Virus genome (UHGV): UHGV-1783823 | Length of the DNA stretch: 35,256 nucleotides | DNA from: a virus | Direction: 5' to 3' (one strand) | Part shown: in pieces, positions 1 through 35,256 of the stretch | How positions within the stretch are numbered: the first letter of the stretch is position 1 | How the letters are laid out: each line of letters opens with the position of its first letter | Position numbers and translations under genes: made by a program | The notes under the pieces: model-generated | Told to the model about the DNA's origin: nothing | Database searches by the model: none | Seen by the model: only the letters and a program-made list of their open reading frames with translations

Positions 1-17
1 CGACGCTCTTCCGATCT
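1..17. other. Illumina TruSeq adapter remnant (CGACGCTCTTCCGATCT) at contig edge; not biological sequence
   Basis: Exact match to the 3-prime end of the TruSeq universal adapter as I recall it; sits at the extreme 5-prime end of the window. Confidence 0.9.
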
Positions 18-6616
<6,599 letters not shown>

Positions 6617-6618
6617 TA

Positions 6619-7806
6619 ATGGCAGTAGGTGAAATTCAAATTAGTGCCTTGCCTCAAGCAGCCTTACCAATTGACCTTAGTGATATCTTCCATCTTAAGC
6701 AGGGTATTGAGGATAAGAGGTGCACTCTTGAGCAATTGCTTGCTCCACACTCAAGCCTAAGAAATAACCCTCATGGTGTTACTAAAACACAAATTGGTTT
6801 AGATAACGTTATCAATGCTCTTCAGTTAGTTGCTGCAAATAACTTATCAGATGTTACTAATGTAGTTCAGGCAAGAGCAAATCTACAGATTATGTCTTCA
6901 GAAGAGGTTAATAATCTTGTTCAACAGCATATTCAGGACAAGAGCAACCCACATAATACAACTAAGGCACAGGTAGGGTTGAGTAATGTTCAGAACTGGA
7001 CAACATCGAACCTTTATAACGAAGATGCAGACAAGTACGCTACAGCAAGAGCAGTAAATAACTTGTACAAGGCTGTTCAGGCTTCCTATCCAGTAGGTAC
7101 TATCCATCTTTCCATGAACTCTGCAAACCCTTCTACATATTTAATTTGTGGAGGAACTTGGGAGTTAGTTTCAAAAGGTAGGGCATTGGTTGGCTATGAC
7201 TCTGATACAAGACCAGCAGGCTCTGTATTTGGTGCTTCAACTGTCACTTTGTCAGTTAATAACATGCCTCAACACTCTCACTCTGTGTCTCTTAGTGGTG
7301 GTGGTCATACTCATAATGCAACGGTGTCAATTTCAGCTTTTGATTATGGAACTAAGACTACTAACTCTTTTGACTATGGAACTAAGACCACTAACACAAC
7401 TGGTAACCACAACCATGTTGGTAGTGGGTCAACAGGTTCTGCTGGTGCTCATAACCACAGATTGACCTATGAATCAGGCGGTGGTTTATCGGAAAGACCT
7501 GCAATGGTTTGGTCTTCAAGGAATGACCAATCATGGTACTCAGCAGATGCTGTCTGTGAAGTAGCTGGTGCACACACTCACTCTTTCAGTGTTACCACTA
7601 ACACAACTGGTAACCACAACCATACGGTTGGTATTGGTGCTCACAGCCACACAGTTGGTATTGGTTCACATACGCACAATGGTACTGTGACAGTTTCTTC
7701 TTCTGAGCATACACATAGCGGGAACACTAACAGTGTTGGTGGTGGACAAGCTTTCAATATTGAGCAGCCATCCTTCGTACTGTATGTATGGCAGAGAACG
7801 GCTTAA
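6619..7806 (+). CDS. Tail fibre protein (short) with His-x-His repeat C-terminal module
   Basis: C-terminal half has repeated HxH motifs (HSHSVS, GGHTHNAT, GNHNH, GAHSHTVGIGSHTHNG) and ends VLYVWQRTA; C-terminal module shared with the next gene; internal 30-bp tandem duplication. Confidence 0.7.
   Translation: MAVGEIQISALPQAALPIDLSDIFHLKQGIEDKRCTLEQLLAPHSSLRNNPHGVTKTQIGLDNVINALQLVAANNLSDVTNVVQARANLQIMSSEEVNNLVQQHIQDKSNPHNTTKAQVGLSNVQNWTTSNLYNEDADKYATARAVNNLYKAVQASYPVGTIHLSMNSANPSTYLICGGTWELVSKGRALVGYDSDTRPAGSVFGASTVTLSVNNMPQHSHSVSLSGGGHTHNATVSISAFDYGTKTTNSFDYGTKTTNTTGNHNHVGSGSTGSAGAHNHRLTYESGGGLSERPAMVWSSRNDQSWYSADAVCEVAGAHTHSFSVTTNTTGNHNHTVGIGAHSHTVGIGSHTHNGTVTVSSSEHTHSGNTNSVGGGQAFNIEQPSFVLYVWQRTA
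7338..7397 (+). repeat. 30-bp tandem duplication inside short fibre gene (encodes FDYGTKTTNS / FDYGTKTTNT)
   Basis: Two adjacent 30-nt units, 7338-7367 and 7368-7397, differing at about 3 positions. Confidence 0.8.
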
Positions 7807-7815
7807 TTTCTTTAC

Positions 7816-7836
7816 AGGGGCTTTATAGCCCCTTTT
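7816..7836 (+). terminator. Rho-independent terminator-like hairpin between the two fibre genes
   Basis: AGGGGCT-TTAT-AGCCCCT stem-loop followed by a T-run; downstream RBS AAGAGG and ATG at 7853. Confidence 0.6.
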
Positions 7837-7852
7837 AAGAGGAAAATTTATA

Positions 7853-10240
7853 ATGGCAGATTACAAGTTGAGTGAATTAAACTCAATCGATACAATCCGT
7901 TCAGATGACCTTCTTCATGTCAGGGTTAAAAAGAGACCTGAAATGCTTGGCGATGAAGACCGTCGAATGACCTATCAAGATTTCTTAGCATCTTTCAAGC
8001 TTGAAAGATTTGTCCAGATTGCTGGTAGTACTATGACGGGTGACTTAGGGATTGTTAAGCTACTTTATGGTGGTAAAGTAGTATTTAACCCAACAGGCTC
8101 TTCTGAGATTAATATTGGGGACGTTTTAAAGACTTTTAAAATTAACGCAAATGGTCTTAAGCTAACTGTTGCAGATGCTTCAAGGTCGGCAACTGTTTAT
8201 CATACTCTGAATAAGCCAAGCCCTAGTGAGCTTGGGATGAGAACTAATGAAGAGAATGACACGAGATACTCAAGATTAGCTGCAAATAACACCTTTAGAG
8301 GTACTCAAGCTATTCTCTCTGACAATGAAGCCCTTATTGTTAAGAATATCACACAAGGGATGCCACTCTATATTCGTGGTCAAGATGCAGATGGCACCAA
8401 CAGATGGTATCTAGGCAATGATAATAAAGGCACAGACAACCTTGTTTTAAAAAACGTTAAATCTGGTGCATACGTAGCGATTTTAGCTAACCTAATCTCT
8501 GTGAATAAATCAATTCAAATCACTGGTCAAGTTCAACCTTCTGATTGGACTAACTTAGATGCTAGGTATTTTACTCAGACAGCAGCTAATCAGAGGTTTG
8601 CACAGTTAGCTGGTGATAATACCTTTAGAGGCGTGAATACATTTAATCAAATCCTATCAATTGAGACGAATAGTGCAGCCTTAAGGTTAAAAAATACTGT
8701 AGCTAATGGTGCACTGTACATTAAAGGTGAAAGTAATGATGGCTCTGGTAAGTGGTATGTAGGTAATGGTGATAATACACCTGCCGTATTAATTCACAAC
8801 TATACATATGGGTCTAATCTTAGACTCGACAATGGTTATGTTGAGGTTAATAAGCAACTTAAAGTCGTTGGTCAAGTTCAACCTTCTGATTGGACTAACA
8901 TTGACTCTAGATATATTCCGGCAGGAACTTTGAGTAATCTTGCTAAGCTAAGTGGTGTAAACACTTTCAGGTCTGCACAGGTTATCAATCTGAATGGCTC
9001 ATTGTTACAGCTAAAGAACACTACACAAGACAGAGAGCTATACTTTGCTGGTCATAATGCTGATGGTGTTAGAAGGTGGTACATCGGTAATGGGGAACCA
9101 TCCAACCCAACAAGGTTTACTATCCGTAACGACAGAACTGCAACTACGCTTTATATGCAAGACGATTTCTTGTTGGATAAAAATGTCAGAATTACTGGTC
9201 AAGTTCAACCTTCAGATTTCTCTAACTTAGACGCTAGATATTTCTTAAAAACAAAAGTGTTATCCCAATCTTTAATGACAAGGACAGCTAATAGGCTGGA
9301 TGACCCATCATCATTCAATAAAGATTATTCGGGATTTGTAAGAAACAATGGTATTGAGCAGGGTCTGAAAGACTTAGCCATCCACGTAGCACACTCTGCT
9401 GGTATTGCTCATGCCAGAGGTATTGCTTTTACATATGGGTCTAAAGGTCTTGATGTCTTCACATATGCTTATGGAGCAGATGGAGCATATGTTGGGGAGG
9501 CACAGTTGTATTCAACGGTATTTAAACCAACCCCTTCAGATATTGGTGCATACACTAAAGCTGAAACTGACCAGAAGATTGCACAGGCAGTAAGTGACTC
9601 TACAGACCTGAATAAAATCTATCCAGTAGGTATTGTAACGTGGTTTAACAGTAATGTTGACCCTAACACAGCGTTGCCTGGGTTAACTTGGACGTACCTG
9701 AACAATGGTGTTGGTAGAACTATCAGAATTGCAGCAGCAAACGGTTCAGATGTTGCTACAACTGGTGGTTCAGATTCTGTAACGTTGGCTGTTGGTAATT
9801 TACCATCACACACTCACAGTTTCTCTGCTACCACTTCATCTTTTGATTATGGTACGAAGGGCACTAATAGTACTGGTGGTCATACTCACTCTGTAAGTGG
9901 TACAACAAGTGCTGCTGGTAACCACGCCCACCACTTAGGTCTGCTATTGGTTAATGGTGGTGATGCTCAGTATGGTTACACAACTGTTAGCAACAGCAAG
10001 ACAAGAACTCTTGACTGGCTTGACAGAAAAGACAATAAATTCCCTAACACTAACACAACTGGTAACCATACACATACATGGTCTGGTACTACAAGCGGTG
10101 CTGGTGACCATTCCCACTCTGTAGGTATTGGTGCTCACAGCCACACAGTTAGTGGTAATACTGGTAGTACAGGTTCTGGTTCAGCATTTAGTGTTACTAA
10201 CCAGTTCTACAAATTAATGGCTTGGGTGAGAACTGCTTAA
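7853..10240 (+). CDS. Long tail fibre protein with three tandem ~110-aa modules and His-rich C-terminal domain
   Basis: 795 aa; three repeats ending [18 protein letters not shown] / [18 protein letters not shown] / [18 protein letters not shown]; C-terminus has HxH motifs and ends LMAWVRTA, paralogous to 6619-7806. Confidence 0.75.
8270..9247 (+). repeat. Intragenic tandem module repeats (3 x ~330-345 bp) in long fibre gene
   Basis: Near-identical 30-mers GGTCAAGTTCAACCTTCTGATTGGACTAAC at 8525 and 8870, and a related copy at 9197; protein motifs LYI[RK]G..DG...WY[LV]GN repeat in register; outer boundaries approximate. Confidence 0.65.
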
Positions 10241-10247
10241 TCCTTTG

Positions 10248-10276
10248 TTGACTGATTGTTAAGATGGTGTTAATAT
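10248..10276 (+). promoter_or_regulatory. Sigma70-like promoter candidate (TTGACT-17 bp-TAATAT)
   Basis: -35 TTGACT at 10248-10253, 17-bp spacer, -10 TAATAT at 10271-10276; a 9-bp inverted repeat (10261-10269 / 10293-10301) overlaps the -10. Confidence 0.4.
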
Positions 10277-10319
10277 TCTTTATGGGTATTCTCACCATCT
10301 TGGCTGATGAGGTGATTAA

Positions 10320-10517
10320 ATGCCTACAATCCTAGCAATTCTTCTAAAAAATCTAGGTAGCTTCTTCTGGAAACTCATTTTATCCCTTCTAAGTGAATAC
10401 ATGATTGAGAAAGTGTTCTTTAGGCTTGCAAGATACCTTGCGAGTAAAACAGACACACCTATTGATGATGAGTTCGTAGATAACTTAGAAAAAGCTTTTA
10501 AGGGGGAGAATAAATGA
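10320..10517 (+). CDS. Small membrane protein (holin-like size; function unproven)
   Basis: 65 aa; hydrophobic N-terminus MPTILAILLKNLGSFFWKLILSLL; RBS GAGGTGA upstream. Confidence 0.45.
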   Translation: MPTILAILLKNLGSFFWKLILSLLSEYMIEKVFFRLARYLASKTDTPIDDEFVDNLEKAFKGENK

Positions 10518-10885
10518 AGTGGCTAGAGGAAGCTTTTAAAAATAATATTGGTGCAATTGTAGTTGGTATTTTTAGTGTTATTGGGATGTATACCACCATG
10601 CAAGTCTCGGATGGTAAACAAGAAGTGTCTATCACAACAAAGTTACAACAGTTAGATAATTATTCCAAAAGTAATTATTCAGCTATTCGTGATTTACAGT
10701 CTGATATGAGGCTGCTTCAGCTAGGGATGGAGAACCAGAAAGTCCAGTTAGAGAATGTTAAAGGTGAGAACGCAAAACTTACTAAAACCCTTGATAAATT
10801 CTCTGATAGTGTGAACAATCTGGCTCAATCAGTATCAGCCCTCCAAGCTATTACTGAAAAGAACACAAAGAGTACTGAAAAGTAA
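10514..10885 (+). CDS. Membrane-anchored coiled-coil protein
   Basis: 123 aa; N-terminal TM segment IGAIVVGIFSVIGMY followed by a heptad-like charged region; ATGA overlap with upstream gene. Confidence 0.5.
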   Translation: MKWLEEAFKNNIGAIVVGIFSVIGMYTTMQVSDGKQEVSITTKLQQLDNYSKSNYSAIRDLQSDMRLLQLGMENQKVQLENVKGENAKLTKTLDKFSDSVNNLAQSVSALQAITEKNTKSTEK

Positions 10886-10890
10886 AGTTT

Positions 10891-10920
10891 AAGGCTCCTT
10901 TTTACGGGAGCCTTTTTTGT
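10891..10920. terminator. Bidirectional rho-independent terminator between convergent operons
   Basis: AAGGCTCC / GGAGCCTT 8-bp stem with 8-nt loop, flanked by T-runs; lies between + gene end 10885 and - gene end 10922. Confidence 0.7.
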
Positions 10921-10921
10921 T

Positions 10922-11821
10922 TTATTTACCTACTGACAAAGGTGCTTCAATCTTTCCTGCATGTTGGTAGTTGTTAATGCCACCAATAAAATCACTTGCA
11001 GTGAGATGTTTTAGGTCACTTAAAGTGTTAAGTGGGATACCAATCTCAAAAGTTGGTGCATGGAACTCTTCATTGTTCATCAGTTCATAAACCTGCTTCA
11101 TATGGTTCTGGTAAATCTGAGTATCCCCAAAGACACCTATCAAGTATCGTGGAGTGTATCCAGTCATCTTACAAAGAACTTCCAGAATAAAACCATAAGA
11201 CGCAATATTAAATGGAAGTCCTAAAAAGGTGTCTACAGAACGTTGATACCATTGTAAGTCAACTTCACCTTCGTTGGTGATATAAATCTGAAACAGAACA
11301 TGACAAGGTGCTAAAGCCATCGAGTTTGCTGCAATATCTGCTGCATTCCAAGCATTAACAAGCATGTAACGGTCTGTGATATCACCTTTCATCTTCGTTA
11401 CTAAGGTTTCTAACTGGTCTACAACACAACCATTATGACCTTCAAAGTTTCTCCACTGAACCCCGTAGATTCTCCCACCTGCATCTTCTAACCAGTCTTG
11501 CTCAGAAGAATAGTTAGAGCTTAACCAACGTTTAAAATCATCTGACCAGATAGTCCAACGTTCTCCATCATTTTCACCCCAAGTGCGATAACGAAGTTCA
11601 CCAAGTTTATTCTCACCGTTCAGAAACCATAAAGCTTCCCCGATAACTTGCCGTGTAAACACCTGTTTAGATGTTAAGAGCGGGAAACCAGTTCTCATAT
11701 CAAAGCGAAACTTGGGTGGAGCAAATGCAGAGATAACATCTCCAGTTCGTGTAGTACGCAGTTCACCAACGGATAAAACATGGTTCAGGATATTTTTGTA
11801 ACTCAAATCAGCTTGTGACAT
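10922..11821 (-). CDS. thyA: Thymidylate synthase
   Basis: Classic ThyA motifs: RTGDVIS, FPLLTSKQV, ALWFLNG, active-site LAPCH, DTFLGLPFNIASY (Asn retained, dUMP-specific); adjacent DHFR. Confidence 0.9.
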   Translation of the reverse strand: MSQADLSYKNILNHVLSVGELRTTRTGDVISAFAPPKFRFDMRTGFPLLTSKQVFTRQVIGEALWFLNGENKLGELRYRTWGENDGERWTIWSDDFKRWLSSNYSSEQDWLEDAGGRIYGVQWRNFEGHNGCVVDQLETLVTKMKGDITDRYMLVNAWNAADIAANSMALAPCHVLFQIYITNEGEVDLQWYQRSVDTFLGLPFNIASYGFILEVLCKMTGYTPRYLIGVFGDTQIYQNHMKQVYELMNNEEFHAPTFEIGIPLNTLSDLKHLTASDFIGGINNYQHAGKIEAPLSVGK

Positions 11822-11822
11822 A

Positions 11823-12368
11823 TCAAAAGTGTCCTTTTACTTGTGGAACATAGATTTCAAAGGTTGCTTTACCATCATCTGAGGGTCTTGACTGCACCTT
11901 TGCAAATACACGGTTATCATACAGTTTATCGAAGAAGTTTTCAAAAGGTAAATATACAGTGGCCTCTTCAGTAACCTTATGGAAAACTGTATGGAAAACT
12001 ACACCAGCATACGGCAAAGCATTGACAAGAACACCTGCACCACCAATTACAAAGATATCTTCATCAATAGAGCTATCAAGGTACTTCAAAAATGCTCCAA
12101 AGGACTCTTTGCTGGCCTTAGCATACATTACATCTTCTTTACCAAAGTCTATACCAAAATATGGCACAGAGTTTGTTAAGATAAGGTTTTCACGTTCTGG
12201 TAAAGGCTTACTACCCAGAGTCTTAAAAGTCTCATTACCCATCACTACTAAGTTATTTTTAGTGAGTCTCTTAAACTCTTGCATGTCCTGTTTATGTCGA
12301 GGCCACGGCATACCAGTTGGAGTACCAAACTCACCATTTTCACCACTTGCAAAGATTAATTTAATCAT
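11823..12368 (-). CDS. folA: Dihydrofolate reductase
   Basis: N-terminal IFASGENGEFG..MPW...D...F, VVMGNETFKTLG, PLPERENLILT, VIGGAGV; 1-nt gap to thyA. Confidence 0.85.
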   Translation of the reverse strand: MIKLIFASGENGEFGTPTGMPWPRHKQDMQEFKRLTKNNLVVMGNETFKTLGSKPLPERENLILTNSVPYFGIDFGKEDVMYAKASKESFGAFLKYLDSSIDEDIFVIGGAGVLVNALPYAGVVFHTVFHKVTEEATVYLPFENFFDKLYDNRVFAKVQSRPSDDGKATFEIYVPQVKGHF

Positions 12369-12625
12369 TTTGTAAATCCTTTCTTAATGAACCAGTTGAT
12401 AACACTCTTCACAACTTTACTACGATGGTAGATAAAATGTGGAGAGGGTTGGTATGAACCATAAGCCCAGAAAGCGATAATTTCATTACACCCTGTGCAT
12501 CGGGTACTTTCTTCAGCAATATGACCGTTGACTATTTCACTTACCTCACCTTGTAAGTCTGTACACCCGCAATGTGGACAACGGATAGGTGTTCCATCAG
12601 ACTCATAGCAGTGTTCAATTTTCAT
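12365..12625 (-). CDS. Zinc-ribbon protein (CxxC...CxxC)
   Basis: CPHCGC...CTGCNE cysteine pairs; ATGA overlap with DHFR start. Confidence 0.55.
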   Translation of the reverse strand: MKIEHCYESDGTPIRCPHCGCTDLQGEVSEIVNGHIAEESTRCTGCNEIIAFWAYGSYQPSPHFIYHRSKVVKSVINWFIKKGFTK

Positions 12626-13141
12626 CTATTTAACCTCAAAAACTGGTTCAAGAACCAATATAAAGTCCACACAGTCATCTTCTTCATCCAGAATACCATC
12701 AAAGTTCTTAGGTACAAAGTCGAAGAGGCTCATAGAATATCGGTCAGAAGTAACCCTGATAGTGTTCCCTATATTCTCTACAGTTAATATTGTACGGCTT
12801 TCTGTTACCTCACTTAGAAGATTACTCACAAAGTCATCTAAGAAGTGTTTCATCAGTGACTTGAAGCCTTTAGGGTAATCTGTACCAGAGTATGTTTCAA
12901 TCTGAGGAACAAGCTTAACATTTATACTAGTCTTTGTTAAGAACGTTTTAGAGAACATGCTATCAGGTAGCTTACAAACAGTCTTTCCAGTACCTTCATG
13001 TTCAATCTCAACAAAACCAGCTTCGTCGCCACATGTAACTATTTTAAAAGATGCTTCATTCTCATACTGTGAAGCCATAAACTTTTTAAGCATTTCTTTA
13101 AGGAAATCTGCATGAGCATCTTGTAAGTAGATATCAATCAT
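12626..13141 (-). CDS. Hypothetical protein
   Basis: 171 aa ORF co-oriented in the early operon; no motif recognised. Confidence 0.55.
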   Translation of the reverse strand: MIDIYLQDAHADFLKEMLKKFMASQYENEASFKIVTCGDEAGFVEIEHEGTGKTVCKLPDSMFSKTFLTKTSINVKLVPQIETYSGTDYPKGFKSLMKHFLDDFVSNLLSEVTESRTILTVENIGNTIRVTSDRYSMSLFDFVPKNFDGILDEEDDCVDFILVLEPVFEVK

Positions 13142-13154
13142 AGTTAATCACCTA

Positions 13155-13514
13155 TTATGGGAACAAGCACTTAATGTCATCGTTTTTGAAAACAAAACTT
13201 GTGTAGTTGTGACCATCAACATCTAGCCAAACAGCCTGAACATCTACACCATCAAGATTCTGGTAAAGCTCTTTGATGAAGTGGTCTTTCACAATCTGGC
13301 TGCTAGTTGTTTCCAGCTTAATGTTCGAGATTGCTGAACCTACAGCCATATAACCCATGACACGTTTCTTCTCAGTATGCTTAATCTTACCATCTTTGTA
13401 AGCCATAATGAGATTGGAGAGAATCTTCACACCATAATACTTTTCAAGGTGAGTAGGTACGCCATAAAAGCCTAATGCGAAGTTTTCAGAGTGGATAATG
13501 TTTTCACGTTTCAT
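13155..13514 (-). CDS. Hypothetical protein
   Basis: 119 aa ORF co-oriented in the early operon; no motif recognised. Confidence 0.55.
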   Translation of the reverse strand: MKRENIIHSENFALGFYGVPTHLEKYYGVKILSNLIMAYKDGKIKHTEKKRVMGYMAVGSAISNIKLETTSSQIVKDHFIKELYQNLDGVDVQAVWLDVDGHNYTSFVFKNDDIKCLFP

Positions 13515-13515
13515 A

Positions 13516-13845
13516 TTAATCTGCCAACCTTAAATTGAAATTAACACCAAATTTTTCACATACTTCCAACATATACTCAAGGGAGACGTTACCAGTGAGA
13601 TGGATTATGTTGGATACACGAGCCTGAGAGATACCACAAATTTTAGCAACTTGCTCTTGAGAAAGACCTCTGGATTTAATCTCTCTCTTAAAACGATGTG
13701 CAACGAAATCCCTCATCTCGTCTACATCCATTGGACAAATATAACTCTCCATTTCAGCCTCTCTATCAGCCTCCCAATCATCTTGTGGAGCATAAGGGTC
13801 AAAAACCTCATTCATCTTTCTTCTTCCGTTTACGTGAAGTATCAA
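13516..13845 (-). CDS. Helix-turn-helix DNA-binding protein (XRE-like HTH at C-terminus)
   Basis: LSQEQVAKICGISQARVSNIIHL matches HTH_3-type helix-turn-helix pattern; true start may be the internal Met (MNEVFDPY). Confidence 0.6.
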   Translation of the reverse strand: MILHVNGRRKMNEVFDPYAPQDDWEADREAEMESYICPMDVDEMRDFVAHRFKREIKSRGLSQEQVAKICGISQARVSNIIHLTGNVSLEYMLEVCEKFGVNFNLRLAD

Positions 13846-14020
13846 TTAATGAGTCTATGTTTGTAGCTCTGACCTTTTCACGTTCATCATTAAGATAATC
13901 GTCAAGAGCCTTTTCAATCTGTGAATCATCCTGACAGATGACTGTAAAGACTGTAAAGCCGTCTGTATCGTCAATTATCTTACCATAACCGCTTCTGGGA
14001 TGTAACTTTTTAAGAGCCAT
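13808..14020 (-). CDS. Hypothetical small protein with basic C-terminus
   Basis: 70 aa ORF; overlaps upstream gene by ~38 nt; C-terminal RKRKKKDE. Confidence 0.4.
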   Translation of the reverse strand: MALKKLHPRSGYGKIIDDTDGFTVFTVICQDDSQIEKALDDYLNDEREKVRATNIDSLIDTSRKRKKKDE

Positions 14021-14021
14021 A

Positions 14022-14405
14022 TCAAATACCTGTGCAGCTTCTGTTTTCTAAGAAATACTCAACACCATACATAGCTTTTTGCATCAAATCTTCTTTAAAC
14101 TGGATACGATGATTGAGCATAGCCTGTACATCAATATCATCAGGGTGCTTCTCTTTAATATTTGCAGATTGCAGGAAATACTCTGCAAGAACACGATACT
14201 GATAGTCAGTTACCTTATCAGTCATCTCTGTTAAAGACTCTTCAGAGATTGGTTTAAGTAGTTCACCTTTAGATAGGGCAACACCTTTAACAATCTGGCA
14301 AGTGTCTTCTGGAACACCTGATAAGTCCACATTTGGAAGTTCTGTTGCATTGACTGGTAAATTCATTGCCATAACCATTGCAGCAGCTAATAAAATCTTT
14401 TTCAT
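14022..14405 (-). CDS. Secreted/periplasmic protein with N-terminal signal peptide
   Basis: MKKILLAAAMVMAMNLPVNATE has the n-h-c architecture of a Sec signal peptide with an AxA-like cleavage region. Confidence 0.6.
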   Translation of the reverse strand: MKKILLAAAMVMAMNLPVNATELPNVDLSGVPEDTCQIVKGVALSKGELLKPISEESLTEMTDKVTDYQYRVLAEYFLQSANIKEKHPDDIDVQAMLNHRIQFKEDLMQKAMYGVEYFLENRSCTGI

Positions 14406-14450
14406 AATGACCTCAAAGTTATATTAAATTTTGTATTACATTGAGTATAA

Positions 14451-14497
14451 AAATAAGCTATAACACCTGACTTGTCAACAGATTTTATAGCTTATTT
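14451..14497. promoter_or_regulatory. 13-bp perfect inverted repeat with 21-bp spacer containing a TTGACA hexamer (- strand)
   Basis: AAATAAGCTATAA (14451-14463) and its reverse complement TTATAGCTTATTT (14485-14497); spacer includes TGTCAA at 14473-14478. Confidence 0.5.
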
Positions 14498-14532
14498 GGC
14501 AGATTTTTTATAAGGCTACTGCCATCCTTCCA

Positions 14533-14582
14533 TACCTTACCTAACCAAACCGAACCTCACACAACCAGACCGAGCCGCACCC
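14533..14582. repeat. Pentanucleotide tandem array A, ~10 units, consensus NACCN; G-poor on + strand
   Basis: tacct tacct aacca aaccg aacct cacac aacca gaccg agccg caccc; ACC recurs with exact 5-bp period. Confidence 0.7.
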
Positions 14583-14588
14583 CGCCTT

Positions 14589-14612
14589 ATTAAAAGACCC
14601 TCTTCAAAGACC
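14589..14612. promoter_or_regulatory. Conserved box copy 1 (TTAAAAGACCCTCTTCAAAGACC) following array A
   Basis: ~20 of 24 positions identical to the box at 14749-14771; followed by a 7-bp stem hairpin (AGTCTCA 14626-14632 / TGAGACT 14645-14651). Confidence 0.5.
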
Positions 14613-14664
14613 TTTTAAAAAGGTAAGTCTCATTTTAATGTAGCTGAGACTAACTACCCATACT

Positions 14665-14748
14665 GTACCGCACCTGACCCGACCTGACCAGACCTAACAT
14701 TACCGTGCCACACCGTACCGAACAGAACACTGCCATACCTCACATCAC
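14665..14748. repeat. Pentanucleotide tandem array B, ~16 units, consensus NNACC; - strand reads GGTCT GGTCA GGTCG GGTCA GGTGC GGTAC
   Basis: gtacc gcacc tgacc cgacc tgacc agacc taaca ttacc gtgcc acacc gtacc gaaca gaaca ctgcc atacc tcaca; strict 5-bp register over ~80 bp. Confidence 0.7.
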
Positions 14749-14781
14749 TTAAAAACCCTCTTAGAAGACTCTTAAGTGATG
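14743..14781. promoter_or_regulatory. Conserved box copy 2 (TTAAAAACCCTCTTAGAAGACTC, 14749-14771) embedded in a 10-bp perfect inverted repeat
   Basis: CATCACTTAA (14743-14752) and TTAAGTGATG (14772-14781) are exact reverse complements; the 19-nt loop carries the box core. Confidence 0.5.
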
Positions 14782-14996
14782 CTGGTGAGTACCCGTTGGT
14801 TTATGCTGCTCAGTATACTCACCAAATTTTCTATGTCAACAACTTTTTATATAAAAGTCCTGATAGCTATATGTGTTACAAAACAGAAGATTGTGAACAA
14901 AACACCCATTGCAAAAGATGTGTCCAAAAGCTTACTTGCAATGTATGACAATACAAAGACAACCAGTATAAACAGAATGACTGTACTGAACATAGT

Positions 14997-16100
14997 TTAC
15001 TCATAATCCCTAATAACTAGCCCTACAGGAAACTGTAAAGAACCCTTACGAGTCATCTTCTGGAACTGAACAGTTAAAGGTTTCCCGATAAACTCTTCAG
15101 GATGTTCAGCAAGATACTGTTTCTTCTCATGTGTAGTTTTCCATGAAACATCTACAAAGACGTTAGGAAGAGTCTCTACAACGAACTTACCATGACCACG
15201 CTTATCGGTCTTTACACCAGTCACTTTAAACTCTTCAGTGTGCATCTTCTTGTGCTTAATCAAGAAGTATGAACGGTGACAACACTCATAGAAGGAGTCT
15301 TCAGAGATTGAACGGTACATTGCACCTTCAAACTTAGCTTCAACCCACTTATCATGAGCTTCATCGAACTCTTCCCAAGAGTTAACACGACGAGACTTAA
15401 CAGGAACAACTTTACAGCCATCTCTAAAGTCATTCAATGGTGAAGTCTCAATAATATCTCTACGCTCAGGCCACGTCTTAGTACTATCACAGATATCATA
15501 CCAGTAGAACTTAAGTAAGTGTCTGTCAGGATTGTCTTCATTTTTAATCATGGAGACAATATCTTCTAAGTCCCACCCATGAGCATAAATCTCTCCATCA
15601 AATTCATCAACATCTTTGTGGAGCCTTAACATTGCCATAATGTCGGGTATTAGTTCAGTAGGGATTTTATAAACAGTATTCTCACGAGAGTATGCTGTGA
15701 ATACACTACCAATGCTTAAGTGTCTTGAAATTCTACAACGGACACCATCAAGTTTTGGTTGAGCATCAGCAGGGAACTTCAAATACTTTGCATGGCTAAC
15801 CTTTGCAGCATCATGAGCAAGCTGTACACCCACCTTCTCAGTATTCTGTGCAGACTCTTTTGTGTAAGCATAACCTTTACGGTCAACTTGCTTTTTATAC
15901 TTAGCAGCAACTTCAAAGAGAGCTTGCTGTTCAGCGTCACGCTCATTCTTTTTACCGATGTTTTTAGGTTCTGCTGTATACTCTTCAAACATCATCTTGC
16001 CATTTTCTTTACCATAGGTTGTAATAACTTTGTCACCTACAGCAACACATGACCAGACGTTGAAGGAACCGTCTTTATTTTGTTTGTACAGAATTGTCAT
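14997..16100 (-). CDS. ATP-dependent DNA ligase
   Basis: Nucleotidyltransferase motif I KLDGVRC (KxDGxR, Arg favours ATP-dependent type), DEFDGEIYAHG (motif III-like), EGAMYRS and FLIKHKK (motifs IV/V-like); start set at internal ATG 16100 preceded by RBS AGAGG rather than ORF-track start 16136. Confidence 0.8.
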   Translation of the reverse strand: MTILYKQNKDGSFNVWSCVAVGDKVITTYGKENGKMMFEEYTAEPKNIGKKNERDAEQQALFEVAAKYKKQVDRKGYAYTKESAQNTEKVGVQLAHDAAKVSHAKYLKFPADAQPKLDGVRCRISRHLSIGSVFTAYSRENTVYKIPTELIPDIMAMLRLHKDVDEFDGEIYAHGWDLEDIVSMIKNEDNPDRHLLKFYWYDICDSTKTWPERRDIIETSPLNDFRDGCKVVPVKSRRVNSWEEFDEAHDKWVEAKFEGAMYRSISEDSFYECCHRSYFLIKHKKMHTEEFKVTGVKTDKRGHGKFVVETLPNVFVDVSWKTTHEKKQYLAEHPEEFIGKPLTVQFQKMTRKGSLQFPVGLVIRDYE

Positions 16101-16293
16101 TTTTAACCTCTGAGTGATACCAAGTATTGCAAGCATTACATGCGTAAAGCTCTAAGTCATTTTTATCTGGTTTATGGAAACAGTTTGACCCACAACGACA
16201 CCGGAATAGCTTACCATCAACACGAAGAATGAACGTTTCAAGCTTACCATCTTCTGTAAGAACTGCGTTCTTAAATTTATCTTCTACAGTCAT
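16075..16293 (-). CDS. Zinc-ribbon protein
   Basis: CRCGSNC ... CNACN cysteine clusters; 72 aa. Confidence 0.5.
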   Translation of the reverse strand: MTVEDKFKNAVLTEDGKLETFILRVDGKLFRCRCGSNCFHKPDKNDLELYACNACNTWYHSEVKNDNSVQTK

Positions 16294-16595
16294 TTTCTCT
16301 TACCACCAATTTCTACGTCGATAACTTGAACATCGCCAGCAACATCAAACTTATGAATGATGCTTTCCACAGTGTAAGTCCAACCCTCAATGCGAACCAA
16401 TTCACCTTCTCGTGGTACGATTGGGTTACGTTGAGCTACCGTTGTAGTGGAGTGAACAACGTCATAACGATAGATATAGTTTACTAGGACTTCCATCGTG
16501 AAAACCTCACTCAATAACCGTAGTATGTGATTGACCATTTTTGCCGTAGCTATAAGATGTTGTTGTTTGAGAGTTTGGACATCTGACAACAACAA
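16290..16595 (-). CDS. Hypothetical protein (start uncertain; possibly internal Met at 16496)
   Basis: ORF overlaps the upstream lipoprotein gene by ~89 nt unless an internal start is used. Confidence 0.4.
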   Translation of the reverse strand: MLLSDVQTLKQQHLIATAKMVNHILRLLSEVFTMEVLVNYIYRYDVVHSTTTVAQRNPIVPREGELVRIEGWTYTVESIIHKFDVAGDVQVIDVEIGGKRK

Positions 16596-16767
16596 TATCC
16601 CTACTTATAGCATCACCATGTAACTTGTATACTCTGCAATCTTGCATCTCTGGTGGGAGACTGTAAGAAGCATTTTTATCTTCATAAGAAGGGTTGCAGC
16701 CAGATAGAAAAATAACACCAAGTGCAATTACTGCTTTCCACATAATACTCACCCTATTACTGTTCAC
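16507..16767 (-). CDS. Putative lipoprotein (signal peptide with lipobox LSGC)
   Basis: MWKAVIALGVIFLSGCNPSY: hydrophobic h-region followed by L-S-G-C lipobox; three further Cys in the mature part. Confidence 0.55.
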   Translation of the reverse strand: MNSNRVSIMWKAVIALGVIFLSGCNPSYEDKNASYSLPPEMQDCRVYKLHGDAISRDIVVVRCPNSQTTTSYSYGKNGQSHTTVIE

Positions 16768-16912
16768 GATGTTCTACTTCTCTGTATGTGCGTCGGTAGT
16801 TTATGATAAGAGGTGCTAATTCATTGCTTTTAACATTTGAACGTAACAGTTGCCAGTCAAAACCTTTAGCGACTCTTCCATATAAATTAAATAACTTTAC
16901 TTTGCGTTTCAT
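16757..16912 (-). CDS. Small basic protein (51 aa), not in supplied ORF track (below length cutoff)
   Basis: ATG at 16912 preceded by GGAGA RBS; translation MKRKVKLFNLYGRVAKGFDWQLLRSNVKSNELAPLIINYRRTYREVEHREQ; fills the gap between flanking - strand genes. Confidence 0.4.
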   Translation of the reverse strand: MKRKVKLFNLYGRVAKGFDWQLLRSNVKSNELAPLIINYRRTYREVEHREQ

Positions 16913-16930
16913 TTTTGGTATCTCCAATAC

Positions 16931-17143
16931 TCAGATGTCAATATTAATACGCTCACCCTTAAGGACTCCTGTACGGTCTCTTGCAATCTTACCGTCAACA
17001 ATAAGAATGTGTGCAGACCTTAAAGAATCATGATTAAAACCTTTTACGAACTTACTAGGCATCACTACAATAAGCATCTCCTGAATTAACTCTGGAGTGT
17101 AGCAATTGTCATGAAGTTGCTGAATAACGTCTGCAAGTGTCAT
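16931..17143 (-). CDS. Hypothetical protein
   Basis: 70 aa ORF co-oriented downstream of DNA polymerase. Confidence 0.45.
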   Translation of the reverse strand: MTLADVIQQLHDNCYTPELIQEMLIVVMPSKFVKGFNHDSLRSAHILIVDGKIARDRTGVLKGERINIDI

Positions 17144-17204
17144 ATAACCTCCTATACAAGATACAGTATAAGGTACTCTTCCATGAGCACCTTGTCAACA
17201 CTAA

Positions 17205-19904
17205 TTAGTGAACCTCAAGCCAGCTTTTACCAACCTTACCAGTACCTGTAACAAGCGTTTCTTTCTTAAGACCTAAGTTCTTAGAAGCTTGTCCATAATA
17301 CCAGTCAGTAACTGCTTTCACTTCTGCCGTCATACTTTCTGGACATTCCCAACTTGTTTCATCGTGATATGCACAGAGTAAACGAGCACCAATAGCTGGT
17401 TGACGACCATTTAACTTCATTAAGCCTTCGTCAATCATACGACGGCAAGCAAGGTTAATTGCCTCATTTTGAATCTGAGCCTCTGAACCCATGAGCAAAT
17501 AATTCAACAGCTTATGCGGAGATTTACACCACAACCAAGCTCCAGCAACCTTTACAAAACCCCCTTTAGAGATTGCAGCAGTCTTACCAAACACCTCTTC
17601 AAGTGCCTTTTTAGTTGCTTTGTAGTCAGCTTCCAAGTCATCTAACAGCTTCTTAATTTTAGGCAAACGTATAAAGTAAGTCTGTTTAGTCAGCGCACCT
17701 TCCTGAGTAGTCGCAGCTTTAATCGTCTTAGCAAACTTCTCATCACCTGCACCGAACAGCAGTGCATAGATACCATTCTTAGCTTTCTTACGACCTTTGC
17801 TAATCTCATGAAGAAGATTCTCATCCTGAGTAGCTCGACAAGTCAAGATGTCCTGCTCATCATTCAAGCTAAAGTAAATACTGTTCAGTGTATGTGCATC
17901 AGTCCCTGAATAGACAACGTACAGGTCATTCTCAGAGTCATAGCGAAGGTACTTATCAATCTCTGGGTTGAGGTACTCATCAAAATGTTTGCAGTAATAG
18001 CGTCCATCTTCTTGACGAATGAACTCAATTTCTTCTTTACCTTGCGTTACCGCTTTGGTGAAGTCTTTATCACCCATAAAGTTACAAAGTAGAACTAGCT
18101 GGGCTGAGTTCATATCTACAGAGACAACGTTAGTACCTTCCTCACAAATCCACACTGCCCTCATTGGTTCCCCATAGACAGCAGCACCAGACGGTACGTT
18201 TACAATACCATATTGTGTCATACGTCCAGTTGAAGTACCAAACACCATTGCACCAGCACTAAGGCGACCATCAGGACGAATCTGGTTCAACCAACCTTTT
18301 TCATCATCCTTTGAGTTCTCAATAGTTCTGCGTCGGTGCATCAAAGTATAGTACTTAGCAATCTTCTGTCCAAGCTCACCTTCAATCGTATCATAAGATG
18401 ATTCAGTAAGTTTTGGTGAAGTACGGATTAAGCAAGGCTCAAGCAAATCTGTGTACTTCTTCACAGACCAGTTATGCTCAATGTACTGTACACCTTCATG
18501 TTCAACATAGCTCAAACCACACCGCTCAACCATTTCCTGCCACTTAGGATGTTTTGTAATCATCTTTTTATTGTCTTTGAAACGACAAACTTTGACAGGG
18601 CGACCGTCTGAGTCTTTCTTGTAGTTCCAGTCATCTGGAATCCAACCAACTGATTTCAAGTAGTCTTTTACAACTGCTACCTGAGTCATACGAGAAACTT
18701 CAAACTCAATTGGTGTATATGGTGCATCAATCAATCCTGTGTAGCGACTTGACTCAAGTTCAAAGTGGTTAACAACGTGGCTGTTATAGTACTTCACAGT
18801 TTTGACTGTTTTTACTGGCTTCCAGTCTTTGCATTTCTTACCAATCTTTGCATTCAACTCATTGCAAATTGCACGAGCATCCTTCATTGCTACAAAGCCT
18901 TCCTTGTACTCTTCACCAGTTACAGAGTTGGTTGGTGTATAGCAATTTCTCTTTTCAATGTTAAAAATCTTTGTAGTTGGCTTACCAAATGGTTTGATTT
19001 CATAAGTCTGCATCTCACCATTACGCACCTGCTGACGATACTTCGTCTTAGGGTACTTGGTAATTCTTTTCAGTCCATCTGCATGACCAAATGCTTCAAC
19101 ATACTCATTCCAAGCTTTTGCAAACTCTTCTCCAGTGACTTTACCTTTGGTCTTAATAGTTGGAGGTAGATGTGGTTCAACCTCTGAAGCAAGCTCATTA
19201 GTCAACTTGTCAAGTTCCTTTACATGGAACTCCATAAGCTCTTTATCAGCTTTCCAACCATTGATAGCTTGTTGACTCATCCAGAAAGATGTTTCTTTAG
19301 CTCGCATATAGGTTTCATAAGTGTCTATACCACACTTCTTAAGCTTCAGGTATTCATTATCCAGTGCACGTTTAGTTTTGGCGTTAATACGGATATCTTC
19401 TACAACACGAGTGAAGATTTCTGCATTCCACACACCCCAATGTTCAATCTCTGGTTTACGGACACCAACACGAGCACCCCATGCAGCCAAGCCATGAGCA
19501 CCTTTATAGCCTTTTGGAGTTGGTCTATCCATCCACTGAACACGAGACTGGATAAGAGAATCCTGAAAGAAATTACTCCACGGTTTACACTTTGGATTAT
19601 CAAAGTTCCACAAATCAGGTGCAATGTGATTGAAAACCCACCAGTCATATCCTAGACCATTGTGGATGCAAAGTCGTTTTGCCTTTAACGCAAACTCAAT
19701 ACCTTCACGTAAGCCGCCCTTAATGTACTTGGTATACTTGTGACCGAGGATAGGCTCATCTGTAAAGACCCATACAGGTGGCTCTTCATCGTCAGATTTA
19801 TAGTCTGCGAAAGCCATTACGTGCACTTTAGTGAACTCAAGGAGTAAACCATCAGTTTCTGTATCACCAACTAAATGTAAGTTTTTAAAATCTACGTTTT
19901 CCAT
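17205..19904 (-). CDS. DNA polymerase, family A (Pol I/T7-like) with 3-prime-5-prime exonuclease domain
   Basis: Exo I motif DTETDGL; motif A VDMNSAQL; motif B RKKAKNGIYALLFGAG; motif C AYHDE; start set at ATG 19904 preceded by RBS GAGGGAG (ORF-track start 19934 has no RBS). Confidence 0.9.
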   Translation of the reverse strand: MENVDFKNLHLVGDTETDGLLLEFTKVHVMAFADYKSDDEEPPVWVFTDEPILGHKYTKYIKGGLREGIEFALKAKRLCIHNGLGYDWWVFNHIAPDLWNFDNPKCKPWSNFFQDSLIQSRVQWMDRPTPKGYKGAHGLAAWGARVGVRKPEIEHWGVWNAEIFTRVVEDIRINAKTKRALDNEYLKLKKCGIDTYETYMRAKETSFWMSQQAINGWKADKELMEFHVKELDKLTNELASEVEPHLPPTIKTKGKVTGEEFAKAWNEYVEAFGHADGLKRITKYPKTKYRQQVRNGEMQTYEIKPFGKPTTKIFNIEKRNCYTPTNSVTGEEYKEGFVAMKDARAICNELNAKIGKKCKDWKPVKTVKTVKYYNSHVVNHFELESSRYTGLIDAPYTPIEFEVSRMTQVAVVKDYLKSVGWIPDDWNYKKDSDGRPVKVCRFKDNKKMITKHPKWQEMVERCGLSYVEHEGVQYIEHNWSVKKYTDLLEPCLIRTSPKLTESSYDTIEGELGQKIAKYYTLMHRRRTIENSKDDEKGWLNQIRPDGRLSAGAMVFGTSTGRMTQYGIVNVPSGAAVYGEPMRAVWICEEGTNVVSVDMNSAQLVLLCNFMGDKDFTKAVTQGKEEIEFIRQEDGRYYCKHFDEYLNPEIDKYLRYDSENDLYVVYSGTDAHTLNSIYFSLNDEQDILTCRATQDENLLHEISKGRKKAKNGIYALLFGAGDEKFAKTIKAATTQEGALTKQTYFIRLPKIKKLLDDLEADYKATKKALEEVFGKTAAISKGGFVKVAGAWLWCKSPHKLLNYLLMGSEAQIQNEAINLACRRMIDEGLMKLNGRQPAIGARLLCAYHDETSWECPESMTAEVKAVTDWYYGQASKNLGLKKETLVTGTGKVGKSWLEVH

Positions 19905-19934
19905 TTTTACTCCCTCTAAAATCATTAACCTCAT

Positions 19935-20161
19935 ACATTACTGCAAAAAATTATAAAAAGCAAGTTGACAATGTACTTGACAAGGTGTTAATCTTTGCGA
20001 AGTGGGTTTTTACTTAAAAGGTTACTTAACAGTTTAACTATACAGATACTTTAAAACTCTTAAAAGATTATTTAATAGCTTTTAAAAAGCTTTAAAGTAT
20101 AACGTATAGAATACGTTAAGATAAAAGATTAAAACTTAATAGTTACTTAAAAGAGGCTTAC
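19935..20161. promoter_or_regulatory. Divergent AT-rich control region between polymerase (-) and rightward operon (+)
   Basis: - strand TATAAT (+ coords 19950-19955); two + strand TTGACA hexamers (19965-19970, 19977-19982); near-palindrome AGCTTTTAAAAAGCT (20077-20091); perfect 8-bp inverted repeat TAACGTAT-AGA-ATACGTTA (20100-20118) overlapping a TAGAAT -10-like hexamer; repeated TTACTTAAAAG. Confidence 0.5.
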
Positions 20162-20584
20162 ATGCAGAAAATGTTTGTTCACCCAGACATAGCTGACTTT
20201 GTTAGAGCTTTGCAGAAGTTGGAAGAACTTGACATTGCTGCTCAACGGGAATATGCTCACCATCACAGGAGAATGATTGATATACAACATGAAATAGAGT
20301 TGTCTGAAAACTATGAAGATGATTTAAAATGCTCTGTATTTGAGCATATGAAAGATGTTGCTACAGCGAGACGTAAAGCTAAAGACACAGTTGCTTTACT
20401 AGATTCTCTTAAAAAGAGATTGCAAAGTGGTACAGGCCTGTGTAATCTAGCGTCACTGATTAATGATGTTGAAACTTCTTGGGATAGACATTACTATCCA
20501 CGTTCTGAAAAGACACTTGACTTTTCTTCATCCGAAAACTTAAAATGTTCTAGAAAGAAACTTAACCAACTGAGAGAGAAATAA
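20162..20584 (+). CDS. Hypothetical protein
   Basis: 140 aa; RBS AAAGAGG upstream; first gene of rightward operon. Confidence 0.55.
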   Translation: MQKMFVHPDIADFVRALQKLEELDIAAQREYAHHHRRMIDIQHEIELSENYEDDLKCSVFEHMKDVATARRKAKDTVALLDSLKKRLQSGTGLCNLASLINDVETSWDRHYYPRSEKTLDFSSSENLKCSRKKLNQLREK

Positions 20585-20585
20585 T

Positions 20586-21398
20586 ATGAATATCGATGTA
20601 GAAAAGATGCTTGAAGAGAAAGGTGTTGATGAAGCATTCTTAATCAATGCCGTAGAAAGCATGGCTATGATTCTTCGTGGTAACAACTACACAGAACAGT
20701 TTATGCCTGCAAGCTATAACTTGCCTAAAGACAAGTCTGATAACGGTGCTTTTGCAGAACAGGTTAATATGATGCTGTGTGACAAAACACTTGCTTTAGC
20801 ATCTATTGTTGTAGGTGTTGATGCTCTTGCAGAGTTCATTTTTTATGAGATGCAGAAAAATGACTATATTGCCATGACCTCTGAAGAAAAAGACTCGCTA
20901 CTGCTCTTAGATAATAATGAGCTAGTTGACCTGTTAATTTCGTCAACGAGTGCTGTTATGGCTGCTCTTGAGAAGCGAATGGAAGAGAAGCTGTCACGAT
21001 ATGAAAAGCTTGATTGGGGTGTAGAGGAATTAAACCCACGAATCAAAGAGATTATCCAGCAAACAAAAGATTCTTTAGAAGAAGCTGTGAAAGATGATTC
21101 TGTAGCTGATGTAGAACCACTTCAGGTGAAAGTTGCATTGATGATTCCAGCCATCTCTACGATGATGAATATAGTTGCACTAATACAGCTTTCACAGATG
21201 ATGGGCACAAGCATTGAGTTCATTGAGAGTATGACTGGTGGTGTGAGTATGCAAGCAATCAATGATGTTCTGGTGAGCATTGGTGCTTCAATCATTGAAG
21301 AGAAGCTGCGCATTAACTTTGGTGATGATTTTGTGAAGCAAATCTCAGCTATGGCTGAAAAAGAGTATTCACAGACTAATACTGACCAACTGCACTAA
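20586..21398 (+). CDS. Hypothetical protein
   Basis: 270 aa ORF 2 nt downstream of previous gene; no motif recognised. Confidence 0.55.
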   Translation: MNIDVEKMLEEKGVDEAFLINAVESMAMILRGNNYTEQFMPASYNLPKDKSDNGAFAEQVNMMLCDKTLALASIVVGVDALAEFIFYEMQKNDYIAMTSEEKDSLLLLDNNELVDLLISSTSAVMAALEKRMEEKLSRYEKLDWGVEELNPRIKEIIQQTKDSLEEAVKDDSVADVEPLQVKVALMIPAISTMMNIVALIQLSQMMGTSIEFIESMTGGVSMQAINDVLVSIGASIIEEKLRINFGDDFVKQISAMAEKEYSQTNTDQLH

Positions 21399-21416
21399 GT
21401 CTTTATAAAAACTTAC

Positions 21417-21441
21417 AAGCCTCCTTAGTTGGGGGCTTTTT
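21417..21441 (+). terminator. Rho-independent terminator-like hairpin
   Basis: AAGCCTCC / GGGGGCTT stem (one G-U pair) with 6-nt loop and T-run. Confidence 0.55.
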
Positions 21442-21460
21442 AGTAATTAAGGGAGATAGA

Positions 21461-22204
21461 ATGAGTAATATTATCGCATTTACTGGAAAGGCACGTTCTG
21501 GAAAAGACACCTCATGTTCTATTGTTAAGAATATTCTAGAAGATGAGTATGGCTACAATGTTGCAGTAATGGCCTATGCAGACAACCTTAAACTCTCTGC
21601 ATCAAGGATATTTGACTTGACTTGGAATGACCTGTACGGTGAAACTAAAGAGACTCCACAGGTTTTTGATTTATCATACTCTGAACTGATGTTCAAGGTC
21701 ACAGAAGCTATGGAGTTTACCTTCAGAGGTGAACGTTATCATACGGACTTCAAACTCATGTCAGAGTTAACCGGACGATTAATTATGGAACTGAAGAAGG
21801 TTGCTAAACCGACTCTATTAACACGTCTGGGATTTAGTAAAAAGTATAAATTTTCATCAAGACAGATTCAACAGATTTGGGGCACTGAAGTTATCCGTAA
21901 AGTTATGGGTGACAAATTCTGGGCTAAAGACCTCGAAAAACGAATGGCAAATTTCTTTGACGTTTGCTCACTTAAGAATCAAGATGGTGTTGTTTTAATC
22001 AGTGACTTAAGGTTTGACTCTGAAGCTGAGTGGTTGAGCAGATTTGCACACCAAATTATTGAAGTAAAAAGAGACAATGTGGATAAGGTTTCGTCACATG
22101 TTTCAGAAAATGGGATTTCTACCAAATATGCGCGTGACATTATTCATAATAATGGTACTCTTGCAGACCTTGAAAGCAAGCTAAGAGCTATCCTGAAAAT
22201 TTAA
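21461..22204 (+). CDS. Deoxynucleoside monophosphate kinase (T4 gp1-like)
   Basis: P-loop FTGKARSGKDT at N-terminus; alignable by eye to my recollection of the T4 gp1 family (N-terminal P-loop, internal QQIWGTEVIRK block, C-terminal NNGTLADLESKL). Confidence 0.7.
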   Translation: MSNIIAFTGKARSGKDTSCSIVKNILEDEYGYNVAVMAYADNLKLSASRIFDLTWNDLYGETKETPQVFDLSYSELMFKVTEAMEFTFRGERYHTDFKLMSELTGRLIMELKKVAKPTLLTRLGFSKKYKFSSRQIQQIWGTEVIRKVMGDKFWAKDLEKRMANFFDVCSLKNQDGVVLISDLRFDSEAEWLSRFAHQIIEVKRDNVDKVSSHVSENGISTKYARDIIHNNGTLADLESKLRAILKI

Positions 22205-22212
22205 AAGAGAGA

Positions 22213-22413
22213 ATGAAGATGAGAGTAAAAGATAATTTTAAAGTTATTGACCATCGTTTAGTGGAACTCTCATCTCTTTCCAATGAGGTAATGATTGAAC
22301 GTCTTAAAAGAGTTGAATCACGAAGGAAAGAGATTGCAGATGAGATTCATGAACTTGACAAGATTGAAAATGGATTGAAGGCAGAACTACAACGAAGAGG
22401 TGCTAATGTCTAA
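22213..22413 (+). CDS. Hypothetical coiled-coil protein
   Basis: 66 aa, charged heptad-like sequence; overlaps primase-helicase start. Confidence 0.45.
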   Translation: MKMRVKDNFKVIDHRLVELSSLSNEVMIERLKRVESRRKEIADEIHELDKIENGLKAELQRRGANV

Positions 22414-24391
22414 AGGTCGTAAATTGAAAGAGGCTGGTCAGTTTGTTGGTCATTGCGCATGTCCACGTTGTGGTTCATCAGATGCTGGTTCAATCTACCA
22501 CCATGACGATGATTCATATTCGATGACTTGCTTTAGTTGTAATAAAGGTTTTCCAGAGTGGGATTTTGATAAAGGACAAATTGTGAGCACTTATTCTACT
22601 GGTTCAGATAATAAAAACCGTACTTTCCGTGGAATGGATTTAGACGATGTAAAAGAAAACCTTGAAGCAATGGACTTGAAAGACAGGAAGATTCCTGCAA
22701 AAGTTCTTGAGCGTCTCGGTATCAAGGTTGACATTGACAGTGACGGTGAAATTGATGCACATTTCTATCCGACTTACAAACGTAATGAAGATGGCAAACT
22801 AGAACATGTCGGCTACCGTGTTCGTCACCGTTACCCAGAAGACCATCCAAAAGAACACCTACGTGGTAAGCTAAAAGACTTCTCAGGTGGTGTTGGAGAC
22901 ATTAAAGGTGAACTGGCAATGTTCGGTTCATGGATTGCTCCAGAAGGTGGTAACCGTCTATTCATCTGGGAAGGTGAGATGGAATGTGCGACAGCAATCT
23001 ATATGACTTCTCTTGCGATTAAGGACAAGTCTCGTCGTAAGAATTACTGTCACGTATCTGTTCCATCGGGTGCAAACATTAAGTCTATCAAAGACAACTA
23101 TCAGTACATCACATCATTTGATGAGATTTACTTGTGCTTTGATAACGATGAAGCAGGTGCTAAAGCTACCAAAGAGGCTGCTGGTATTCTACCTATTGAG
23201 AAGGTTCGTTTATTCCAGTATCCAGAGGGTGTAAAAGACCTTAATGAATGGTGGACAAAGTTCTATAAAGAGAAAGATACAGTTCTGGAAGGATTTAAGC
23301 AGCGTATCTACAATGCACCTCGTTACTGTCCTGCTGGTATCAAGAACTTTGCAGATGGTTTTGAGGCAATGAAGAATCGTGGTCAGATTCCATTGATTCC
23401 TTTCCCAGAATCTTTCGGGGATTTGAACAGACTGACTTACGGTGGTTATGGTTTGGGTGAGATTACAACTATTGCAGCACCATCTTCAGTAGGTAAGTCA
23501 GCTTACACTCGTGAGATGATTTATTCAGCTTGGAAAGAAACTGATTATAATATCGGTGTAATTCCTGTAGAAGATACTTACGAAGAGCTTATGGAAATGC
23601 TCTGTGCAATCCACCTGAGCAAGCAGATTTCTGAGATTCCTTATGACGAACGTGATTGGGATGAACTAAAAGGGGCACACGCCGAGCTTTCAAAAGGTCG
23701 TCGCATCCATATCGTTGACCATCAAGGGGCAATTGACCAAGATAACCTGCTGGAGTTTGTTGACTATCTTGTTAATAGTTTAGACTGTAAGATTATCATT
23801 CTTGACCCTATTACGTTGGCTCTGTCACGTTCTGATACGGATGAAGAGGAAGTCTTGTCTGAACTACTGCGTCGTTGCAAACGCTACCAGTATGCACAGG
23901 TGAACGTCTGTCACGTTCGTAAGAGTGCAGGTGGTCAGAAAGCTAACTCTGAAGGTGGAGATATCTCTGAAGAGGACATTAAAGGTTCTGGTGCGTATTT
24001 CCAGATTTCCATGAACAACATTCTGTTAATGCGTAACAAGGTTGACCCAGACCCTGTTAAGAAAAACTTGACAAAAATCAAGTTAACTAAGTGTCGTCGT
24101 CATGGTAAGTCAACAGGTATTGCTGGTCATACTTGGTACAATCCAGACACAGGACGTCTTATCAAAGCTTCTGGATGTGGTGTTGACATTGATGGTGCAG
24201 CAGAAAATATTCGTCAACAGTTTGGTATTGGTGAAGCTGAAGACCATTATGATGACTCTCTACCTCATTATGAAGATGAAGTGTTTGACCGTGAGACTGG
24301 TGAAGTCTATACTGAAGAACAGCTTCAAAGCTCAACGATTCCACCTGTATTAAGTGAGGATGCAGATGACTGCCCGTTTGAAACTGAGTGA
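22406..24391 (+). CDS. DNA primase-helicase (T7 gp4-like: zinc-ribbon, TOPRIM, DnaB-family helicase)
   Basis: Zn-ribbon CPRCGSSD...CFSCNKG; TOPRIM-like acidic motifs EGEMECA and FDNDEAG; Walker A APSSVGKSAYT; start at ATG 22406 with RBS GAAGAGG. Confidence 0.9.
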   Translation: MSKGRKLKEAGQFVGHCACPRCGSSDAGSIYHHDDDSYSMTCFSCNKGFPEWDFDKGQIVSTYSTGSDNKNRTFRGMDLDDVKENLEAMDLKDRKIPAKVLERLGIKVDIDSDGEIDAHFYPTYKRNEDGKLEHVGYRVRHRYPEDHPKEHLRGKLKDFSGGVGDIKGELAMFGSWIAPEGGNRLFIWEGEMECATAIYMTSLAIKDKSRRKNYCHVSVPSGANIKSIKDNYQYITSFDEIYLCFDNDEAGAKATKEAAGILPIEKVRLFQYPEGVKDLNEWWTKFYKEKDTVLEGFKQRIYNAPRYCPAGIKNFADGFEAMKNRGQIPLIPFPESFGDLNRLTYGGYGLGEITTIAAPSSVGKSAYTREMIYSAWKETDYNIGVIPVEDTYEELMEMLCAIHLSKQISEIPYDERDWDELKGAHAELSKGRRIHIVDHQGAIDQDNLLEFVDYLVNSLDCKIIILDPITLALSRSDTDEEEVLSELLRRCKRYQYAQVNVCHVRKSAGGQKANSEGGDISEEDIKGSGAYFQISMNNILLMRNKVDPDPVKKNLTKIKLTKCRRHGKSTGIAGHTWYNPDTGRLIKASGCGVDIDGAAENIRQQFGIGEAEDHYDDSLPHYEDEVFDRETGEVYTEEQLQSSTIPPVLSEDADDCPFETE

Positions 24392-24647
24392 TAGTTATAA
24401 AAGAGAGGGGTTCATACCCTTCTTTGAAGAAAAAAGTTTAAATGAATTTCAGGAAGAGTGTTTGACAAAGGTTGATAGGTTCTATAGAATGCTCTACATG
24501 AAATGTGATGGAGGCGTTGAGGCAGAAGAAAAGTTCCATCACAGCATAATCACAGTCACCATTACTATACCTAAACATAATATTGGTTGGCTCTTTATAA
24601 TTAAAGAAAATGTGTTTGAATATCAAGTATATCGGAGAATATCATGA
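24354..24647 (+). CDS. Hypothetical protein
   Basis: 97 aa ORF overlapping primase-helicase end; its stop overlaps the next small ORF start (ATGA). Confidence 0.4.
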   Translation: MRMQMTARLKLSDSYKREGFIPFFEEKSLNEFQEECLTKVDRFYRMLYMKCDGGVEAEEKFHHSIITVTITIPKHNIGWLFIIKENVFEYQVYRRIS

Positions 24648-24793
24648 AACACTCTAAAGCATTTGAAAAAGTTTTTGGGGATTCCTTAAAAGCCACTGCT
24701 GGTAAACCAGCAAAATACTATGAAGAGAAGCGTGTAAGAACTGGAAAAACTGCACGTAAAGCAGCTTCTAAAGATAAGCACAACTTCCAGTAA
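24644..24793 (+). CDS. Small basic protein (49 aa), not in supplied ORF track
   Basis: ATG at 24644 preceded by GGAGA RBS; translation MKHSKAFEKVFGDSLKATAGKPAKYYEEKRVRTGKTARKAASKDKHNFQ. Confidence 0.4.
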   Translation: MKHSKAFEKVFGDSLKATAGKPAKYYEEKRVRTGKTARKAASKDKHNFQ

Positions 24794-24800
24794 TTAATGT

Positions 24801-24829
24801 TTGACAATAGAGTATCAACAAATTAGAAT
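24801..24829 (+). promoter_or_regulatory. Sigma70-like promoter (TTGACA-17 bp-TAGAAT) upstream of SSB candidate
   Basis: Consensus -35 TTGACA at 24801-24806, 17-bp spacer, -10 TAGAAT at 24824-24829; RBS AGAGG before ATG 24866. Confidence 0.6.
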
Positions 24830-24865
24830 TGGTACTCTTCATAAATTGAGATAGAGGTTTAAATA

Positions 24866-25723
24866 ATGTCTAAAGTTGTTAAAATGAAAGCTCCGGTAGA
24901 GAAGTACAACGGTACTGAACGTCAAACTCTGCGTTACCTTCTGAAAGATGTCTGGTTTTATTACCTGAACACTTCACCACGTCCGGGAAAAGGCAAGTCC
25001 ATTGATAAGAAATTCCCAGGCAAAGACTGTAACTACAGCGTTTCAATTCTGGCAGAAGATGGTAACAAGCTGTTTAAAGAGTTTACTAAGTCTAAGAAAA
25101 ACCCAGAAGGTTGGGATAAAGTTACCACTGAAGCAGTTGATGCAGATGACTTCGAAGAGAAGTTTGGTTGCAAACCACCATTTGAAGCAGACACTTACTA
25201 CATCTTGAAAGTAAGTCGTGCAGCAGCTTATAAAGATGGTGCTGTATGGACAGCTAAACAGTCATTCCCTGTAATGCTGATTGAAGAAGTAAATGGTAAG
25301 CGTGTAGCTGTTAAGCAGCCGATGAAGAAAATCAAAGCTCAAGCATCTGATAAGCATGAAGATGATAAGAACTATGATGTAATTCATCCAGATATCGCAG
25401 TTGGTAACGGTTCTTTTGGTAGTGTGATTCTTTCTACTCACTTCTACACTTTTGAGAACAATGTTCTGACAAAACCTATTCAGGAACAGTTTATCATTGA
25501 TACCCTTGTACCTTACACTGGTGGTAACGGTGCTAACGGTGAACCTGAGCTAGATGAAGATGAACTGGCTATGCTTGGTCTTGATGGTGTCGAAGATAAC
25601 GGTGAAATCACTGAAGAAGACGCAACAGACCATAAATCTTCGAATGATTCTGATGATGGTGACGATGAAGACTTGCCAGACCCAGATGACGAAGAAGATG
25701 AAGACTTCGATACAGAAGACTAA
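24866..25723 (+). CDS. Putative single-stranded DNA-binding protein with acidic C-terminal tail
   Basis: Own strong promoter and terminator; extremely acidic C-terminus (DDGDDEDLPDPDDEEDEDFDTED) as in phage SSBs; lies between primase-helicase and flap endonuclease; no motif-level proof. Confidence 0.5.
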   Translation: MSKVVKMKAPVEKYNGTERQTLRYLLKDVWFYYLNTSPRPGKGKSIDKKFPGKDCNYSVSILAEDGNKLFKEFTKSKKNPEGWDKVTTEAVDADDFEEKFGCKPPFEADTYYILKVSRAAAYKDGAVWTAKQSFPVMLIEEVNGKRVAVKQPMKKIKAQASDKHEDDKNYDVIHPDIAVGNGSFGSVILSTHFYTFENNVLTKPIQEQFIIDTLVPYTGGNGANGEPELDEDELAMLGLDGVEDNGEITEEDATDHKSSNDSDDGDDEDLPDPDDEEDEDFDTED

Positions 25724-25740
25724 TATCTAAAAGTTACTTT

Positions 25741-25769
25741 AAAGCCCTGTACTTAGTATGGGGCTTTTT
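25741..25769 (+). terminator. Terminator-like hairpin after SSB candidate
   Basis: AAAGCCC / GGGCTTT 7-bp stem, 13-nt loop, then TTTTT. Confidence 0.45.
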
Positions 25770-25785
25770 CATATGGAGAGCCATA

Positions 25786-26832
25786 ATGGAGAAGTACACA
25801 TTAACAAAACTTCCCGATTCAGTTACACATGTTTTTATTGACTCTGACAGCATTGCCTATAAAGGTGCTTGTGTAGTTGAGAAAGCAAAATATAAATACG
25901 TCAATAAACTCACAGCAGAAGAATCTGAACCATTTGACAATGCGAAAGATGCTGCAAGATGGTTAGCAGACCAGAGAATCCTTGTGGAAGAACTTGGCCT
26001 GACATTTGATGAAGATGAATGGGAAAGACAGACTTGGAAAGAAGCTAAGAGTGAAAAAGAAGCTATCATGGCTACTCAACAGGTGCTTCAGGAATGGCTT
26101 AAGATTGTTGGTAAAGAAAGAACTTGGGTAGGTTATTTAACAGAGAAAGGTGTGCATAAACATAAAGACATTAAAGGTCTTGAGCACCAATATCAAGGTA
26201 ACCGTAAAGATGCTGTCACACCAACACACTTAGTCGCTTGTCGTGAATACCTTCTGTCAAGACCAGAGTTCAAACTAATTCTTGATGGATTTGAAGCCGA
26301 TTCTATCGTTATTGCTAAAGCTGAAAAGATGGGTAAAAAGGCTGCCTTGATGAGTATTGATAAAGACCTTCGCCAAGCTGAAGGGACTTACTGCATTGAT
26401 ATGACCTATGAAAAGTCGCCTTTGATTTTCATTGCTGACAACAACGTAGGTGAAATTTGGGATTGCCCAATAAAATCAACACCAAAAGCTAAGAAGACAG
26501 TTGGTGTAGGTTTTAAATTCCTTTGTTATCAAGCTGTGGCTGGTGACAATGCTGATAATTATTTTGGTTTAAAGGGTGTTGGTAAGGCTACTGTAATGAA
26601 AGCCCTTGAAGGTAAAAATACTTATAAAGAGTGTCTTGATGCTATCTATGAACTTTATGCTAAGAAAGACTCCTACACTTATGTATCATGGGATGGTCAA
26701 ACAATTACCAGAACACCTTTAGAATTAATGCAGCAACACTTTTTCTTAGCTTATCAGGAAAGAAATAAAAAAGACGATTTTACTTTTGATAAGTATGGGT
26801 GGACACCAAATGTTAACTCAACAAACTCTTAA
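25786..26832 (+). CDS. Flap endonuclease / 5-prime-3-prime exonuclease (FEN-like)
   Basis: N-terminal acidic motif VFIDSDSIAYKG; H3TH-like segment AGDNADNYFGLKGVGKATVMKAL. Confidence 0.7.
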   Translation: MEKYTLTKLPDSVTHVFIDSDSIAYKGACVVEKAKYKYVNKLTAEESEPFDNAKDAARWLADQRILVEELGLTFDEDEWERQTWKEAKSEKEAIMATQQVLQEWLKIVGKERTWVGYLTEKGVHKHKDIKGLEHQYQGNRKDAVTPTHLVACREYLLSRPEFKLILDGFEADSIVIAKAEKMGKKAALMSIDKDLRQAEGTYCIDMTYEKSPLIFIADNNVGEIWDCPIKSTPKAKKTVGVGFKFLCYQAVAGDNADNYFGLKGVGKATVMKALEGKNTYKECLDAIYELYAKKDSYTYVSWDGQTITRTPLELMQQHFFLAYQERNKKDDFTFDKYGWTPNVNSTNS

Positions 26833-27301
26833 AGAATACCTACATTATGACCCCGAAACAGGGGTCTTTACTTGGATTAAGAAATCTGCTAGACACACAA
26901 AAATTGGCTCTGTTGCAGGTACAAACTTAAGAGGGTACACCAGAATTTATTTGTTTGGTAAGGGCTATTATGCACATACCCTAGCCGTTCTGTATATGGA
27001 TGGATACCTACCTGAGTGTGTTGACCATAAAAATCATGTAACACTAGACAATCGCTGGGTAAATCTTAGGGCATGTACGTTATCAGAGAACCAATGTAAT
27101 AGGTTGCTCAATAAGAACAATAAATCAGGTGTTAAAGGTGTGTACTACAAAAAACAGTATGGTAAGTGGTCTACACAGATAACTTTTAAGAAGAGGGTCT
27201 ACTTCTTCGGCAACTATGACACTATTGATGAAGCAGCAGAGGTTGTAAATAGGGAACGTCAACGTTTACACAAAGAGTTTGCTAATAAAGGTGATGAATG
27301 A
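26810..27301 (+). CDS. HNH homing endonuclease with AP2-like DNA-binding domain
   Basis: N-terminal LKEYLHYDPETGVFTW; HNH core CVDHKNHVTLDNRWVNLRACTLSENQCN; AP2-like GVKGVYYKKQYGKWSTQITFKKRVYFFGNYDTIDEAAE; start chosen at ATG 26810 (ORF track begins at TTG 26786). Confidence 0.8.
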   Translation: MLTQQTLKEYLHYDPETGVFTWIKKSARHTKIGSVAGTNLRGYTRIYLFGKGYYAHTLAVLYMDGYLPECVDHKNHVTLDNRWVNLRACTLSENQCNRLLNKNNKSGVKGVYYKKQYGKWSTQITFKKRVYFFGNYDTIDEAAEVVNRERQRLHKEFANKGDE

Positions 27302-27798
27302 GAAAAATAAAAGGTTTTGGTAATTGCCCTGAATATGGACATTGGGTTTCACTATGTGGTGAAGTTGACCCAGCAAAGCACTTTGGTTTTGTCTACCTAG
27401 TGTACTGCAAAAAGACTGGACAGTACTATTTGGGTAAGAAACAGCTTAATAGTGTGACCAAAAGAAAAGTTGCTGGCAAGACTCGGAAGAAGGTAGTCAC
27501 TAAGGAAAGTGATTGGATGACTTATGAGACTTCTTCTGAGTATATTAAAAAAGATATTGAGAGTTTTGGAAAAGAATTTTTTGACTTTTACATTATTCAA
27601 ACCTACTACACAAAAGGTGGCCTAGTCTATGGTGAAGCAAACCTTCAACATAAATTCGATGTAATGACAAAAAGGATTGACTCGAAGCTCAGACTCTTCT
27701 ACAATGCCAATATTGCAGCAATTAAGTTTATTACTAAAGAAACTTATGAAGATGCTGAAAAAAGAATCCATAAGGTAATGAAAGCAAATTGTGCTTGA
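27298..27798 (+). CDS. Putative GIY-YIG family endonuclease
   Basis: N-terminal FGFVYLVYCKKTGQYYLGKK resembles the GIY...YIG motif pair with expected spacing; ATGA overlap with HNH gene. Confidence 0.5.
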   Translation: MRKIKGFGNCPEYGHWVSLCGEVDPAKHFGFVYLVYCKKTGQYYLGKKQLNSVTKRKVAGKTRKKVVTKESDWMTYETSSEYIKKDIESFGKEFFDFYIIQTYYTKGGLVYGEANLQHKFDVMTKRIDSKLRLFYNANIAAIKFITKETYEDAEKRIHKVMKANCA

Positions 27799-27804
27799 TA
27801 ACTA

Positions 27805-28068
27805 TTGAGAGAGAATAAAATGTTTAACAAAAGTAAAGCTGTGAGTCATGTAGCAAAGGTTGACAGCAAGATTGAAGAACTTGAGCGCATTCTTGCAAAT
27901 GCCAGAGAGTCAATAATTAAAGAAGTTGAAGCTGTTGAATCCCAAATGCAGCACCTAATGCTTAAACGTCAAGAGTTACGTGAGCATCTGGAATATATTG
28001 AAACACGAGAGCTAAAAGTTAACAGATATTTTAAGGAGTCCGAATGTTTAACTCAAGAGAATCAGTAA
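27805..28068 (+). CDS. Hypothetical coiled-coil protein
   Basis: 87 aa, charged helical sequence. Confidence 0.45.
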   Translation: MRENKMFNKSKAVSHVAKVDSKIEELERILANARESIIKEVEAVESQMQHLMLKRQELREHLEYIETRELKVNRYFKESECLTQENQ

Positions 28069-28799
28069 AAAACTGGAACCTTCGTTGTGGAAACACTCAA
28101 AAGCAACCTTACAGTAATGAGTATTGGGAATCTTTAAAATCTCAATCTCTGTGTATGCTTGAAGAAGCAAAAGAGCTTGTAAAAGCAATTGAAGAGAAAG
28201 ACCCCATTGAGACACTGGATGCTCAGGCAGATTTACAATATGTTCTTGACGGTTTGATTTACCTGTCACAACATGACCATAACGGTGCTATGGAAGCTGT
28301 TTGCCATAATAATGACCTGAAGTACACAGATGACTATGAAGAAGCTTTAAAACGTCTTGCAGACATTGAAAATCGTACTGGTCAAGAGTGTGTTATCAGA
28401 ATGTCAGTAGTTGATGGTAAAGAATGGTATGCGATTGTTCGTGCAGCCGATGGGAAGATTATGAAGCAATCAAATCTCCCTAAAGTACAGCTTGGTGAAT
28501 ACATTGTAGAACTTGAAAGCCAAGAACTTTTTGTGGTAGTATCTGAGACATGCGTTATCTGCAAAGGTATTGTAGATAGTTTAAAGAATTTGGGTGTAGA
28601 TGGTTTTGTAGAAGTTAATCCAATTACCTCTAAAGCAGATAAAGACTTCTGTAAAGAGAATGGACTATGGATTGCAGATATTATCTACTATGATGGTGAG
28701 CAGTTCCATGTAACCTCATACCCGAAACTGAATTATGATGCTAATAACCTGAAGTGTTGGTTAAAAGGGGTTGGTTATAATGGATTCACAGAACATTAA
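28044..28799 (+). CDS. MazG-like nucleotide pyrophosphohydrolase domain protein with C-terminal extension
   Basis: N-terminal LEEAKELVKAIEEKDPIETLDAQADLQYVLDGLIYL resembles the MazG EExxE...E..D helical motif; C-terminal ~150 aa unassigned. Confidence 0.4.
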   Translation: MFNSRESVKNWNLRCGNTQKQPYSNEYWESLKSQSLCMLEEAKELVKAIEEKDPIETLDAQADLQYVLDGLIYLSQHDHNGAMEAVCHNNDLKYTDDYEEALKRLADIENRTGQECVIRMSVVDGKEWYAIVRAADGKIMKQSNLPKVQLGEYIVELESQELFVVVSETCVICKGIVDSLKNLGVDGFVEVNPITSKADKDFCKENGLWIADIIYYDGEQFHVTSYPKLNYDANNLKCWLKGVGYNGFTEH

Positions 28800-29103
28800 T
28801 AAAGAGGGTGTGGCTCAGAAGAGCCACTTCTCAAACTACAATATTTCTATGACGGTGTTTATGAATGACCCGTTACTTGAAAAGTATGGTGAGACTCCAG
28901 ATACACTTCTGGATAATGAACAAGTTTTAAAAGCAGTCCTGTACAAATACGGGATTGACATTGAGAAAGAGTATTCTTTTGAAATCTGCCAACACAGGAA
29001 TACTTTCGGTAAAGTTGTGATGGCTCCGCTCTTTATGGGTGTAGAAAGGACTGACTATGGTTGGCTGTATCTGAAAAGAAACTTGGAGAAATACCGTGTT
29101 TAA
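28771..29103 (+). CDS. Hypothetical protein
   Basis: 110 aa ORF, co-oriented and overlapping neighbours. Confidence 0.45.
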   Translation: MVIMDSQNINKEGVAQKSHFSNYNISMTVFMNDPLLEKYGETPDTLLDNEQVLKAVLYKYGIDIEKEYSFEICQHRNTFGKVVMAPLFMGVERTDYGWLYLKRNLEKYRV

Positions 29104-29431
29104 AGCAAAAAAGCTATCTTATGATGATATCATTTCTGGCGCTAAATTAGGTGTTGACAGTCTCGGACAAGACGTTAAACACGGAGACACAGTGATGTAC
29201 TGTGATGACCGAAGAGGAAGAAGTGCAATCTTGTTTGGAAAAGTTGTATGTAAAATACGCGGTAATTATGTTGTTTCAGATATGGATGTCAACGTCGCAC
29301 AAAAGCTCAAAACAATCATGGATAGCAAGATTTCATCATGGCTCTTAAATTGTATGCACGCATCGTCAATCACAAAGGTAAGTGATAAGTTTTACGATAT
29401 GTGGCAGAATGAGCAAATTTTCAAGATTTAA
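29096..29431 (+). CDS. Hypothetical protein
   Basis: 111 aa ORF, co-oriented. Confidence 0.45.
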   Translation: MFKAKKLSYDDIISGAKLGVDSLGQDVKHGDTVMYCDDRRGRSAILFGKVVCKIRGNYVVSDMDVNVAQKLKTIMDSKISSWLLNCMHASSITKVSDKFYDMWQNEQIFKI

Positions 29432-29437
29432 ACTAGG

Positions 29438-29459
29438 GAGCCTCTTCGGAGGCTCTTTT
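29438..29459 (+). terminator. Rho-independent terminator with UUCG tetraloop
   Basis: GAGCCTC-TTCG-GAGGCTC perfect 7-bp stem followed by TTTT. Confidence 0.7.
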
Positions 29460-29477
29460 CATCTGTAGGATTTAAAA

Positions 29478-31712
29478 ATGATTAAGACAATTAAAAAATC
29501 AAACGGTACAGTAGTAAGCTTTGACCCAGAAAGACTGAATAAATGGGCATCATGGGCAGATAAGCGTGGAATTATCTGGTCAGAAGTCACTATGGAAGCT
29601 ATGAAACGTGTCTATGAAGGTTGCACCACAAAAGAGATGCACCAAGCCATGATTGATGTTTGTGTTGATAAACAAACTCAAGAGTACTCAGATATGGCTG
29701 GACGGCTACTTCTGGGTATTATCTACAAAGAAGCCTTTGGAGGCTTTACTAAGGTTCCTACGCTGATTACCTTCGTTAAAAATATGGAGAGAGCAGGACT
29801 TTGGGAGAAGATGGATTATTCACAGGAAGAGCTTGAATACCTGCAAGGTTACATCGTGCACTCAAAAGATATCTCTTACGGTTATGCAGTCTTGAAACAG
29901 TTCAGAGACAAGTATGGTATCCGTGATATTAAAACTGGAAGACTTTTTGAGTCACCTCAATTTATGTTTATGGGTATGGCTATGAAAGCCTTTGAGAAGC
30001 AACCAAAGCACCGTAGACTGCAAGATGTTATCAAGCTGTACACTTACCTATCTGACCTGAAGATTAACGCTCCTACGCCTTATTTAAACGGTTTAAGAGC
30101 AACTAAATCAGGCTATGCGTCATGCTGTTTGATTAAGGCAAATGATACTGCTGAATCACTTGGTATTGCTGCAAAGATTGCTTATGACATGACTACAAAG
30201 CAAGCTGGTATTGGTATGCTGATGGAGACTCGCACTATTGGTGATGGTATCCGTCAAAATACTATTGAGCACATGGGTAAGCTACCTTATTACAAGCTTG
30301 TACGTTCATCTGTAGAGGCAAACAAACAGAAGAGTCGTGGTGGTTCAGCTAATAACTTCTACACTGCTCTAGACCCGCAGATTGAAGATTTACTGCGTTT
30401 GAAGCACCCTACAACGGTTCCTTCTAAACGTATTAATGAGATGGACTACTCATTCGGCACAAACGATTACTTCTGGCAGTGTGTTCAGTATGATACAGAT
30501 TGGTTGCTATTCTCTTACAAAGATGCACCAAAACTCTATGACATGTTCTACACAGCATCTGCTGATGAGTTTGCTATGGCAGTTGGTCACGCAGTACATT
30601 CAGGAGTTAAGCACAGACGAGTCAAGGCTCGTGAAATTGCTAAGCTGTTTATTCAACAGCGTTATGCTACAGGTCGTGTGTATCCATTCTTCACTAACAA
30701 TGCAAACACACATACACCATTTAAAGAACCATTGAAGATGTCAAATCTTTGTATGGAAATTGTATTGCCAGTGTATGGTTTTGAGAAAGAGACAGACCTT
30801 TACAGAGACGATGCTGTGAAAGAGGATGGTGAGGTGGCTCTTTGCTTCCTAGCTAGTTTGGTTGCAGGGAGAATTTCAGAAGATGAATACGCTGACGTTG
30901 CTTATTATGCTCTTGCAATGGTTGACTCCGTTATTGACCTTATGGATTATCCGTATCCGTCGATGCGTAACCATGTTCAGAAGCGTCGTTCTGTTGGGAT
31001 TGGCCTTACAAATGTGGCTCATTACCTTGCGAAGAACTATGTGAACTACTCTTCACGAGCAGGTAAAACGAAACTTCATGAACTGGCAGAGATGCACTCT
31101 TACTATCTGCATGAAGCCTCTCTGAGACTTGCTAAAGAGCGTGGCGTTCCAGAGTACATGAAGTTCACTAAGTATCCTGAAGGCTGGGTTCCTCCAAAGA
31201 CAGCTAACAAGAAGATTGATGAAAAGCATGATGCAAAACTACGATATGATTGGGATGACTTAGCACAACGTATCAAAGAAAATGGTGGAATCCGAAACTC
31301 TGTATTAGAAGCTTACATGCCTAATGAGAGTTCTTCACTAGCAACTAACACGACAAATGGCTTGTACCCAATTCGTGACTTTATTTTAACTAAAAAGTCT
31401 GCAACTGGTAACGTACTGTTTATTGTTCCAGATTATGAAGAGTTGAAGTATGTTTATGAAATTGCTTGGGATATTGACACCTTTGACATGATTGATTGTT
31501 ATGCAATTGTTCAAAAGTTCACTGGTCAAGCTATTTCTTCAGACTTCTATGTTGACTATGCAAAGTCTAAGAAGGTATCATTGGCTCAAGCTCTGAAGTA
31601 CATGATTTATGCCAACTCGGTAGGTATGAAAACCATGTACTACCTTAATAGTCGCATTGGTGTAGGTAAATCTGCACTGCAAGATGCTTATTGCGAGGGT
31701 TGTGGTGTTTAG
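29478..31712 (+). CDS. nrdA: Ribonucleotide reductase class Ia large subunit
   Basis: N-terminal ATP-cone-like region (VVSFDPERL); active-site NLCMEI; C-terminal redox Cys pair (CEGCGV); 744 aa. Confidence 0.9.
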   Translation: MIKTIKKSNGTVVSFDPERLNKWASWADKRGIIWSEVTMEAMKRVYEGCTTKEMHQAMIDVCVDKQTQEYSDMAGRLLLGIIYKEAFGGFTKVPTLITFVKNMERAGLWEKMDYSQEELEYLQGYIVHSKDISYGYAVLKQFRDKYGIRDIKTGRLFESPQFMFMGMAMKAFEKQPKHRRLQDVIKLYTYLSDLKINAPTPYLNGLRATKSGYASCCLIKANDTAESLGIAAKIAYDMTTKQAGIGMLMETRTIGDGIRQNTIEHMGKLPYYKLVRSSVEANKQKSRGGSANNFYTALDPQIEDLLRLKHPTTVPSKRINEMDYSFGTNDYFWQCVQYDTDWLLFSYKDAPKLYDMFYTASADEFAMAVGHAVHSGVKHRRVKAREIAKLFIQQRYATGRVYPFFTNNANTHTPFKEPLKMSNLCMEIVLPVYGFEKETDLYRDDAVKEDGEVALCFLASLVAGRISEDEYADVAYYALAMVDSVIDLMDYPYPSMRNHVQKRRSVGIGLTNVAHYLAKNYVNYSSRAGKTKLHELAEMHSYYLHEASLRLAKERGVPEYMKFTKYPEGWVPPKTANKKIDEKHDAKLRYDWDDLAQRIKENGGIRNSVLEAYMPNESSSLATNTTNGLYPIRDFILTKKSATGNVLFIVPDYEELKYVYEIAWDIDTFDMIDCYAIVQKFTGQAISSDFYVDYAKSKKVSLAQALKYMIYANSVGMKTMYYLNSRIGVGKSALQDAYCEGCGV

Positions 31713-31767
31713 TTTTAACAACTATGGGGGTCGTAAAAGACCCTCTAAAAATAACTTTGGAGAGACC

Positions 31768-32025
31768 ATGAAAGATTTAATAGAAAAACATGAGCGACCT
31801 ATATACTTGCTCCATAAGCCTCGGAAAACGATGTACTATGTGAGTAGCACAGACATGATGATAAAACAAAATGATGACTCATGGGTTGCTGGTATCTCTT
31901 ACATCTCTACAGCAGATGGTAAAATCTACGCAAGACCTTATGAGATGTTTAACAAAGAAAATTGGGAAGTTTTAGACAGAAAACAAGCCTTAGAAATGAT
32001 AAAGAAAGGAGAAATCACGCTATGA
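31768..32025 (+). CDS. Small protein encoded between nrdA and nrdB (85 aa)
   Basis: ATG 31768 preceded by RBS GGAGAG; stop overlaps nrdB start (ATGA); ORF track shows a longer version from 31684. Confidence 0.5.
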   Translation: MKDLIEKHERPIYLLHKPRKTMYYVSSTDMMIKQNDDSWVAGISYISTADGKIYARPYEMFNKENWEVLDRKQALEMIKKGEITL

Positions 32026-33095
32026 TTAACCAGCACCCAATCTTTTTAGGTGGTGAGAGAAAAACTTTTGACTCACTCAATAAGCACTACCCAAAAATCT
32101 TTGAACTTTATAAACAACAAAAAGCACAAGACTGGTCAGAAGATGAGTTCCCTTTTGAACAATCACGTCTTGATTTTGAGAGTGTCCCAGCATCAATGTC
32201 AGGTGTAATGCTTGAGATTCTTAAGTGGCAATGGGAAGCAGATACTCAAGTTGCTAAGAGCTTGGCATTTGCCTTTGCACCCTTTATCTCTGATGACATC
32301 TATGCAACTGCAATTATGAAGCAGTCTGAGATTGAAAACCTACATGCTCTTACTTACTCAGAGATTGTAAGACAATGTATTAAAAACCCTGAAACAATCT
32401 TAGATGAGATTAACCAGAATGTTGCTGTGCAAGACCGATTAAAAACTGTGAATCGTGTTCTTGAAGAATTACTGGATGAAGGTATAAACTACCGTCTGAG
32501 TTATGTACGTGATTCACTTCTGGACAAAGACCCTTTGCACTTCCATAAAGTGATTCTGAAAGGGCTGTTTGCAGTGACTGCACTTGAAGGCATATCTTTT
32601 ATGGCATCCTTTGCATGTACTTTTGCACTTGATGCTCAAGATAAATTTCAGGGTATTGCTCAAGCTGTCCAGAAAATTATGCTTGACGAAATCCTTCACA
32701 CTAAAATTGATATTGAAGTTTTAAAAGAAACTTTAAGAGATGATGAATGGCAGAAAGCTTTTCAACAAATTCTTCCAGAGATTAAAGTAATCTTAGATGA
32801 AGTAGTTGAAAGTGAAGAGAAATGGTCGTATTATATCTTCTCCGAAGGACGTGCTGTAGTTGGCTTGAATACAAAGCTTCTTCATGAGTGGGTTTACTAT
32901 AATGCTGCCCCACTGTATGATATGTTTGGCATTCCCAGAGATTTTGTAGCTCCTAAAGAACCACCTTTGAAGTACATGATTAAGAAGATGGAAATTGATA
33001 AAGAGCAGAATGCTAATCAGGAGCAACAGAACGGTGCGTACCTGTTGAATACTGTTGTAGATGATTTGAATAGTGGATTTTTAGAGGTTCCTTAA
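32022..33095 (+). CDS. nrdB: Ribonucleotide reductase class Ia small subunit
   Basis: Di-iron/tyrosyl-radical region ENLHALTYSEI and LEGISFMASFACTFAL...DEILH; start at ATG 32022 with RBS AAGGAG (ORF track starts upstream at 31962). Confidence 0.9.
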   Translation: MINQHPIFLGGERKTFDSLNKHYPKIFELYKQQKAQDWSEDEFPFEQSRLDFESVPASMSGVMLEILKWQWEADTQVAKSLAFAFAPFISDDIYATAIMKQSEIENLHALTYSEIVRQCIKNPETILDEINQNVAVQDRLKTVNRVLEELLDEGINYRLSYVRDSLLDKDPLHFHKVILKGLFAVTALEGISFMASFACTFALDAQDKFQGIAQAVQKIMLDEILHTKIDIEVLKETLRDDEWQKAFQQILPEIKVILDEVVESEEKWSYYIFSEGRAVVGLNTKLLHEWVYYNAAPLYDMFGIPRDFVAPKEPPLKYMIKKMEIDKEQNANQEQQNGAYLLNTVVDDLNSGFLEVP

Positions 33096-33337
33096 TGACT
33101 TATGTAATTTACTCCAAAACTGGATGCCCTCAGTGTGAGACTGCAAAGAATTTTGCAAAAGCTCGTGGTATTGACCATGTTGTGAGAATGTTAGGGCAGG
33201 ACTATGAACTATCAGACCTGATGGATATTGCACAGATGCCAGTTCGTCAGATGCCATTCATCATGAAAACTGATGGACAAAACCTAAAACCTGTTGGAAC
33301 GCTACAGAATTTTATGGCAGAGGTGAATAATGCTTAA
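33095..33337 (+). CDS. Glutaredoxin-like protein (NrdH/NrdC-type redoxin)
   Basis: CPQC active-site motif near N-terminus (YSKTGCPQCETAK); 80 aa; directly follows nrdB. Confidence 0.75.
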   Translation: MTYVIYSKTGCPQCETAKNFAKARGIDHVVRMLGQDYELSDLMDIAQMPVRQMPFIMKTDGQNLKPVGTLQNFMAEVNNA

Positions 33338-33536
33338 ACGCCTTTGGGAAGGTCTGGTTGTTGATGCACCAGCCATTGTGATTGGTATGCTTGTTGTTAA
33401 CCTATTTACTGATTTTGAACAAGGTTCATTGTTTGGAGCCATGTTACTATGGGTTATCTTTGAAATATTAGAGATACAGTTAGGCATCACTGAAAAACTG
33501 AGAAAACTCGTTTCTAAGTTTTCTAAAAAGATTTAA
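33330..33536 (+). CDS. Small membrane protein
   Basis: 68 aa; hydrophobic segments IVIGMLVVNLF and GAMLLWVIFEIL. Confidence 0.4.
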   Translation: MLKRLWEGLVVDAPAIVIGMLVVNLFTDFEQGSLFGAMLLWVIFEILEIQLGITEKLRKLVSKFSKKI

Positions 33537-33544
33537 AATGAAAG

Positions 33545-33565
33545 GGTCTCTTCGGAGACCTTTTT
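33545..33565 (+). terminator. Rho-independent terminator with UUCG tetraloop
   Basis: GGTCTC-TTCG-GAGACC stem followed by TTTTT. Confidence 0.7.
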
Positions 33566-33584
33566 AGCATGTAAAGGGGCAATA

Positions 33585-35256
33585 ATGAACAAAGTACAGA
33601 TTATTAAAAAGAATGGCTCACTTGAAGAACCTGATATCAAAAAAGTTTTAGCAGCAGTCACAAAGTCAGCTAACAGAGTTGGTTATAAAGAGCTTCCACC
33701 AGATGTTACTCAAGCTCTTGAGTCAGCATTTATGAGGATTCTGGTAAAGTCCACTAAGCAGAATAATTTGCTAATTTCGGTAAATGATATTCACAGTATT
33801 GTTGAGGGTGCTTTGGCAGAAGTCAATCACGAGATTTATGAGTCTTACTCAACATATAGAAATTACCGTAAAGAGGTTGCTCAAAATTGGGATGAACTCT
33901 ACCAGAAGACTAAAGATACACTCTTCTTAGGTGACCGTGAAAATGCTAACTTTGACAGCAGTTTAATTTCTACGAAAGGTTCAATTATCCGTGGTTACCT
34001 GACTAAAGAAATCTTTAAACAGTATCATCTAACACCAGAGGAACTTGAAGCCATTGAGAAAGGCTTTATCTATATCCATGATTTAAGAGACCTGATTTTT
34101 GGTGGTATTAACTGTTGCCTGTTTGACATTGGTAAAGTACTAAAAGGTGGCTTTGAAATGTCCGGCATTGAGTACTGTGAACCTAAATCTGTACTGTCAG
34201 CGTTGCAGGTTATTGGTGACGTAGTACTTTCAGCAACTGCACAGCAATTTGGTGGTTTTACTTTAGCAGAGATTGATAAGGTACTTGTACCGTATGCTAA
34301 GAAGTCTCTACGCTATCATGCTGAGAAAGCATCATCTTATGGTATTCCTAAAGAGCATTACCACAATTATGTAATGGAGCAGTTACAAATTGAACTGGCT
34401 CAAGGTTTTCAGTCACTTGAGATGAAACTAAATACCGTGCCTTGTAGCCGTGGTGATTTTGCATTCACAACTTTGACATTCGGGTTACTTGACTCAGATA
34501 TGTCCAATGAAGATAACCGACTGCAATATATGATTGCAAGTACTCTCCTAGATGTTCGTATGAATGGTCAAGGTAAGAGCAAGAAACCTGTTGTATTCCC
34601 TAAACTGGTTTATATTTATGACCAGAAGAGACACAATGAGAATATCTGTCAAGGTCACCTGTACAGTAAAGCTATTGAGTGTTGCTCTAAAGCAATGTAT
34701 CCAGATTTCTTAAGTGTATCTGGTCATGGTGCTGTAGCAGAGGCTTTTGAGCGTTCTGGTAAGGTAATTTCACCGATGGGTTGCAGAGCCTTCTTATCTC
34801 CGTATCTTAACGAGAATGGGGAAGAGTTCTACGTTGGTCGTGCTAACATTGGTGCTGTATCTTTGAACTTACCAATGATTTACCAGTATTCTAAAGAGAA
34901 TGGTTTAGATTTCTGGAAAGAGCTTGATAAGTACCTAGAGATGATTCGCAACTTCCACAAGAAACGCTACGAAATGATTGCTAATATGCCAGCAAGTTCT
35001 AACCCTCTTGCGTTCACACAAGGTGGTCTGTACAAAGGAACTAAGAAACCTACTGACAAGGTTGGTTGGGATATTGTGAAGTCCTTCACAGCTTCTTTTG
35101 GTGTTACTGCGCTTGATGAGTTGTCTGTTCTTGCTGAAGGTAAACGACTTCATGAAGTTGGAAGCTATAGTTTTGCATATGATGTTCTGGCATACATTAA
35201 CATGAAAACTGAAGAGTTTAAAAATGAAGATGGTTTCTTATATGCCGTCTATGGTA
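33585..35256 (+). CDS. nrdD: Anaerobic ribonucleoside-triphosphate reductase (class III), 3-prime partial, runs off window end
   Basis: ATG 33585 with RBS AAAGGGG; N-terminal ATP-cone-like region; MGCRAFLSP resembling the NrdD active-site Cys region; frame open to window end; absent from ORF track because no stop is in the window. Confidence 0.85.
   Translation, partial: MNKVQIIKKNGSLEEPDIKKVLAAVTKSANRVGYKELPPDVTQALESAFMRILVKSTKQNNLLISVNDIHSIVEGALAEVNHEIYESYSTYRNYRKEVAQNWDELYQKTKDTLFLGDRENANFDSSLISTKGSIIRGYLTKEIFKQYHLTPEELEAIEKGFIYIHDLRDLIFGGINCCLFDIGKVLKGGFEMSGIEYCEPKSVLSALQVIGDVVLSATAQQFGGFTLAEIDKVLVPYAKKSLRYHAEKASSYGIPKEHYHNYVMEQLQIELAQGFQSLEMKLNTVPCSRGDFAFTTLTFGLLDSDMSNEDNRLQYMIASTLLDVRMNGQGKSKKPVVFPKLVYIYDQKRHNENICQGHLYSKAIECCSKAMYPDFLSVSGHGAVAEAFERSGKVISPMGCRAFLSPYLNENGEEFYVGRANIGAVSLNLPMIYQYSKENGLDFWKELDKYLEMIRNFHKKRYEMIANMPASSNPLAFTQGGLYKGTKKPTDKVGWDIVKSFTASFGVTALDELSVLAEGKRLHEVGSYSFAYDVLAYINMKTEEFKNEDGFLYAVYG

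What the first reader, a model, noticed from the sequence alone, without database searches (positions are those of the whole stretch)
6619..10240. Two adjacent tail-fibre genes share a His-x-His C-terminal module, including an identical 27-bp stretch
Both proteins end with a ~130-aa module rich in HxH motifs and the terminal W[QV]RTA. At the DNA level GGTATTGGTGCTCACAGCCACACAGTT is identical at 7630-7656 and 10124-10150, and CTAACACAACTGGTAACCA recurs at 7598-7616 and 10050-10068. From memory, HxH repeats in T4-type fibre tips coordinate metal ions in the receptor-binding domain. The shared module implies recent duplication or gene conversion and provides homology for recombinational host-range switching.
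Basis: partly seen in the sequence, partly recalled or inferred. Interest (0 to 1): 0.6.

Follow-up and report, generated by a model that had tools for sequence, protein, structure and literature searches.

The report
Felix O1-type phage tail-fibre tips
The two adjacent genes are the short and long tail fibres of a Felix O1-like phage; both end in the already described T4 gp37-type, histidine-rich receptor-binding tip, and the identical 27 bases are one conserved "His box" bordering the swappable tip segment, not a sign of recent duplication.

Summary
The 27-mer is exact at 7630 and 10124. The 19-mer has three copies, not two. The two C-termini align collinearly (34% identity, E 3e-26).

The window is a Felixounavirus. 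ORF 6619-7806 is the short tail fibre (STF) and ORF 7853-10240 the long tail fibre (LTF). Both C-termini match the solved T4 gp37 tip (PDB 2XGF, E 1e-21 to 1e-25), which has a collar, an HxH needle and a head. This is already published for Felix O1, VpaE1 and Bas63.

In this genome the two modules are old paralogues: 55% nt identity, different heads, and DNA similarity only in box-sized patches. The 27-mer is the commonest genus-wide form of the GIGAHSHTV box, so recent duplication is not supported.

The recombination idea is supported by relatives:
- LTF flanks are 83-88% identical across 30 genomes, but the cassette between the FDYGTK and GIGAH boxes is 61%.
- One relative, L008, differs from the window essentially only in that cassette.
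- Felix O1-lineage phages carry one head type in both fibres (113-nt exact run in L004).
- The window's LTF cassette is 88% identical to gp37 of a T4-like phage.

This is ordinary, known biology, consistent with the T-even conserved-motif recombination model. Low-to-moderate interest.

The parts
6619..7806 (+). Short tail fibre (STF) gene, 395 aa. Equivalent to Felix O1 gp76 and Bas63 gp26.
   Evidence: ORF. phrog_2097 tail fiber, E 9e-137. Pfam Gp10_C, 68.3 bits. 2XGF match, E 8.7e-26. Synteny and sizes match Bas63.
7087..7272 (+). STF collar domain, from YPVG to just before the first HxH.
   Evidence: Pfam PF21939 Gp10_C covers aa 154-261. Aligns to the T4 gp10 and gp37 collar. Coordinates.
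7273..7458 (+). STF ascending needle strand: 4 HxH motifs (7273, 7306, 7408, 7450) and two FDYGTK units (7339-7356, 7369-7386).
   Evidence: Repeat family D7.
7459..7572 (+). STF head (tip) segment between the last ascending and first descending HxH. This head type was found only in Felixounavirus records.
   Evidence: cassette type 2. tblastn found 32 records, all Felixounavirus-like.
7573..7716 (+). STF descending needle strand with 5 HxH motifs, including two tandem 27-nt xIG[AS]HxHxx units (7630-7656 and 7657-7683).
   Evidence: Repeat family D3.
7630..7656 (+). The 27-mer His box (GIGAHSHTV), STF copy.
7391..7409 (+). The 19-mer (part of TNTTGNH), copy on the STF ascending strand.
7598..7616 (+). 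The 19-mer, copy on the STF descending strand.
7853..10240 (+). Long tail fibre (LTF) gene, 795 aa. Equivalent to Felix O1 gp77 and Bas63 gp27.
   Evidence: ORF. phrog_4277, 1207 bits. Pfam gp37_trimer in 3 stretches, E 8.6e-59. 2XGF match, E 1.5e-21.
8501..9244 (+). Three diverged shaft repeats in the LTF. Their 72-nt cores lie at 8501, 8846 and 9173, spaced 327-345 nt.
   Evidence: Repeat family D1. Pfam PF20744 gp37_trimer reports 3 stretches in the LTF, with only the best one (aa 159-248) located.
9620..9808 (+). LTF collar domain. Together with the first His box and the FDYGTK unit (through 9859) it forms the conserved 5' flank measured.
   Evidence: Mean pairwise nt identity of this flank among 30 genomes is 0.83.
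9809..9931 (+). LTF ascending needle strand: 3 HxH motifs (9809, 9881, 9923) and one FDYGTK unit (9842-9859).
9932..10066 (+). LTF head (tip) segment, shared with several T4-like phages.
   Evidence: tblastn hits include roughly 167-169 kb phages BYEP01, AV122, SHBML-50-1 and sutha.
10067..10144 (+). LTF descending needle strand with 3 HxH motifs.
10124..10150 (+). The 27-mer His box (GIGAHSHTV), LTF copy. It sits at the 5' edge of the conserved 3' flank of the LTF cassette.
10050..10068 (+). The 19-mer, copy on the LTF descending strand.
9834..10137 (+). A 304-nt tract that is 87.8% identical, in a single piece, to gp37 of the Tequatrovirus Shigella phage SHBML-50-1. It runs from SSFDYGTK to SVGIGA.
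   Evidence: (H68).
9893..10102 (+). Approximate variable LTF cassette as seen against close relatives. Identity to L008 and L002 falls to 27-67% here, against 80-100% on both sides.
   Evidence: Cassette mean pairwise identity is 0.61, against 0.83 and 0.88 for the flanks.

Best explanation
The window comes from a Felix O1-like myophage (genus Felixounavirus). Genes 6619-7806 and 7853-10240 encode its short and long tail fibres.

Each fibre ends in a T4 gp37-type receptor-binding tip. The tip has three parts:
- a collar domain;
- a needle, in which the chain runs up, forms a small head, and runs back down;
- HxH motifs on both needle strands. By homology with T4 gp37, each HxH from the three chains of the trimer coordinates one metal ion (Fe2+ in T4).

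The two tips are old paralogues with different heads, so the two fibres probably read different receptors.

The identical 27-mer encodes one rung of the descending strand (GIGAHSHTV). This His box is kept nearly invariant at DNA level across the genus and in T-even gene 37. Together with the FDYGTK box on the ascending strand, it brackets a hypervariable cassette made of the upper needle plus the head.

Homologous recombination within these short conserved boxes moves cassettes in three ways:
- between alleles of the same fibre;
- between the short and long fibre;
- between Felixounavirus long fibres and gp37 of T4-like phages.

Each such move changes receptor specificity while leaving the fibre shaft and its attachment to the baseplate unchanged.

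Shown here: gene identities, homology to the T4 tip, the cassette pattern and the shared tracts. Inferred: metal binding, trimer geometry, that junctions lie in the boxes, and the effect on host range.
For: Identity of the locus:
- 259 phage records match and the top hits are Felixounavirus (best 95.3%).
- Gene order and sizes are wedge 489 aa, wedge 285 aa, a 100-aa protein, 395 aa, 795 aa. These equal Bas63 gp23-gp27 as described in PMC12609058.

Tip homology:
- Both proteins hit PDB 2XGF (T4 gp37 tip) at E 8.7e-26 and 1.5e-21, with HxH motifs aligned.
- Pfam Gp10_C and gp37_trimer are found.
- The Bas63 cryo-EM paper states that both the STF and the LTF have a collar, an HxH needle and a head like T4 gp37.
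- The Felix O1 and VpaE1 papers noted the same homology.

Cassette pattern:
- Among 30 genomes, LTF flanks are 83% and 88% identical on average and the cassette 61%.
- Window vs L008: STF 93-95%, LTF flanks 94-95%, LTF cassette 55%.
- Eleven combinations of STF and LTF cassette types occur, including shared partners: 2+4 and 2+3, 1+3 and 1+9, 0+0 and 0+12.

STF-LTF exchange:
- Felix O1-lineage genomes carry one head type in both genes.
- L004 has 200 nt at 91% with a 113-nt exact run. Its two copies are each other's nearest neighbours, with 4 differences in 123 nt.
- The L006 STF head is closest to the L016 LTF head.

Cross-family exchange:
- Window LTF vs SHBML-50-1 gp37: 304 nt at 87.8%.
- VpaE1-like L019 LTF vs T4 gp37: 287 nt at 92.7%.
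- Both tracts run from the FDYGTK box to the GIGAH box.
- The window's LTF head peptide is found in at least four ~167-169 kb T4-like phages.

DNA-level conservation of the box:
- From this phage's own codon usage, nine identical codons for the same peptide have P of about 0.0005.
- The patch GGTGACCATTCCCACTCTGTAGGTATTGGTGCTCA is identical or differs by one base in four of the LTF alleles compared (the window's included), and by two bases in T4 gene 37.
Against: - No recombinant has been observed; all evidence is comparative.
- The ends of high-identity tracts will tend to sit in conserved boxes even without any junction preference, because conserved sequence extends the apparent tract. 'Breakpoints at boxes' is therefore consistent with the model but is not an independent proof.
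- Many of the 30 genomes are close relatives, so the number of independent exchange events is small, roughly five.
- Metal binding, trimer geometry and receptor specificity were not tested for these proteins.
- No gp38-like chaperone gene lies next to the fibres. Folding may therefore differ from T4.
Confidence: 0.8

Rival explanations
1. Recent duplication, or gene conversion between the two fibre genes inside this genome, produced the shared module and the identical 27-mer.
For: - 27 of 27 identity, where codon usage alone predicts P of about 0.0005.
- All 9 codons in the box are identical. Outside it, 40 of 80 identical residues use the same codon (derived).
- In relative L012 both copies carry CAT..CAT where the window has CAC..CAC in both, a covariation that suggests micro-conversion.
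- True STF-LTF conversion does occur in the Felix O1 lineage.
Against: - The modules are only 47% aa / 55% nt identical, with unrelated heads.
- The best DNA HSP between the two genes is 53 nt at 83%.
- The same 27-mer is the commonest form of the box in both genes across the genus. STF/LTF pairs from different genomes are identical in 11% of cases.
- The within-genome versus between-genome test is not significant (P = 0.12).
- The conserved patch around the LTF box extends 5' into GDHSHSV, which is absent from the STF but present in other LTF alleles and in T4.
Confidence: 0.12
2. The shared boxes reflect only purifying selection on metal-binding residues plus codon preference. They play no role in recombination, and the mosaic pattern arises from fast divergence of the heads under selection.
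For: - The HxH residues are structurally essential in T4 gp37 (PMC12609058).
- GGT, ATT and GCT are the preferred codons.
- Tract ends at conserved boxes are partly expected by construction.
Against: - Cassettes are discrete types with about 55% identity between types and over 90% within a type. Flanks 94-96% identical can carry cassettes only 55% identical. That is not gradual divergence.
- The same head occurs in different genes and in different phage families at 88-93% nt identity, while the adjacent collars are unrelated.
- The rare Ser codon AGC (8% usage) is used in both copies.
Confidence: 0.06
3. The similarity is low-complexity Gly/Ser/Thr/His composition without true homology.
For: The region is rich in G, S, T and H, and it contains internal repeats.
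Against: - The alignment is collinear at E 3e-26 with composition adjustment.
- Both proteins hit the same solved structure over the collar, needle and head.
- The YPVG collar and the W-x-R-T-A terminus are both conserved.
Confidence: 0.01

Closest known systems
Felixounavirus short and long tail fibres (Bas63 gp26/gp27; Felix O1 gp76/gp77; VpaE1 gp74/gp75)
   Same: - Same gene order and sizes, with 78-96% nt identity to sequenced members of the genus.
- Both fibres end in a gp37-like tip with HxH motifs.
- The LTF has 6 HxH motifs, as in Bas63.

   Different: - This STF has 9 HxH motifs, against 7 reported for the Bas63 STF.
- The particular pair of head cassettes (types 2 and 4) is one of at least 11 combinations seen.
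T4 gp37 receptor-binding tip (PDB 2XGF; collar, iron-binding HxH needle, head)
   Same: - Significant sequence match over the collar, needle and head.
- HxH motifs lie on the ascending and descending strands, with FDYGTK and xIGAHxH units.
- About 35 nt around the [12 protein letters not shown] box differ from T4 gene 37 at only two bases.

   Different: - The collars are strongly diverged.
- HxH counts differ: T4 has 7, these have 6 and 9.
- The C-terminal tail after the needle differs (W-x-R-T-A against IVRLA).
- No gp38-type chaperone gene is adjacent.
- Here the tip sits on single-protein fibres, not on a four-protein long fibre.
T-even tail-fibre adhesin shuffling by recombination between conserved motifs (Tetart et al. 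1996, 1998, as cited in PMC3157838). That those motifs are GxHxH 'His boxes' is my recollection.
   Same: Short conserved motifs flank hypervariable specificity segments. Chimeric alleles have exchange tracts that end in or near the motifs (principle quoted).
   Different: - Here the pool of cassettes is shared between two paralogous fibres of one phage, and across two phage lineages (Ounavirinae and Straboviridae/Tevenvirinae).
- No experimental recombinants exist for this genus in the literature I could search.

Membership tests
T4 gp37-type receptor-binding tip (2XGF) | Significant sequence similarity to the solved tip, spanning the collar, needle and head | tested here: met
   STF aa 146-367 against 2XGF residues 18-228, E 8.7e-26. 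LTF aa 648-775 against residues 94-219, E 1.5e-21.
T4 gp37-type receptor-binding tip (2XGF) | Collar domain of the gp10/gp12/gp37 type in front of the needle | tested here: met
   STF scores 68.3 bits on Pfam PF21939 Gp10_C (cut-off 27). LTF scores 23.2 bits, below the cut-off, but its collar aligns collinearly with the STF collar. So the feature is met for the STF and only weakly for the LTF.
T4 gp37-type receptor-binding tip (2XGF) | HxH motifs on an ascending and a descending strand, either side of a His-free head insert | tested here: met
   STF has 4 ascending and 5 descending motifs around aa 281-318. LTF has 3 and 3 around aa 694-738.
T4 gp37-type receptor-binding tip (2XGF) | Octahedral coordination of Fe2+ by HxH motifs from three chains | not testable with these tools
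   Inferred from homology only. Stated for T4 in PMC12609058.
T4 gp37-type receptor-binding tip (2XGF) | Intertwined homotrimer with chain reversal at the head | not testable with these tools
   The prediction tool folds monomers only, so it was not run. Shown at domain level by cryo-EM for the Bas63 homologues.
T4 gp37-type receptor-binding tip (2XGF) | Assembly that depends on a gp38-type chaperone encoded next to the fibre gene | tested here: not met
   The two ORFs downstream (10320-10517 and 10514-10885) match only PHROGs of unknown function. Only 35 kb of the genome was visible, so a chaperone elsewhere in the genome is not excluded.
Felixounavirus STF/LTF pair | Synteny: wedge 2 (489 aa), wedge 1 (285 aa), LTF platform, STF, LTF | tested here: met
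   ORFs at 3985, 5457, 6314, 6619 and 7853. Baseplate_J and baseplate PHROGs. Sizes match the Bas63 description. The same layout is present in 30 related loci.
Felixounavirus STF/LTF pair | Nucleotide similarity to sequenced members of the genus | tested here: met
   Best hit 95.3% over 93% of the region. 259 records match, mostly Escherichia and Salmonella Felixounavirus phages.
Conserved-motif (His-box) recombination cassettes of T-even adhesins | Short conserved motifs flanking a hypervariable specificity segment | tested here: met
   LTF flanks 0.83 and 0.88 against cassette 0.61 mean pairwise identity. STF 0.75 and 0.73 against 0.58.
Conserved-motif (His-box) recombination cassettes of T-even adhesins | Chimeric alleles whose exchange tracts end in the motifs | tested here: met
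   The tracts run [13 protein letters not shown] (L004 STF/LTF), [14 protein letters not shown] (window LTF / SHBML gp37) and [18 protein letters not shown] (L019 LTF / T4). Caveat: conservation biases apparent tract ends towards the motifs.
Conserved-motif (His-box) recombination cassettes of T-even adhesins | Recombinants obtained experimentally with an altered host range | not testable with these tools
   No cross data exist for this genus in the searchable literature.

The most novel reading that the evidence does not exclude
The His boxes and FDYGTK boxes are held constant at DNA level and act as universal joints. Through them, one common pool of needle-plus-head cassettes circulates among the short fibre, the long fibre and T4-type gp37 across two phage lineages. 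The numbers of ascending and descending needle rungs stay in register (1:1 to 4:4).

Under this reading the window's LTF cassette is a recent import from, or export to, T4-like phages. The system would be a natural plug-and-play format for re-targeting either phage group.
Probability: 0.45. Interest if true: 0.45.

Novelty: already known. Interest (0 to 1): 0.25.

Why it matters
The tips of these two fibres decide which bacteria a Felix O1-type phage can attack, and such phages are used for Salmonella and E. coli typing and biocontrol.

For this window the result is mainly a correct annotation:
- a short and a long fibre, each with a T4 gp37-type metal-binding tip;
- two different heads, so probably two receptor specificities.

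The comparative results add practical detail. They mark the exact cassette boundaries: the FDYGTK box at 9842-9859 and the GIGAH box at 10124-10150 in the LTF, and 7369-7386 and 7630-7656 in the STF. They also show that cassettes from T4-like phages are tolerated on a Felixounavirus fibre in nature. That is useful for host-range engineering but does not open a new question.

Tried and rejected
- **Within-genome conversion at the 27-mer.** I tested whether STF and LTF boxes are more alike within a genome than between genomes, using 10 genomes that have GIGAHSHTV in both genes. Mean mismatches were 1.30 against 1.68, permutation P = 0.12, so this is not significant.
- **Longest exact STF/LTF match per genome.** The median is 20 nt within genomes and 17 nt between genomes. 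Only the Felix O1 lineage stands out.
- **Literature.**
  - A search for 'His box' + tail fiber + recombination found nothing.
  - The T4 tip structure paper (PMC2996694) is not held. The statement about iron therefore rests on PMC12609058 and on my own knowledge.
  - The 'bred phage' paper (PMC8614997) concerns Tequatrovirus, not Felixounavirus.
  - From memory, I take the VpaE1_ev78 record to be a natural isolate, not an evolved line.
- **Chaperone search.** The two ORFs after the LTF match only PHROGs of unknown function.
- **Other scans.**
  - No tRNA genes.
  - No Rfam matches.
  - Promoter-like sites at background level.
  - The antisense ORFs inside the fibre genes (6898-7107, 7391-7573, 9619-9813, 9944-10144) have no support.
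- **Not run.**
  - Structure prediction, because the tool folds monomers only and the needle is an intertwined trimer. The sequence match to 2XGF and the published cryo-EM already answer the fold question.
  - The large protein-database searches, because they would not change the verdict.
Full report
**1. The observation**

- The 27-mer GGTATTGGTGCTCACAGCCACACAGTT is present exactly twice, at 7630-7656 and 10124-10150. None of 100 shuffles contained it.
- The 19-mer CTAACACAACTGGTAACCA is at 7598-7616 and 10050-10068 as reported, and also at 7391-7409.
- The two ORFs are 6619-7806 (395 aa, ending WQRTA) and 7853-10240 (795 aa, ending WVRTA).
- BLASTP aligns residues 136-395 of the first with 563-795 of the second collinearly: 34% identity, E 3e-26, with composition adjustment.
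It runs from a YPVG motif (7087 and 9620) to the stop codon, 239 and 206 residues, and includes a collar domain in front of the His-rich part.

**2. What the genes are**

- The region matches 259 phage records. The best is a Felixounavirus at 95.3%; Felix O1 itself is 85.7% over the alignable 63%.
- The ORFs upstream are a Baseplate_J protein of 489 aa, a baseplate protein of 285 aa and a 100-aa protein.
- This is the order, and these are the sizes, given for Bas63 wedge 2, wedge 1 and LTF platform, which are followed by the short tail fibre gp26 and the long tail fibre gp27 (PMC12609058).
- All 30 related loci I collected have the same pair of genes.
- So 6619-7806 is the short tail fibre (STF) and 7853-10240 the long tail fibre (LTF).
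- The LTF shaft carries three gp37_trimer repeats (Pfam E 8.6e-59; repeat family D1).

**3. What the shared module is**

- Both C-termini match the sequence of the solved T4 gp37 receptor-binding tip, PDB 2XGF. The STF matches at E 8.7e-26 over chain residues 18-228, and the LTF at E 1.5e-21 over residues 94-219. The HxH motifs align.
- The STF collar also matches T4 gp10's C-terminal domain above Pfam's cut-off.
- The STF has four HxH motifs before a His-free segment (aa 281-318) and five after it. The LTF has three before and three after aa 694-738. T4 has three and four.
- This is the collar, needle and head layout. According to the Bas63 cryo-EM paper, both Felixounavirus fibres have it, and in T4 the di-histidine motifs coordinate iron along the needle.
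- The homology of both fibres to T4 gp37 was already noted for Felix O1 in 2010 and for VpaE1 in 2015.

**4. Is it a recent duplication or conversion in this genome?**

The evidence is against it:
- Over 190 aligned codons the two modules are 47% identical in protein and 55% in DNA, and their heads are unrelated.
- The best blastn HSP between the two genes is 53 nt at 83%.
- The 27-mer is the commonest form of the GIGAHSHTV box in both genes across the genus.
- STF and LTF boxes taken from different genomes are identical in 11% of pairs. Within-genome pairs are not significantly more alike (mean 1.30 against 1.68 mismatches, permutation P = 0.12).

Even so, the box is more conserved in DNA than the peptide requires:
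- From this phage's own codon usage, nine identical codons have a probability of about 0.0005. Both copies use the rare Ser codon AGC.
- One relative, L012, has CAT..CAT in both copies where the window has CAC..CAC in both. That hints at occasional micro-conversion but proves nothing for this genome.
- The conserved patch around the LTF copy (GGTGACCATTCCCACTCTGTAGGTATTGGTGCTCA, 10103-10137) extends into GDHSHSV. The STF lacks this sequence, but other LTF alleles and T4 gene 37 share it.
- The window's closest relatives (L001, L026, L031) carry a different patch there, in an otherwise 97-100% identical stretch.
- The likelier source of the LTF box is therefore another LTF or gp37 allele, not the neighbouring STF.

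**5. Do the boxes serve recombination? Comparative evidence says yes**

I split each tip at the last FDYGxK unit and the first xIG[AS]HxH unit after the head.
- Across 30 genomes, the LTF 5' flank, cassette and 3' flank have mean pairwise identities of 0.83, 0.61 and 0.88. The STF values are 0.75, 0.58 and 0.73.
- Cassettes fall into discrete types.
- Eleven STF+LTF type combinations occur, with shared partners: 2+4 and 2+3, 1+3 and 1+9, 0+0 and 0+12.
- L008 matches the window at 93-95% through the STF and at 94-95% in the LTF flanks, but only 55% in the LTF cassette. Identity falls near 9893-9923 and recovers at 10103-10133, where the 27-mer lies.

**6. Exchange between the two fibres**

- In the Felix O1 lineage (L004, L006, L016, L028, L032 = Felix O1), the STF and LTF carry the same head type (GG[RH]YGGDSIGGK...).
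- L004 shows 200 nt at 91% with a 113-nt exact run.
- Felix O1 shows 270 nt at 81% with a 51-nt exact run. In both genomes the collars remain about 50% identical.
- In a 123-nt core, the two L004 copies are each other's nearest neighbours: 4 differences, against 10-24 to other STFs. This indicates a recent conversion inside that genome.
- The L006 STF core is closest to the L016 LTF core (9 differences), which indicates an exchange both between genes and between genomes.

**7. Exchange with T4-like phages**

- The window's LTF is 87.8% identical over 304 nt (9834-10137, from SSFDYGTK to SVGIGA) to gp37 of the Tequatrovirus SHBML-50-1.
- That gp37 differs from T4 gp37 essentially only between the same two boxes.
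- The window's LTF head peptide is found in at least four ~167-169 kb T4-like phages. The STF head was found only in Felixounavirus-like records.
- VpaE1-like LTFs (L019, L009) carry the T4 gp37 head itself, at 92.7% and 87.5% over 287 nt from [10 protein letters not shown] to GIGAHSHT.
- The VpaE1 paper had called the proteins only distantly related.

**8. Mechanism and its limits**

- The best reading is that the boxes are structurally fixed rungs of the needle, and that their DNA is similar enough among alleles, paralogues and T-even gene 37 to support homologous recombination.
- On that reading, the upper needle plus head moves as a cassette and receptor specificity changes, without disturbing the shaft or the baseplate attachment.

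Caveats:
- No recombinant was observed.
- The ends of high-identity tracts are biased towards conserved sequence by construction.
- The number of independent events is small, about five.
- Metal binding, trimer geometry and receptors are inferred.
- No gp38-like chaperone gene lies next to the fibres.

**9. Novelty and score**

- The finding as stated, two adjacent fibre genes sharing an HxH tip, is already known for this genus.
- The recombination principle is known from T-even phages.
- I did not find the following stated explicitly in the searchable literature: the shared STF/LTF head in Felix O1, the near-identical T4 and SHBML-type cassettes on Felixounavirus fibres, and the matching counts of ascending and descending rungs.
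- These are refinements within a known framework. Interest is low to moderate.

Noticed in passing
window 7339-7386 and 7630-7683 (STF); 9842-9859 and 10124-10150 (LTF); loci L001-L032: In 61 of 62 tip modules the number of ascending [FY]DYGxK units (10 aa) equals the number of descending xIG[AS]HxH units (9 aa). The modules are 30 STF/LTF pairs plus T4 and SHBML-50-1 gp37. Counts are 1:1 in LTFs, 2:2 in the window STF and T4, 3:3 in the L003-type STFs and SHBML gp37, and 4:4 in the L018, L024 and L025 STFs. The only exception is the L023 LTF (1:2). Needle length seems to change by paired rungs.
   Followed up: partly
L004 7163-8329 / 8380-10728; L032 (Felix O1) 1501-2667 / 2718-5066: In the Felix O1 lineage the short and long fibres carry the same head cassette. 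L004 has a 113-nt exact run and 200 nt at 91%. Its two copies are each other's nearest neighbours, indicating recent conversion within that genome.
   Followed up: yes
L019 and L009 (VpaE1-like loci), LTF 3' ends; L030 (T4 gene 37): VpaE1-like Felixounavirus long fibres carry the T4 gp37 head cassette, at 92.7% and 87.5% nt identity over 287 nt. The VpaE1 paper described the proteins as only distantly related.
   Followed up: partly
window about 9533: There is a second mosaic boundary in the LTF, upstream of the collar. Identity to L002, L005, L012 and L019 jumps from 40-77% to 97-100% at about 9533, so the distal shaft is also exchanged as a block.
   Followed up: no
window 10320-10517 and 10514-10885; terminator-like hairpin 10891-10914: Two small ORFs (65 and 123 aa) follow the LTF. 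By eye, both have hydrophobic N-termini. They occupy the slot where the T4 and SHBML-50-1 records annotate gp38 and then a holin, and they match only PHROGs of unknown function (phrog_402, phrog_4038). A terminator-like hairpin follows them.
   Followed up: partly
L022 8382-10007; L028 8380-9741 and 9788-10723: In two related loci the long-fibre reading frame is interrupted. L022 has a 541-aa ORF that does not end in WVRTA, and L028 is split into 453 + 311 aa. This could be a frameshift, a pseudogene or an assembly error.
   Followed up: no
window 7391-7418 and 7598-7625: Inside the STF, a 25-nt direct repeat (92% identical, containing the 19-mer and encoding TNTTGNHNH) lies on both the ascending and descending strands, 207 nt apart. 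It brackets the head segment.
   Followed up: no
window 1-35256: The whole window contains no tRNA genes and no Rfam family matches. Downstream of the fibre module, on the minus strand, lie two ORFs (10922-11821 and 11823-12368). The first sits where the Felix O1 record annotates a putative thymidylate synthase. I read the second as dihydrofolate reductase-like by eye, untested.
   Followed up: no

What the first reader, a model, noticed from the sequence alone, without database searches (positions are those of the whole stretch)
8270..9247. Three tandem ~110-aa modules inside the long tail-fibre gene
Near-identical 30-mers (GGTCAAGTTCAACCTTCTGATTGGACTAAC) recur at 8525 and 8870, with a related copy at 9197. 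The protein shows three collinear modules (NTFRG...LYI[RK]G..DG..WY.GN...ITGQVQPSD[WF][TS]N[LI]D[AS]RY). Such arrays can expand or contract by slipped recombination and change fibre length.
Basis: seen in the sequence. Interest (0 to 1): 0.45.

Follow-up and report, generated by a model that had tools for sequence, protein, structure and literature searches.

The report
Three shaft domains in phage tail fibre
The repeat is real: it encodes three old, related shaft domains of a Felix O1-type phage long tail fibre, an architecture already described, and related phages almost never change the number of domains but instead swap whole domains at the conserved joints.

Summary
An exact 30-mer (31 nt with the preceding T) lies at 8525 and 8870, with an 87%-identical copy at 9197. 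It sits in gene 7853-10240 (795 aa), the long tail fibre (LTF) of a Felixounavirus and the orthologue of Bas63 gp27.

The three ~110-aa modules are tandem Pfam PF20744 (gp37_trimer) domains with a T7 gp17 pyramid-like beta fold. They are old paralogues: about 40% aa and 53% nt identity. The repeated 30-mer encodes the conserved joint GQVQPSD[WF]xNxDxRY.

A Bas63 cryo-EM paper already describes beta-helix repeat domains separated by helix-turn joints, variable in sequence but not in number.

Copy number is three in about 250 GenBank isolates, 27 IMG/VR loci, 15 of 16 metagenome loci and 118 of 120 protein clusters. Rare exceptions exist:
- two 2-module genes joined exactly in the joint motif, one of which may be a k=31 assembly artefact;
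- syntenic relatives with 4 and 5 modules.

The dominant process is in-register cassette exchange. Module bodies are either about 45% or at least 90% identical between phages, independently of each other. Joint codons are more alike between paralogues than codon usage predicts.

Interest is low to moderate.

The parts
7853..10240 (+). Long tail fibre (LTF) gene, 795 aa; orthologue of Bas63 gp27
   Evidence: ORF. Megablast gives 88-94% identity to Felixounavirus 'tail fiber protein' genes. phrog_4277 matches end to end. Synteny is the same as bas63_0024-0030. The C-terminus matches the T4 gp37 needle 2XGF, E 1.5e-21.
8273..8602 (+). Module 1 (aa 141-250): PF20744 domain plus joint
8603..8944 (+). 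Module 2 (aa 251-364)
   Evidence: The phmmer match to T7 gp17 falls in this module, aa 284-344.
8945..9274 (+). Module 3 (aa 365-474)
8524..8554 (+). Exact 31-nt repeat, copy 1 (inside joint 1; encodes [10 protein letters not shown])
   Evidence: This is the junction of the 2-module variant L001.
8869..8899 (+). Exact 31-nt repeat, copy 2 (inside joint 2)
   Evidence: The junction of the 2-module variant L002 lies in its first 18-23 nt.
9197..9241 (+). Joint 3 motif [15 protein letters not shown] (26 of 30 nt identical to the 30-mer)
8309..8512 (+). Variable body cassette of module 1 (aa 153-220)
   Evidence: Nucleotide identity to relatives is either 75-100% or 42-55%, independently of the other bodies.
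8660..8857 (+). Variable body cassette of module 2 (aa 270-335)
   Evidence: For example, L006 is 99% identical here but 48% and 42% in the M1 and M3 bodies.
8981..9184 (+). Variable body cassette of module 3 (aa 377-444)
6619..7806 (+). Short tail fibre gene (395 aa; Bas63 gp26 orthologue). It shares the HxH needle with the LTF but has no PF20744 modules.
   Evidence: The Bas63 paper gives the STF/LTF assignment.

Best explanation
Region 8273-9274 encodes three tandem, anciently duplicated ~110-aa shaft domains of the Felixounavirus long tail fibre. They are Pfam PF20744 domains with the beta fold of the T7 gp17 'pyramid' domain.

Each domain ends in a conserved joint, GQVQPSD[WF]xN[LI]D[AS]RY, followed by a short helix and the next N-T-F start. 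In the Bas63 structure this corresponds to the 'triple alpha helix and turn' between beta-helix repeat domains. The repeated 30/31-mer is the coding sequence of that joint.

The modules act as rigid spacers that set fibre length (inferred from the Bas63 structure). Their number is held at three in Felixounavirus.

The joints are also the places where recombination reshuffles the gene. Between phages, whole domain bodies are exchanged in register as cassettes drawn from a pool of very old alleles. This is shown as a pattern; the mechanism is inferred. Rarely, out-of-register exchange at the same joints removes or adds one module in frame, giving 2-, 4- and 5-module fibres. The variants are observed; the mechanism is inferred.
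For: **Domain identity**
- PF20744 matches three times: E 8.6e-59, 196 bits.
- A profile of 41 modules hits T7 gp17 residues 368-436 (E 8.4e-8) and the phage Mu fibre 5YVQ residues 354-444, which includes a QVIPGNYANFDSRY joint.

**Gene identity**
- Megablast to Felixounavirus tail fibre genes and synteny with Bas63 gp24-gp30.
- The Bas63 paper describes an LTF with beta-helix repeat domains separated by triple-helix-and-turn motifs. Repeats 2-5 are variable and repeat number is constant.

**Age of the duplication**
- 38-40% aa and 52-55% nt identity between modules.

**Constant copy number**
-.

**Cassette exchange**
- All high-identity HSP ends within 8259-9274 fall in the joints and none in the bodies.
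- Segment identities are discordant: L006 gives 48/99/42% for the M1/M2/M3 bodies, L007 gives 99/47/70%, and L010 gives 43/49/42% with repeat 5 at 94%.
- Pairwise body identity is bimodal (40-60% or 70-100%), while the N-terminus stays at 70-97%.
- 32 of 325 pairs have one body at 90% or more and another at 60% or less.
- dN/dS within allele classes is 0.09-0.21.

**Joint DNA homogenised between paralogues**
- Codon identity at identical residues is 590/903 (65%; 44% expected) in joints. In bodies it is 1045/2171 (48%; 43% expected).
- In the window itself the counts are 30/37 in joints and 40/85 in bodies.
- The chance that 10 codons are identical is 4e-4.
- Motif variants (WTN/FSN/WAN/WSN) occupy different positions in different phages.

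**Out-of-register events**
- 2-module junctions lie in the motif.
- A 4-module orthologue, L032, is present in both ENA and Logan assemblies.
- A 5-module orthologue appears in two independent assemblies that are 99% identical (L031 Logan, L040 SPAdes).
- L031 modules 3-5 carry body types that occupy position 1 in Felixounavirus, at 57-70% identity.
Against: - No experiment or read-level data were available, so recombination is inferred from patterns only.
- The sequences are phylogenetically related, so counts of pairs and codons are not independent.
- The joints are also the most constrained protein segments, so HSP ends would cluster there even without crossovers. The real support comes from the discordance and the codon analysis.
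- Both 2-module genes sit on short Logan contigs (2.4 and 5.2 kb). L001's junction equals a 31-nt exact repeat, so wild-type k-mers alone could yield that contig in a low-coverage k=31 graph.
- No 2-, 4- or 5-module fibre was seen among about 250 GenBank isolates.
- The structure model is a monomer of a protein that is trimeric in reality. Joint residues have pLDDT 61-73.
Confidence: 0.75

Rival explanations
1. A labile tandem array. The three modules would form a slippage-prone repeat whose copy number changes frequently within populations and so tunes fibre length.
For: - An exact 31-nt in-frame direct repeat lies 345 nt apart.
- Two 2-module genes have junctions in the motif.
- 4- and 5-module orthologues exist.
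Against: - Modules are only 52-55% identical in DNA, and TRF finds no array.
- There are three modules in essentially all relatives examined, across lineages down to about 50% LTF identity.
- The literature reports no variable repeat number.
- The 4- and 5-module phages are distant: 44-84% aa identity in flanking genes.
Confidence: 0.1
2. Protein constraint only. The joint DNA would be conserved simply because the peptide is structurally essential and uses preferred codons. The patchwork identities would reflect fast, uneven divergence of tolerant beta-helix surfaces rather than recombination. This is the first possibility raised in the Bas63 paper.
For: - The joint residues are invariant or nearly so across 41 modules.
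- The Bas63 authors list mutational tolerance as an option.
Against: - Conserved residues inside the bodies show no excess of shared codons (48% against 43% expected), whereas joints do (65% against 44%).
- Body identities are bimodal and mutually discordant between phages that are 87-95% identical in the N-terminus.
- dN/dS of 0.09-0.21 within allele classes shows the bodies are constrained.
- The same body type occurs at different positions in L031.
Confidence: 0.12
3. All copy-number variants are assembly artefacts, and module number is strictly fixed by assembly geometry.
For: - L001's junction is the 31-nt exact repeat, equal to the k that I recall for Logan.
- Long Logan contigs with three modules have repeats of only 24-25 nt.
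- Both 2-module contigs are short.
- GenBank REP5 shows that assemblers do break at this joint.
Against: - L002's junction lies in a shared stretch of at most 18-24 nt, so junction-specific 31-mers must exist in the reads.
- The 5-module gene was recovered by SPAdes and by Logan from different samples at 99% identity.
- The 4-module gene is on an 87-kb ENA scaffold and also on Logan contigs.
- The extra modules differ from each other (60% or less), so they are not collapsed or duplicated reads.
Confidence: 0.08

Closest known systems
Bas63 (Escherichia phage JohannRWettstein) long tail fibre gp27, cryo-EM (Sci Adv 2025, PMC12609058)
   Same: - Same genus and the same syntenic gene.
[quoted passage not shown]
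- Repeats are variable in sequence but constant in number across the genus.
   Different: - The paper counts five repeat domains. Only three (modules 1-3 here) are recognisably homologous in sequence; the flanking units gave no hhalign signal.
- The word 'recombination' does not occur in the paper's main text, nor were rarer 2-, 4- or 5-module forms reported in what I read.
- Window module 1 is 59% identical to the Bas63 module.
T7 gp17 pyramid domain (PDB 4A0T/4A0U, 7BOZ) and Pfam PF20744 gp37_trimer
   Same: Sequence-profile and fold matches. The Sf14 paper makes the same comparison for the Ounavirinae longer fibre gp53.
   Different: T7 has one such domain, directly below its receptor-binding tip. 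Here there are three in tandem in the proximal and middle shaft, each with a helix-turn joint.
T4 proximal long tail fibre gp34 rod (PDB 5NXH)
   Different: Structural similarity of the single-domain model is weak, and no sequence match was found. In T4 the shaft and the tip are separate proteins (gp34-37), whereas here they form one chain.
Mosaic tail-fibre genes recombining at conserved motifs (T-even gp37 'His boxes'; cited from my own knowledge of Tetart et al. 1998, not read here)
   Same: Short conserved sequence motifs flank highly diverged segments, and identity switches at those motifs.
   Different: Here the exchanged units are shaft domains rather than the adhesin tip, and the motif is a domain joint repeated three times within one gene. 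That repetition also permits out-of-register events.

Membership tests
Pfam PF20744 (gp37_trimer) | Score above the curated gathering threshold | tested here: met
   196 bits against a cut-off of 21.7, with three stretches. The precomputed PF20744 hit is present on all 120 homologues.
T7 gp17 pyramid-domain fold | Beta-sheet domain superposable on gp17 residues ~371-447 | tested here: met
T7 gp17 pyramid-domain fold | Intertwined homotrimer | not testable with these tools
   Only single-chain prediction was available. The trimeric state is taken from the Bas63 and Sf14 papers.
Felixounavirus long tail fibre (Bas63 gp27 orthologue) | Syntenic position: wedge, LTF platform, STF, LTF, two small genes, then thymidylate synthase on the opposite strand | tested here: met
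   Window ORFs 5457-12368 compared with bas63_0024-0030.
Felixounavirus long tail fibre (Bas63 gp27 orthologue) | C-terminal T4 gp37-like needle with HxH motifs | tested here: met
   2XGF, E 1.5e-21, aa 648-775.
Slippage-prone tandem repeat array (VNTR-like) | High DNA identity between adjacent copies along the whole unit | tested here: not met
   52-55% nt identity. No TRF array. Only 31 nt are exactly shared.
Slippage-prone tandem repeat array (VNTR-like) | Copy number polymorphic among close relatives | tested here: not met
   Three copies in essentially all relatives. There are two exceptions in 120 protein clusters, one of them doubtful.
Motif-mediated mosaic tail-fibre genes | Diverged segments bounded by conserved motifs, with discordant relatedness of adjacent segments | tested here: met
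Motif-mediated mosaic tail-fibre genes | Demonstrated crossover at the motif in a cross | not testable with these tools
   This needs co-infection experiments.

The most novel reading that the evidence does not exclude
The three joints would be nucleotide-level recombination linkers. Their codons are kept alike between paralogues, which lets each shaft domain assort independently from a pool of ancient alleles of about 45% identity. Those alleles would be maintained because the shaft domains themselves face selection from the host, either as secondary surface contacts or as targets of a defence system. Occasional out-of-register exchange at the same linkers would create new fibre lengths (2, 4 or 5 modules) that found new lineages.
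Probability: 0.3. Interest if true: 0.5.

Novelty: already known. Interest (0 to 1): 0.3.

Why it matters
The feature as reported is a tandem series of shaft domains in a Felix O1-type long tail fibre. It is an annotated Pfam domain, and a 2025 cryo-EM study of a congener already describes the architecture.

This analysis adds three modest points.
- The unexplained sequence variability of these shaft domains looks like cassette exchange between old alleles at conserved joints. It does not look like gradual drift: identities are bimodal and discordant, and selection within allele classes is purifying.
- The joint codons are homogenised between paralogous modules.
- Module number, though fixed at three in all cultured relatives, has changed in uncultured relatives and possibly in one sample of a close relative, always at the joint.

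For phage engineering, the joints are natural, in-frame splice points for swapping or adding shaft domains.

Tried and rejected
- **Tandem Repeats Finder** on 6000-12000 found no array with a ~330-nt period, so the copies are too diverged for that tool.
- **Flanking shaft units.** hhalign of the module profile against aa 41-146 and aa 467-576, Bas63's repeats 1 and 5 by position, found no homology (probability below 1%). Only three units can be called homologous by sequence.
- **Experimental evolution link.** I looked for a connection between the 2-module contigs and evolution studies. The 12-h Salmonella Infantis challenge paper reports only point variants in the fibre gene, and SRR8427688 appears in no searchable paper.
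- **REP5.** The four 'places' for GenBank phage REP5 suggested a 4-module isolate. Reading the record showed it is linearised inside the gene with a 77-nt terminal overlap, and it has three modules.
- **L001.** I first treated it as good evidence of a deletion. I downgraded it after finding that its junction equals a 31-nt exact repeat and that long Logan contigs carry only 24-25-nt repeats.
- **Named relatives of the 4- and 5-module fibres.** GenBank has none; best identities are 44% and 49% aa, all to 3-module phages.

Full report

Yes. The 30-mer GGTCAAGTTCAACCTTCTGATTGGACTAAC occurs exactly at 8525 and 8870, with no matches in 100 dinucleotide-preserving shuffles. With the preceding T the exact repeat is 31 nt, at 8524 and 8869. 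The third copy at 9197 differs at four positions. The repeat finder reports a three-copy family of 72 nt with spacings of 345 and 327 nt, which are 115 and 109 codons and therefore in frame.

All copies lie in one ORF, 7853-10240 (+), 795 aa. A protein self-comparison shows off-diagonals at 115, 109 and 224 residues. The three modules are aa 141-250, 251-364 and 365-474. Tandem Repeats Finder sees no array because of this divergence.

**2. What is the gene?**

The window is a Felix O1-like myovirus. The gene matches 'tail fiber protein' genes of 246 phage records, mostly Felixounavirus, at 88-94% identity, though usually over only 63-76% of its length. It matches phrog_4277 end to end.

The gene order is a 285-aa wedge protein, a 100-aa protein, a 395-aa fibre, this 795-aa fibre, two small genes, then thymidylate synthase and DHFR on the other strand. 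This is the order of bas63_0024-0030 in phage Bas63. A cryo-EM study of Bas63 identifies gp26 as a 430-A short fibre and gp27 as a 630-A long tail fibre. The C-terminal 130 residues match the T4 gp37 needle with its HxH motifs (2XGF, E 1.5e-21). The upstream 395-aa fibre shares this part.

**3. What are the modules?**

Each module is a Pfam PF20744 'gp37_trimer' domain: three stretches, 196 bits, against a cut-off of 21.7. A profile of 41 diverse modules (alignment A1) hits T7 gp17 residues 368-436, the 'pyramid' domain (E 8.4e-8). It also hits the phage Mu fibre 5YVQ residues 354-444, whose match runs into a QVIPGNYANFDSRY joint.

[quoted passage not shown] The Sf14 paper compares the homologous longer fibre with the T7 gp17 pyramid domain and Mu gp49. 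By position, modules 1-3 are the Bas63 repeats 2-4. The flanking units showed no sequence homology to the module profile.

The repeated 30-mer encodes [10 protein letters not shown], the start of the joint. G, Q, V, P, N, D and R of the joint are invariant in all 41 modules.

**4. Does copy number vary?**

Almost never among known relatives. The counts were as follows.

| Source | Result |
|---|---|
| 120 best protein clusters | 116 are 781-797 aa long; 118 have three modules |
| IMG/VR loci | all 27 have three modules |
| GenBank phages (tblastn with one module) | 274 records, 778 places; the sampled Ounavirinae rows all show 3 |
| Metagenome loci | 15 of 16 have three (one with a frameshift); one has five |

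The single '4' (REP5) comes from a record linearised inside the gene with a 77-nt terminal overlap. The Bas63 paper likewise reports no variable repeat number among ICTV felixounaviruses.

**5. The exceptions**

*Two-module genes.* P0049/L001 (680 aa) is M1 body + [10 protein letters not shown] + M2 tail, exactly the product of a deletion between the two 31-mers (795 - 115 = 680). P0054/L002 (686 aa) is M2 body + GQVQPSD + M3 tail (795 - 109 = 686). Both are on short Logan contigs.

From my own knowledge, Logan assemblies use k = 31. A 31-nt exact repeat is then a single graph node, and the path across it needs no junction-specific k-mer. With low coverage and tip clipping, wild-type reads could produce L001. 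Consistent with this, long Logan contigs with three modules carry only 24-25-nt repeats. L001 is therefore ambiguous.

L002's junction lies in a shared stretch of 18-24 nt, so junction-specific 31-mers must have been present in the reads. I consider it probably real.

*Four- and five-module genes.* A search of 1.84 billion representative proteins with the module profile found a 1015-aa protein with five modules (P0121) and a 901-aa protein with four (P0122). The true length of P0122 is 931 aa with its upstream start. Both lie at the syntenic position in ~80-87-kb phage contigs.

Their flanking proteins are 44-84% identical to the window's. No close relative exists among 50,697 GenBank phage records. 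The five-module gene was recovered a second time from a different sample by SPAdes, 99% identical through the modules (L040). Its modules 3, 4 and 5 carry body types that occupy position 1 in Felixounavirus (57-70% identity). The extra modules all have the 'IPAxTLSNLAK' tail typical of module 2. This is what out-of-register exchange at the joints would produce.

**6. What happens much more often: in-register cassette exchange**

High-identity HSPs between the window gene and 25 relatives end only in the joints: 8259-8297, 8519-8645, 8857-8967 and 9177-9249. None end in the bodies.

Codon-aligned identities are strongly discordant. The table gives % nt identity to the window.

| Locus | M1 body | M2 body | M3 body | Other |
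|---|---|---|---|---|
| L006 | 48 | 99 | 42 | N-terminus 93 |
| L007 | 99 | 47 | 70 | |
| L013 | 84 | 49 | 80 | |
| L010 | 43 | 49 | 42 | next unit (repeat 5) 94 |

Over 325 pairs, body identities are bimodal (40-60% or 70-100%), while the N-terminus stays at 70-97%. In 32 pairs one body is at least 90% identical and another is 60% or less; only 7 pairs have all three at 90% or more. Within allele classes dN/dS is 0.09-0.21, similar to the N-terminus at 0.10. The bodies are therefore constrained and not drifting freely.

This argues against the first of the three possibilities raised by the Bas63 authors, mutational tolerance. It leaves host recognition or defence evasion open.

**7. Is the joint conserved at the DNA level beyond what the protein requires?**

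Between paralogous modules of the same gene I counted codons that are identical where the residues are identical.

| Region | Observed | Expected from codon usage |
|---|---|---|
| Joints, all genes | 590/903 (65%) | 44% |
| Bodies, all genes | 1045/2171 (48%) | 43% |
| Joints, window only | 30/37 | 44% |
| Bodies, window only | 40/85 | 44% |

The chance of ten identical codons for [10 protein letters not shown] is about 4e-4. Motif variants (WTN, FSN, WAN, WSN) sit at different module positions in different phages, and some phages share 44 nt between modules 1 and 3.

I read this as homogenisation by recombination or gene conversion at the joints. Selection on the nucleotide sequence itself cannot be excluded. 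The sequences are related, so these counts are descriptive and are not independent tests.

**8. Mechanism**

Shown:
- the domain family and fold;
- the gene's identity;
- the age of the duplication;
- near-invariant copy number;
- mosaic, discordant cassettes bounded by joints;
- excess codon sharing in joints;
- the existence of 2-, 4- and 5-module genes with junctions in the joints.

Inferred:
- the modules are rigid spacers that set fibre length (from the Bas63 structure);
- three modules is the selected number, because the retracted fibre docks along the sheath;
- homologous recombination at the joints during co-infection exchanges the bodies;
- rare unequal exchange at the same joints changes the number.

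**9. Comparison and novelty**

The feature is a member of a known domain family in a known protein, and a close relative has been studied by cryo-EM. The 'expand or contract' idea is correct as a rare evolutionary event but wrong as a description of a labile array.

The incremental points are the cassette-exchange reading of the shaft variability, codon homogenisation of the joints, and the 2-, 4- and 5-module forms. In the Bas63 paper the word 'recombination' is absent from the main text. These points fit the long-known mosaic nature of tail fibre genes.

**10. Verdict**

The feature is already known in kind. Interest is 0.3.

Noticed in passing
window 6619-7806 and 9800-10240: The short-fibre and long-fibre genes share HxH needle-coding repeats. 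An exact 27-mer, GGTATTGGTGCTCACAGCCACACAGTT, lies at 7630 and 10124, and several 60-90% repeat families link the two genes. These could mediate exchange between the two fibre genes.
   Followed up: partly
window 7337-7395 and 7387/7594: Inside the short-fibre gene there is a 30-nt tandem duplication encoding SFDYGTKTTN twice (TRF score 104). There is also an exact 30-mer repeated 207 nt apart.
   Followed up: no
window 9275-9517 and 9902-10096: The unit after module 3 (aa 475-555) and the needle tip (aa 684-748) also behave as cassettes, with 30-100% and 28-97% nt identity to relatives. Some relatives (P0071, P0082; 855 and 857 aa) carry a longer, unrelated middle domain.
   Followed up: partly
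L031 6001-9048; L040 1755-4982; L032 5911-8706: These are uncultured Ounavirinae-like phages with 5-module (two samples) and 4-module long tail fibres. No close relative was found among 50,697 GenBank phage records; best identities are 49% and 44% aa.
   Followed up: partly
L039 3057-5464: In metagenome contig CYGL01000008.1 the long-fibre gene is split by a frameshift just after module 1. This could be a sequencing error or a pseudogene.
   Followed up: no
L052/L053 (GenBank OQ174504.1, phage REP5): The deposited 'complete genome' is linearised inside the long-fibre gene, with a 77-nt terminal overlap at the module-3 joint. The gene is therefore annotated as two partial tail fibre proteins.
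   Followed up: yes
P0002 (99% identical to the window protein): The JGI source names this tail fibre 'protein tyrosine phosphatase (PTP) superfamily phosphohydrolase (DUF442 family)', which looks like a misannotation.
   Followed up: no

What the first reader, a model, noticed from the sequence alone, without database searches (positions are those of the whole stretch)
12365..14020. Block of five small unknown genes including an HTH protein, between the secreted protein and DHFR
Zn-ribbon (86 aa), 171-aa, 119-aa, HTH (109 aa) and 70-aa genes, all without recognisable enzymatic motifs, sit in the early operon. Such clusters in virulent phages often encode host-takeover or anti-defence functions. 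The HTH protein is a candidate binder of the dyads at 14451-14497 and 20100-20118.
Basis: inference. Interest (0 to 1): 0.45.

Follow-up and report, generated by a model that had tools for sequence, protein, structure and literature searches.

The report
Five accessory genes of a Felix-O1-like phage
The five small genes are real, conserved accessory genes of Felix O1-like phages. Work on the near-identical phage Bas63 has already linked two of them to bacterial immunity: the DNA-binding protein triggers the DRT7 defence, and the zinc-ribbon protein matters only on some hosts. The other three remain of unknown function.

Summary
The window is a Felixounavirus, about 97% identical to phages Andreotti, KhF3 and VpaE1. 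The five minus-strand ORFs exist as described. They are under purifying selection (dN/dS 0-0.17) and are packed into one operon with the secreted protein, DHFR and thymidylate synthase.

They are orthologues of Bas63 genes 0032-0036. Three are 100% identical: the 119-aa, HTH and 70-aa proteins.

- **HTH protein:** it starts at the ATG, so it is 99 aa, not 109. It is an Xre-type regulator with an acidic N-terminal tail. It is identical to Bas63-035, the published trigger of the DRT7 defence system, and is dispensable for growth.
- **Zn-ribbon protein:** this is Bas63 gene 32, which has a host-dependent fitness effect and was called "Lar-like". Here the similarity to Lar covers only the zinc ribbon and falls below the family cut-offs.
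- **The 171-, 119- and 70-aa proteins:** these are lineage-restricted orphans. Their structure models were too poor to use.

The two dyads are real but unrelated. The one at 20101-20117 has classic operator geometry and keeps its symmetry through compensatory changes in three genera. The one at 14451-14497 is an invariant promoter hairpin.

This is mostly known biology. Anti-defence roles are suggested for at most one gene.

The parts
12365..12625 (-). 86-aa Zn-ribbon protein. Orthologue of Bas63 gp32 and FO1a gp81; phrog_2993.
   Evidence: ORF. 83.7% identical to bas63_0032. The four Cys and the motif [FY]W[AS]YGxYxP are conserved, also in remote relatives in T4-like, Seuratvirus, Nonagvirus and Pseudomonas phages. 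Similarity to Lar/RalR covers the ribbon only.
12626..13141 (-). 171-aa acidic orphan protein (pI 4.6, net charge -13). Orthologue of Bas63 gp33; phrog_4422.
   Evidence: Only 5 hits among 1.84 billion representative proteins. No Pfam or PDB match. AlphaFold model pLDDT 39.8.
13155..13514 (-). 119-aa protein. Orthologue of Bas63 gp34; phrog_4116. It is the most widely conserved gene of the block.
   Evidence: 100% identical to bas63_0034. Found in 301 phage records, including Erwinia, Hafnia and Kolesnikvirus phages, where it lies within two genes of the DNA ligase without the other four genes. Motif GSAISNxKL. Model pLDDT 45.9.
13516..13815 (-). 99-aa Xre/Cro-type HTH protein with an acidic N-terminal tail of 38 aa (net charge -11.5). 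Identical to Bas63-035.
   Evidence: PF01381 scores 39.4 bits against a cut-off of 23, and HTH_37 27.9 against 27. 100% identical to bas63_0035. The N-terminal tail and the recognition helix ISQ[AS]RVSNI are conserved across genera. Charge.
13808..14020 (-). 70-aa protein with an invariant basic C-terminus (VRATN[IL]DSLIDTSRKR[KR]KKDE). Orthologue of Bas63 gp36; phrog_4473. It overlaps the HTH start by 8 nt.
   Evidence: No significant Pfam or PDB match.
14022..14405 (-). 127-aa protein with a signal peptide. First gene of the operon (context).
   Evidence: 97.6% identical to bas63_0037 but only about 36% to the Moogle and SUSP2 homologues.
14450..14497 (-). Operon promoter TTGACA-17-TATTTT, embedded in dyad 1. 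The dyad has 19-nt arms and a 9-nt loop that holds the -35 hexamer.
   Evidence: As RNA the hairpin folds at -18 kcal/mol, z = -4.6. Identical in the six phages from three genera aligned, and nearly invariant among the genomes carrying the anchor sequence.
14529..14719 (-). Two arrays with a 5-nt period, (GGTNN)n, at 14529-14581 and 14662-14719. They lie upstream of the operon promoter and downstream of a second promoter at 14839-14812.
   Evidence: 14 matches against 0.02 expected. Found only in the intergenic gaps between ligase and the 127-aa gene of related phages. Sequence is hypervariable but the period is kept.
20101..20117 (.). Dyad 2, AACGTAT-AGA-ATACGTT. An operator-like 7+3+7 palindrome in the divergent control region between the DNA polymerase gene and the rightward genes.
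   Evidence: Three perfect palindromic variants occur across genera, explained by symmetric double substitutions. Single copy in the window and in the loci fetched up to that point, which include Bas63 18-36 and 44-68 kb.
10891..10914 (.). Bidirectional intrinsic terminator that ends the operon after thymidylate synthase.
   Evidence: The same element is listed as t79/t80 in Felix O1 (PMC3185647).

Best explanation
The block is a conserved, co-transcribed and probably translationally coupled run of five accessory genes. It sits in the leftward replication and nucleotide-metabolism transcription unit of a Felix O1-like phage. The genes are orthologues of Bas63 gp32-36 and FO1a gp81-85. It is not one machine, and the genes have different evolutionary ranges and probably different jobs.

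1. **HTH protein.** It is a non-essential Xre-type DNA-binding regulator: a C-terminal HTH plus a conserved acidic N-terminal tail. Its most likely job (inferred) is to act as a dimeric repressor or modulator at the 17-bp palindrome 20101-20117, which overlaps promoter-like -10 elements of the divergent early control region. This would tune the early-to-middle switch. It has been shown for the identical Bas63 protein that the host DRT7 abortive-infection system responds to it.
2. **Zn-ribbon protein.** It is a small metal-binding accessory factor whose importance depends on the host genotype (shown in Bas63). It is plausibly an anti-restriction-type factor, but it is not a bona fide Lar.
3. 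**119-aa protein.** It is an Ounavirinae-wide core protein linked to DNA ligase. It probably serves DNA metabolism rather than host conflict.
4. **171-aa acidic and 70-aa basic-tailed proteins.** These are orphans confined to the Felixounavirus, Mooglevirus and Suspvirus group. Their function is open.
For: - **Identity of the phage and the orthology:**
- **Purifying selection:**
- **Operon architecture:**
- **PhageMaP gene numbers match the Bas63 locus tags for genes 65, 79, 80, 84 and 85 (gene 74 is one off):**. Gene 32 is therefore the Zn-ribbon gene, which is less important in DH10B than in BW25113, MG1655 and S17-1.
- **DRT7:** all three Bas63 escape mutants hit Bas63-035 through start-codon or frameshift changes, and co-expression with DRT7 is toxic. 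The protein here is 100% identical.
- **HTH family assignment:**
- **Recognition helix and N-terminal tail conserved across genera:**
- **Dyad 2:** it has 7+3+7 geometry and three perfectly palindromic variants that arose by symmetric double substitutions. A Hafnia relative that has no HTH gene in the region examined also has no ACGTAT-type palindrome upstream of its polymerase gene.
- **119-aa protein:** it occurs within two genes of the ligase in relatives that lack the other four genes.
- **Timing:** Felix O1 RT-PCR shows genes of this stretch peaking at 10-25 min.
Against: - No binding data exist. Dyad 2 could equally be a small RNA or DNA hairpin, because the compensatory changes fit both readings.
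- The HTH is dispensable, so it cannot be the master temporal switch.
- The purified trigger does not activate DRT7 in vitro. How the HTH protein activates DRT7 is therefore unknown.
- PhageMaP's gene-32 effect is a pooled-screen result with no clonal validation reported. The authors' link to type IV restriction is their own speculation.
- Both AlphaFold models were unusable, so three of the five proteins have no functional evidence at all.
- ORF and gp numbering for Felix O1 is ambiguous by one. This limits how firmly the RT-PCR classes can be assigned.
Confidence: 0.55

Rival explanations
1. Aca-like circuit. The HTH protein is an autorepressor of its own operon promoter through dyad 1 (14451-14497). 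It shuts down a strong early promoter that drives anti-defence genes, as anti-CRISPR-associated (Aca) regulators do.
For: - The dyad encloses the -35 hexamer of the operon promoter.
- The dyad and promoter are identical in the six phages from three genera aligned, and the HTH recognition helix is also conserved.
- The HTH gene lies inside the operon it would control.
- The dyad arms occur only in fetched loci that also carry the HTH gene.
Against: - The perfect half-sites are 32 bp apart centre to centre. That is hairpin or terminator geometry rather than a dimer operator.
- The element folds well as RNA (-18 kcal/mol, z = -4.6) and is followed by a U-rich run.
- None of the co-transcribed genes is a demonstrated anti-defence gene.
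- Invariance could instead reflect recombination at module boundaries.
Confidence: 0.2
2. Anti-defence island. Most or all of the five proteins are inhibitors of host immunity.
For: - They are small, accessory and lineage-restricted proteins.
- The 171-aa protein is acidic, with net charge -13.
- The Zn-ribbon gene is the most diverged of the block within the genus. Its dS is 0.65-0.74, against 0.11-0.32 for the other four genes of the block.
- The Zn-ribbon gene has a host-dependent fitness effect in Bas63.
- Its RB49 homologue sits directly after a DNA methyltransferase gene.
- There is an insertion hot-spot next to the 171-aa gene: Moogle and SUSP2 carry an extra 167-aa gene between the 119-aa and 171-aa homologues.
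Against: - PhageMaP challenged Bas63 knockouts with 12 defence systems. The text names g77, g79, g80, g84, g85 and g130 as counters and none of g32-36.
- The 119-, HTH and 70-aa proteins are 100% conserved between this phage and Bas63, with dN = 0. This is not the pattern expected of an arms race.
- The 119-aa protein tracks the ligase across the subfamily.
- No gene hits PADLOC or a known anti-defence family.
Confidence: 0.15
3. Antitoxin-like module. The HTH protein is a HigA2-type antitoxin homologue, with a disordered acidic N-terminal domain and a C-terminal HTH. It would neutralise either a host toxin or the product of the upstream, overlapping 70-aa gene.
For: - HTH_37 hit at threshold.
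- Weak hits to the antitoxin families Y4mF/HipB, PezA and HigA, and to PDB HigA2 and PezA.
- The gene order, a small gene followed by the HTH gene with an 8-nt overlap, mirrors higB-higA.
- The N-terminal tail is strongly conserved.
Against: - Every antitoxin hit is far below its family cut-off and can be explained by generic Xre similarity.
- The 70-aa protein has no RelE/HigB or other toxin signature.
- HTH-null phages are viable.
Confidence: 0.08

Closest known systems
Bas63 (Escherichia phage JohannRWettstein, MZ501086) genes bas63_0032-0036; FO1a gp81-85
   Same: Same order, same gene lengths and same flanking genes (TS, DHFR, the 127-aa secreted protein and ligase). Protein identities are 83.7%, 93.0%, 100%, 100% and 100%.
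   Different: Only point differences, concentrated in the Zn-ribbon and 171-aa genes. Bas63 and this window lack the two extra genes that Andreotti, Moogle and SUSP2 carry between the ligase and the 127-aa gene.
Bas63-035, the phage-encoded trigger of the DRT7 reverse-transcriptase/primase defence (bioRxiv 10.64898/2026.04.18.719102)
   Same: The protein sequence is identical. It is annotated as a putative transcriptional regulator.
   Different: Nothing differs at the protein level. The triggering mechanism is unresolved, because the trigger alone does not stimulate DRT7 DNA synthesis in vitro.
Lar/RalR restriction-alleviation protein of the Rac prophage (TIGR03655), and the ECs_2282 CxxC family (NF047912)
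   Same: A CPxCGC...CxGC zinc ribbon of similar spacing. hhalign probability is 78% over 31 columns. Sub-threshold HMM hits occur in 6 of 10 family members for Lar and 8 of 10 for ECs_2282. PhageMaP called Bas63 gene 32 Lar-like.
   Different: Identity is 24% over 37 residues. Scores of 18-21 bits fall well below the cut-offs of 37-40. The family has its own [FY]W[AS]YGxYxP motif and a C-terminal extension that Lar lacks, and the alignment does not extend beyond the zinc ribbon into Lar's C-terminal segment. RalR does not retrieve it by tblastn.
Xre/Cro-C1 HTH regulators embedded in accessory operons: Aca proteins and R-M controller (C) proteins
   Same: A small HTH_3 protein encoded inside the operon, with inverted repeats in promoter regions. 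Weak PADLOC 'control protein' hits at E = 5e-5.
   Different: It has an additional conserved acidic N-terminal tail of 38 aa. No neighbour is a demonstrated anti-defence gene. The best operator candidate lies 6 kb away, in the divergent early control region.
PeSL (promoter-early stem-loop) cassettes of T4-type phages. This comparison rests on my own recollection of Arbiol et al. 2010 and was not checked here.
   Same: A conserved promoter-plus-hairpin unit sits at the boundary of variable gene cassettes.
   Different: Here there is a single copy per genome region. The -35 hexamer lies in the hairpin loop. The unit is preceded by hypervariable (GGTNN)n arrays, which to my recollection PeSLs lack.

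Membership tests
Pfam HTH_3 (PF01381), Xre/Cro-C1 type HTH | Sequence match above the Pfam gathering score | tested here: met
   39.4 bits against a cut-off of 23, residues 53-103 of the 109-aa ORF. HTH_37 scores 27.9 against 27.
Pfam HTH_3 (PF01381), Xre/Cro-C1 type HTH | Sequence-specific binding of a palindromic operator as a dimer | not testable with these tools
   A candidate operator at 20101-20117 has 7+3+7 geometry and symmetric compensatory substitutions. There are no binding data.
DRT7 trigger (Bas63-035) | Same protein as the one whose loss lets Bas63 escape DRT7 and whose co-expression with DRT7 is toxic | tested here: met
   99 of 99 residues identical to bas63_0035. The phenotype comes from the literature.
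Lar family restriction alleviation protein (TIGR03655) | HMM score at or above the curated cut-off of 39.6 bits | tested here: not met
   18.1 bits, E = 2.4e-3. 6 of 10 family members hit, all below the cut-off.
Lar family restriction alleviation protein (TIGR03655) | Four-cysteine zinc ribbon (CPxCG...CxxC) | tested here: met
   C16, C19, C43 and C46 are invariant in the family alignment and align with the RalR cysteines.
Lar family restriction alleviation protein (TIGR03655) | Homology beyond the ribbon, into the C-terminal part of Lar | tested here: not met
   hhalign aligns only 31 columns, the ribbon itself. The family-specific FWAYGSYxP motif is absent from RalR.
Lar family restriction alleviation protein (TIGR03655) | Alleviation of type I restriction in vivo | not testable with these tools
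   The only evidence is indirect. Bas63 gene 32 is less important in DH10B than in three other K-12-derived hosts in a pooled screen.
ECs_2282 putative zinc-binding family (NF047912) | HMM score at or above the curated cut-off of 37 bits | tested here: not met
   20.7 bits. 8 of 10 members hit, best E = 2.3e-5, all below the cut-off.
Type II antitoxins of the HigA, HipB or PezA type | Family HMM above the cut-off, plus a cognate toxin gene next door | tested here: not met
   Scores of 20-23 bits against cut-offs of 48-290. The neighbouring 70-aa and 119-aa proteins carry no toxin signature.
Aca-type autoregulated anti-defence operon | HTH gene co-transcribed with proven anti-defence genes, and inverted repeats in the operon promoter that the HTH binds | tested here: inconclusive
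   An inverted repeat over the -35 hexamer is present and nearly invariant among the genomes carrying the anchor sequence. No neighbour is a proven anti-defence gene, and binding is untested.
Known defence or anti-defence protein families (PADLOC models) | Significant HMM match | tested here: not met
   No hits for four of the proteins. The HTH gets only generic 'control protein' or HTH hits.

The most novel reading that the evidence does not exclude
The HTH protein and the 17-bp palindrome at 20101-20117 form the so far unknown temporal control circuit of Felix O1-like phages. The host DRT7 system has evolved to sense this regulator, or its DNA-bound or transcriptional consequence. Alongside this, the invariant promoter hairpin preceded by hypervariable (GGTNN)n arrays would be a new kind of regulatory or recombination cassette that marks the exchangeable gene modules of Ounavirinae.
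Probability: 0.25. Interest if true: 0.55.

Novelty: already known. Interest (0 to 1): 0.3.

Why it matters
Felix O1-like phages are widely used for Salmonella and E. coli diagnostics and biocontrol. How they time their transcription is still unknown; the 2010 genome paper says so explicitly.

This work places the five 'unknown' genes on the Bas63 map, and that immediately carries two experimental results over to this phage. It should be sensitive to DRT7 through its HTH protein. Its Zn-ribbon gene should matter only on some hosts.

The operator-like palindrome with compensatory evolution gives a concrete, cheap experiment to test the regulator's target. Beyond that, the block is ordinary accessory-gene content seen in more than 250 sequenced genomes.

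Tried and rejected
- **Structure prediction.** AlphaFold2 on the 119-aa protein (10-sequence alignment) and the 171-aa protein (4-sequence alignment) gave mean pLDDT of 45.9 and 39.8. Both are too poor, so no fold search was run.
- **The 171-aa protein.** An exhaustive HMMER search of 1.84 billion representatives found only its own small family.
- **Word-indexed homologue searches.** For the 171-aa, 119-aa and Zn-ribbon proteins these returned only Ounavirinae relatives and no names.
- **Profile searches against PDB and Pfam.** Nothing significant for the 171-, 119- and 70-aa families. A weak uS5 hit for the 119-aa profile (E = 0.055) was not trusted. C2H2 zinc-finger hits for the Zn-ribbon profile were rejected as artefacts of CxxC spacing.
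- **'90% homology to Lar' (PhageMaP).** This is not sequence identity. Identity is 24% over 37 residues.
- **One operator for both dyads.** Rejected, because the two dyads differ in sequence and geometry.
- **The non-coding stretch 14350-15050.** No Rfam family matched it, and ARAGORN found no tRNA gene anywhere in the window.
- **Gene mapping error, corrected.** I first paired the 167-aa Moogle and SUSP2 gene with the 171-aa protein, which gave a spurious dN/dS of 0.5-0.75. That gene is an unrelated insert (phrog_9143). The true homologue is Moogle50, and in SUSP2 it is the split ORF pair.
- **Literature.** One search was uninformative. PhageMaP supplementary tables are not held, so per-gene fitness values for g33-g36 could not be read.
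Full report
**What the window is.** The 2.5 kb around the finding is 96-97% identical to many Felixounavirus genomes, for example Andreotti, KhF3 and VpaE1. 250 phage records match, 213 of them over at least 80% of the query. The region is annotated everywhere as thymidylate synthase, DHFR, three hypothetical proteins, a 'transcriptional regulatory protein', two more hypothetical proteins, a non-coding gap and then DNA ligase.

**The observation.** All five ORFs lie on the minus strand at the stated coordinates.
- The HTH ORF is 109 aa from an upstream TTG. Every annotation uses the ATG at 13815, giving 99 aa.
- Each protein hits its own PHROG family very strongly (E from 1e-26 to 1e-89). Four of those families have unknown function, and the fifth is 'transcriptional regulator'.
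- Against Bas63, FO1a, Moogle and SUSP2, dN/dS is 0-0.17 for all five. This matches the neighbouring DHFR and TS, so these are genuine protein-coding genes.
- Gene junctions are 0-13 nt gaps or 4-8 nt overlaps.
- No terminator is predicted between the promoter at 14478-14450 and the bidirectional terminator at 10891-10914.
- The five genes are therefore co-transcribed with the 127-aa secreted protein, DHFR and TS.

**Mapping to an experimentally studied phage.** The Bas63 genome (MZ501086) has the same block as bas63_0032 to bas63_0036.
- Protein identities to the window are 83.7% (Zn ribbon), 93.0% (171 aa), 100% (119 aa), 100% (HTH) and 100% (70 aa).
- The gene numbers used in the PhageMaP study match the locus tags for genes 65, 79, 80, 84 and 85: 0065 is glutaredoxin, 0079 and 0080 are the NAD enzymes, and 0084 and 0085 are rIIA and rIIB. 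Gene 74 is one off (bas63_0073 is NrdG).
- PhageMaP 'gene 32' is therefore the Zn-ribbon gene. It is reported as less essential in DH10B than in BW25113, MG1655 and S17-1, and is described as Lar-like (PMC11482910).
- A 2026 preprint on DRT7 isolated three Bas63 escape mutants. [quoted passage not shown] Co-expression of this protein with DRT7 kills cells, but the protein alone does not stimulate DRT7 in vitro.
- It follows that the HTH protein of this window is the DRT7 trigger, and that it is dispensable for plaque formation.

**HTH protein.**
- It scores 39.4 bits on HTH_3 (cut-off 23) and also passes HTH_37.
- PDB relatives are generic Xre proteins, PezA and HigA2, all weak.
- Residues 1-38 carry a net charge of -11.5.
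- This tail, MNEVFDPYAPQDDWEAD..., is as conserved across genera as the recognition helix ISQ[AS]RVSNI.

**Zn-ribbon protein.**
- The four cysteines, a conserved tyrosine and the motif [FY]W[AS]YGxYxP define a family. It also has 27-38% identical relatives in T4-like phages (RB49, TG1), Seuratvirus and Nonagvirus phages, and a Pseudomonas phage.
- Against Lar/RalR of the Rac prophage, BLASTP gives 24% identity over 37 residues.
- hhalign gives 78% probability over 31 columns, which is the ribbon only.
- HMM scores of 18-21 bits for Lar and for ECs_2282 fall below the cut-offs of 37-40 bits, although most family members give the same weak hits.
- RalR does not find this family by tblastn.
- I therefore treat it as a Lar-like zinc ribbon at superfamily level, not as a Lar family member.
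- Within the genus it is the most diverged gene of the block. Its dS is 0.65-0.74, against 0.11-0.32 for the other four genes of the block. This suggests a recombination boundary or faster turnover.

**The three orphans.**
- *171-aa protein.* It is acidic (pI 4.6). It has only five hits in 1.84 billion representative proteins, all from Ounavirinae-type contigs with the same synteny. In SUSP2 its homologue is split into two ORFs.
- *119-aa protein.* Its range is wider: 301 phage records, including Erwinia, Hafnia and Kolesnikvirus phages. In those phages it sits within two genes of the DNA ligase, although the HTH, 70-aa, 171-aa and Zn-ribbon genes are absent.
- *70-aa protein.* It has an invariant basic C-terminus.
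- No Pfam, NCBIfam, PADLOC or PDB relationship was found for any of the three.
- The two AlphaFold models were unusable, with pLDDT of 45.9 and 39.8.

**The dyads.** Both are real, but they are different elements.
- *Dyad 1 (14451-14497).*
  - It has 19-nt arms that are 89% complementary, and a 9-nt loop that contains the -35 TTGACA of the operon promoter.
  - It folds as RNA at -18 kcal/mol, z = -4.6.
  - The roughly 90 nt around it are identical in Felixounavirus, Mooglevirus and Suspvirus. Among the genomes carrying the anchor sequence they are nearly invariant. By contrast, the adjacent 127-aa protein is only about 36% identical between these genera.
- *Dyad 2 (20101-20117).*
  - It reads AACGTAT-AGA-ATACGTT. 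It lies in the divergent control region between the DNA polymerase gene and the rightward genes, and overlaps -10-like hexamers on both strands.
  - Among the genomes carrying the anchor sequence it occurs in three forms, all perfect palindromes: AACGTAT/ATACGTT, TACGTAT/ATACGTA and TATGTAT/ATACATA. That amounts to two symmetric double substitutions.
  - Its 7+3+7 geometry is that of a classical operator for an HTH dimer.
  - A Hafnia relative that has no HTH gene in the region examined also has no ACGTAT-type palindrome upstream of its polymerase gene.
  - This makes dyad 2 the better operator candidate. A small hairpin would explain the covariation equally well, and no binding data exist.

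**Timing.** Felix O1 RT-PCR lists ORFs 80, 83, 84, 87 and 88 as peaking at 25 min, and ORF 81 at 10 min (PMC3185647). ORF and gp numbers differ by one between sources, so assignment to individual genes is uncertain. Under either numbering, the tested genes that fall within the five-gene block peak at 10-25 min, that is delayed-early to middle; under the gp numbering only thymidylate synthase (79) peaks at 5 min.

**Verdict.**
The block is accessory and touches host immunity, but the best-documented link is that the HTH is sensed by a defence system. Only the Zn-ribbon gene has any hint of a counter-defence role.
- The block is a known, widely sequenced feature of Felix O1-like phages. Two of its genes have recent experimental phenotypes, and three remain true unknowns.

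Noticed in passing
window 14529-14581 and 14662-14719 (minus strand); also L001, L002, L007, L009, L010 and L019: Arrays with a strict 5-nt period, (GGTNN)n: 14 matches against 0.02 expected. In related phages they occur only in the intergenic gaps between the ligase and the 127-aa gene. Among the genomes carrying the anchor sequence, the 60 nt of array next to the promoter exist in 24 different versions, yet all keep the period. No Rfam match. The function is unknown. Possibilities are a repeat-binding protein site on RNA or DNA, a weak G-quadruplex, or a recombination substrate.
   Followed up: partly
window about 14445-14536 (minus strand): A roughly 90-nt non-coding stretch covering the promoter, dyad 1 and upstream flank is 100% identical in Felixounavirus, Mooglevirus and Suspvirus, although flanking coding sequence is saturated at synonymous sites. 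Only two single-base variants were seen among the genomes carrying the anchor sequence, both in the imperfect inner part of the stem.
   Followed up: partly
window 20101-20117; L019, L020 and the IMG/VR loci L024-L049: The 7+3+7 palindrome in the polymerase-side divergent control region keeps perfect symmetry through two symmetric double substitutions across genera. The whole 251-nt intergenic region is 100% identical between the window and Bas63.
   Followed up: yes
window 14406-14996 compared with L001 6406-8519, L009 and L010: The segment between the ligase and the 127-aa gene is a variable cassette site. Andreotti, Moogle and SUSP2 carry two extra genes there (441 and 588 nt). The window and Bas63 have only a 48-aa ORF (14847-14993) followed by a near-consensus promoter, TTGACA-16-TATACT, at 14839-14812.
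   Followed up: partly
L009 2466-2969 and L010 2476-3495: Moogle and SUSP2 have an extra 167-aa gene (phrog_9143) inserted between the 119-aa and 171-aa homologues. In SUSP2 the 171-aa homologue is split into two ORFs of 303 and 207 nt, either a pseudogene or a sequencing error.
   Followed up: partly
window 16075-16293 (minus strand): A 72-aa Cys-rich ORF overlapping the start of the ligase gene is 96% identical to bas63_0040. PhageMaP reports that gene as a trigger of the hhe defence system.
   Followed up: partly
L015 752-1797 (phage RB49): The remote RB49 homologue of the Zn-ribbon protein (RB49p188) lies immediately downstream of a DNA methyltransferase gene. This is the only informative neighbourhood found for the family.
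   Followed up: no
window 20046-20100 and 14585-14623; L023 315-358: Palindromes of the CTTTTAAAAAG type recur in several intergenic control regions. They are also present upstream of the polymerase gene of a Hafnia Ounavirinae phage that has no HTH gene in the region examined. They may be a subfamily-wide promoter or regulatory motif.
   Followed up: no

What the first reader, a model, noticed from the sequence alone, without database searches (positions are those of the whole stretch)
14022..14405. Secreted ~105-aa protein exported to the periplasm
A cleavable Sec-type signal peptide on a small phage protein in the early operon, immediately downstream of the repeat island. Candidate roles are host envelope modification, exclusion, or interference with periplasmic or outer-membrane defence components. 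Function cannot be assigned from sequence.
Basis: inference. Interest (0 to 1): 0.45.

Follow-up and report, generated by a model that had tools for sequence, protein, structure and literature searches.

The report
Exported small phage protein, function unknown
A Felix O1-type phage makes a small three-helix protein with a standard export signal that should send it to the periplasm, the space between the host's two membranes; it is a real, conserved gene of unknown function that is not needed for growth on laboratory E. coli, and its best guess role is blocking attack by other phages.

Summary
Window 14022-14405, on the minus strand, encodes a 127-aa precursor. It has a textbook Sec/signal-peptidase-I signal (MKK, a 12-residue hydrophobic core, VNA|TE) and a 107-aa acidic mature domain.

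The window is a Felixounavirus. The gene is Felix O1 ORF87 and SUSP1 gp037, in PHROG 4332, and every source calls it hypothetical.

- **Conservation:** six lineages only 30-35% identical all keep the signal-peptide architecture and the same two cysteines.
- **Selection:** dN/dS within the genus is 0.04-0.15.
- **Fold:** AlphaFold gives a confident three-helix bundle (pLDDT 86). No specific structural or sequence relative was found, and T4 Spackle and RI do not match.
- **Published data:** the gene has a conserved sigma-70 promoter. Its transcript peaks at 25 min in Felix O1, and the protein was not among the 17 virion proteins listed for Felix O1. Knockdown of the SUSP1 homologue has no fitness cost.

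Function stays inferred. I read it as a non-enzymatic periplasmic binder. Spackle-like superinfection exclusion is the leading guess (about 0.3). A host envelope target is nearly as likely.

The neighbouring "repeat island" matches the recently described VIPR guide-RNA (vrRNA) arrays. The window has no vipr gene, and the secreted protein is not part of that system.

Interest is modest.

The parts
14022..14405 (-). Coding sequence of the 127-aa precursor, including the stop TGA at 14024-14022. Orthologue of Felix O1 ORF87 (Felix01p159) and SUSP1 AVU07_agp037. PHROG 4332.
   Evidence: dN/dS 0.035-0.15.
14346..14405 (-). Signal peptide, residues 1-20: MKKILLAAAMVMAMNLPVNA. Predicted signal peptidase I cleavage between A20 and T21.
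   Evidence: A20 is invariant. The n/h/c architecture is kept in six lineages at 30-35% identity.
14025..14345 (-). Mature domain, residues 21-127 (107 aa, acidic). Predicted three-helix bundle with helices at 31-45, 55-86 and 93-121. The conserved end is loop 46-54 (G-E-L-x-K-P-x-S), the start of helix 2 (E60, D63, D67), the end of helix 3 (G114, V115, Y117, F118) and the C-terminal tail R-x-C-x-G.
   Evidence: AF2 model with pLDDT 86.2, over 90 across most of the mature part. The most divergent member gives the same topology. Per-segment conservation.
14298..14300 (-). Codon of Cys36 in helix 1, invariant. Proposed disulfide partner of Cys124.
   Evidence: The bond itself is inferred, not measured.
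14034..14036 (-). Codon of Cys124 in the C-terminal tail, invariant.
14410..14414 (-). Shine-Dalgarno GAGGT, 4 nt before the ATG.
   Evidence: GAGGT is present in five of the seven aligned lineages.
14444..14478 (-). Sigma-70-type promoter. TTGACA lies at 14478-14473, followed by either TATTTT (14455-14450, 17-nt spacer) or the TATACT box (14449-14444), whose first five bases TATAC are invariant. In repeat-less relatives the same boxes read TTGACA-N16-TATACT.
   Evidence: TGTTGACA and TATAC are invariant in seven lineages.
14451..14497 (-). Hairpin of about 18-19 bp followed by a U-run. Its loop carries the -35 hexamer. It is probably the 3' tail and terminator of the upstream vrRNA-like unit, so it marks the start of a separate transcription unit for the secreted-protein operon.
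   Evidence: (z = -4.0 against shuffles)
13808..14020 (-). Downstream 70-aa gene (PHROG 4473). Its ATG lies 1 nt after the stop of the secreted-protein gene. It comes next in the conserved order: secreted protein, about 70 aa, HTH regulator, about 120 aa.

Best explanation
The gene encodes a small protein that the host Sec machinery exports and signal peptidase I cuts after Ala20. It then folds in the periplasm into a 107-residue acidic three-helix bundle, stapled by a Cys36-Cys124 disulfide.

Host RNA polymerase transcribes it from its own sigma-70 promoter before the late genes. It therefore builds up in the periplasm of the infected cell during the replication phase.

It has no catalytic-looking features. 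One end of the bundle is strongly conserved: the loop G-E-L-x-K-P-x-S, an acidic stripe E60/D63/D67 and the disulfide-tethered C-terminal tail. The other end varies freely. I therefore read it as a stoichiometric binder or inhibitor, not an enzyme.

The most likely job is protecting the already-infected cell from a second attack through the envelope, that is, superinfection exclusion. It would do this as T4 Spackle does, by neutralising a basic protein that acts in the periplasm, such as a muramidase or the tail tip of an incoming phage.

Shown: the gene is real and under purifying selection, the export signal is conserved, the predicted fold is confident, and published data give transcript timing and dispensability in the laboratory.

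Inferred: the actual export, the disulfide, the binding mode and the target.
For: Export:
- Canonical n/h/c regions and AXA site, conserved in six lineages at 30-35% identity.
- Two invariant Cys near the ends of the mature chain.
- It is the only real gene in the window that passes the signal-peptide rules.

Fold:
- pLDDT 86 and 83 for two members about 32% identical, with the same three helices.

Binding end:
- Conservation is 0.80 in loop 46-54 and 0.75 in the C-terminal tail, against 0.44-0.50 at the opposite end.

Timing and dispensability:
- Conserved TTGACA/TATAC promoter.
- Felix O1 ORF87 transcript is maximal at 25 min, with the ligase and polymerase (PMC3185647).
- It was not among the 17 virion proteins listed for Felix O1.
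- SUSP1 agp037 is scored 'Not Fit' in CRISPRi-ART (PMC11879866 supplement). That is what one expects of an exclusion or competition gene on a laboratory host.

Parallel with T4 Spackle:
- Spackle also has an MKK signal peptide and a small acidic helical bundle.
- It also has one Cys near each end of the mature chain, and these form a disulfide.
- It is an early gene set among replication genes, and it binds a basic patch on the gp5 lysozyme.

Evolution:
- This is the fastest-evolving gene of its operon between genera (30-35% identity against 50-86% for most neighbours), yet nearly invariant within a genus. That pattern fits co-evolution with a lineage-specific partner.
Against: - No experiment shows export or exclusion.
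- There is no sequence or fold relationship to Spackle beyond the signal peptide.
- No peptidoglycan-hydrolase domain was found in the tape-measure C-terminus, hub, spike or wedge genes in the window. The PHROG label 'endolysin' on 822-1625 resolves to a Dit-like tail protein in Pfam. The Spackle-type target is therefore not evident in this phage, although only 35 of about 87 kb could be examined.
- The six-gene block that contains this gene is absent from an Erwinia-infecting member of the subfamily. That fits a host-directed function just as well.
- A three-helix bundle is too generic a fold to point to any particular partner.
Confidence: 0.33

Rival explanations
1. The protein is exported as above, but it targets the host. 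It would bind and neutralise, or deliberately trigger, a periplasmic or envelope component of Enterobacteriaceae. Candidates are an envelope-stress sensor domain, a protease, a nuclease, a peptidoglycan enzyme or an envelope-located defence. This would keep the infected cell productive.
For: - The block from the secreted protein to the 86-aa gene lies between ligase and DHFR only in Ounavirinae infecting Escherichia, Salmonella, Shigella and Citrobacter. Erwinia phage Ep030 has a single unrelated 184-aa ORF in its place.
- The block also holds an HTH regulator and a zinc-ribbon protein with weak Lar-like similarity, which looks like a host-takeover module.
- The conserved 'head' (14 columns invariant in the ten aligned sequences and 13 more nearly so) could match a conserved host partner.
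- The gene is dispensable on a defence-poor laboratory strain.
Against: - Divergence follows phage genus, not host. E. coli is infected by Felixounavirus, Suspvirus and Mooglevirus, whose proteins are only about 33% identical. Salmonella and E. coli Felixounaviruses carry proteins that are 95-99% identical.
- No similarity to any known periplasmic regulator or inhibitor.
Confidence: 0.3
2. The protein is a lysis-timing factor. It would act in the periplasm on the periplasmic part of a holin, spanin or endolysin, delaying or coordinating lysis as the T4 RI antiholin does.
For: - It is periplasmic, small, helical, non-essential and fast-evolving, like RI.
- The phage has single-pass membrane proteins with a periplasmic coiled coil at the end of the tail-fibre operon (10320-10517 and 10514-10885). 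Whichard et al. (2010) listed the counterpart of the second (ORF79) among possible holins.
Against: - It has a cleavable AXA signal rather than a signal-anchor-release domain.
- It has no similarity to RI.
- It is transcribed with replication genes, not late or lysis genes.
- The Erwinia phage keeps the two membrane proteins but lacks this gene.
Confidence: 0.12
3. The N-terminal hydrophobic segment is not cleaved. The protein would then be an inner-membrane-anchored (type II) protein or a lipoprotein, not a soluble periplasmic one.
For: - No dedicated predictor or experiment was available.
- The NCBIfam and hhalign hits to the N-terminus only show that it resembles signal peptides.
Against: - The hydrophobic core is 10-12 residues, with helix breakers (N15, P17) ahead of an invariant Ala at -1 and a small or aliphatic residue at -3 in all lineages.
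- No lineage has a Cys at +1 or a lipobox.
- AlphaFold gives the segment pLDDT about 41 and leaves it detached from the bundle.
Confidence: 0.06
4. The gene is an accessory component of the adjacent VIPR (vipr/vap/vrRNA) system.
For: - It lies directly downstream of the GGY-NN repeat tracts.
- Its -35 hexamer sits in the loop of the last repeat unit's tail hairpin.
Against: - The gene, with its promoter, is present in Mordin and ESh22, which have no repeats and no vipr or vap next to the gene.
- 259 phage records carry the gene, but only about 118 Ounavirinae records carry the 195-aa VIPR-locus protein.
- The VIPR paper describes two-gene loci whose accessory proteins act on DNA. A periplasmic protein cannot reach DNA.
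Confidence: 0.02

Closest known systems
T4 Spackle (Sp, gp61.3), periplasmic superinfection-exclusion protein that inhibits the gp5 tail lysozyme
   Same: - N-terminal MKK Sec signal with an AXA site.
- Small acidic all-helical mature domain.
- One Cys near each end of the mature chain. In Spackle these are Cys29 and Cys81, and they are disulfide-bonded.
- Encoded among DNA-replication genes and made before the late genes.
- Non-essential in the laboratory.
   Different: - The mature domain is 107 aa rather than 75 aa, and a three-helix bundle rather than a flat five-helix bundle.
- No sequence similarity outside the signal peptide (hhalign aligns residues 1-19 only).
- No gp5-type lysozyme domain was found in the tail genes within the window.
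T4 RI antiholin
   Same: A small periplasmic helical protein of a virulent myovirus. It is dispensable and evolves fast.
   Different: - RI uses an uncleaved signal-anchor-release domain. This protein has a classical cleavable signal.
- No sequence similarity.
- Different expression context.
P1 Sim and lipoprotein exclusion factors (T5 Llp, phi80/N15 Cor). This comparison rests on my own knowledge.
   Same: Phage proteins that carry export signals and act in the envelope to block entry of further phage.
   Different: - Llp and Cor are lipoproteins that mask FhuA. This protein has no lipobox.
- Sim is about twice the size. It was not compared here.
Generic antiparallel three-helix bundles (ribosome-recycling-factor domain I, syntaxin Habc domains, designed binders)
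   Different: Sequence identity is 3-13%, Foldseek E-values are above 0.8, and the proteins come from unrelated compartments and functions. This is fold convergence, not homology.

Membership tests
Sec-dependent, signal peptidase I-cleaved signal peptides | Positively charged n-region | tested here: met
   MKK in all six lineages.
Sec-dependent, signal peptidase I-cleaved signal peptides | Hydrophobic h-region of about 7-15 residues, shorter than a membrane span | tested here: met
   Core of 10-12 residues with mean Kyte-Doolittle 2.1-2.75. The uncharged run is 15-20 residues.
Sec-dependent, signal peptidase I-cleaved signal peptides | Small or neutral residues at -3 and -1 (AXA rule), 15-30 residues from the start | tested here: met
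   Sites are VNA|T, ASA|M, AAA|M, AYA|D/V and ASA|N. Ala at -1 is invariant.
Sec-dependent, signal peptidase I-cleaved signal peptides | Positive call by a trained predictor (SignalP or DeepTMHMM), or experimental processing and export | not testable with these tools
   No such predictor or experiment was available. I used only a rule-based scan, with a specificity control of 2 of 116 ORFs flagged.
Bacterial lipoproteins (signal peptidase II) | Lipobox [LVI][ASTVI][GAS]C with Cys at +1 | tested here: not met
   No lineage has a Cys at or near the cleavage site. The only Cys in an h-region (LALC in ESh22 and ITLC in P0006) has Leu at -1.
Tat signal peptides | Twin-arginine motif S/T-R-R-x-F-L-K | tested here: not met
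   The n-region is MKK and the first 20 residues contain no Arg.
T4 Spackle family | Sequence homology of the mature domain | tested here: not met
   hhalign of the family profile against T4 Sp aligns only residues 1-19, the signal peptide (probability 26%).
T4 Spackle family | Same fold as the solved Spackle structures | tested here: not met
T4 Spackle family | A cognate tail-spike lysozyme (gp5-type) in the same phage | tested here: inconclusive
   No lysozyme or peptidoglycan-hydrolase domain was found in the tape-measure C-terminus, Dit-like, hub, spike or wedge proteins of the window. Only 35 kb of the genome was visible.
T4 RI antiholins | Uncleaved signal-anchor-release N-terminus and homology to RI | tested here: not met
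   An AXA cleavage site is present. hhalign probability is 0.3%.
VIPR systems (vipr, vap, vrRNA) | Co-occurrence with vipr and vrRNA repeats | tested here: not met
   The gene is present in Mordin and ESh22, which have no repeats and no vipr or vap next to the gene. It occurs in 259 records, against about 118 Ounavirinae records with the 195-aa VIPR-locus protein.
PHROG 4332 (Ounavirinae ORF87 family) | Full-length match to the family profile | tested here: met
   E 5.7e-66 over residues 1-127 of 127, matching profile positions 1-126 of 126. The family is annotated 'unknown function'.

The most novel reading that the evidence does not exclude
ORF87 founds a previously unrecognised family of periplasmic phage-versus-phage or phage-versus-envelope-defence inhibitors. 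It would be unrelated in sequence and fold to Spackle, and would use a conserved acidic, disulfide-tethered head to neutralise a basic protein acting in the periplasm, such as a rival phage's muramidase or tail tip. It sits at the same intergenic hotspot where Ounavirinae carry the VIPR RNA-guided anti-competitor system. The locus as a whole would then be an inter-phage competition island with one cytoplasmic and one periplasmic arm.
Probability: 0.2. Interest if true: 0.55.

Novelty: new member of a known kind. Interest (0 to 1): 0.3.

Why it matters
Felix O1-type phages are widely used for Salmonella and E. coli typing, biocontrol and therapy, yet most of their genes have no assigned function. 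An exported protein is one of the few ways a virulent phage can act on the host envelope from inside the cell. The known examples (T4 Spackle and Imm, T5 Llp, P1 Sim) govern superinfection, cocktail compatibility and loss of progeny on cell debris.

If this protein excludes related or unrelated phages, it would affect how Felixounaviruses behave in phage cocktails. If it targets a host envelope component, it is a small, stable, easily expressed probe for that component. The claim is cheap to test with reporter fusions, plasmid expression against a phage panel, and pull-downs.

As it stands, this is a sound annotation upgrade from 'hypothetical protein' to 'exported periplasmic three-helix protein, non-essential'. 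It is not a surprise.

Tried and rejected
- **Sequence libraries.** These gave nothing for the protein beyond PHROG 4332 'unknown function':
  - Pfam.
  - NCBIfam, which gave only a signal-peptide-level hit to a fimbrial subunit.
  - PADLOC, with a 13-bit noise hit.
  - PDB by phmmer and by family profile.
- **Homologue searches.** The word-indexed search of 5.8 billion proteins found only near-identical copies. The exhaustive HMMER search of 1.84 billion representatives found five clusters, of which the three with named members and the one traced to its contigs are phage; the fifth is a 57-aa fragment.
- **Literature.** Searches for Felixounavirus with signal peptide, for Felix O1 with superinfection exclusion, and for phage accessory-gene screens mentioned nothing about this protein. 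The Felix O1 genome paper does not mention a signal peptide.
- **Tail lysozyme.** I considered that window 822-1625 might be one, because of a PHROG 'endolysin' hit. Pfam shows a Dit-like tail protein, so I rejected this.
- **Membership tests that failed.** I considered Spackle, RI and VIPR-accessory membership and rejected all three on direct tests.
- **Syntenic replacement.** I looked in an Erwinia Ounavirinae phage for a non-homologous exported protein in the same slot. The whole six-gene block is missing there.
- **Rfam.** No known RNA family lies between 13900 and 15100.

Full report
**What the window is.** The 3.5 kb around the finding matches more than 180 phage records over at least 80% of its length, mostly at 90-99% nucleotide identity. 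Nearly all are Felixounavirus (Ounavirinae) phages of Escherichia, Salmonella, Shigella and Citrobacter. The window runs from the end of the tape-measure gene through baseplate and tail-fibre genes. It then continues into a leftward block of nucleotide-metabolism and replication genes (thymidylate synthase, DHFR, ligase, polymerase) and on to primase/helicase and ribonucleotide reductase.

**The observation.**
- An ORF occupies exactly 14022-14405, on the minus strand, and encodes 127 aa.
- It has a GAGGT ribosome-binding site 4 nt upstream of its ATG.
- Its stop codon lies 1 nt before the ATG of the next gene.
- The N-terminus, MKKILLAAAMVMAMNLPVNA|TELPN, has every feature of a Sec signal cut by signal peptidase I. 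It has two lysines, an 18-residue uncharged run with a 12-residue hydrophobic core, helix breakers before the site, Val at -3 and Ala at -1.
- Cleavage after A20 leaves 107 residues of about 12 kDa and pI about 4.6.
- There is no lipobox and no twin arginine.
- A simple rule-based scan flags only this gene and one 58-aa ORF at 25554-25730 among the 116 ORFs of 50 aa or more in the window.

**Real gene, real signal.**
- The protein matches PHROG 4332 end to end (E 5.7e-66, 'unknown function').
- It is annotated as a hypothetical protein in relatives.
- It is Felix O1 ORF87 (Felix01p159) and SUSP1 AVU07_agp037.
- tblastn finds it in 259 phage records. 214 are at 90-100% identity, and 43 are below 60%, from the Mooglevirus and Suspvirus genera.
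- An exhaustive HMMER scan of 1.84 billion representative proteins finds only five clusters. The three with named members and the one traced to its contigs are phage. The fifth is a 57-aa fragment.
- Within Felixounavirus, dN/dS is 0.035-0.15.
- Across six lineages that share only 30-35% identity, the residues of the signal peptide change but its architecture does not. Each keeps MKK, a 10-12-residue core with hydropathy 2.1-2.75, and a (V/A)-x-A site with invariant Ala at -1. Each mature domain is 104-108 aa and acidic, with exactly two cysteines at equivalent columns.
- The DNA around the start (ATGAAAAAG) is invariant.

This is as strong as sequence evidence for export can be without a trained predictor or an experiment. 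Neither was available.

**Structure.**
- AlphaFold2 on a shallow but diverse alignment gives mean pLDDT 86 and pTM 0.75. The signal peptide is unstructured (pLDDT about 41). The mature part scores above 90 almost throughout and forms three helices at 31-45, 55-86 and 93-121.
- The most divergent member, P0008, gives the same topology at pLDDT 83.
- Cys36 lies in helix 1 and Cys124 in the short C-terminal tail. I infer a disulfide between them but could not measure the distance.
- Conservation is polarised. Loop 46-54 (G-E-L-x-K-P-x-S) scores 0.80 and the C-terminal tail (R-x-C-x-G) 0.75. The polar residues E48, K51, E60, D63 and D67 are invariant or nearly so. The opposite end of the bundle (loop 87-92 and the first half of helix 3) scores 0.44-0.50 and tolerates an indel.
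- This looks like a binding head on a variable stalk, not an enzyme.

**What it resembles.**
- Foldseek finds nothing below E 0.8 in the PDB. In the viral structure set it finds only its own family.
- Pfam, NCBIfam, PADLOC and PDB sequence and profile searches are empty.
- I fetched T4 Spackle and RI from the T4 record and compared them with the family profile. Only the signal peptides of Spackle and this family align, and RI does not align at all.
- The protein is therefore not a member of either family.

**Expression and importance, from published data.**
- A sigma-70-type promoter lies directly upstream, and its boxes are invariant in seven lineages (TGTTGACA ... TATAC).
- In relatives without repeats it reads TTGACA-N16-TATACT. 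In this window a 7-nt insertion makes the usable -10 box TATTTT at a 17-nt spacing.
- In Felix O1, RT-PCR places ORF87 among genes maximal at 25 min ('middle'), together with the ligase, polymerase and thymidylate synthase (PMC3185647).
- It was not among the 17 virion proteins listed for Felix O1.
- In the transcriptome-wide CRISPRi-ART screen of SUSP1, agp037 scores 'Not Fit', with fitness about -0.76 (PMC11879866 supplement). Knocking it down costs nothing on laboratory E. coli.

**Evolutionary context.**
- The order 'secreted protein, about 70 aa, HTH regulator, about 120 aa ... DHFR, thymidylate synthase' is kept in Felixounavirus, Mooglevirus, Suspvirus and a metagenomic relative.
- Between genera this is the fastest-evolving gene of the block. 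It is 30-35% identical, against 50-86% for its neighbours apart from the 171-aa protein at 36-42%.
- An Erwinia-infecting member of the subfamily (Ep030) lacks the whole six-gene block between ligase and DHFR. The block is therefore an accessory module of the phages that infect Escherichia, Salmonella, Shigella and Citrobacter.

**Mechanism.**
- *Shown:* this is a genuine, selected gene with a conserved Sec-type signal, a confident helical-bundle prediction and pre-late transcription, and it is dispensable in the laboratory.
- *Inferred:* it accumulates as a soluble, disulfide-stabilised protein in the periplasm of the infected cell and works by binding a partner through its conserved acidic head.
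- *Leading role:* I rank superinfection exclusion first, at about one in three. The architecture, charge, cysteine placement, genomic setting and dispensability parallel T4 Spackle. Spackle is an acidic disulfide-bonded helical bundle that clamps a basic patch on the gp5 lysozyme (PMC7677548). Genus-level divergence with within-genus constancy also suits a partner that is itself a phage protein.
- *Against this:* I found no tail-associated peptidoglycan hydrolase in the tail genes visible here. The host-restricted distribution of the module fits a host target equally well.
- *Rivals:* a host periplasmic or envelope target is nearly as likely (0.3). A lysis-timing role is less likely (0.12). 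An uncleaved anchor (0.06) and membership of VIPR (0.02) are unlikely.

**The 'repeat island'.**
- Read on the minus strand, 14749-14650 and 14586-14522 are tracts of pentamers of the form GGY-NN, of about 17-20 and 11-13 units.
- Each tract is followed by a conserved tail that folds well (z = -4.0).
- This is the architecture of the vrRNAs of VIPR systems, described in 2026 for phage SUSP1. There, a vipr gene and a vap gene are flanked by RNAs of about 100 nt, each made of 9-16 YNNGG repeats plus a structured 3' tail, which guide transcriptional silencing of competing elements (bioRxiv 10.64898/2026.04.26.720920).
- SUSP1 and tootiki carry the two genes between such tracts. This window, Bas63 and Felix O1 carry repeat tracts but no such genes at this locus. 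tblastn with the SUSP1 proteins finds nothing in the window.
- The 195-aa VIPR-locus protein occurs in about 118 Ounavirinae records, against 259 for the secreted protein.
- The secreted-protein gene also occurs, with its promoter, in phages that have no repeats at all. It is therefore a neighbour of the VIPR locus, not a part of it.
- The only physical link is that the -35 hexamer of its promoter lies in the loop of the last vrRNA-like tail hairpin.

**Verdict.** The finding upgrades a 'hypothetical protein' to a conserved, exported, non-essential periplasmic three-helix protein that probably has a competitive or protective role. It is a new member of a known kind of phage protein and of modest interest (0.3). 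It would become more interesting only if a new exclusion or anti-envelope-defence mechanism were demonstrated.

Noticed in passing
window 14522-14586 and 14650-14749 (read on the minus strand), with conserved tails down to about 14445: The 'repeat island' consists of GGY-NN pentamer tracts with a structured 3' tail. This matches the vrRNAs of the VIPR RNA-guided silencing system described for phage SUSP1 in 2026. The window has no vipr or vap homologue, so these are orphan vrRNA-like units. Bas63 and Felix O1 have the same arrangement at this locus.
   Followed up: partly
window 14444-14497 (minus strand): The -35 hexamer of the secreted-protein promoter lies in the loop of an 18-19-bp hairpin followed by a U-run, the tail or terminator of the last repeat unit. 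Phages with this tail carry a 7-nt insertion that moves the conserved TATACT from 16 to 23 nt after TTGACA. The terminator and promoter overlap, and promoter strength may differ between phages that have repeats and those that do not.
   Followed up: partly
window 14812-14839 (minus strand) and ORF 14847-14993: A near-consensus promoter, TTGACA-16-TATACT, sits upstream of the distal repeat tract and would drive the vrRNA-like units. A 48-aa ORF just upstream is annotated as a gene in phage JohannRWettstein, but I did not assess it here.
   Followed up: no
L004 879-1466 (SUSP1): The 195-aa VIPR-locus protein is 95-100% identical across Suspvirus, Mooglevirus and Felixounavirus. Neighbouring core genes are only 30-86% identical between these genera. 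This suggests recent horizontal spread of the cassette within the subfamily.
   Followed up: partly
L012 (Erwinia phage Ep030) 5091-5645, compared with window 12365-14405: The whole six-gene block between ligase and DHFR is missing from an Erwinia Kolesnikvirus. That block comprises the secreted protein, the 70-aa protein, the HTH regulator, and the 119-, 171- and 86-aa proteins. An unrelated 184-aa ORF takes its place.
   Followed up: partly
window 12365-12625 (minus strand): The 86-aa CxxC zinc-ribbon protein has weak, sub-threshold similarity to ECs_2282-family proteins and to Lar-family restriction-alleviation proteins (E 3e-4 and 2e-3).
   Followed up: no
window 12626-13141 (minus strand): The 171-aa protein (PHROG 4422) is the only other gene of the operon that diverges as fast between genera as the secreted protein, at 36-42% identity.
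   Followed up: no
window 10320-10517 and 10514-10885 (plus strand): Two small single-pass membrane proteins sit at the end of the tail-fibre operon. The second has a C-terminal coiled coil. They are conserved in the Erwinia relative, and the counterpart of the second (ORF79) was listed as a possible holin in the Felix O1 genome paper. Their architecture would also suit an i-spanin.
   Followed up: no
window 822-1625 (plus strand): The annotations conflict. PHROGs gives a secondary hit labelled 'endolysin' (E 1e-22), while Pfam identifies a Dit-like tail protein (E 2e-20). No peptidoglycan-hydrolase domain was detected.
   Followed up: yes
hit H11 (GU169904, 'Staphylococcus phage SA1'), and two 'Campylobacter' records: Records labelled as Staphylococcus and Campylobacter phages contain about 95% identical Felixounavirus sequence. 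They are most likely chimeric or mislabelled database entries.
   Followed up: no

What the first reader, a model, noticed from the sequence alone, without database searches (positions are those of the whole stretch)
14451..14497. 13-bp perfect inverted repeat flanking a TTGACA hexamer upstream of the secreted-protein gene
AAATAAGCTATAA and its exact reverse complement lie 21 bp apart, and the spacer contains a - strand TTGACA. A perfect 13-bp dyad is unlikely by chance in AT-rich DNA. Its geometry fits a dimeric regulator binding over a -35 element, or an RNA hairpin that processes or stabilises the operon transcript just before the signal-peptide protein gene (14022-14405).
Basis: seen in the sequence. 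Interest (0 to 1): 0.5.

Follow-up and report, generated by a model that had tools for sequence, protein, structure and literature searches.

The report
Promoter-in-hairpin ending a phage VIPR array
The 13-bp dyad is real: it forms a hairpin directly after the last guide RNA of a VIPR (RNA-guided phage-versus-phage) cassette in a Felix O1-like phage, with a host-type promoter for the next operon built into it, which is a known kind of promoter/terminator unit in a new setting.

Summary
AAATAAGCTATAA (14451-14463) and its reverse complement (14485-14497) are perfect, and a minus-strand TTGACA (14478..14473) lies between them. This is the longest perfect inverted repeat in the window. The window is a Felixounavirus. 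The 591-bp gap upstream of the secreted-protein gene holds two (GGYNN)n guide RNAs (vrRNAs) of a VIPR system, described in 2026 for the related phage SUSP1. This phage lacks the vipr and vap protein genes. The dyad starts one base after the last vrRNA's pseudoknot tail. As minus-strand RNA it folds into an 18-bp hairpin (-17.8 kcal/mol) followed by UUUUUAU, with the -35 hexamer in its loop and TATTTT, 17 bp on, as the -10. Relatives without VIPR lack the dyad but keep the operon's HTH regulator, so an operator for that regulator is unlikely. Every strong intergenic promoter here sits inside a hairpin, as in the PeSL units of T4-type phages. Most likely it is a composite unit. The hairpin ends or trims the vrRNA transcript, and the promoter restarts the downstream operon. 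Neither activity has been tested. The dyad itself is ordinary; its context is topical.

The parts
14485..14497 (-). 5' arm of the dyad on the transcribed (minus) strand, AAAUAAGCUAUAA. It covers about -58 to -46 of promoter P2, an AT-rich UP-like position, and begins one base after the vrRNA tail.
14464..14484 (-). Spacer of the dyad. The inner 5-bp stem pairs 14483-14479 with 14469-14465 and includes one U.G pair. There is a 1x1 mismatch (14484 against 14464). The 9-nt loop UUGACAAGU is at 14478-14470.
14473..14478 (-). -35 hexamer TTGACA of promoter P2, in the hairpin loop. It is invariant in all relatives examined.
14451..14463 (-). 3' arm of the dyad, UUAUAGCUUAUUU. It forms the distal half of the P2 spacer and the first five bases of the -10.
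14450..14455 (-). -10 hexamer TATTTT of P2, 17 bp from the -35.
14444..14449 (-). TATACT, a second -10-like hexamer 23 bp from TTGACA. It corresponds to the -10 of the single promoter in VIPR-free relatives. It also ends the U-rich run UUUUUAUACU after the hairpin, and the 100% identity to Suspvirus stops here.
14498..14531 (-). Invariant 3' tail of the proximal vrRNA, GGAAGGAUGGCAGUAGCCUUAUAAAAAAUCUGCC. It forms a pseudoknot with S1 AAGG/CCUU and S2 GGCAG/CUGCC.
   Evidence: bioRxiv 10.64898/2026.04.26.720920
14532..14586 (-). Proximal vrRNA repeat tract, 11 GGYNN units.
14590..14618 (-). Inter-vrRNA hairpin ('hairpin A'), UUAAAAGGUCUUUGAAGAGGGUCUUUUAA.
14622..14659 (-). Tail of the distal vrRNA (GGGUAGUUAGUCUCAGCUACAUUAAAAUGAGACUUACC). 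Its stem shows compensatory changes in SUSP2 and Moogle.
14660..14744 (-). Distal vrRNA repeat tract, about 16-17 GGYNN units.
14743..14781 (-). Leader hairpin A1, CAUCACUUAAGAGUCUUCUAAGAGGGUUUUUAAGUGAUG.
   Evidence: (I2)
14812..14839 (-). Promoter P1 (TTGACA-16-TATACT, 11/12), the promoter of the VIPR cassette. It is identical in SUSP1.
14782..14825 (-). Inverted repeat that encloses the -10 and start site of P1. Its arms covary in VIPR-free relatives.
14022..14405 (-). First gene of the downstream operon, a 127-aa protein with a signal-peptide-like N-terminus and no Pfam family.
13516..13845 (-). HTH_3 (Cro/CI-type) regulator gene in the same operon. It was the candidate binder and was tested and disfavoured.

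Best explanation
The dyad is a composite stem-loop and promoter unit at the 3' edge of a VIPR guide-RNA cassette. Transcription from P1 (14839..14812) runs leftward through two vrRNAs. Immediately after the last vrRNA's pseudoknot tail, the nascent RNA folds into the 18-bp dyad hairpin followed by UUUUUAUACU. That hairpin attenuates or terminates the vrRNA transcript, defines or protects its 3' end, or both. On the DNA, the same 47 bp carry a host sigma-70 promoter, P2, with TTGACA in the hairpin loop and TATTTT 17 bp downstream. P2 re-initiates transcription of the secreted-protein, HTH, DHFR and thymidylate-synthase operon, which the inserted cassette has separated from its original promoter. 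Shown here: the sequence, the fold, the promoter match, the position relative to the vrRNA tail, and co-inheritance with the cassette. Inferred: termination or processing activity, and promoter activity.
For: The arrays are VIPR vrRNAs. They have GGY/NN pentamers with hypervariable NN and invariant tails. The locus matches that of phage SUSP1, the representative VIPR locus of bioRxiv 10.64898/2026.04.26.720920. The dyad begins one base after the tail. It occupies the place that hairpin A holds after the other tails, and in a distant VIPR phage, LESphi2, the tail before vipr is also followed by a stable hairpin. The fold is -17.8 kcal/mol with z = -4.3, and it persists in 130-nt and 371-nt contexts. 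The inner stem contains a U.G pair that is valid only on the sense strand. The commonest natural variant (A to G, 4 contigs) turns A-U into G.U. P2 scores 10/12 and shares AAAA-NN-TGTTGACA with P1. Among about 55 relatives there are 0 variable positions in the 26 arm positions, 0 in the -35 and 0 in the -10. By contrast, 3 of the 3 other loop positions vary, and 8 of 38 positions in the 5' UTR vary. The dyad is present in all VIPR-bearing loci examined, always 92 nt from the ATG. It is absent from three VIPR-free Ounavirinae, where a single TTGACA-N17-TATACT promoter sits directly before the same gene. All three strong intergenic sigma-70-like promoters in the window lie inside inverted repeats. 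The arms of the P1-type repeat covary across four phages. This geometry matches the PeSL units of T4-type phages, in which stem-loops overlap the -35 or -10, terminate transcription and flank shuffled cassettes (PMC2839356; PMC4122927).
Against: There are no expression data for this site. The preprint's figures and supplements were not available, so the 3' end of the last vrRNA and any start site downstream are unknown. As an intrinsic terminator the hairpin is atypical. It is AU-rich (4 G-C pairs of 18), has a 9-nt loop, and has a good U-tract only if the three terminal A-U pairs open. The consensus scan did not list it. The arms never vary, so there is no compensatory evidence for the outer stem, and one variant (U to C) breaks an inner pair. 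The 100% identity across genera probably reflects recent horizontal transfer of the cassette (Vipr is 97-100% identical) rather than selection on the dyad. The -10, TATTTT, matches only 4 of 6 positions.
Confidence: 0.55

Rival explanations
1. The dyad is an RNA maturation signal only. On this view the hairpin, like the inter-vrRNA hairpins, is a double-stranded processing site cut by host RNase III, or recognised by the RAMP protein Vipr, that releases the roughly 100-nt vrRNA. It does not terminate transcription, and downstream genes are read through from P1 as well as from P2.
For: Mature vrRNAs are reported as about 100 nt or less, which is the repeats plus a 40-nt tail, so flanking hairpins must be removed. 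The dyad sits exactly where hairpin A sits after the other tails. The 13+5-bp stem with an internal mismatch resembles phage RNase III substrates (own knowledge). The U-tract is weak for a terminator.
Against: The dyad shares no sequence with hairpin A. The stem is shorter than the roughly 20-22 bp of classic RNase III sites. The dyad is kept at 100% identity in the many phages that lack vipr. No cleavage data exist.
Confidence: 0.25
2. The dyad is an operator. A dimeric or tetrameric DNA-binding protein (the operon's HTH_3 regulator, or the VIPR accessory protein Vap1) binds the two 13-bp half-sites and occludes the -35 of P2.
For: Perfect dyad symmetry is centred on a -35 element. An HTH_3 gene lies two genes downstream. 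The type II vap genes are predicted DNA binders. The arms are more conserved than the intervening spacer.
Against: The half-site centres are 34 bp apart, not about 10 bp. There is a single site per genome. The symmetry extends inward through a G.U pair that is a mismatch at the DNA level. The regulator is conserved, with a near-identical recognition helix, in Mordin and ESh22, which lack the dyad and any half-site. The dyad is unchanged in the roughly half of phages that lack vap. Analogous repeats at sister promoters covary in sequence, which fits base pairing and not a protein site.
Confidence: 0.1
3. The element is only a promoter. On this view the arms are the AT-rich UP-like region and the spacer/-10 region of P2, their complementarity is a by-product (for example of a partial promoter duplication), and it has no function of its own.
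For: The distal part of the 5' arm (TATAA) belongs to the motif ATAAAA-NN-TGTTGACA shared with P1 and with VIPR-free promoters. A 13-nt perfect repeat still arises in about 5% of random windows.
Against: The complementarity continues for 5 more pairs inward. The arm part of the spacer is invariant while the rest of the spacer varies. All three strong intergenic promoters in the window have such repeats, and the P1-type arms covary.
Confidence: 0.12
4. The dyad works at the DNA level as a recombination or cruciform element. On this view it marks the cassette boundary and promotes gain or loss of the VIPR cassette, or it extrudes as a cruciform that switches P2 with supercoiling.
For: The cassette is bounded by two similar promoter units, P1 and P2. 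It is present, absent or internally deleted among close relatives. PeSL units mediate such shuffling.
Against: Homologous recombination between promoter repeats needs no hairpin. The EP1/SUSP1 homology breaks at the ligase stop and at the ATG, not at the dyad. Nothing here tests cruciform formation.
Confidence: 0.07

Closest known systems
PeSL (promoter-early stem-loop) composite promoter/terminator cassettes of T4-type phages (Arbiol et al. 2010, PMC2839356; Comeau et al. 2014, PMC4122927)
   Same: Both have a near-consensus sigma-70 promoter with an AT-rich upstream region and a stem-loop that overlaps the -35 or -10, with G.T pairs in the stems. Both are intergenic and lie just before an SD and ATG. 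Both flank modules that are present or absent between close relatives.
   Different: This phage belongs to a different subfamily (Ounavirinae). The stem is long and AU-rich rather than the GGGG/CCCC type. The arms are not a repeated sequence family across the genome. The bounded module is a guide-RNA array rather than an ORFan. Neither the terminator nor the promoter activity has been tested here.
Type II VIPR locus of Escherichia phage SUSP1 (bioRxiv 10.64898/2026.04.26.720920)
   Same: The P1 leader, hairpins, vrRNA architecture, final tail and dyad are identical in SUSP1. In both, the dyad directly follows the last vrRNA.
   Different: The window, like about half of dyad-bearing phage records, lacks the vipr and vap genes. 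The text of the preprint that could be read does not mention a hairpin, terminator or promoter after the array.
Rho-independent (intrinsic) terminators
   Same: Both are stable hairpins on the transcript followed by a U-rich run. An A-tract lies on the 5' side.
   Different: The stem is AU-rich, the loop is 9 nt, and the U-tract is interrupted. A promoter is embedded in the hairpin.
RNase III processing hairpins between early genes of phage T7 (own knowledge, not tested)
   Same: Both are intergenic sense-strand hairpins with an internal mismatch, placed between transcription units and close to promoters.
   Different: The stem here is shorter, and there is no evidence of cleavage.
Cro/CI-type operators overlapping a -35 element
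   Same: Both show dyad symmetry over a -35, with an HTH_3 gene in the operon.
   Different: The half-site spacing is 34 bp. There is one site only. The regulator persists in phages that lack the dyad.

Membership tests
PeSL-like composite promoter/stem-loop unit | Near-consensus sigma-70 -35 and -10 hexamers with 16-18 bp spacing | tested here: met
   TTGACA-17-TATTTT scores 10/12. P1 scores 11/12.
PeSL-like composite promoter/stem-loop unit | [quoted passage not shown] | tested here: met
   The minus strand reads CCAAATAAGCTATAAAATCTG before TTGACA.
PeSL-like composite promoter/stem-loop unit | A stable stem-loop that overlaps or abuts the promoter boxes | tested here: met
   The -35 lies in the loop and the -10 in the 3' arm. 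The fold is -17.8 kcal/mol, z = -4.3.
PeSL-like composite promoter/stem-loop unit | Repeated at many intergenic sites of the genome | tested here: inconclusive
   All three strong intergenic promoters in the window are embedded in hairpins. The arms differ in sequence, however, and only 35 kb was examined.
PeSL-like composite promoter/stem-loop unit | Flanks modules gained or lost between close relatives | tested here: met
   The VIPR cassette between P1 and P2 is full, internally deleted or absent in different relatives.
PeSL-like composite promoter/stem-loop unit | The stem-loop terminates transcription and the promoter is active in vivo | not testable with these tools
   This needs reporter assays or Term-seq.
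Intrinsic terminator | G+C-rich stem with a short (3-8 nt) loop | tested here: not met
   Only 4 of 18 pairs are G-C and the loop is 9 nt. The scan did not list the site.
Intrinsic terminator | U-tract directly after the stem | tested here: inconclusive
   UUAUACU follows the full stem. The run becomes UUUUUAUACU if the three terminal A-U pairs open.
Cro/CI (HTH_3) operator | Half-sites about one helical turn apart, bound by a dimer | tested here: not met
   The centre-to-centre distance is 34 bp.
Cro/CI (HTH_3) operator | The site co-occurs with its regulator across relatives | tested here: not met
   The regulator is 64-78% identical in Mordin, Silverhawkium and ESh22. The dyad and its half-sites are absent from the VIPR-free Mordin and ESh22 loci. 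The EP1 locus also lacks them, but its regulator was not recovered.
VIPR vrRNA (the context of the dyad, not the dyad itself) | 9-16 tandem YNNGG repeats with conserved GGY and hypervariable NN | tested here: met
   There are two tracts in the window. The NN positions differ among relatives while the flanks are identical.
VIPR vrRNA (the context of the dyad, not the dyad itself) | Invariant ~40-nt 3' tail with a pseudoknot | tested here: met
   The tail is identical to the SUSP1 locus. Compensatory differences between tail types are AAGG/CCTT versus GTGG/CCAC and GGCAG/CTGCC versus GGTAG/CTACC.
VIPR vrRNA (the context of the dyad, not the dyad itself) | Adjacent vipr (RAMP) gene, usually with vap | tested here: not met
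   tblastn finds neither gene in the window or in the whole Bas63 genome. Both are present at 97-99% identity in many sister phages.
RNase III processing site | About two turns of dsRNA, cleaved by RNase III | not testable with these tools
   The stem is 13+5 bp with a 1x1 internal loop. Cleavage is untested.

The most novel reading that the evidence does not exclude
The dyad hairpin may be an undescribed, integral part of VIPR guide-RNA biogenesis. On this reading it sets the 3' end of the last vrRNA. Together with P1 it forms a self-contained, promoter-bounded cassette that moves between Ounavirinae genera. The vipr-less arrays it terminates, found in about half of Felix O1-like phages including this one, would still be functional. 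They could use Vipr supplied in trans by co-infecting phages or satellites, or they could act as decoys.
Probability: 0.2. Interest if true: 0.65.

Novelty: new member of a known kind. Interest (0 to 1): 0.4.

Why it matters
VIPR is a newly reported RNA-guided DNA-recognition system. How its guide arrays are transcribed, ended and insulated from neighbouring genes is not described in the text of the preprint that could be read. This element gives a concrete, testable candidate for the 3' boundary of the array and for how the phage restores expression of the operon that the cassette displaced. It also extends the promoter/stem-loop linker idea from T4-type phages to Felix O1-like phages, which are widely used for typing and biocontrol. 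Finally, it flags that many of these phages carry guide arrays without the effector gene.

Tried and rejected
- **Database scans with no result.** Rfam at gathering thresholds found nothing in the window and there are no tRNAs.
- **Ideas for the repeats before VIPR was found.** I considered a TRAP-like ring-protein RNA site, T7-type primase sites, an R-loop origin, Chi-like sequences, a pac site and ribosome standby sites. All were dropped once the VIPR preprint explained the arrays.
- **Literature.** The Felix O1 and UAB_Phi87 genome papers do not list this promoter, dyad or the repeats. A search for Felixounavirus transcriptomes returned nothing relevant. The PhageMaP paper on Bas63 gives no data on this gap. 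No supplements of the VIPR preprint are held.
- **Compensatory variant.** I looked for a double variant (G15 with C33) among about 55 viral and metagenomic loci. Only the single changes exist.
- **E. coli genomes.** I searched complete genomes for the tail plus dyad, hoping to find satellites. There was no match.
- **Second half-site.** The one extra half-site in Bas63 lies inside a homing-endonuclease coding sequence, with 0.014 expected by chance. I treated it as coincidence.
- **Decay of orphan arrays.** GGY units in the last array of vipr-minus and vipr-plus phages were listed. By eye they look alike, and the window's last guide is nearly identical to one in a vipr-plus contig (L173). The script did not isolate the array, so no clean fraction was obtained.

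Full report
**Observation**

The sequence is as described. AAATAAGCTATAA lies at 14451-14463 and its exact reverse complement at 14485-14497, 21 nt apart, with a minus-strand TTGACA at 14478..14473. The symmetry continues inward to a 19/19-nt imperfect repeat around a 9-nt centre. It is the longest perfect inverted repeat with a loop of 40 nt or less in the window. A 13-nt perfect repeat of that kind arises in about 5% of first-order Markov windows. Folded as minus-strand RNA, it gives 13 bp, a 1x1 mismatch, 5 bp and the loop UUGACAAGU. The energy is -17.8 kcal/mol, z = -4.3, with 0 of 200 shuffles as stable. As DNA it is -11 kcal/mol.

**Where the window comes from**

The window is a Felix O1-like myovirus (Felixounavirus, Ounavirinae); 252 phage records match the region. 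All genes from 19934 down to 10922 are on the minus strand. The dyad lies in a 591-bp gap between the DNA ligase gene (14997-16136) and a 127-aa gene with a signal-peptide-like start (14022-14405).

**The unexpected context**

On the minus strand the gap holds two tracts of pentamers, (GGTNN)n, at about 14532-14586 and 14660-14744.

- In 24 relatives the flanks are almost identical, but the NN positions differ freely while GGT is kept.
- A scan of viral contigs with seven in-phase GGTs returned at least 120 loci from very diverse viruses, far above chance.
- A literature search identified these as vrRNAs of VIPR systems (bioRxiv 10.64898/2026.04.26.720920).
- That preprint describes 9-16 YNNGG repeats with conserved GGY and hypervariable NN, followed by an invariant 3' tail of about 40 nt with a pseudoknot. 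The vrRNAs are bound by a small RAMP protein, Vipr, and used for gapped RNA-guided DNA recognition against competing phages.
- The preprint's representative locus is phage SUSP1. The SUSP1 region I fetched has one array upstream and three downstream of two genes of 196 and 147 aa, exactly as the preprint describes.

**Anatomy of the cassette**

In vipr-bearing Felixounaviruses the order of elements is as follows:

1. the ligase gene;
2. promoter P1 (TTGACA-16-TATACT);
3. a leader hairpin;
4. one or two vrRNAs;
5. vipr and vap;
6. a GC-rich terminator;
7. vrRNAs separated by 'hairpin A';
8. the final vrRNA tail GGAAGGATGGCAGTAGCCTTATAAAAAATCTGCC;
9. the dyad;
10. the secreted-protein gene.

The two tail types show compensatory differences in both pseudoknot stems. 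The dyad starts one base after the final tail (14498/14497) and stands where hairpin A stands after the other tails.

The window has P1, two vrRNAs and the dyad, but no vipr or vap. tblastn finds neither gene in the window or in the complete Bas63 genome. In the phage database 231 records carry the dyad, but only 118 carry Vipr at 90% identity or more. Orphan arrays are therefore common.

**Promoter**

TTGACA-17-TATTTT (14478..14450) is one of only three strong intergenic sigma-70-like sites in the window. It shares AAAA-NN-TGTTGACA with P1. Its orthologue is annotated as a predicted promoter in phage ASO1A. The whole hairpin lies upstream of the predicted start site, so it can exist only in RNA arriving from P1.

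**Conservation**

The dyad is always 92 nt from the ATG, whereas the upstream architecture varies from 273 to 959 nt. Variation among about 55 viral and metagenomic loci is distributed as follows.

| Region | Variable positions |
|---|---|
| Arms | 0 of 26 |
| -35 hexamer | 0 of 6 |
| -10 hexamer | 0 of 6 |
| Other loop positions | 3 of 3 |
| Inner-stem columns | 2 |
| 5' UTR | 8 of 38 |

One inner-stem change is A to G, which keeps the pair as G.U. The other is U to C, which breaks it.

The block from the tail to TTTTTATACT is 100% identical in Suspvirus and Mooglevirus, whose neighbouring genes are only about 74-81% identical. Vipr and Vap are also 97-100% identical across these genera. This identity most likely reflects recent transfer of the cassette and cannot be read as selection on the dyad alone.

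**The discriminating comparison**

Three Ounavirinae without any VIPR remnant (Mordin, ESh22, EP1) have a single promoter, AAAGTTGTTGACA-N17-TATACT. It lies after the ligase gene, directly or after a small ORF, and just before the same secreted-protein gene. They have no dyad and no half-sites. Mordin and ESh22 keep the operon's HTH_3 regulator at 64-71% identity, with a nearly unchanged helix-turn-helix. The dyad therefore travels with the VIPR cassette, not with the regulator.

Four further points weigh against the operator reading. The half-sites are 34 bp apart. The site is single-copy. One inner pair is G.U on the sense strand only. The dyad persists in vap-less phages.

**A family habit**

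In Mordin, ESh22, EP1 and the window's P1, the promoter is embedded in an inverted repeat. Its 5' arm lies in the spacer and its 3' arm in the early transcript. The four arm sequences differ but stay complementary. A third intergenic promoter at 24801-24829 (plus strand) has the same design, and its G.U pairs fall on the sense strand.

This is the geometry of PeSLs in T4-type phages. These are sigma-70 promoters with an AT-rich upstream region and a stem-loop that may overlap the -35 or -10. They have been shown experimentally to terminate transcription and to promote it strongly. They flank modules that are shuffled between close relatives (PMC2839356; PMC4122927).

**Conclusion**

The dyad is best read as a PeSL-like composite unit at the 3' edge of the VIPR cassette. 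The hairpin ends or trims the vrRNA transcript. The embedded promoter restarts the downstream operon, which the cassette has separated from its original promoter.

The weak points are these:

- There are no expression data.
- The hairpin is atypical for an intrinsic terminator: it is AU-rich, has a 9-nt loop and has an interrupted U-run.
- The outer stem shows no covariation, because it never varies.

A pure processing role is a close variant of this reading. An operator, a plain promoter or a DNA-level recombination element are less likely. The dyad itself is a new member of a known kind. The surrounding VIPR arrays were already described in 2026. Their frequent occurrence without vipr does not appear in the preprint text I could read.

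Noticed in passing
window 14532-14586 and 14660-14744 (minus strand), with tails 14498-14531 and 14622-14659: There are two VIPR guide RNAs (vrRNAs) made of GGYNN pentamers with pseudoknot tails, driven by P1. Neither vipr nor vap is in the window. About half of dyad-bearing phage records (231 against 118 with Vipr) share this orphan state. By eye the orphan arrays look no more decayed than those of vipr-plus phages, and the window's last guide is nearly identical to one in a vipr-plus contig (L173).
   Followed up: yes
loci L053-L131 (IMG/VR), for example L057, L061, L062, L069, L072, L077 and L078: Degenerate (GGTNN)n arrays in tandem modules with short conserved linkers occur in at least 120 very diverse viral contigs. 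They often end a few bases before an RBS and ATG. Some hits are plain microsatellites instead, for example (GGTAT)n in giant-virus contigs.
   Followed up: partly
window 14782-14825 (minus strand); L184, L186 and L187 upstream of the secreted-protein gene: An inverted repeat encloses the -10 and start site of P1-type promoters. Four phages have four different arm sequences, all complementary, which is clear covariation. The hairpin can form only in read-through RNA from the ligase gene.
   Followed up: partly
window 24801-24829 (plus strand) and about 20 nt downstream: A third strong intergenic promoter (TTGACA-17-TAGAAT, 11/12) has arms AGAGTATCAA and TTGGTACTCT enclosing its -10. The design is the same promoter-in-hairpin arrangement.
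   Followed up: no
window 14847-14993 (minus strand): A 48-aa strongly hydrophobic ORF lies between the ligase gene and P1. It is annotated in Bas63 (bas63_0038), and an ORF with a similar hydrophobic start lies at the same place in Mordin. It is probably a small membrane protein. Pfam finds nothing.
   Followed up: no
L051 (Bas63) 27330-27429: The proximal vrRNA of Bas63 contains GGTTAGGTAT repeated about 4.5 times. This suggests that replication slippage expands guide tracts.
   Followed up: no
L051 (Bas63) 30313-30325: There is one extra exact copy of the half-site TTATAGCTTATTT inside a putative homing-endonuclease gene, with 0.014 expected by chance. No partner arm lies nearby, so it is probably coincidence.
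   Followed up: partly
window 14410-14444 (minus strand): The predicted 5' UTR of the secreted-protein gene folds so that CUCAA pairs with UUGAG of the Shine-Dalgarno region. This could modulate translation.
   Followed up: no
L188 (Pseudomonas phage LESphi2) 2080-2440: A distant VIPR locus (Vipr 38% identical) sits next to the cI/cro region. It has GGC-type vrRNAs upstream of vipr, and the last tail is followed by a GC-rich UUCG hairpin.
   Followed up: partly

What the first reader, a model, noticed from the sequence alone, without database searches (positions are those of the whole stretch)
14589..14781. A ~24-bp box duplicated 160 bp apart, each copy immediately downstream of a pentamer array
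TTAAAAGACCCTCTTCAAAGACC (14589-14612) and TTAAAAACCCTCTTAGAAGACTC (14749-14771) share ~20 of 24 positions. Each follows a pentamer array, so the island is a two-copy composite unit (array plus box). The second box sits in the loop of a perfect 10-bp inverted repeat (14743-14752 / 14772-14781); the first is followed by a 7-bp hairpin (14626-14651). The box is not self-complementary, which suggests a protein-binding site or phage-specific promoter element rather than a terminator.
Basis: seen in the sequence. Interest (0 to 1): 0.6.

Follow-up and report, generated by a model that had tools for sequence, protein, structure and literature searches.

The report
Spacer hairpins in a VIPR guide-RNA array
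The two "boxes" are the tops of conserved RNA hairpins, one in front of each of two pentamer-repeat guide RNAs (vrRNAs) of the recently described phage VIPR RNA-guided silencing system; this phage has the guide array but no gene for the Vipr protein that uses it.

Summary
The window is a Felixounavirus, and all local genes are on the minus strand. On minus-strand RNA each box is the apex of an 18-pair hairpin (14743-14781 and 14585-14623) closed by invariant G·U wobbles. So the box is self-complementary as RNA.

The pentamer arrays are YNNGG/GGY-NN guide tracts of VIPR vrRNAs (bioRxiv 10.64898/2026.04.26.720920). Each unit on the minus strand is hairpin, then repeat tract, then tail.

- Relatives carry 1-5 such units around a vipr-vap gene pair. 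The relatives' Vipr family matches PDB 36pp, "SUSP1 Vipr protein".
- The window has two units and no vipr.
- A covariance model finds the hairpin only at vrRNA units. In SUSP1 there is one per vrRNA.
- Guide a matches a gene of an E. coli phage satellite at 29-30 of 34 NN positions. The skipped base falls on the codon wobble position.

The hairpin is not discussed in the text of the VIPR preprints. I infer that it is an inter-guide punctuation or maturation element, because mature vrRNAs of about 100 nt exclude it. That role is untested.

The system is already known. The hairpin and the effector-less array are new details.

The parts
14812..14839 (-). Sigma-70-type promoter TTGACA-16-TATACT that should drive the vrRNA array. 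The inferred start is near 14805.
   Evidence: 11 of 12 matches. The same sequence sits upstream of the first hairpin in the related loci that show it and in SUSP1.
14743..14781 (-). Box-2 hairpin (type A), 18 pairs. It lies directly 5' of guide tract a.
   Evidence: -21.9 kcal/mol, z -5.6; 62.6 bits; covariation.
14658..14742 (-). vrRNA-a guide tract of 17 YNNGG units, 13 of them with a perfect GG.
   Evidence: It is 97.6% identical to the first unit of the vipr+ locus L014. Its NN code matches a satellite gene at 29-30 of 34 positions.
14622..14657 (-). vrRNA-a 3' tail, GTAG-TT-AGTCTCA-G-CTAC-ATTAAAA-TGAGACT-TACC, with H-type pseudoknot topology.
   Evidence: The tail families covary in both stems. 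It is identical in sequence to the tail after SUSP1 vrRNA3. The preprints report a 3' pseudoknot for SUSP1 vrRNA, resolved by cryo-EM.
14585..14623 (-). Box-1 hairpin (type B). Its 3' arm ends in a YNNGG unit (TAAGG).
   Evidence: -14.6 kcal/mol; 63.8 bits.
14530..14584 (-). vrRNA-b guide tract of 11 YNNGG units, plus TAAGG in the hairpin arm.
   Evidence: It is 94.5% identical to the last unit (5 of 5) of the vipr+ locus L004.
14497..14529 (-). vrRNA-b 3' tail of the terminal type: AAGG...CCTT and TGGCAG...CTGCCA, the same pseudoknot topology with different letters.
   Evidence: The same tail ends the last vrRNA of SUSP1.
14450..14497 (-). AU-rich hairpin followed by a U run, so terminator-like. 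It contains the next promoter, TTGACA-17-TATTTT, for the 127-aa ORF.
   Evidence: I1; -17.8 kcal/mol, z -4.4.

Best explanation
The 590-bp gap between the DNA ligase gene and the next ORF is an effector-less ('orphan') two-guide array of the SUSP1-clade (type II) VIPR system, read from the minus strand. A host-type promoter would transcribe a precursor made of leader, hairpin, 17 YNNGG units, pseudoknot tail, hairpin, 11-12 YNNGG units, pseudoknot tail. The two boxes are the apical halves of the two hairpins.

In VIPR, Vipr protomers bind one pentamer each, and the NN dinucleotides pair with DNA while skipping every third base. This is published work and was not tested here.

My inference is that the hairpin is a punctuation element. 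It marks the 5' edge of each guide and is removed or excluded when the roughly 100-nt vrRNA matures. Candidate routes are a double-strand-specific host nuclease such as RNase III, or trimming back to the edge of the Vipr filament.

- Shown here: the hairpin, its strand, its one-per-guide distribution, its phasing with the repeats, and the array's identity.
- Inferred: that the hairpin acts in maturation.
For: **The arrays are vrRNAs**
- The tracts are YNNGG repeats ending in SUSP1-type tails.
- An approximately 200-aa protein (phrog_4652) flanks degenerate GGTNN arrays in 32 IMG/VR loci, two of them Felixounavirus. A profile of its homologues matches PDB 36pp, 'SUSP1 Vipr protein', at E = 9.6e-81. 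The SUSP1 copy is 97.4% identical to the Felixounavirus protein.
- The VIPR description comes from the preprints.

**The hairpin is RNA on the minus strand**
- Folding energies are strand-asymmetric.
- Both hairpins appear in the centroid fold of the whole gap.
- Among 39 distinct copies, 94% of cells pair and 6 pairs changed on both sides. G·U pairs are invariant at three positions, and no shuffle reaches the covariation score. RNAalifold agrees.

**Punctuation role**
- There is one hairpin per guide: 2 in the window, 2 in a whole relative genome, 4 in SUSP1 for 4 vrRNAs, and a partial fifth just before vipr.
- The distance from hairpin end to tail start is a multiple of 5 in all but 3 of about 100 units.
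- The 12 units that follow the SUSP1 vrRNA1 hairpin equal the 12 protomers seen by cryo-EM. 60 nt plus a 33-nt tail fits the reported size of about 100 nt or less, whereas leader plus hairpin would add 63 nt.
- Other VIPR types put hammerhead ribozymes between guides. This is a precedent for a processing device in that position.

**The guide is meaningful**
- vrRNA-a matches the satellite CDS WP_074417346.1 at 29 of 34 NN positions, and at 30 and 29 of 34 in two further satellites.
- The ten units just 5' of the last unit match perfectly, and the skipped base is codon position 3.
- Shuffled guides reach at most 23.
Against: - No transcript ends are available to me, so removal of the hairpin is deduced only from reported sizes.
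- The preprint texts do not mention the element, and their figures cannot be read.
- The satellite's own vrRNA has no such hairpin, and 47 non-Ounavirinae array loci have none. The hairpin is therefore not required for vrRNA function in general.
- The core letters GUCUU/AGGGU are conserved rather than covarying. This would also fit a sequence-specific binding partner.
- The window encodes no Vipr, and a collinear relative has none anywhere in its genome. The array may therefore do nothing in this phage.
- No target was found for vrRNA-b.
Confidence: 0.6

Rival explanations
1. The hairpin with its following U-tract (AGGGUUUUUAAG or AGGGUCUUUUAAU) is a leaky intrinsic terminator or attenuator. 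It would set how much transcription continues into each later guide.
For: A run of 4-5 U directly follows the inner stem in both types. Box B also sits right after the canonical vap terminator in vipr+ relatives.
Against: - The inner stem has only 1-2 G-C pairs, and the terminator scan reports nothing there.
- The U-tract is itself paired with an upstream A-tract in the extended stem.
- The first hairpin lies about 24 nt after the predicted start, where termination would abort the whole array.
- The locus uses ordinary GC-rich UUCG-loop or long-stem terminators where ends are needed.
Confidence: 0.12
2. The box is a double-stranded DNA site for a phage protein, such as the HTH protein at 13516-13845 or Vap, or it is a phage-specific promoter for each guide.
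For: - The core letters are highly conserved (15 invariant columns).
- Guides downstream of the vap terminator need some source of transcription.
- A box variant lies just before the vipr gene, next to a possible promoter (manual reading of the sequence).
Against: - The outer stem changes letters completely between types A and B yet keeps pairing.
- The wobble pairs work on one strand only.
- Relatives L010, L012, L018 and L028 tolerate a 26-nt insertion replacing the loop.
- There is no sigma-70 match.
- There are no copies outside the guide units in an 87-kb genome.
Confidence: 0.08
3. The hairpin is kept in the mature vrRNA as a 5' cap or handle. It would protect the end or stop Vipr polymerisation.
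For: - It is exactly phased with the repeats.
- Its 3' arm ends in a YNNGG-like unit.
- The 3' end has a structured cap, so a 5' counterpart would be symmetrical.
Against: - The reported vrRNA size is about 100 nt or less, and the complex shows 12 protomers plus only a 3' pseudoknot. With the hairpin, SUSP1 vrRNA1 would be at least 132 nt.
- The hairpin is absent from the satellite vrRNA and from other clades.
Confidence: 0.12
4. The box has no RNA function of its own. Together with the tail it is conserved flanking homology that lets guide units be shuffled, gained and lost by recombination.
For: - Unit number varies from 1 to 5.
- The window's two units match the first unit of one vipr+ array and the last unit of another. 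This fits a deletion between repeated tail+box modules that removed vipr and vap.
Against: Homology alone does not explain the strand-specific wobble pairs, the compensatory changes, or the strict 5-nt phasing. Recombination is more likely a consequence than the selected function.
Confidence: 0.08

Closest known systems
VIPR type II system of Escherichia phage SUSP1 (vrRNA arrays; bioRxiv 10.64898/2026.04.26.720920 and 10.64898/2026.04.26.720927)
   Same: - Same genomic position, downstream of the DNA ligase gene.
- Same promoter, same box hairpins, same YNNGG tracts and same pseudoknot tails.
- The guide targets the same kind of E. coli satellite with the 1-nt skip rule.
   Different: - The window has no vipr or vap genes and only 2 guides, against 4 in SUSP1.
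- The 5' hairpin studied here is not described in the preprint texts.
Hammerhead-ribozyme-interspersed vrRNA arrays of other VIPR types (same preprint, fig. S19)
   Same: A structured RNA element sits between successive guides of one precursor.
   Different: The box is a plain hairpin with no match to any Rfam ribozyme or other family. Any cleavage would need a protein nuclease.
CRISPR repeat hairpins processed by Cas6, and RNase III sites that punctuate phage T7 early transcripts (from general knowledge)
   Same: - A conserved stem-loop recurs at each boundary of a multi-unit transcript.
- The hairpin base coincides with the start of the guide.
   Different: - No nuclease is known or tested here.
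- The stem is 18 pairs, rich in A-U and G·U.
- Vipr is a RAMP, but no cleavage activity is reported in the preprint text I searched.
TRAP-binding sites (11 GAG/UAG triplets with 2-3-nt spacers; from general knowledge)
   Same: Both are a fixed triplet plus a variable spacer, repeated about 10 times, with one protein subunit bound per repeat.
   Different: In VIPR the variable dinucleotides carry the targeting information and the protein forms a helical filament, not a ring. I considered TRAP as a lead before the VIPR link was found.

Membership tests
VIPR vrRNA (SUSP1 clade, type II) | Tract of 9-16 tandem YNNGG (GGY/NN) pentamers with hypervariable NN | tested here: met
   There are 17 units (13 with GG) and 11-12 units. 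NN varies between relatives while GGY is kept. Seventeen is one above the published range, and the 5' units are degenerate.
VIPR vrRNA (SUSP1 clade, type II) | Invariable 3' tail of about 40 nt with a hairpin and pseudoknot | tested here: met
   The tails at 14622-14657 and 14497-14529 are identical to tails in the SUSP1 locus. The tail families keep both stems through different letters. The fold itself was not determined here.
VIPR system | Adjacent vipr gene (minimal RAMP of about 20 kDa) | tested here: not met
   There is no tblastn hit in the window (best E 0.05), and none in the whole genome of the collinear relative OZ035806. vipr is present in 20 of the 33 sequences compared (32 related loci plus the window) and in 118 Ounavirinae GenBank records. 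The window therefore holds an orphan array, not a complete system.
VIPR system | vap accessory gene next to vipr | tested here: not met
   The two-gene cassette seen in tootiki, Tribble and SUSP1 is absent between the window's units.
VIPR vrRNA | Natural target matching at least 80% of NN positions under the 1-nt skip rule, usually in a coding sequence with the skip at the wobble base | tested here: met
   vrRNA-a matches at 29/34, 30/34 and 29/34 in three E. coli satellites, in codon phase 0, and shuffled guides reach at most 23. vrRNA-b gives nothing above chance.
VIPR vrRNA | Expressed as an RNA of about 100 nt bound by Vipr | not testable with these tools
   Only a promoter prediction is available. 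Expression was shown for SUSP1 in the preprint.
Intrinsic terminator | G+C-rich stem followed by an unpaired U run | tested here: not met
   The scan finds none at the boxes. The stems have 1-2 G-C pairs in the inner part, and the U run is paired.
Rfam RNA families, including self-cleaving ribozymes | Covariance-model match | tested here: not met
   There are no matches at gathering scores. At E up to 10 there are only two chance-level hits to unrelated families.

The most novel reading that the evidence does not exclude
The hairpin is the dedicated maturation signal of type II VIPR arrays, the functional counterpart of a CRISPR repeat, cut by a host double-strand RNase or by a phage factor. 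In addition, effector-less arrays like this one stay useful because their guides are loaded by Vipr supplied in trans from a co-infecting vipr+ relative. That would make them guide-only freeloaders in the phage-satellite conflict.
Probability: 0.25. Interest if true: 0.6.

Novelty: new member of a known kind. Interest (0 to 1): 0.4.

Why it matters
VIPR was reported only in 2026, and how its multi-guide type II arrays are cut into single guides is not explained in the preprint texts. A conserved, phased, one-per-guide hairpin gives a specific element to mutate.

The window also shows that about a third of array-bearing Felix-like loci keep intact, satellite-targeting guides without the effector gene. 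Searches seeded on the Vipr protein would miss these. Their GG content is as good as in vipr+ phages (77% against 80%). This raises two possibilities: the guides work in trans, or the loss is recent.

Tried and rejected
**Ideas considered before the VIPR link and dropped**
- rut site or Rho loading on the plus strand
- TRAP-like ring binding
- Arrays of primase recognition sites, or an R-loop origin
- Two-tetrad G-quadruplexes
- tRNA CCA-end or anti-Shine-Dalgarno sponges
- A boxA/nut-like element on the plus strand
- A short ORF behind the Shine-Dalgarno-like AAGAGGG (reading frames are not conserved)

**Searches that gave nothing**
- Literature searches on Felix O1 repeats found nothing. The Felix O1 genome paper does not mention the element.
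- Pfam finds nothing for Vipr.
- Exact 1-nt-skip pattern scans for both window guides, and for SUSP1 vrRNA1, found nothing in IMG/VR or in GTDB representative genomes. These collections lack the satellite, and only exact matches are found.
- A mismatch-tolerant scan of all sequence then held (window, phage and IMG/VR loci; the satellites were fetched later) gave only chance scores.

**How the target was found**
- The target appeared only after I fetched E. coli satellites through their Felix-like baseplate gene.

**Not used**
- A structure model of the relatives' Vipr was made (pLDDT 95.7). No fold search was needed once PDB 36pp matched.

Full report
**1. What is in the sequence**

The window is a Felix O1-like phage (Felixounavirus), 94-96% identical to many GenBank records. 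The finding lies in the 590-bp gap 14406-14996. This gap separates the DNA ligase gene (14997-16136) from a 127-aa ORF (14022-14405). Both genes, and all genes from 10922 to 19934, are on the minus strand.

- The two boxes match at 19 of 24 aligned columns.
- The 10-bp inverted repeat around box 2 and the small hairpin after box 1 are real.
- Pentamer periodicity occurs nowhere else in the window.
- ACCCTCTT is over-represented, at 7 copies against 1.0 expected. The other five copies are inside genes and share no flanks.

**2. The boxes are RNA hairpins on the minus strand**

Read as minus-strand RNA, each box closes on itself through G·U wobble pairs and extends the flanking inverted repeat to an 18-pair stem.
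- 14743-14781 folds at -21.9 kcal/mol (z -5.6), and 14585-14623 at -14.6 kcal/mol.
- The plus-strand versions reach only -10.9 and -8.8 kcal/mol, because the wobbles become A-C mismatches.
- Both hairpins survive in the centroid fold of the whole gap.

**3. Comparative anatomy**

I fetched 29 related loci through the ligase protein and three annotated GenBank relatives. On the coding strand the region is built of 1-5 modules. Each module consists of:
- a box hairpin;
- a tract of degenerate pentamers;
- a conserved tail of about 35 nt.

The hairpin comes in two types.
- Type A, CATCACTTAAGAGTCTT...AGGGTTTTTAAGTGATG, follows the promoter or one tail variant.
- Type B, CCTTTTTAAAAGGTCTT...AGGGTCTTTTAATRAGG, follows the common tail or a gene terminator.

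Thirty-nine distinct copies align cleanly.
- On the 18-pair structure, 94% of cells pair.
- Six pairs changed on both sides while keeping the pair.
- Three wobble pairs are invariant.
- None of 500 shuffles reaches the observed covariation score, and slid controls fall to 50-76% pairing.
- RNAalifold predicts the same helix without being told it.
- In four relatives a 26-nt insertion replaces the loop without disturbing the stem.

Many relatives also carry a two-gene cassette between modules. The window lacks it.

**4. What the arrays are**

Besides plain microsatellites, about 50 mostly unrelated viral contigs carry the same kind of degenerate array: GGT fixed, NN variable, 8-20 units. There are often many arrays in a row.

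I clustered all ORFs near these arrays. One family of about 200 aa lies beside the arrays, on the same strand, in 32 loci. The first gene of the Felixounavirus cassette belongs to this family.
- The family is phrog_4652, of unknown function, with no Pfam domain.
- It has hundreds of homologues, all labelled hypothetical.
- A profile of it matches PDB 36pp, 'SUSP1 Vipr protein', at E = 9.6e-81.

That name led to two 2026 preprints describing VIPR systems, for Viral Interference Programmable Repeat. According to them:
- A minimal RAMP protein, Vipr, polymerises on a vrRNA of 9-16 YNNGG repeats, one protomer per repeat.
- The vrRNA is capped by a 3' tail of about 40 nt with a pseudoknot.
- The NN dinucleotides pair with double-stranded DNA, skipping one base per repeat.
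- This silences transcription of competing phages and satellites.

SUSP1 is an Ounavirinae phage, and its locus sits at the same place as the window's gap. Its promoter, hairpins, tracts and tails are the same sequences as in the window. The tail variants keep both pseudoknot stems with different letters:
- stem 1: GTAG/CTAC, GTGG/CCAC, AAGG/CCTT;
- stem 2: AGTCTCA/TGAGACT, AATCGGA/TYCGATT, TGGTAG/CTACCA, TGGCAG/CTGCCA.

**5. The window's array is effector-less but not decayed**

No Vipr homologue is encoded in the window. None is found anywhere in the complete 87-kb genome of OZ035806, which is collinear with the window at 90-97% identity.

Among the 33 sequences compared (32 related loci plus the window):
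- 20 have vipr and 3-5 guides;
- 10 have 1-2 guides and no vipr;
- 3 have neither.

In GenBank, 118 Ounavirinae records carry vipr, while 297 records match the region.

The window's first guide is 97.6% identical to the first guide of a vipr+ array. Its second guide is 94.5% identical to the last guide of another vipr+ array. This fits a deletion between repeated tail+hairpin modules that removed the interior guides together with vipr and vap. The fraction of units with an intact GG is similar in vipr- arrays (77%) and vipr+ arrays (80%).

**6. A predicted target**

Exact skip-rule patterns found nothing in IMG/VR or in GTDB representative genomes. A tolerant scan of all sequence held at that point gave only chance scores.

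The preprint says that SUSP1-clade guides mostly hit a satellite sharing baseplate genes with the phage. I therefore searched E. coli genomes with the window's homologue of that gene, 822-1625. It found 474 genomes with a copy, most of them at least 80% identical.

The element is an island of about 11.7 kb between yciI and tonB. It carries a tape measure gene, a baseplate gene and a serine recombinase.

Guide a matches this satellite as follows.
- It matches L157 8654-8703 at 29 of 34 NN positions, and two other satellites at 30 and 29 of 34.
- The ten units just 5' of the last unit (units 7-16 of 17) match perfectly. The last unit mismatches at one position.
- Two hundred shuffled guides reach at most 23.
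- The site lies in CDS WP_074417346.1, starting at codon position 1. Every skipped base is therefore a wobble position, as the preprint reports for natural targets.
- Most mismatches (4 of 5) fall in four 5' units, two of which have also lost their GG.

Guide b has no match above chance. The satellites encode no Vipr. One of them carries its own vrRNA, with a pseudoknot tail and an ordinary terminator.

**7. What the box hairpin does**

This part is inference. A covariance model built from the 39 copies gives these results.

| Sequence searched | Hits |
|---|---|
| Window | 2, and nothing else with E below 1 |
| OZ035806, whole genome | 2 strong; four others at 17.3 bits or less |
| SUSP1 locus | 4 for 4 vrRNAs, plus a partial copy just before vipr |
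| 47 array loci outside Ounavirinae | 0 |
| Satellite, at its own vrRNA | 0 |

The hairpin is therefore specific to this clade. It marks every boundary in the multi-part transcript: leader to guide, guide to guide, guide to vipr mRNA, and vap terminator to guide.

The distance from its 3' end to the tail is a multiple of 5 in all but 3 of about 100 units. In SUSP1 vrRNA1, exactly 12 units follow the hairpin. The purified complex shows 12 protomers and only a 3' pseudoknot, and the RNA is reported as about 100 nt or less. With leader and hairpin it would be about 156 nt. Other VIPR types place hammerhead ribozymes between guides, so a processing device at this position has precedent.

I therefore propose that the hairpin is a punctuation or maturation signal that is removed. 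Candidate routes are RNase III-type cleavage, or trimming to the filament edge. Four rivals remain:
- a leaky terminator;
- a retained 5' cap;
- a DNA site or promoter;
- mere recombination homology.

Each is less consistent with the data, for the reasons listed under rival explanations. The preprint texts do not mention the element. I could not see their figures.

**8. Verdict**

It was misread for strand and for the order of parts. The promoter or DNA-site interpretation is not supported.

The island is an orphan two-guide array of a system that is now published, so it is not a new kind of thing. Three details add something:
- the conserved, phased, one-per-guide 5' hairpin, with covariation support;
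- the existence of intact effector-less arrays in a sizeable share of Felix-like phages;
- a specific satellite target for one of this window's guides.

None of the functional steps was tested.

Noticed in passing
L130 3230-4390; L052 2200-3410; L042, L041, L049, L058, L084 (IMG/VR loci): Some unrelated viral contigs carry more than 1 kb of back-to-back degenerate GGTNN arrays. L130 has at least 15, each ending GGCAGTT. L052 has about 10, each ending GGAATGGTTTAATGAATTTAATTT. None has a box-type hairpin. They probably correspond to other VIPR array architectures, such as the 'staggered' arrays mentioned in the preprint.
   Followed up: partly
L157 5871-5920 (minus strand), E. coli RL465 satellite between yciI and tonB: The satellite targeted by guide a carries its own vrRNA: 10 YNNGG units, a GTGG/CCAC-type pseudoknot tail and a GC-rich terminator. 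It has no box hairpin and no vipr gene.
   Followed up: partly
L157 10513-10551 (+): A box-like hairpin (38.5 bits with model R1) lies in the satellite directly after a terminator hairpin, and no repeat tract follows it. It could be a remnant of an array unit or an independent use of the same element.
   Followed up: no
L010 7725, L012, L018 7870, L028 (type A hairpins): In these four loci a 26-nt insertion (AAATTATATTCGATAGAGTATCTCAT or a close variant) replaces the apical loop of a type A hairpin and forms its own small stem. The main stem stays intact.
   Followed up: no
window 14783-14790 and 14816-14823: The inverted repeat GGTGAGTA / TACTCACC brackets the -10 element and the predicted start of the array promoter. 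It could fold only in transcripts reading through from the ligase gene.
   Followed up: no
window 822-1625: This baseplate-protein gene has copies, mostly 80-99% identical, in the chromosomes of 474 of 5426 complete E. coli genomes. They lie on an integrated satellite of about 11.7 kb with a tape measure gene and a serine recombinase.
   Followed up: partly
window 4888, 26929, 27191, 28802, 35002: Five further copies of ACCCTCTT lie inside genes (7 copies in all against 1.0 expected) and share no flanks with the boxes. The copy at 28802-28809 abuts a perfect 7-bp hairpin, GTGGCTC-TTCT-GAGCCAC, on the minus strand. The enrichment is unexplained.
   Followed up: no
L019, L021, L022: Three loci with ligase homologues 85-89% identical to the window's have neither arrays, hairpins nor vipr downstream of the ligase. 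The VIPR locus is therefore an accessory insertion within the group.
   Followed up: no

What the first reader, a model, noticed from the sequence alone, without database searches (positions are those of the whole stretch)
16507..16767. Lipoprotein encoded inside the early replication operon
A small protein with a clear lipobox (LSGC) after a hydrophobic signal sequence, and three additional cysteines in the mature part, is embedded between polymerase and ligase rather than in a lysis cassette. Early-expressed phage lipoproteins are known to block receptors or mediate superinfection exclusion (for example T5 Llp, as I recall). It could also be an outer-membrane spanin component, though no endolysin is nearby.
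Basis: partly seen in the sequence, partly recalled or inferred. Interest (0 to 1): 0.5.

Follow-up and report, generated by a model that had tools for sequence, protein, structure and literature searches.

The report
Conserved early phage lipoprotein (DUF4884)
A real, strongly conserved gene for a tiny lipid-anchored envelope protein sits among the DNA-replication genes of a Felix O1-like phage; it belongs to a large uncharacterised family of phage lipoproteins, is not the phage's lysis (spanin) protein and is not related to the T5/T1 exclusion lipoproteins, so its role, probably remodelling the infected cell's envelope, is still open.

Summary
The window is a Felixounavirus (Felix O1-like) genome segment. 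The ORF at 16507-16767 (-) is a real gene under purifying selection (dN/dS 0.03-0.28). It is the only ORF in the window that passes the PROSITE lipobox rule (LSGC, Cys16 counted from ATG 16743). The mature part has two further cysteines, not three. Both are invariant across the family and probably form a disulfide.

The gene lies in a tightly packed same-strand block between the DNA polymerase and ligase genes. It is the ortholog of Felix O1 ORF91, annotated "hypothetical protein". It belongs to phrog_902 and Pfam DUF4884. That family has about 1,276 clusters, nearly all small lipoproteins of virulent phages of Gram-negative hosts. Members sit in early or nucleotide-metabolism regions and have no conserved neighbour.

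It is not an o-spanin. The genus has its own overlapped i-/o-spanin pair elsewhere, and the neighbours here lack transmembrane segments. Some family members appear to be inner-membrane anchored (Asp+2, or a TM anchor replacing the lipobox). It is not homologous to T5 Llp or T1 Cor, it is not next to tail-fibre genes, and Felixounaviruses use LPS rather than a protein receptor. No fold match was found.

Best guess: an early, periplasm-facing, membrane-tethered envelope effector of the superinfection-exclusion type. This function is inferred, not shown.

The parts
16507..16767 (-). Maximal ORF of the lipoprotein gene (GTG start, 86 aa; stop codon at 16507-16509)
   Evidence: The same upstream GTG start is the one annotated for the ortholog Felix O1 ORF91.
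16507..16743 (-). CDS from the in-frame ATG (78 aa). JohannRWettstein bas63_0042 is annotated at this 78-aa length. The mature product is the same for either start.
16748..16755 (-). Shine-Dalgarno-like AGGGTGAG, ending 4 nt upstream of ATG 16743. The upstream gene's TAA stop is at 16757-16759.
   Evidence: read directly from the sequence
16699..16743 (-). Type II (lipoprotein) signal peptide, residues 1-15 (MWKAVIALGVIFLSG). Predicted LspA cleavage is between G15 and C16.
   Evidence: The signal peptide plus lipobox is conserved in 197 of 200 family members.
16696..16707 (-). Lipobox L13-S14-G15-C16. C16 (16696-16698) is the predicted lipidated N-terminal Cys, followed by Asn at +2.
   Evidence: C16 is nearly invariant in the 149-sequence alignment.
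16510..16698 (-). Mature 63-aa domain (about 7.1 kDa), predicted to be a small beta-sheet (strands 19-22, 37-42, 50-55, 60-66, 69-75). Family motif: LPxE[LM]xDCx[VI]Y ... VVRCPNSxTTT.
16636..16638 (-). Cys36, invariant. Inferred disulfide partner of Cys55.
16579..16581 (-). Cys55, invariant (VVRCPNS motif). Inferred disulfide partner of Cys36; the spacing between the two is 17-21 residues across the family.
17205..19934 (-). DNA polymerase A gene, at the head of the same-strand block (context)
14997..16136 (-). ATP-dependent DNA ligase gene, downstream in the same block (context)

Best explanation
The gene encodes a small bacterial-type lipoprotein of the DUF4884/phrog_902 family. It is the ortholog of Felix O1 ORF91.

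Shown or directly supported: it is a real gene under purifying selection. It has a canonical type II signal peptide and lipobox. Its roughly 60-aa mature domain carries two invariant cysteines. It sits in a tightly packed same-strand gene block running from the DNA polymerase gene to the ligase gene.

Inferred from established lipoprotein biogenesis: the precursor is exported by Sec, diacylglyceryl-modified on Cys16 by Lgt, cleaved by LspA, and N-acylated by Lnt. [quoted passage not shown] DsbA probably joins Cys36 and Cys55, stapling a beta-hairpin.

Inferred function: it is made together with the replication genes (early or middle), and the membrane-tethered periplasmic domain acts alone on a conserved envelope component of the infected cell. 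The most likely role is of the superinfection-exclusion or 'lytic conversion' type, such as blocking a periplasmic step of entry by later phages. It is unlikely to act by plugging a specific outer-membrane protein receptor, and it has no part in spanin-mediated lysis.
For: - Phage identity: Felixounavirus.
- Unique lipobox: it is the only lipobox ORF among 585 start/ORF combinations in the window.
- Selection: dN/dS 0.03-0.28 against 21 orthologs.
- Family assignment: phrog_902 at E=1.6e-16. PF16225:DUF4884 is listed for orthologs and relatives in precomputed tables.
- Family size: 1,276 50%-identity clusters at E<=1e-3 and 687 at E<=1e-10, with the 150 listed hits 66-154 aa long.
- Lipoprotein character of the family: 197 of 200 members have a hydrophobic stretch plus [GASC]-Cys.
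- Cysteines: C36 and C55 are invariant, and the spacings are fixed.
- Fold: predicted small beta-sheet, pLDDT 70, with the core at 77-85.
- Spread: Felixounavirus, Seunavirus 4MG, jumbo E. coli and Serratia phages, Vibrio Demerecviridae, Acinetobacter Obolenskvirus, Aeromonas T4-likes and T1-like Henu8.
- Genomic setting: always among small early genes or nucleotide-metabolism genes such as ligases, PNK, NUDIX, NT5C and HD.
- Stand-alone gene: no conserved neighbour across 21 diverse loci.
- Operon structure here: gaps or overlaps of 62 nt or less, and no terminator-like site between the polymerase gene and the 3' end of the ligase gene.
- Precedent: early phage lipoproteins acting in exclusion (T5 Llp; PMC9586334).
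- Spanin role already filled elsewhere in the genus.
Against: - There is no direct evidence for exclusion or for any phenotype.
- Expression timing is inferred from gene position only.
- The family occurs in phages with unrelated receptors, so any target must be generic.
- About 18% of members have Asp at +2, and one has a TM signal-anchor instead of a lipobox. The membrane of residence is therefore not conserved.
- The family is nearly absent from bacterial genomes and prophages in the pattern scan (1 locus), although exclusion genes are common in temperate phages.
- Two metagenomic variants are frameshifted, which suggests the gene can be dispensable.
Confidence: 0.4

Rival explanations
1. 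A periplasmic envelope effector with a role other than exclusion. Examples would be an inhibitor of a host periplasmic or envelope enzyme or stress sensor (Rcs-, Cpx- or sigmaE-type signalling, peptidoglycan hydrolases, nucleases), or a counter-measure against an envelope-associated defence system. It would keep the infected cell's envelope stable or silent during replication.
For: - The family is restricted to virulent phages and nearly absent from bacterial genomes in the pattern scan.
- It occurs in phages with unrelated receptors.
- The anchor type and membrane appear interchangeable (Asp+2 variants, a TM-anchored variant). This fits a soluble or periplasm-spanning target better than an outer-membrane receptor.
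- It is a stand-alone gene in early regions.
Against: There is no similarity to any known inhibitor or anti-defence family, no fold match, and no candidate target identified.
Confidence: 0.25
2. An Llp/Cor-like receptor blocker. The lipoprotein would bind the periplasmic face of a specific outer-membrane protein receptor and inactivate it.
For: It is similar in size (about 60 aa mature) and, like Llp and Cor, has a lipidated Cys plus two further cysteines. The +2 Asn predicts outer-membrane sorting. Llp is expressed early.
Against: - The mature domain is not homologous to Llp (probability 2.6%) or Cor (0.2%). The 90% full-length hit is the signal peptide plus about 10 residues.
- The gene is more than 6 kb from, and on the opposite strand to, the tail-fibre genes, whereas llp lies next to pb5 and cor lies just downstream of the T1 tail genes.
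- Felixounaviruses are reported to use LPS and not protein receptors.
- The same conserved domain occurs in phages with very different receptors.
Confidence: 0.1
3. A lysis-related accessory, for example a regulator of lysis timing or a protector against lysis from without, that is not itself a spanin.
For: It is a periplasmic, membrane-tethered small protein in virulent phages. T4 offers precedents of early periplasmic lysis or exclusion regulators (RI, Sp; background knowledge, not tested here).
Against: It is never adjacent to holin, endolysin or spanin genes in the loci examined. It has no similarity to known antiholins or to Sp.
Confidence: 0.1
4. An o-spanin (Rz1-like outer-membrane lipoprotein of the spanin complex), or a u-spanin.
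For: It is a small lipoprotein. One relative is labelled 'putative spanin' by a depositor (Vibrio phage PhiImVa-1).
Against: - The genus has its own overlapped i-/o-spanin pair (bas63_0089/0090) with a TM segment and a lipobox, conserved in 254 records.
- No adjacent gene here has a TM segment (best 19-aa hydropathy 0.92 or less, against 1.75 for the i-spanin).
- There is no C-terminal TM segment, so it is not a u-spanin like T1 gp11.
- There is no conserved partner gene in 21 loci.
- Some members are predicted to be inner-membrane anchored.
- hhalign probability against the genus o-spanin is 0.16%.
Confidence: 0.03
5. A chance ORF or non-functional remnant with a fortuitous lipobox.
For: It is short, it is annotated only as hypothetical, and two frameshifted variants exist.
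Against: dN/dS is 0.03-0.28. The family has about 1,276 clusters with a conserved lipobox and invariant cysteines. It is the only lipobox ORF in the window.
Confidence: 0.01

Closest known systems
Pfam DUF4884 (PF16225) / PHROG phrog_902: uncharacterised small lipoproteins, including Felix O1 ORF91 (NP_944949.1) and JohannRWettstein bas63_0042
   Same: Direct membership. It is 100% identical to the protein of Salmonella phage vB_Si_DR094. phrog_902 matches at E=1.6e-16. It has the same lipobox, the two invariant Cys and the VVRCPNSxTTT motif.
   Different: Nothing structural differs. The family itself has no assigned function. The DUF4884 label comes from precomputed tables and was not reproduced by the local Pfam-A scan.
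Phage T5 Llp (lytic conversion lipoprotein; blocks FhuA from the periplasmic side)
   Same: It is a small, early lipoprotein of a virulent phage, with a mature part of about 60 aa and two non-lipidated cysteines. Llp is periplasm-facing at the outer membrane (PMC9586334).
   Different: The mature domains are not homologous, and the cysteine topology differs (Llp's second Cys is near the C-terminus). llp is adjacent to the receptor-binding gene pb5; this gene is not near tail-fibre genes. T5 uses a protein receptor, whereas Felixounaviruses use LPS.
Cor superinfection-exclusion lipoprotein of T1/phi80/N15
   Same: It is a small phage lipoprotein that, like Cor, has two further cysteines in the mature part.
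   Different: There is no homology (hhalign probability 0.2%). cor lies just downstream of the tail genes in T1 and acts on FhuA-dependent phages.
o-spanins (lambda Rz1 type), including the genus's own bas63_0090
   Same: It is a small lipoprotein with a +2 residue compatible with outer-membrane sorting.
   Different: It is not paired with an i-spanin and not in a lysis context. It is not homologous to bas63_0090. The genus already has a spanin pair. Some relatives are predicted to be inner-membrane anchored.
T4 Sp (spackle) and Imm; plasmid RP4 TrbK entry-exclusion lipoprotein (functional analogues, from background knowledge)
   Same: These are small envelope-located proteins that block entry of incoming DNA without occupying the surface receptor. 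This is the kind of receptor-independent mechanism that would fit the family's wide distribution.
   Different: There is no detectable sequence relationship. The only hit is a sub-threshold TrbK_RP4 match (E=0.019) to one relative, lying mainly over its N-terminal signal-peptide region. Sp is soluble and Imm is an integral membrane protein.

Membership tests
Bacterial lipoprotein (Lgt/LspA substrate; PROSITE PS00013/PS51257 rule) | A K or R within the first 7 residues, followed by an uncharged hydrophobic stretch | tested here: met
   K3 (ATG form) or R5 (GTG form). The h-region AVIALGVIFLS has Kyte-Doolittle 2.75.
Bacterial lipoprotein (Lgt/LspA substrate; PROSITE PS00013/PS51257 rule) | Lipobox [LIVMFWSTAG](2)-[LIVMFYSTAGCQ]-[AGS]-C with the Cys at position 15-35 | tested here: met
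   F-L-S-G-C, with Cys at position 16 (ATG form) or 24 (GTG form). It is the only ORF of 585 start/ORF combinations in the window to pass. A hydrophobic stretch plus [GASC]-Cys is conserved in 197 of 200 relatives.
Bacterial lipoprotein (Lgt/LspA substrate; PROSITE PS00013/PS51257 rule) | Actual lipidation and LspA (globomycin-sensitive) processing | not testable with these tools
   Needs palmitate labelling, a globomycin test and a C16A mutant.
DUF4884 / phrog_902 | Significant match to the family profile | tested here: met
   phrog_902 at E=1.6e-16 over residues 1-76. PF16225:DUF4884 is listed without a weak or faint mark for orthologs and relatives. The local Pfam-A scan did not return it, and this discrepancy is unexplained.
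DUF4884 / phrog_902 | Family hallmarks: two invariant Cys about 20 and about 39 residues after the lipid Cys, and the CP[NQ][ST]xT motif | tested here: met
   C36 and C55 are invariant in 149 sequences. Spacings are given.
o-spanin (two-component spanin, Rz1-like) | Gene embedded in, overlapping or adjacent to an i-spanin gene (an N-terminal TM protein with a periplasmic coiled coil) | tested here: not met
   The four flanking genes have no TM segment. There is no conserved neighbour in 21 loci. The genus's spanin pair lies elsewhere.
o-spanin (two-component spanin, Rz1-like) | Outer-membrane lipoprotein anchoring conserved across homologs | tested here: not met
   35 of 197 relatives have Asp at +2, and one has a TM signal-anchor instead of a lipobox. 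The window protein itself has Asn at +2, which is compatible with outer-membrane sorting.
u-spanin (T1 gp11 type) | N-terminal lipobox plus a C-terminal transmembrane segment | tested here: not met
   The best 19-aa hydropathy in the mature domain is 0.35.
T5 Llp / T1-phi80 Cor exclusion lipoproteins | Sequence homology of the mature domain | tested here: not met
   hhalign of the mature-only family profile gives probability 2.6% against Llp and 0.2% against Cor. The full-length 90% hit is confined to the signal peptide plus about 10 residues.
T5 Llp / T1-phi80 Cor exclusion lipoproteins | Gene placed next to the receptor-binding or tail-tip genes | tested here: not met
   By synteny with JohannRWettstein and Felix O1, the tail-fibre genes are at 6619-10240 on the + strand, more than 6 kb from this gene, with over ten genes in between. 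llp is adjacent to pb5, and cor follows the T1 tail genes.
T5 Llp / T1-phi80 Cor exclusion lipoproteins | The phage uses an outer-membrane protein receptor that the lipoprotein inactivates | tested here: not met
T5 Llp / T1-phi80 Cor exclusion lipoproteins | Expression confers exclusion or an adsorption block | not testable with these tools
   Needs plasmid expression with adsorption and efficiency-of-plating assays.

The most novel reading that the evidence does not exclude
DUF4884 lipoproteins are a pan-virulent-phage, receptor-independent envelope effector. A roughly 60-aa disulfide-stapled periplasmic domain, tethered to either membrane, would target one conserved component of the Gram-negative envelope. 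Candidates include a step of periplasmic DNA transit, a cell-wall enzyme or an envelope-stress or defence sensor. Such a mechanism would be shared by Felix O1-like, rV5-like, T1-like, T5-like, T4-like and jumbo phages and would be distinct from Llp/Cor, Sp/Imm and spanins.
Probability: 0.2. Interest if true: 0.6.

Novelty: new member of a known kind. Interest (0 to 1): 0.3.

Why it matters
The gene itself is ordinary. It is already deposited as a hypothetical protein and belongs to a catalogued DUF. The family, however, is large (about 1,276 clusters in the search done here) and was found in many families of virulent phages of Enterobacteria, Vibrio, Aeromonas and Acinetobacter, several of which have been isolated or proposed for phage therapy and biocontrol. 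Finding its target would assign a function to a recurrent early 'dark-matter' gene. It could also reveal a generic way in which lytic phages manipulate or protect the envelope of the infected cell. Practically, the analysis corrects occasional mis-annotation of these proteins as spanins.

Tried and rejected
- o-spanin and u-spanin readings were rejected.
- Homology to T5 Llp: the full-length profile hit (probability 90%) is a signal-peptide artefact, and the mature-only comparison gives 2.6%. T1 Cor gives 0.2%.
- Pfam-A, NCBIfam and PADLOC scans gave no significant hits beyond signal-peptide similarity.
- A profile search of PDB sequences returned only a signal-peptide match to FlgP at E=1.4.
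- A search for a conserved partner gene across 21 loci found none.
- Membrane or exported proteins among the three genes either side were 18/96 against 21/198 further away, Fisher p=0.066, which is not significant.
- The genome-contig scan found a single bacterial locus (Hylemonella, in what looks like a variable island) and was uninformative. The pattern used was narrow.
- Literature searches for DUF4884, PF16225, phage-encoded lipoproteins and Felix O1 lipoproteins found no functional study.
- The promoter and terminator scan gives no internal promoter for the gene and cannot establish timing.

Full report
**What the window is.** A 6-kb stretch around the finding is 92-97% identical at the nucleotide level to many Escherichia, Salmonella and Shigella phages of the genus Felixounavirus (Felix O1-like myoviruses). 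It matches 266 records. By synteny with JohannRWettstein (Bas63) and Felix O1, the window is laid out as follows:
- Tail, baseplate and tail-fibre genes on the + strand up to about 10.9 kb.
- A leftward block from 19934 to 10922 that runs polymerase, small ORFs, ligase, small ORFs, DHFR and thymidylate synthase.
- A rightward block of dNMP kinase, primase/helicase, exonuclease and ribonucleotide reductase genes.

**Checking the observation.**
- The minus-strand ORF 16507..16767 exists. From its GTG start it encodes 86 aa.
- An in-frame ATG at 16743 gives a 78-aa protein (MWKAVIALGVIFLSGC...). It is preceded by AGGGTGAG and lies 13 nt after the upstream gene's stop codon. JohannRWettstein bas63_0042 is annotated at this 78-aa length.
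- Felix O1 ORF91 has no ATG at that position and is annotated from the upstream GTG. Both starts are therefore plausible. They give the same mature protein after signal-peptide cleavage.
- Applying the PROSITE lipoprotein rule to all 585 start/ORF combinations of at least 50 aa in all six frames of the window returns only this ORF.
- Pairwise dN/dS against 21 Felixounavirus orthologs from IMG/VR is 0.03-0.28, with dS up to about 2. The reading frame is therefore under strong purifying selection.
The mature protein has the lipidated Cys16 plus Cys36 and Cys55.
- The position between the polymerase gene (17205..19934) and the ligase gene (14997..16136) is correct. The genes in between are separated by gaps or overlaps of 62 nt or less. 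No terminator-like site occurs before the 3' end of the ligase gene. No endolysin lies in the window.

**What the protein is.**
- It matches phrog_902 ("unknown function") at E=1.6e-16.
- Its orthologs and relatives carry a precomputed Pfam assignment, PF16225 = DUF4884. The local Pfam-A scan never returned that family, and I could not resolve the discrepancy.
- A profile search of 1.84 billion representative proteins found 1,276 clusters at E<=1e-3 and 687 at E<=1e-10. The 150 listed hits are 66-154 aa long.
- Of 200 retrieved members, 197 have a hydrophobic stretch followed by [GASC]-Cys.
- Across 149 aligned sequences, Cys36 and Cys55 are invariant, and C16, P30, P56, T60, G67 and K68 are nearly so. 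The consensus is LPxELxDCKxYxL ... VVRCPNSxTxT ... GK.
- The second Cys lies about 20 residues after the lipid Cys, and the third lies 17-21 residues further on.
- AlphaFold2 with the 149-sequence alignment gives a modest model (pLDDT 70; core 77-85). It is a small beta-sheet in which C36 and C55 lie at the two flanks of the 37-42/50-55 strand pair. I infer, but did not measure, a disulfide stapling that hairpin.

**Where the family occurs.** tblastn and locus retrieval show conserved members in the following groups:
- Felixounavirus, including Felix O1 ORF91
- Seunavirus phage 4MG and its relatives
- Jumbo E. coli and Serratia phages (Turkey3, BF)
- Vibrio Demerecviridae
- A 77-kb Vibrio phage
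- Acinetobacter Obolenskvirus
- Aeromonas T4-like phages (PX29, Aeh1, phiAS5)
- The T1-like phage Henu8

In every locus examined, the gene sits among small early-type ORFs and nucleotide-metabolism genes. These include ligases, polynucleotide kinase, NUDIX, NT5C, HD hydrolases, RNase H, DHFR and NAMPT. An all-against-all comparison of same-strand neighbours across 21 diverse loci found no recurring partner gene. Membrane or exported proteins are only weakly and non-significantly enriched nearby (p=0.066). A narrow pattern scan of 185,579 species-representative bacterial genomes found one locus, in Hylemonella. A Bacteroides thetaiotaomicron protein (BT_3183) is also annotated as DUF4884 in the literature.

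**Spanin reading.** JohannRWettstein has an annotated overlapped i-spanin/o-spanin pair (bas63_0089/0090). The i-spanin has a clear N-terminal TM segment and the o-spanin has an MSGC lipobox. The pair is far from this locus, and so is the endolysin gene. That 511-bp spanin locus is conserved in 254 phage records, essentially the whole genus. Here, the two genes on either side of the lipoprotein gene have no TM segment: the best 19-aa hydropathy is 0.92 or less, against 1.75 for the i-spanin. The mature lipoprotein has no C-terminal TM segment. The family profile shows no similarity to the genus's o-spanin. In addition, 35 of 197 relatives have Asp at +2, which is the classical Lol-avoidance (inner-membrane retention) signal in Enterobacteria. 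One relative replaces the lipobox with an N-terminal TM signal-anchor. An o-spanin must be in the outer membrane. I therefore reject the spanin reading.

**Llp/Cor reading.** The T5 Llp sequence I recalled was verified as 100% identical to llp in T5 records. A full-length profile comparison gave 90% probability, but it covered only the signal peptide and about 10 further residues. With signal peptides removed, the probability falls to 2.6%. For T1 Cor it is 0.2%. Llp is encoded next to pb5 and acts on the protein receptor FhuA (PMC9586334). This gene lies more than 6 kb from the tail-fibre genes and on the opposite strand. Felix O1-like phages are described as targeting LPS and not protein receptors (PMC8594841). 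The protein is therefore not a member of the Llp/Cor families. A receptor-plugging mechanism is also unlikely, because the same conserved domain occurs in phages with quite different receptors.

**Most likely mechanism.**
- Shown: a conserved gene for a protein with a canonical type II signal peptide, located in the replication-gene block.
- Inferred from the established Sec/Lgt/LspA/Lnt/Lol and DsbA pathways: export, lipidation of Cys16, cleavage before Cys16, probable outer-membrane sorting (Asn at +2), and a C36-C55 disulfide.
- Inferred from context and precedent: co-expression with the replication genes, and a stand-alone periplasmic activity on a conserved envelope component.

I favour a role of the superinfection-exclusion or lytic-conversion type by a receptor-independent mechanism (about 0.4). 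Second is some other envelope effector, such as an inhibitor of a periplasmic enzyme or stress sensor or an anti-defence factor (about 0.25). A specific receptor blocker (0.1), a lysis accessory (0.1), a spanin (0.03) and an artefact (0.01) trail behind. None of the functional options could be tested with these tools.

**Novelty and verdict.** The sequence is already in GenBank. It is 100% identical to a hypothetical protein of Salmonella phage vB_Si_DR094, and its family is catalogued as a DUF and a PHROG without function. No functional study was found. It is a new member of a known kind (a small phage lipoprotein) and of modest interest. The residual interest lies in the size and breadth of the family and its restriction to virulent phages.

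Noticed in passing
window 14022..14405 (-): A 127-aa protein with a Sec-type cleavable signal peptide (MKKILLAAAMVMAMNLPVNA|TE). It matches phrog_4332 (unknown function) and corresponds by position and length to Felix O1 ORF87. It is a second exported protein in the same leftward block.
   Followed up: partly
window 14847..14993 (-), within the 14406-14996 spacer: A 48-aa very hydrophobic protein (probably two TM helices; 19-aa hydropathy 2.64) lies just downstream of the ligase gene, in the same position and at the same length as bas63_0038. The spacer carries two strong sigma70-like promoters on the minus strand (14839..14812 TTGACA/16/TATACT and 14478..14450). It is variable between genomes: Felix O1 has no ORF annotated there, and SeKF_63 has extra genes.
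   Followed up: partly
window 17144..17204, between ORF 16931..17143 and the end of the polymerase gene: Only 61 nt lie here. Felix O1 (ORF94/95), JohannRWettstein (bas63_0045/0046) and SeKF_63 carry an extra ORF of about 69 aa plus an HNH homing endonuclease at this position. This is a presence/absence polymorphism of a homing endonuclease.
   Followed up: partly
window 16075..16293 (-): A 72-aa protein with a CRCGSNC...CNACN zinc-ribbon-like cysteine pattern (phrog_5768, unknown function). It overlaps the annotated start region of the ligase gene.
   Followed up: no
L048 (IMG/VR contig 3300014059_000008) 4962..5303; family-wide statistics: One family member carries the conserved DC...VVRCPNS domain behind an N-terminal TM signal-anchor instead of a lipobox. 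About 18% of members have Asp at +2. The membrane to which the domain is tethered is therefore apparently not conserved.
   Followed up: partly
proteins P0013 and P0014 (metagenomic contigs): Two Felixounavirus-like variants of the lipoprotein are frameshifted after residue 47-48, with an out-of-frame tail ...YCCCQMSKLSNNNIL. This may reflect pseudogenisation or sequencing error.
   Followed up: no
database observation (orthologs P0001-P0059, L011, L049-L053): The precomputed tables list PF16225 (DUF4884) for essentially all family members without a weak or faint mark. The local Pfam-A hmmscan never returns this family, even at E<=10 (against 9, 31, 46, 86-88). The model may be missing from the local copy.
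   Followed up: partly
L012 (Hylemonella gracilis ATCC 19624 contig) 5983..6261: This is the only bacterial-genome hit of the pattern scan. It is a 92-aa family member with lipobox LAGC and Asp at +2. Nearby ORFs include a short regulator-like ORF, another ORF with a lipobox-like motif and a 488-aa ORF with a hydrophobic N-terminus, which looks like a variable genomic island rather than a recognisable prophage.
   Followed up: no
C-terminal extensions of family members (L037, L042, L043, L045, L047, L049; L046, L053): Many relatives extend beyond the Felix-type C-terminus (..TTVIE) with one of two recurrent motifs: 'VVIDGxxYxK', or a helical 'LxKL[ST]xEEKxALG[IL]' tail. These may be optional add-on modules of unknown meaning.
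   Followed up: no
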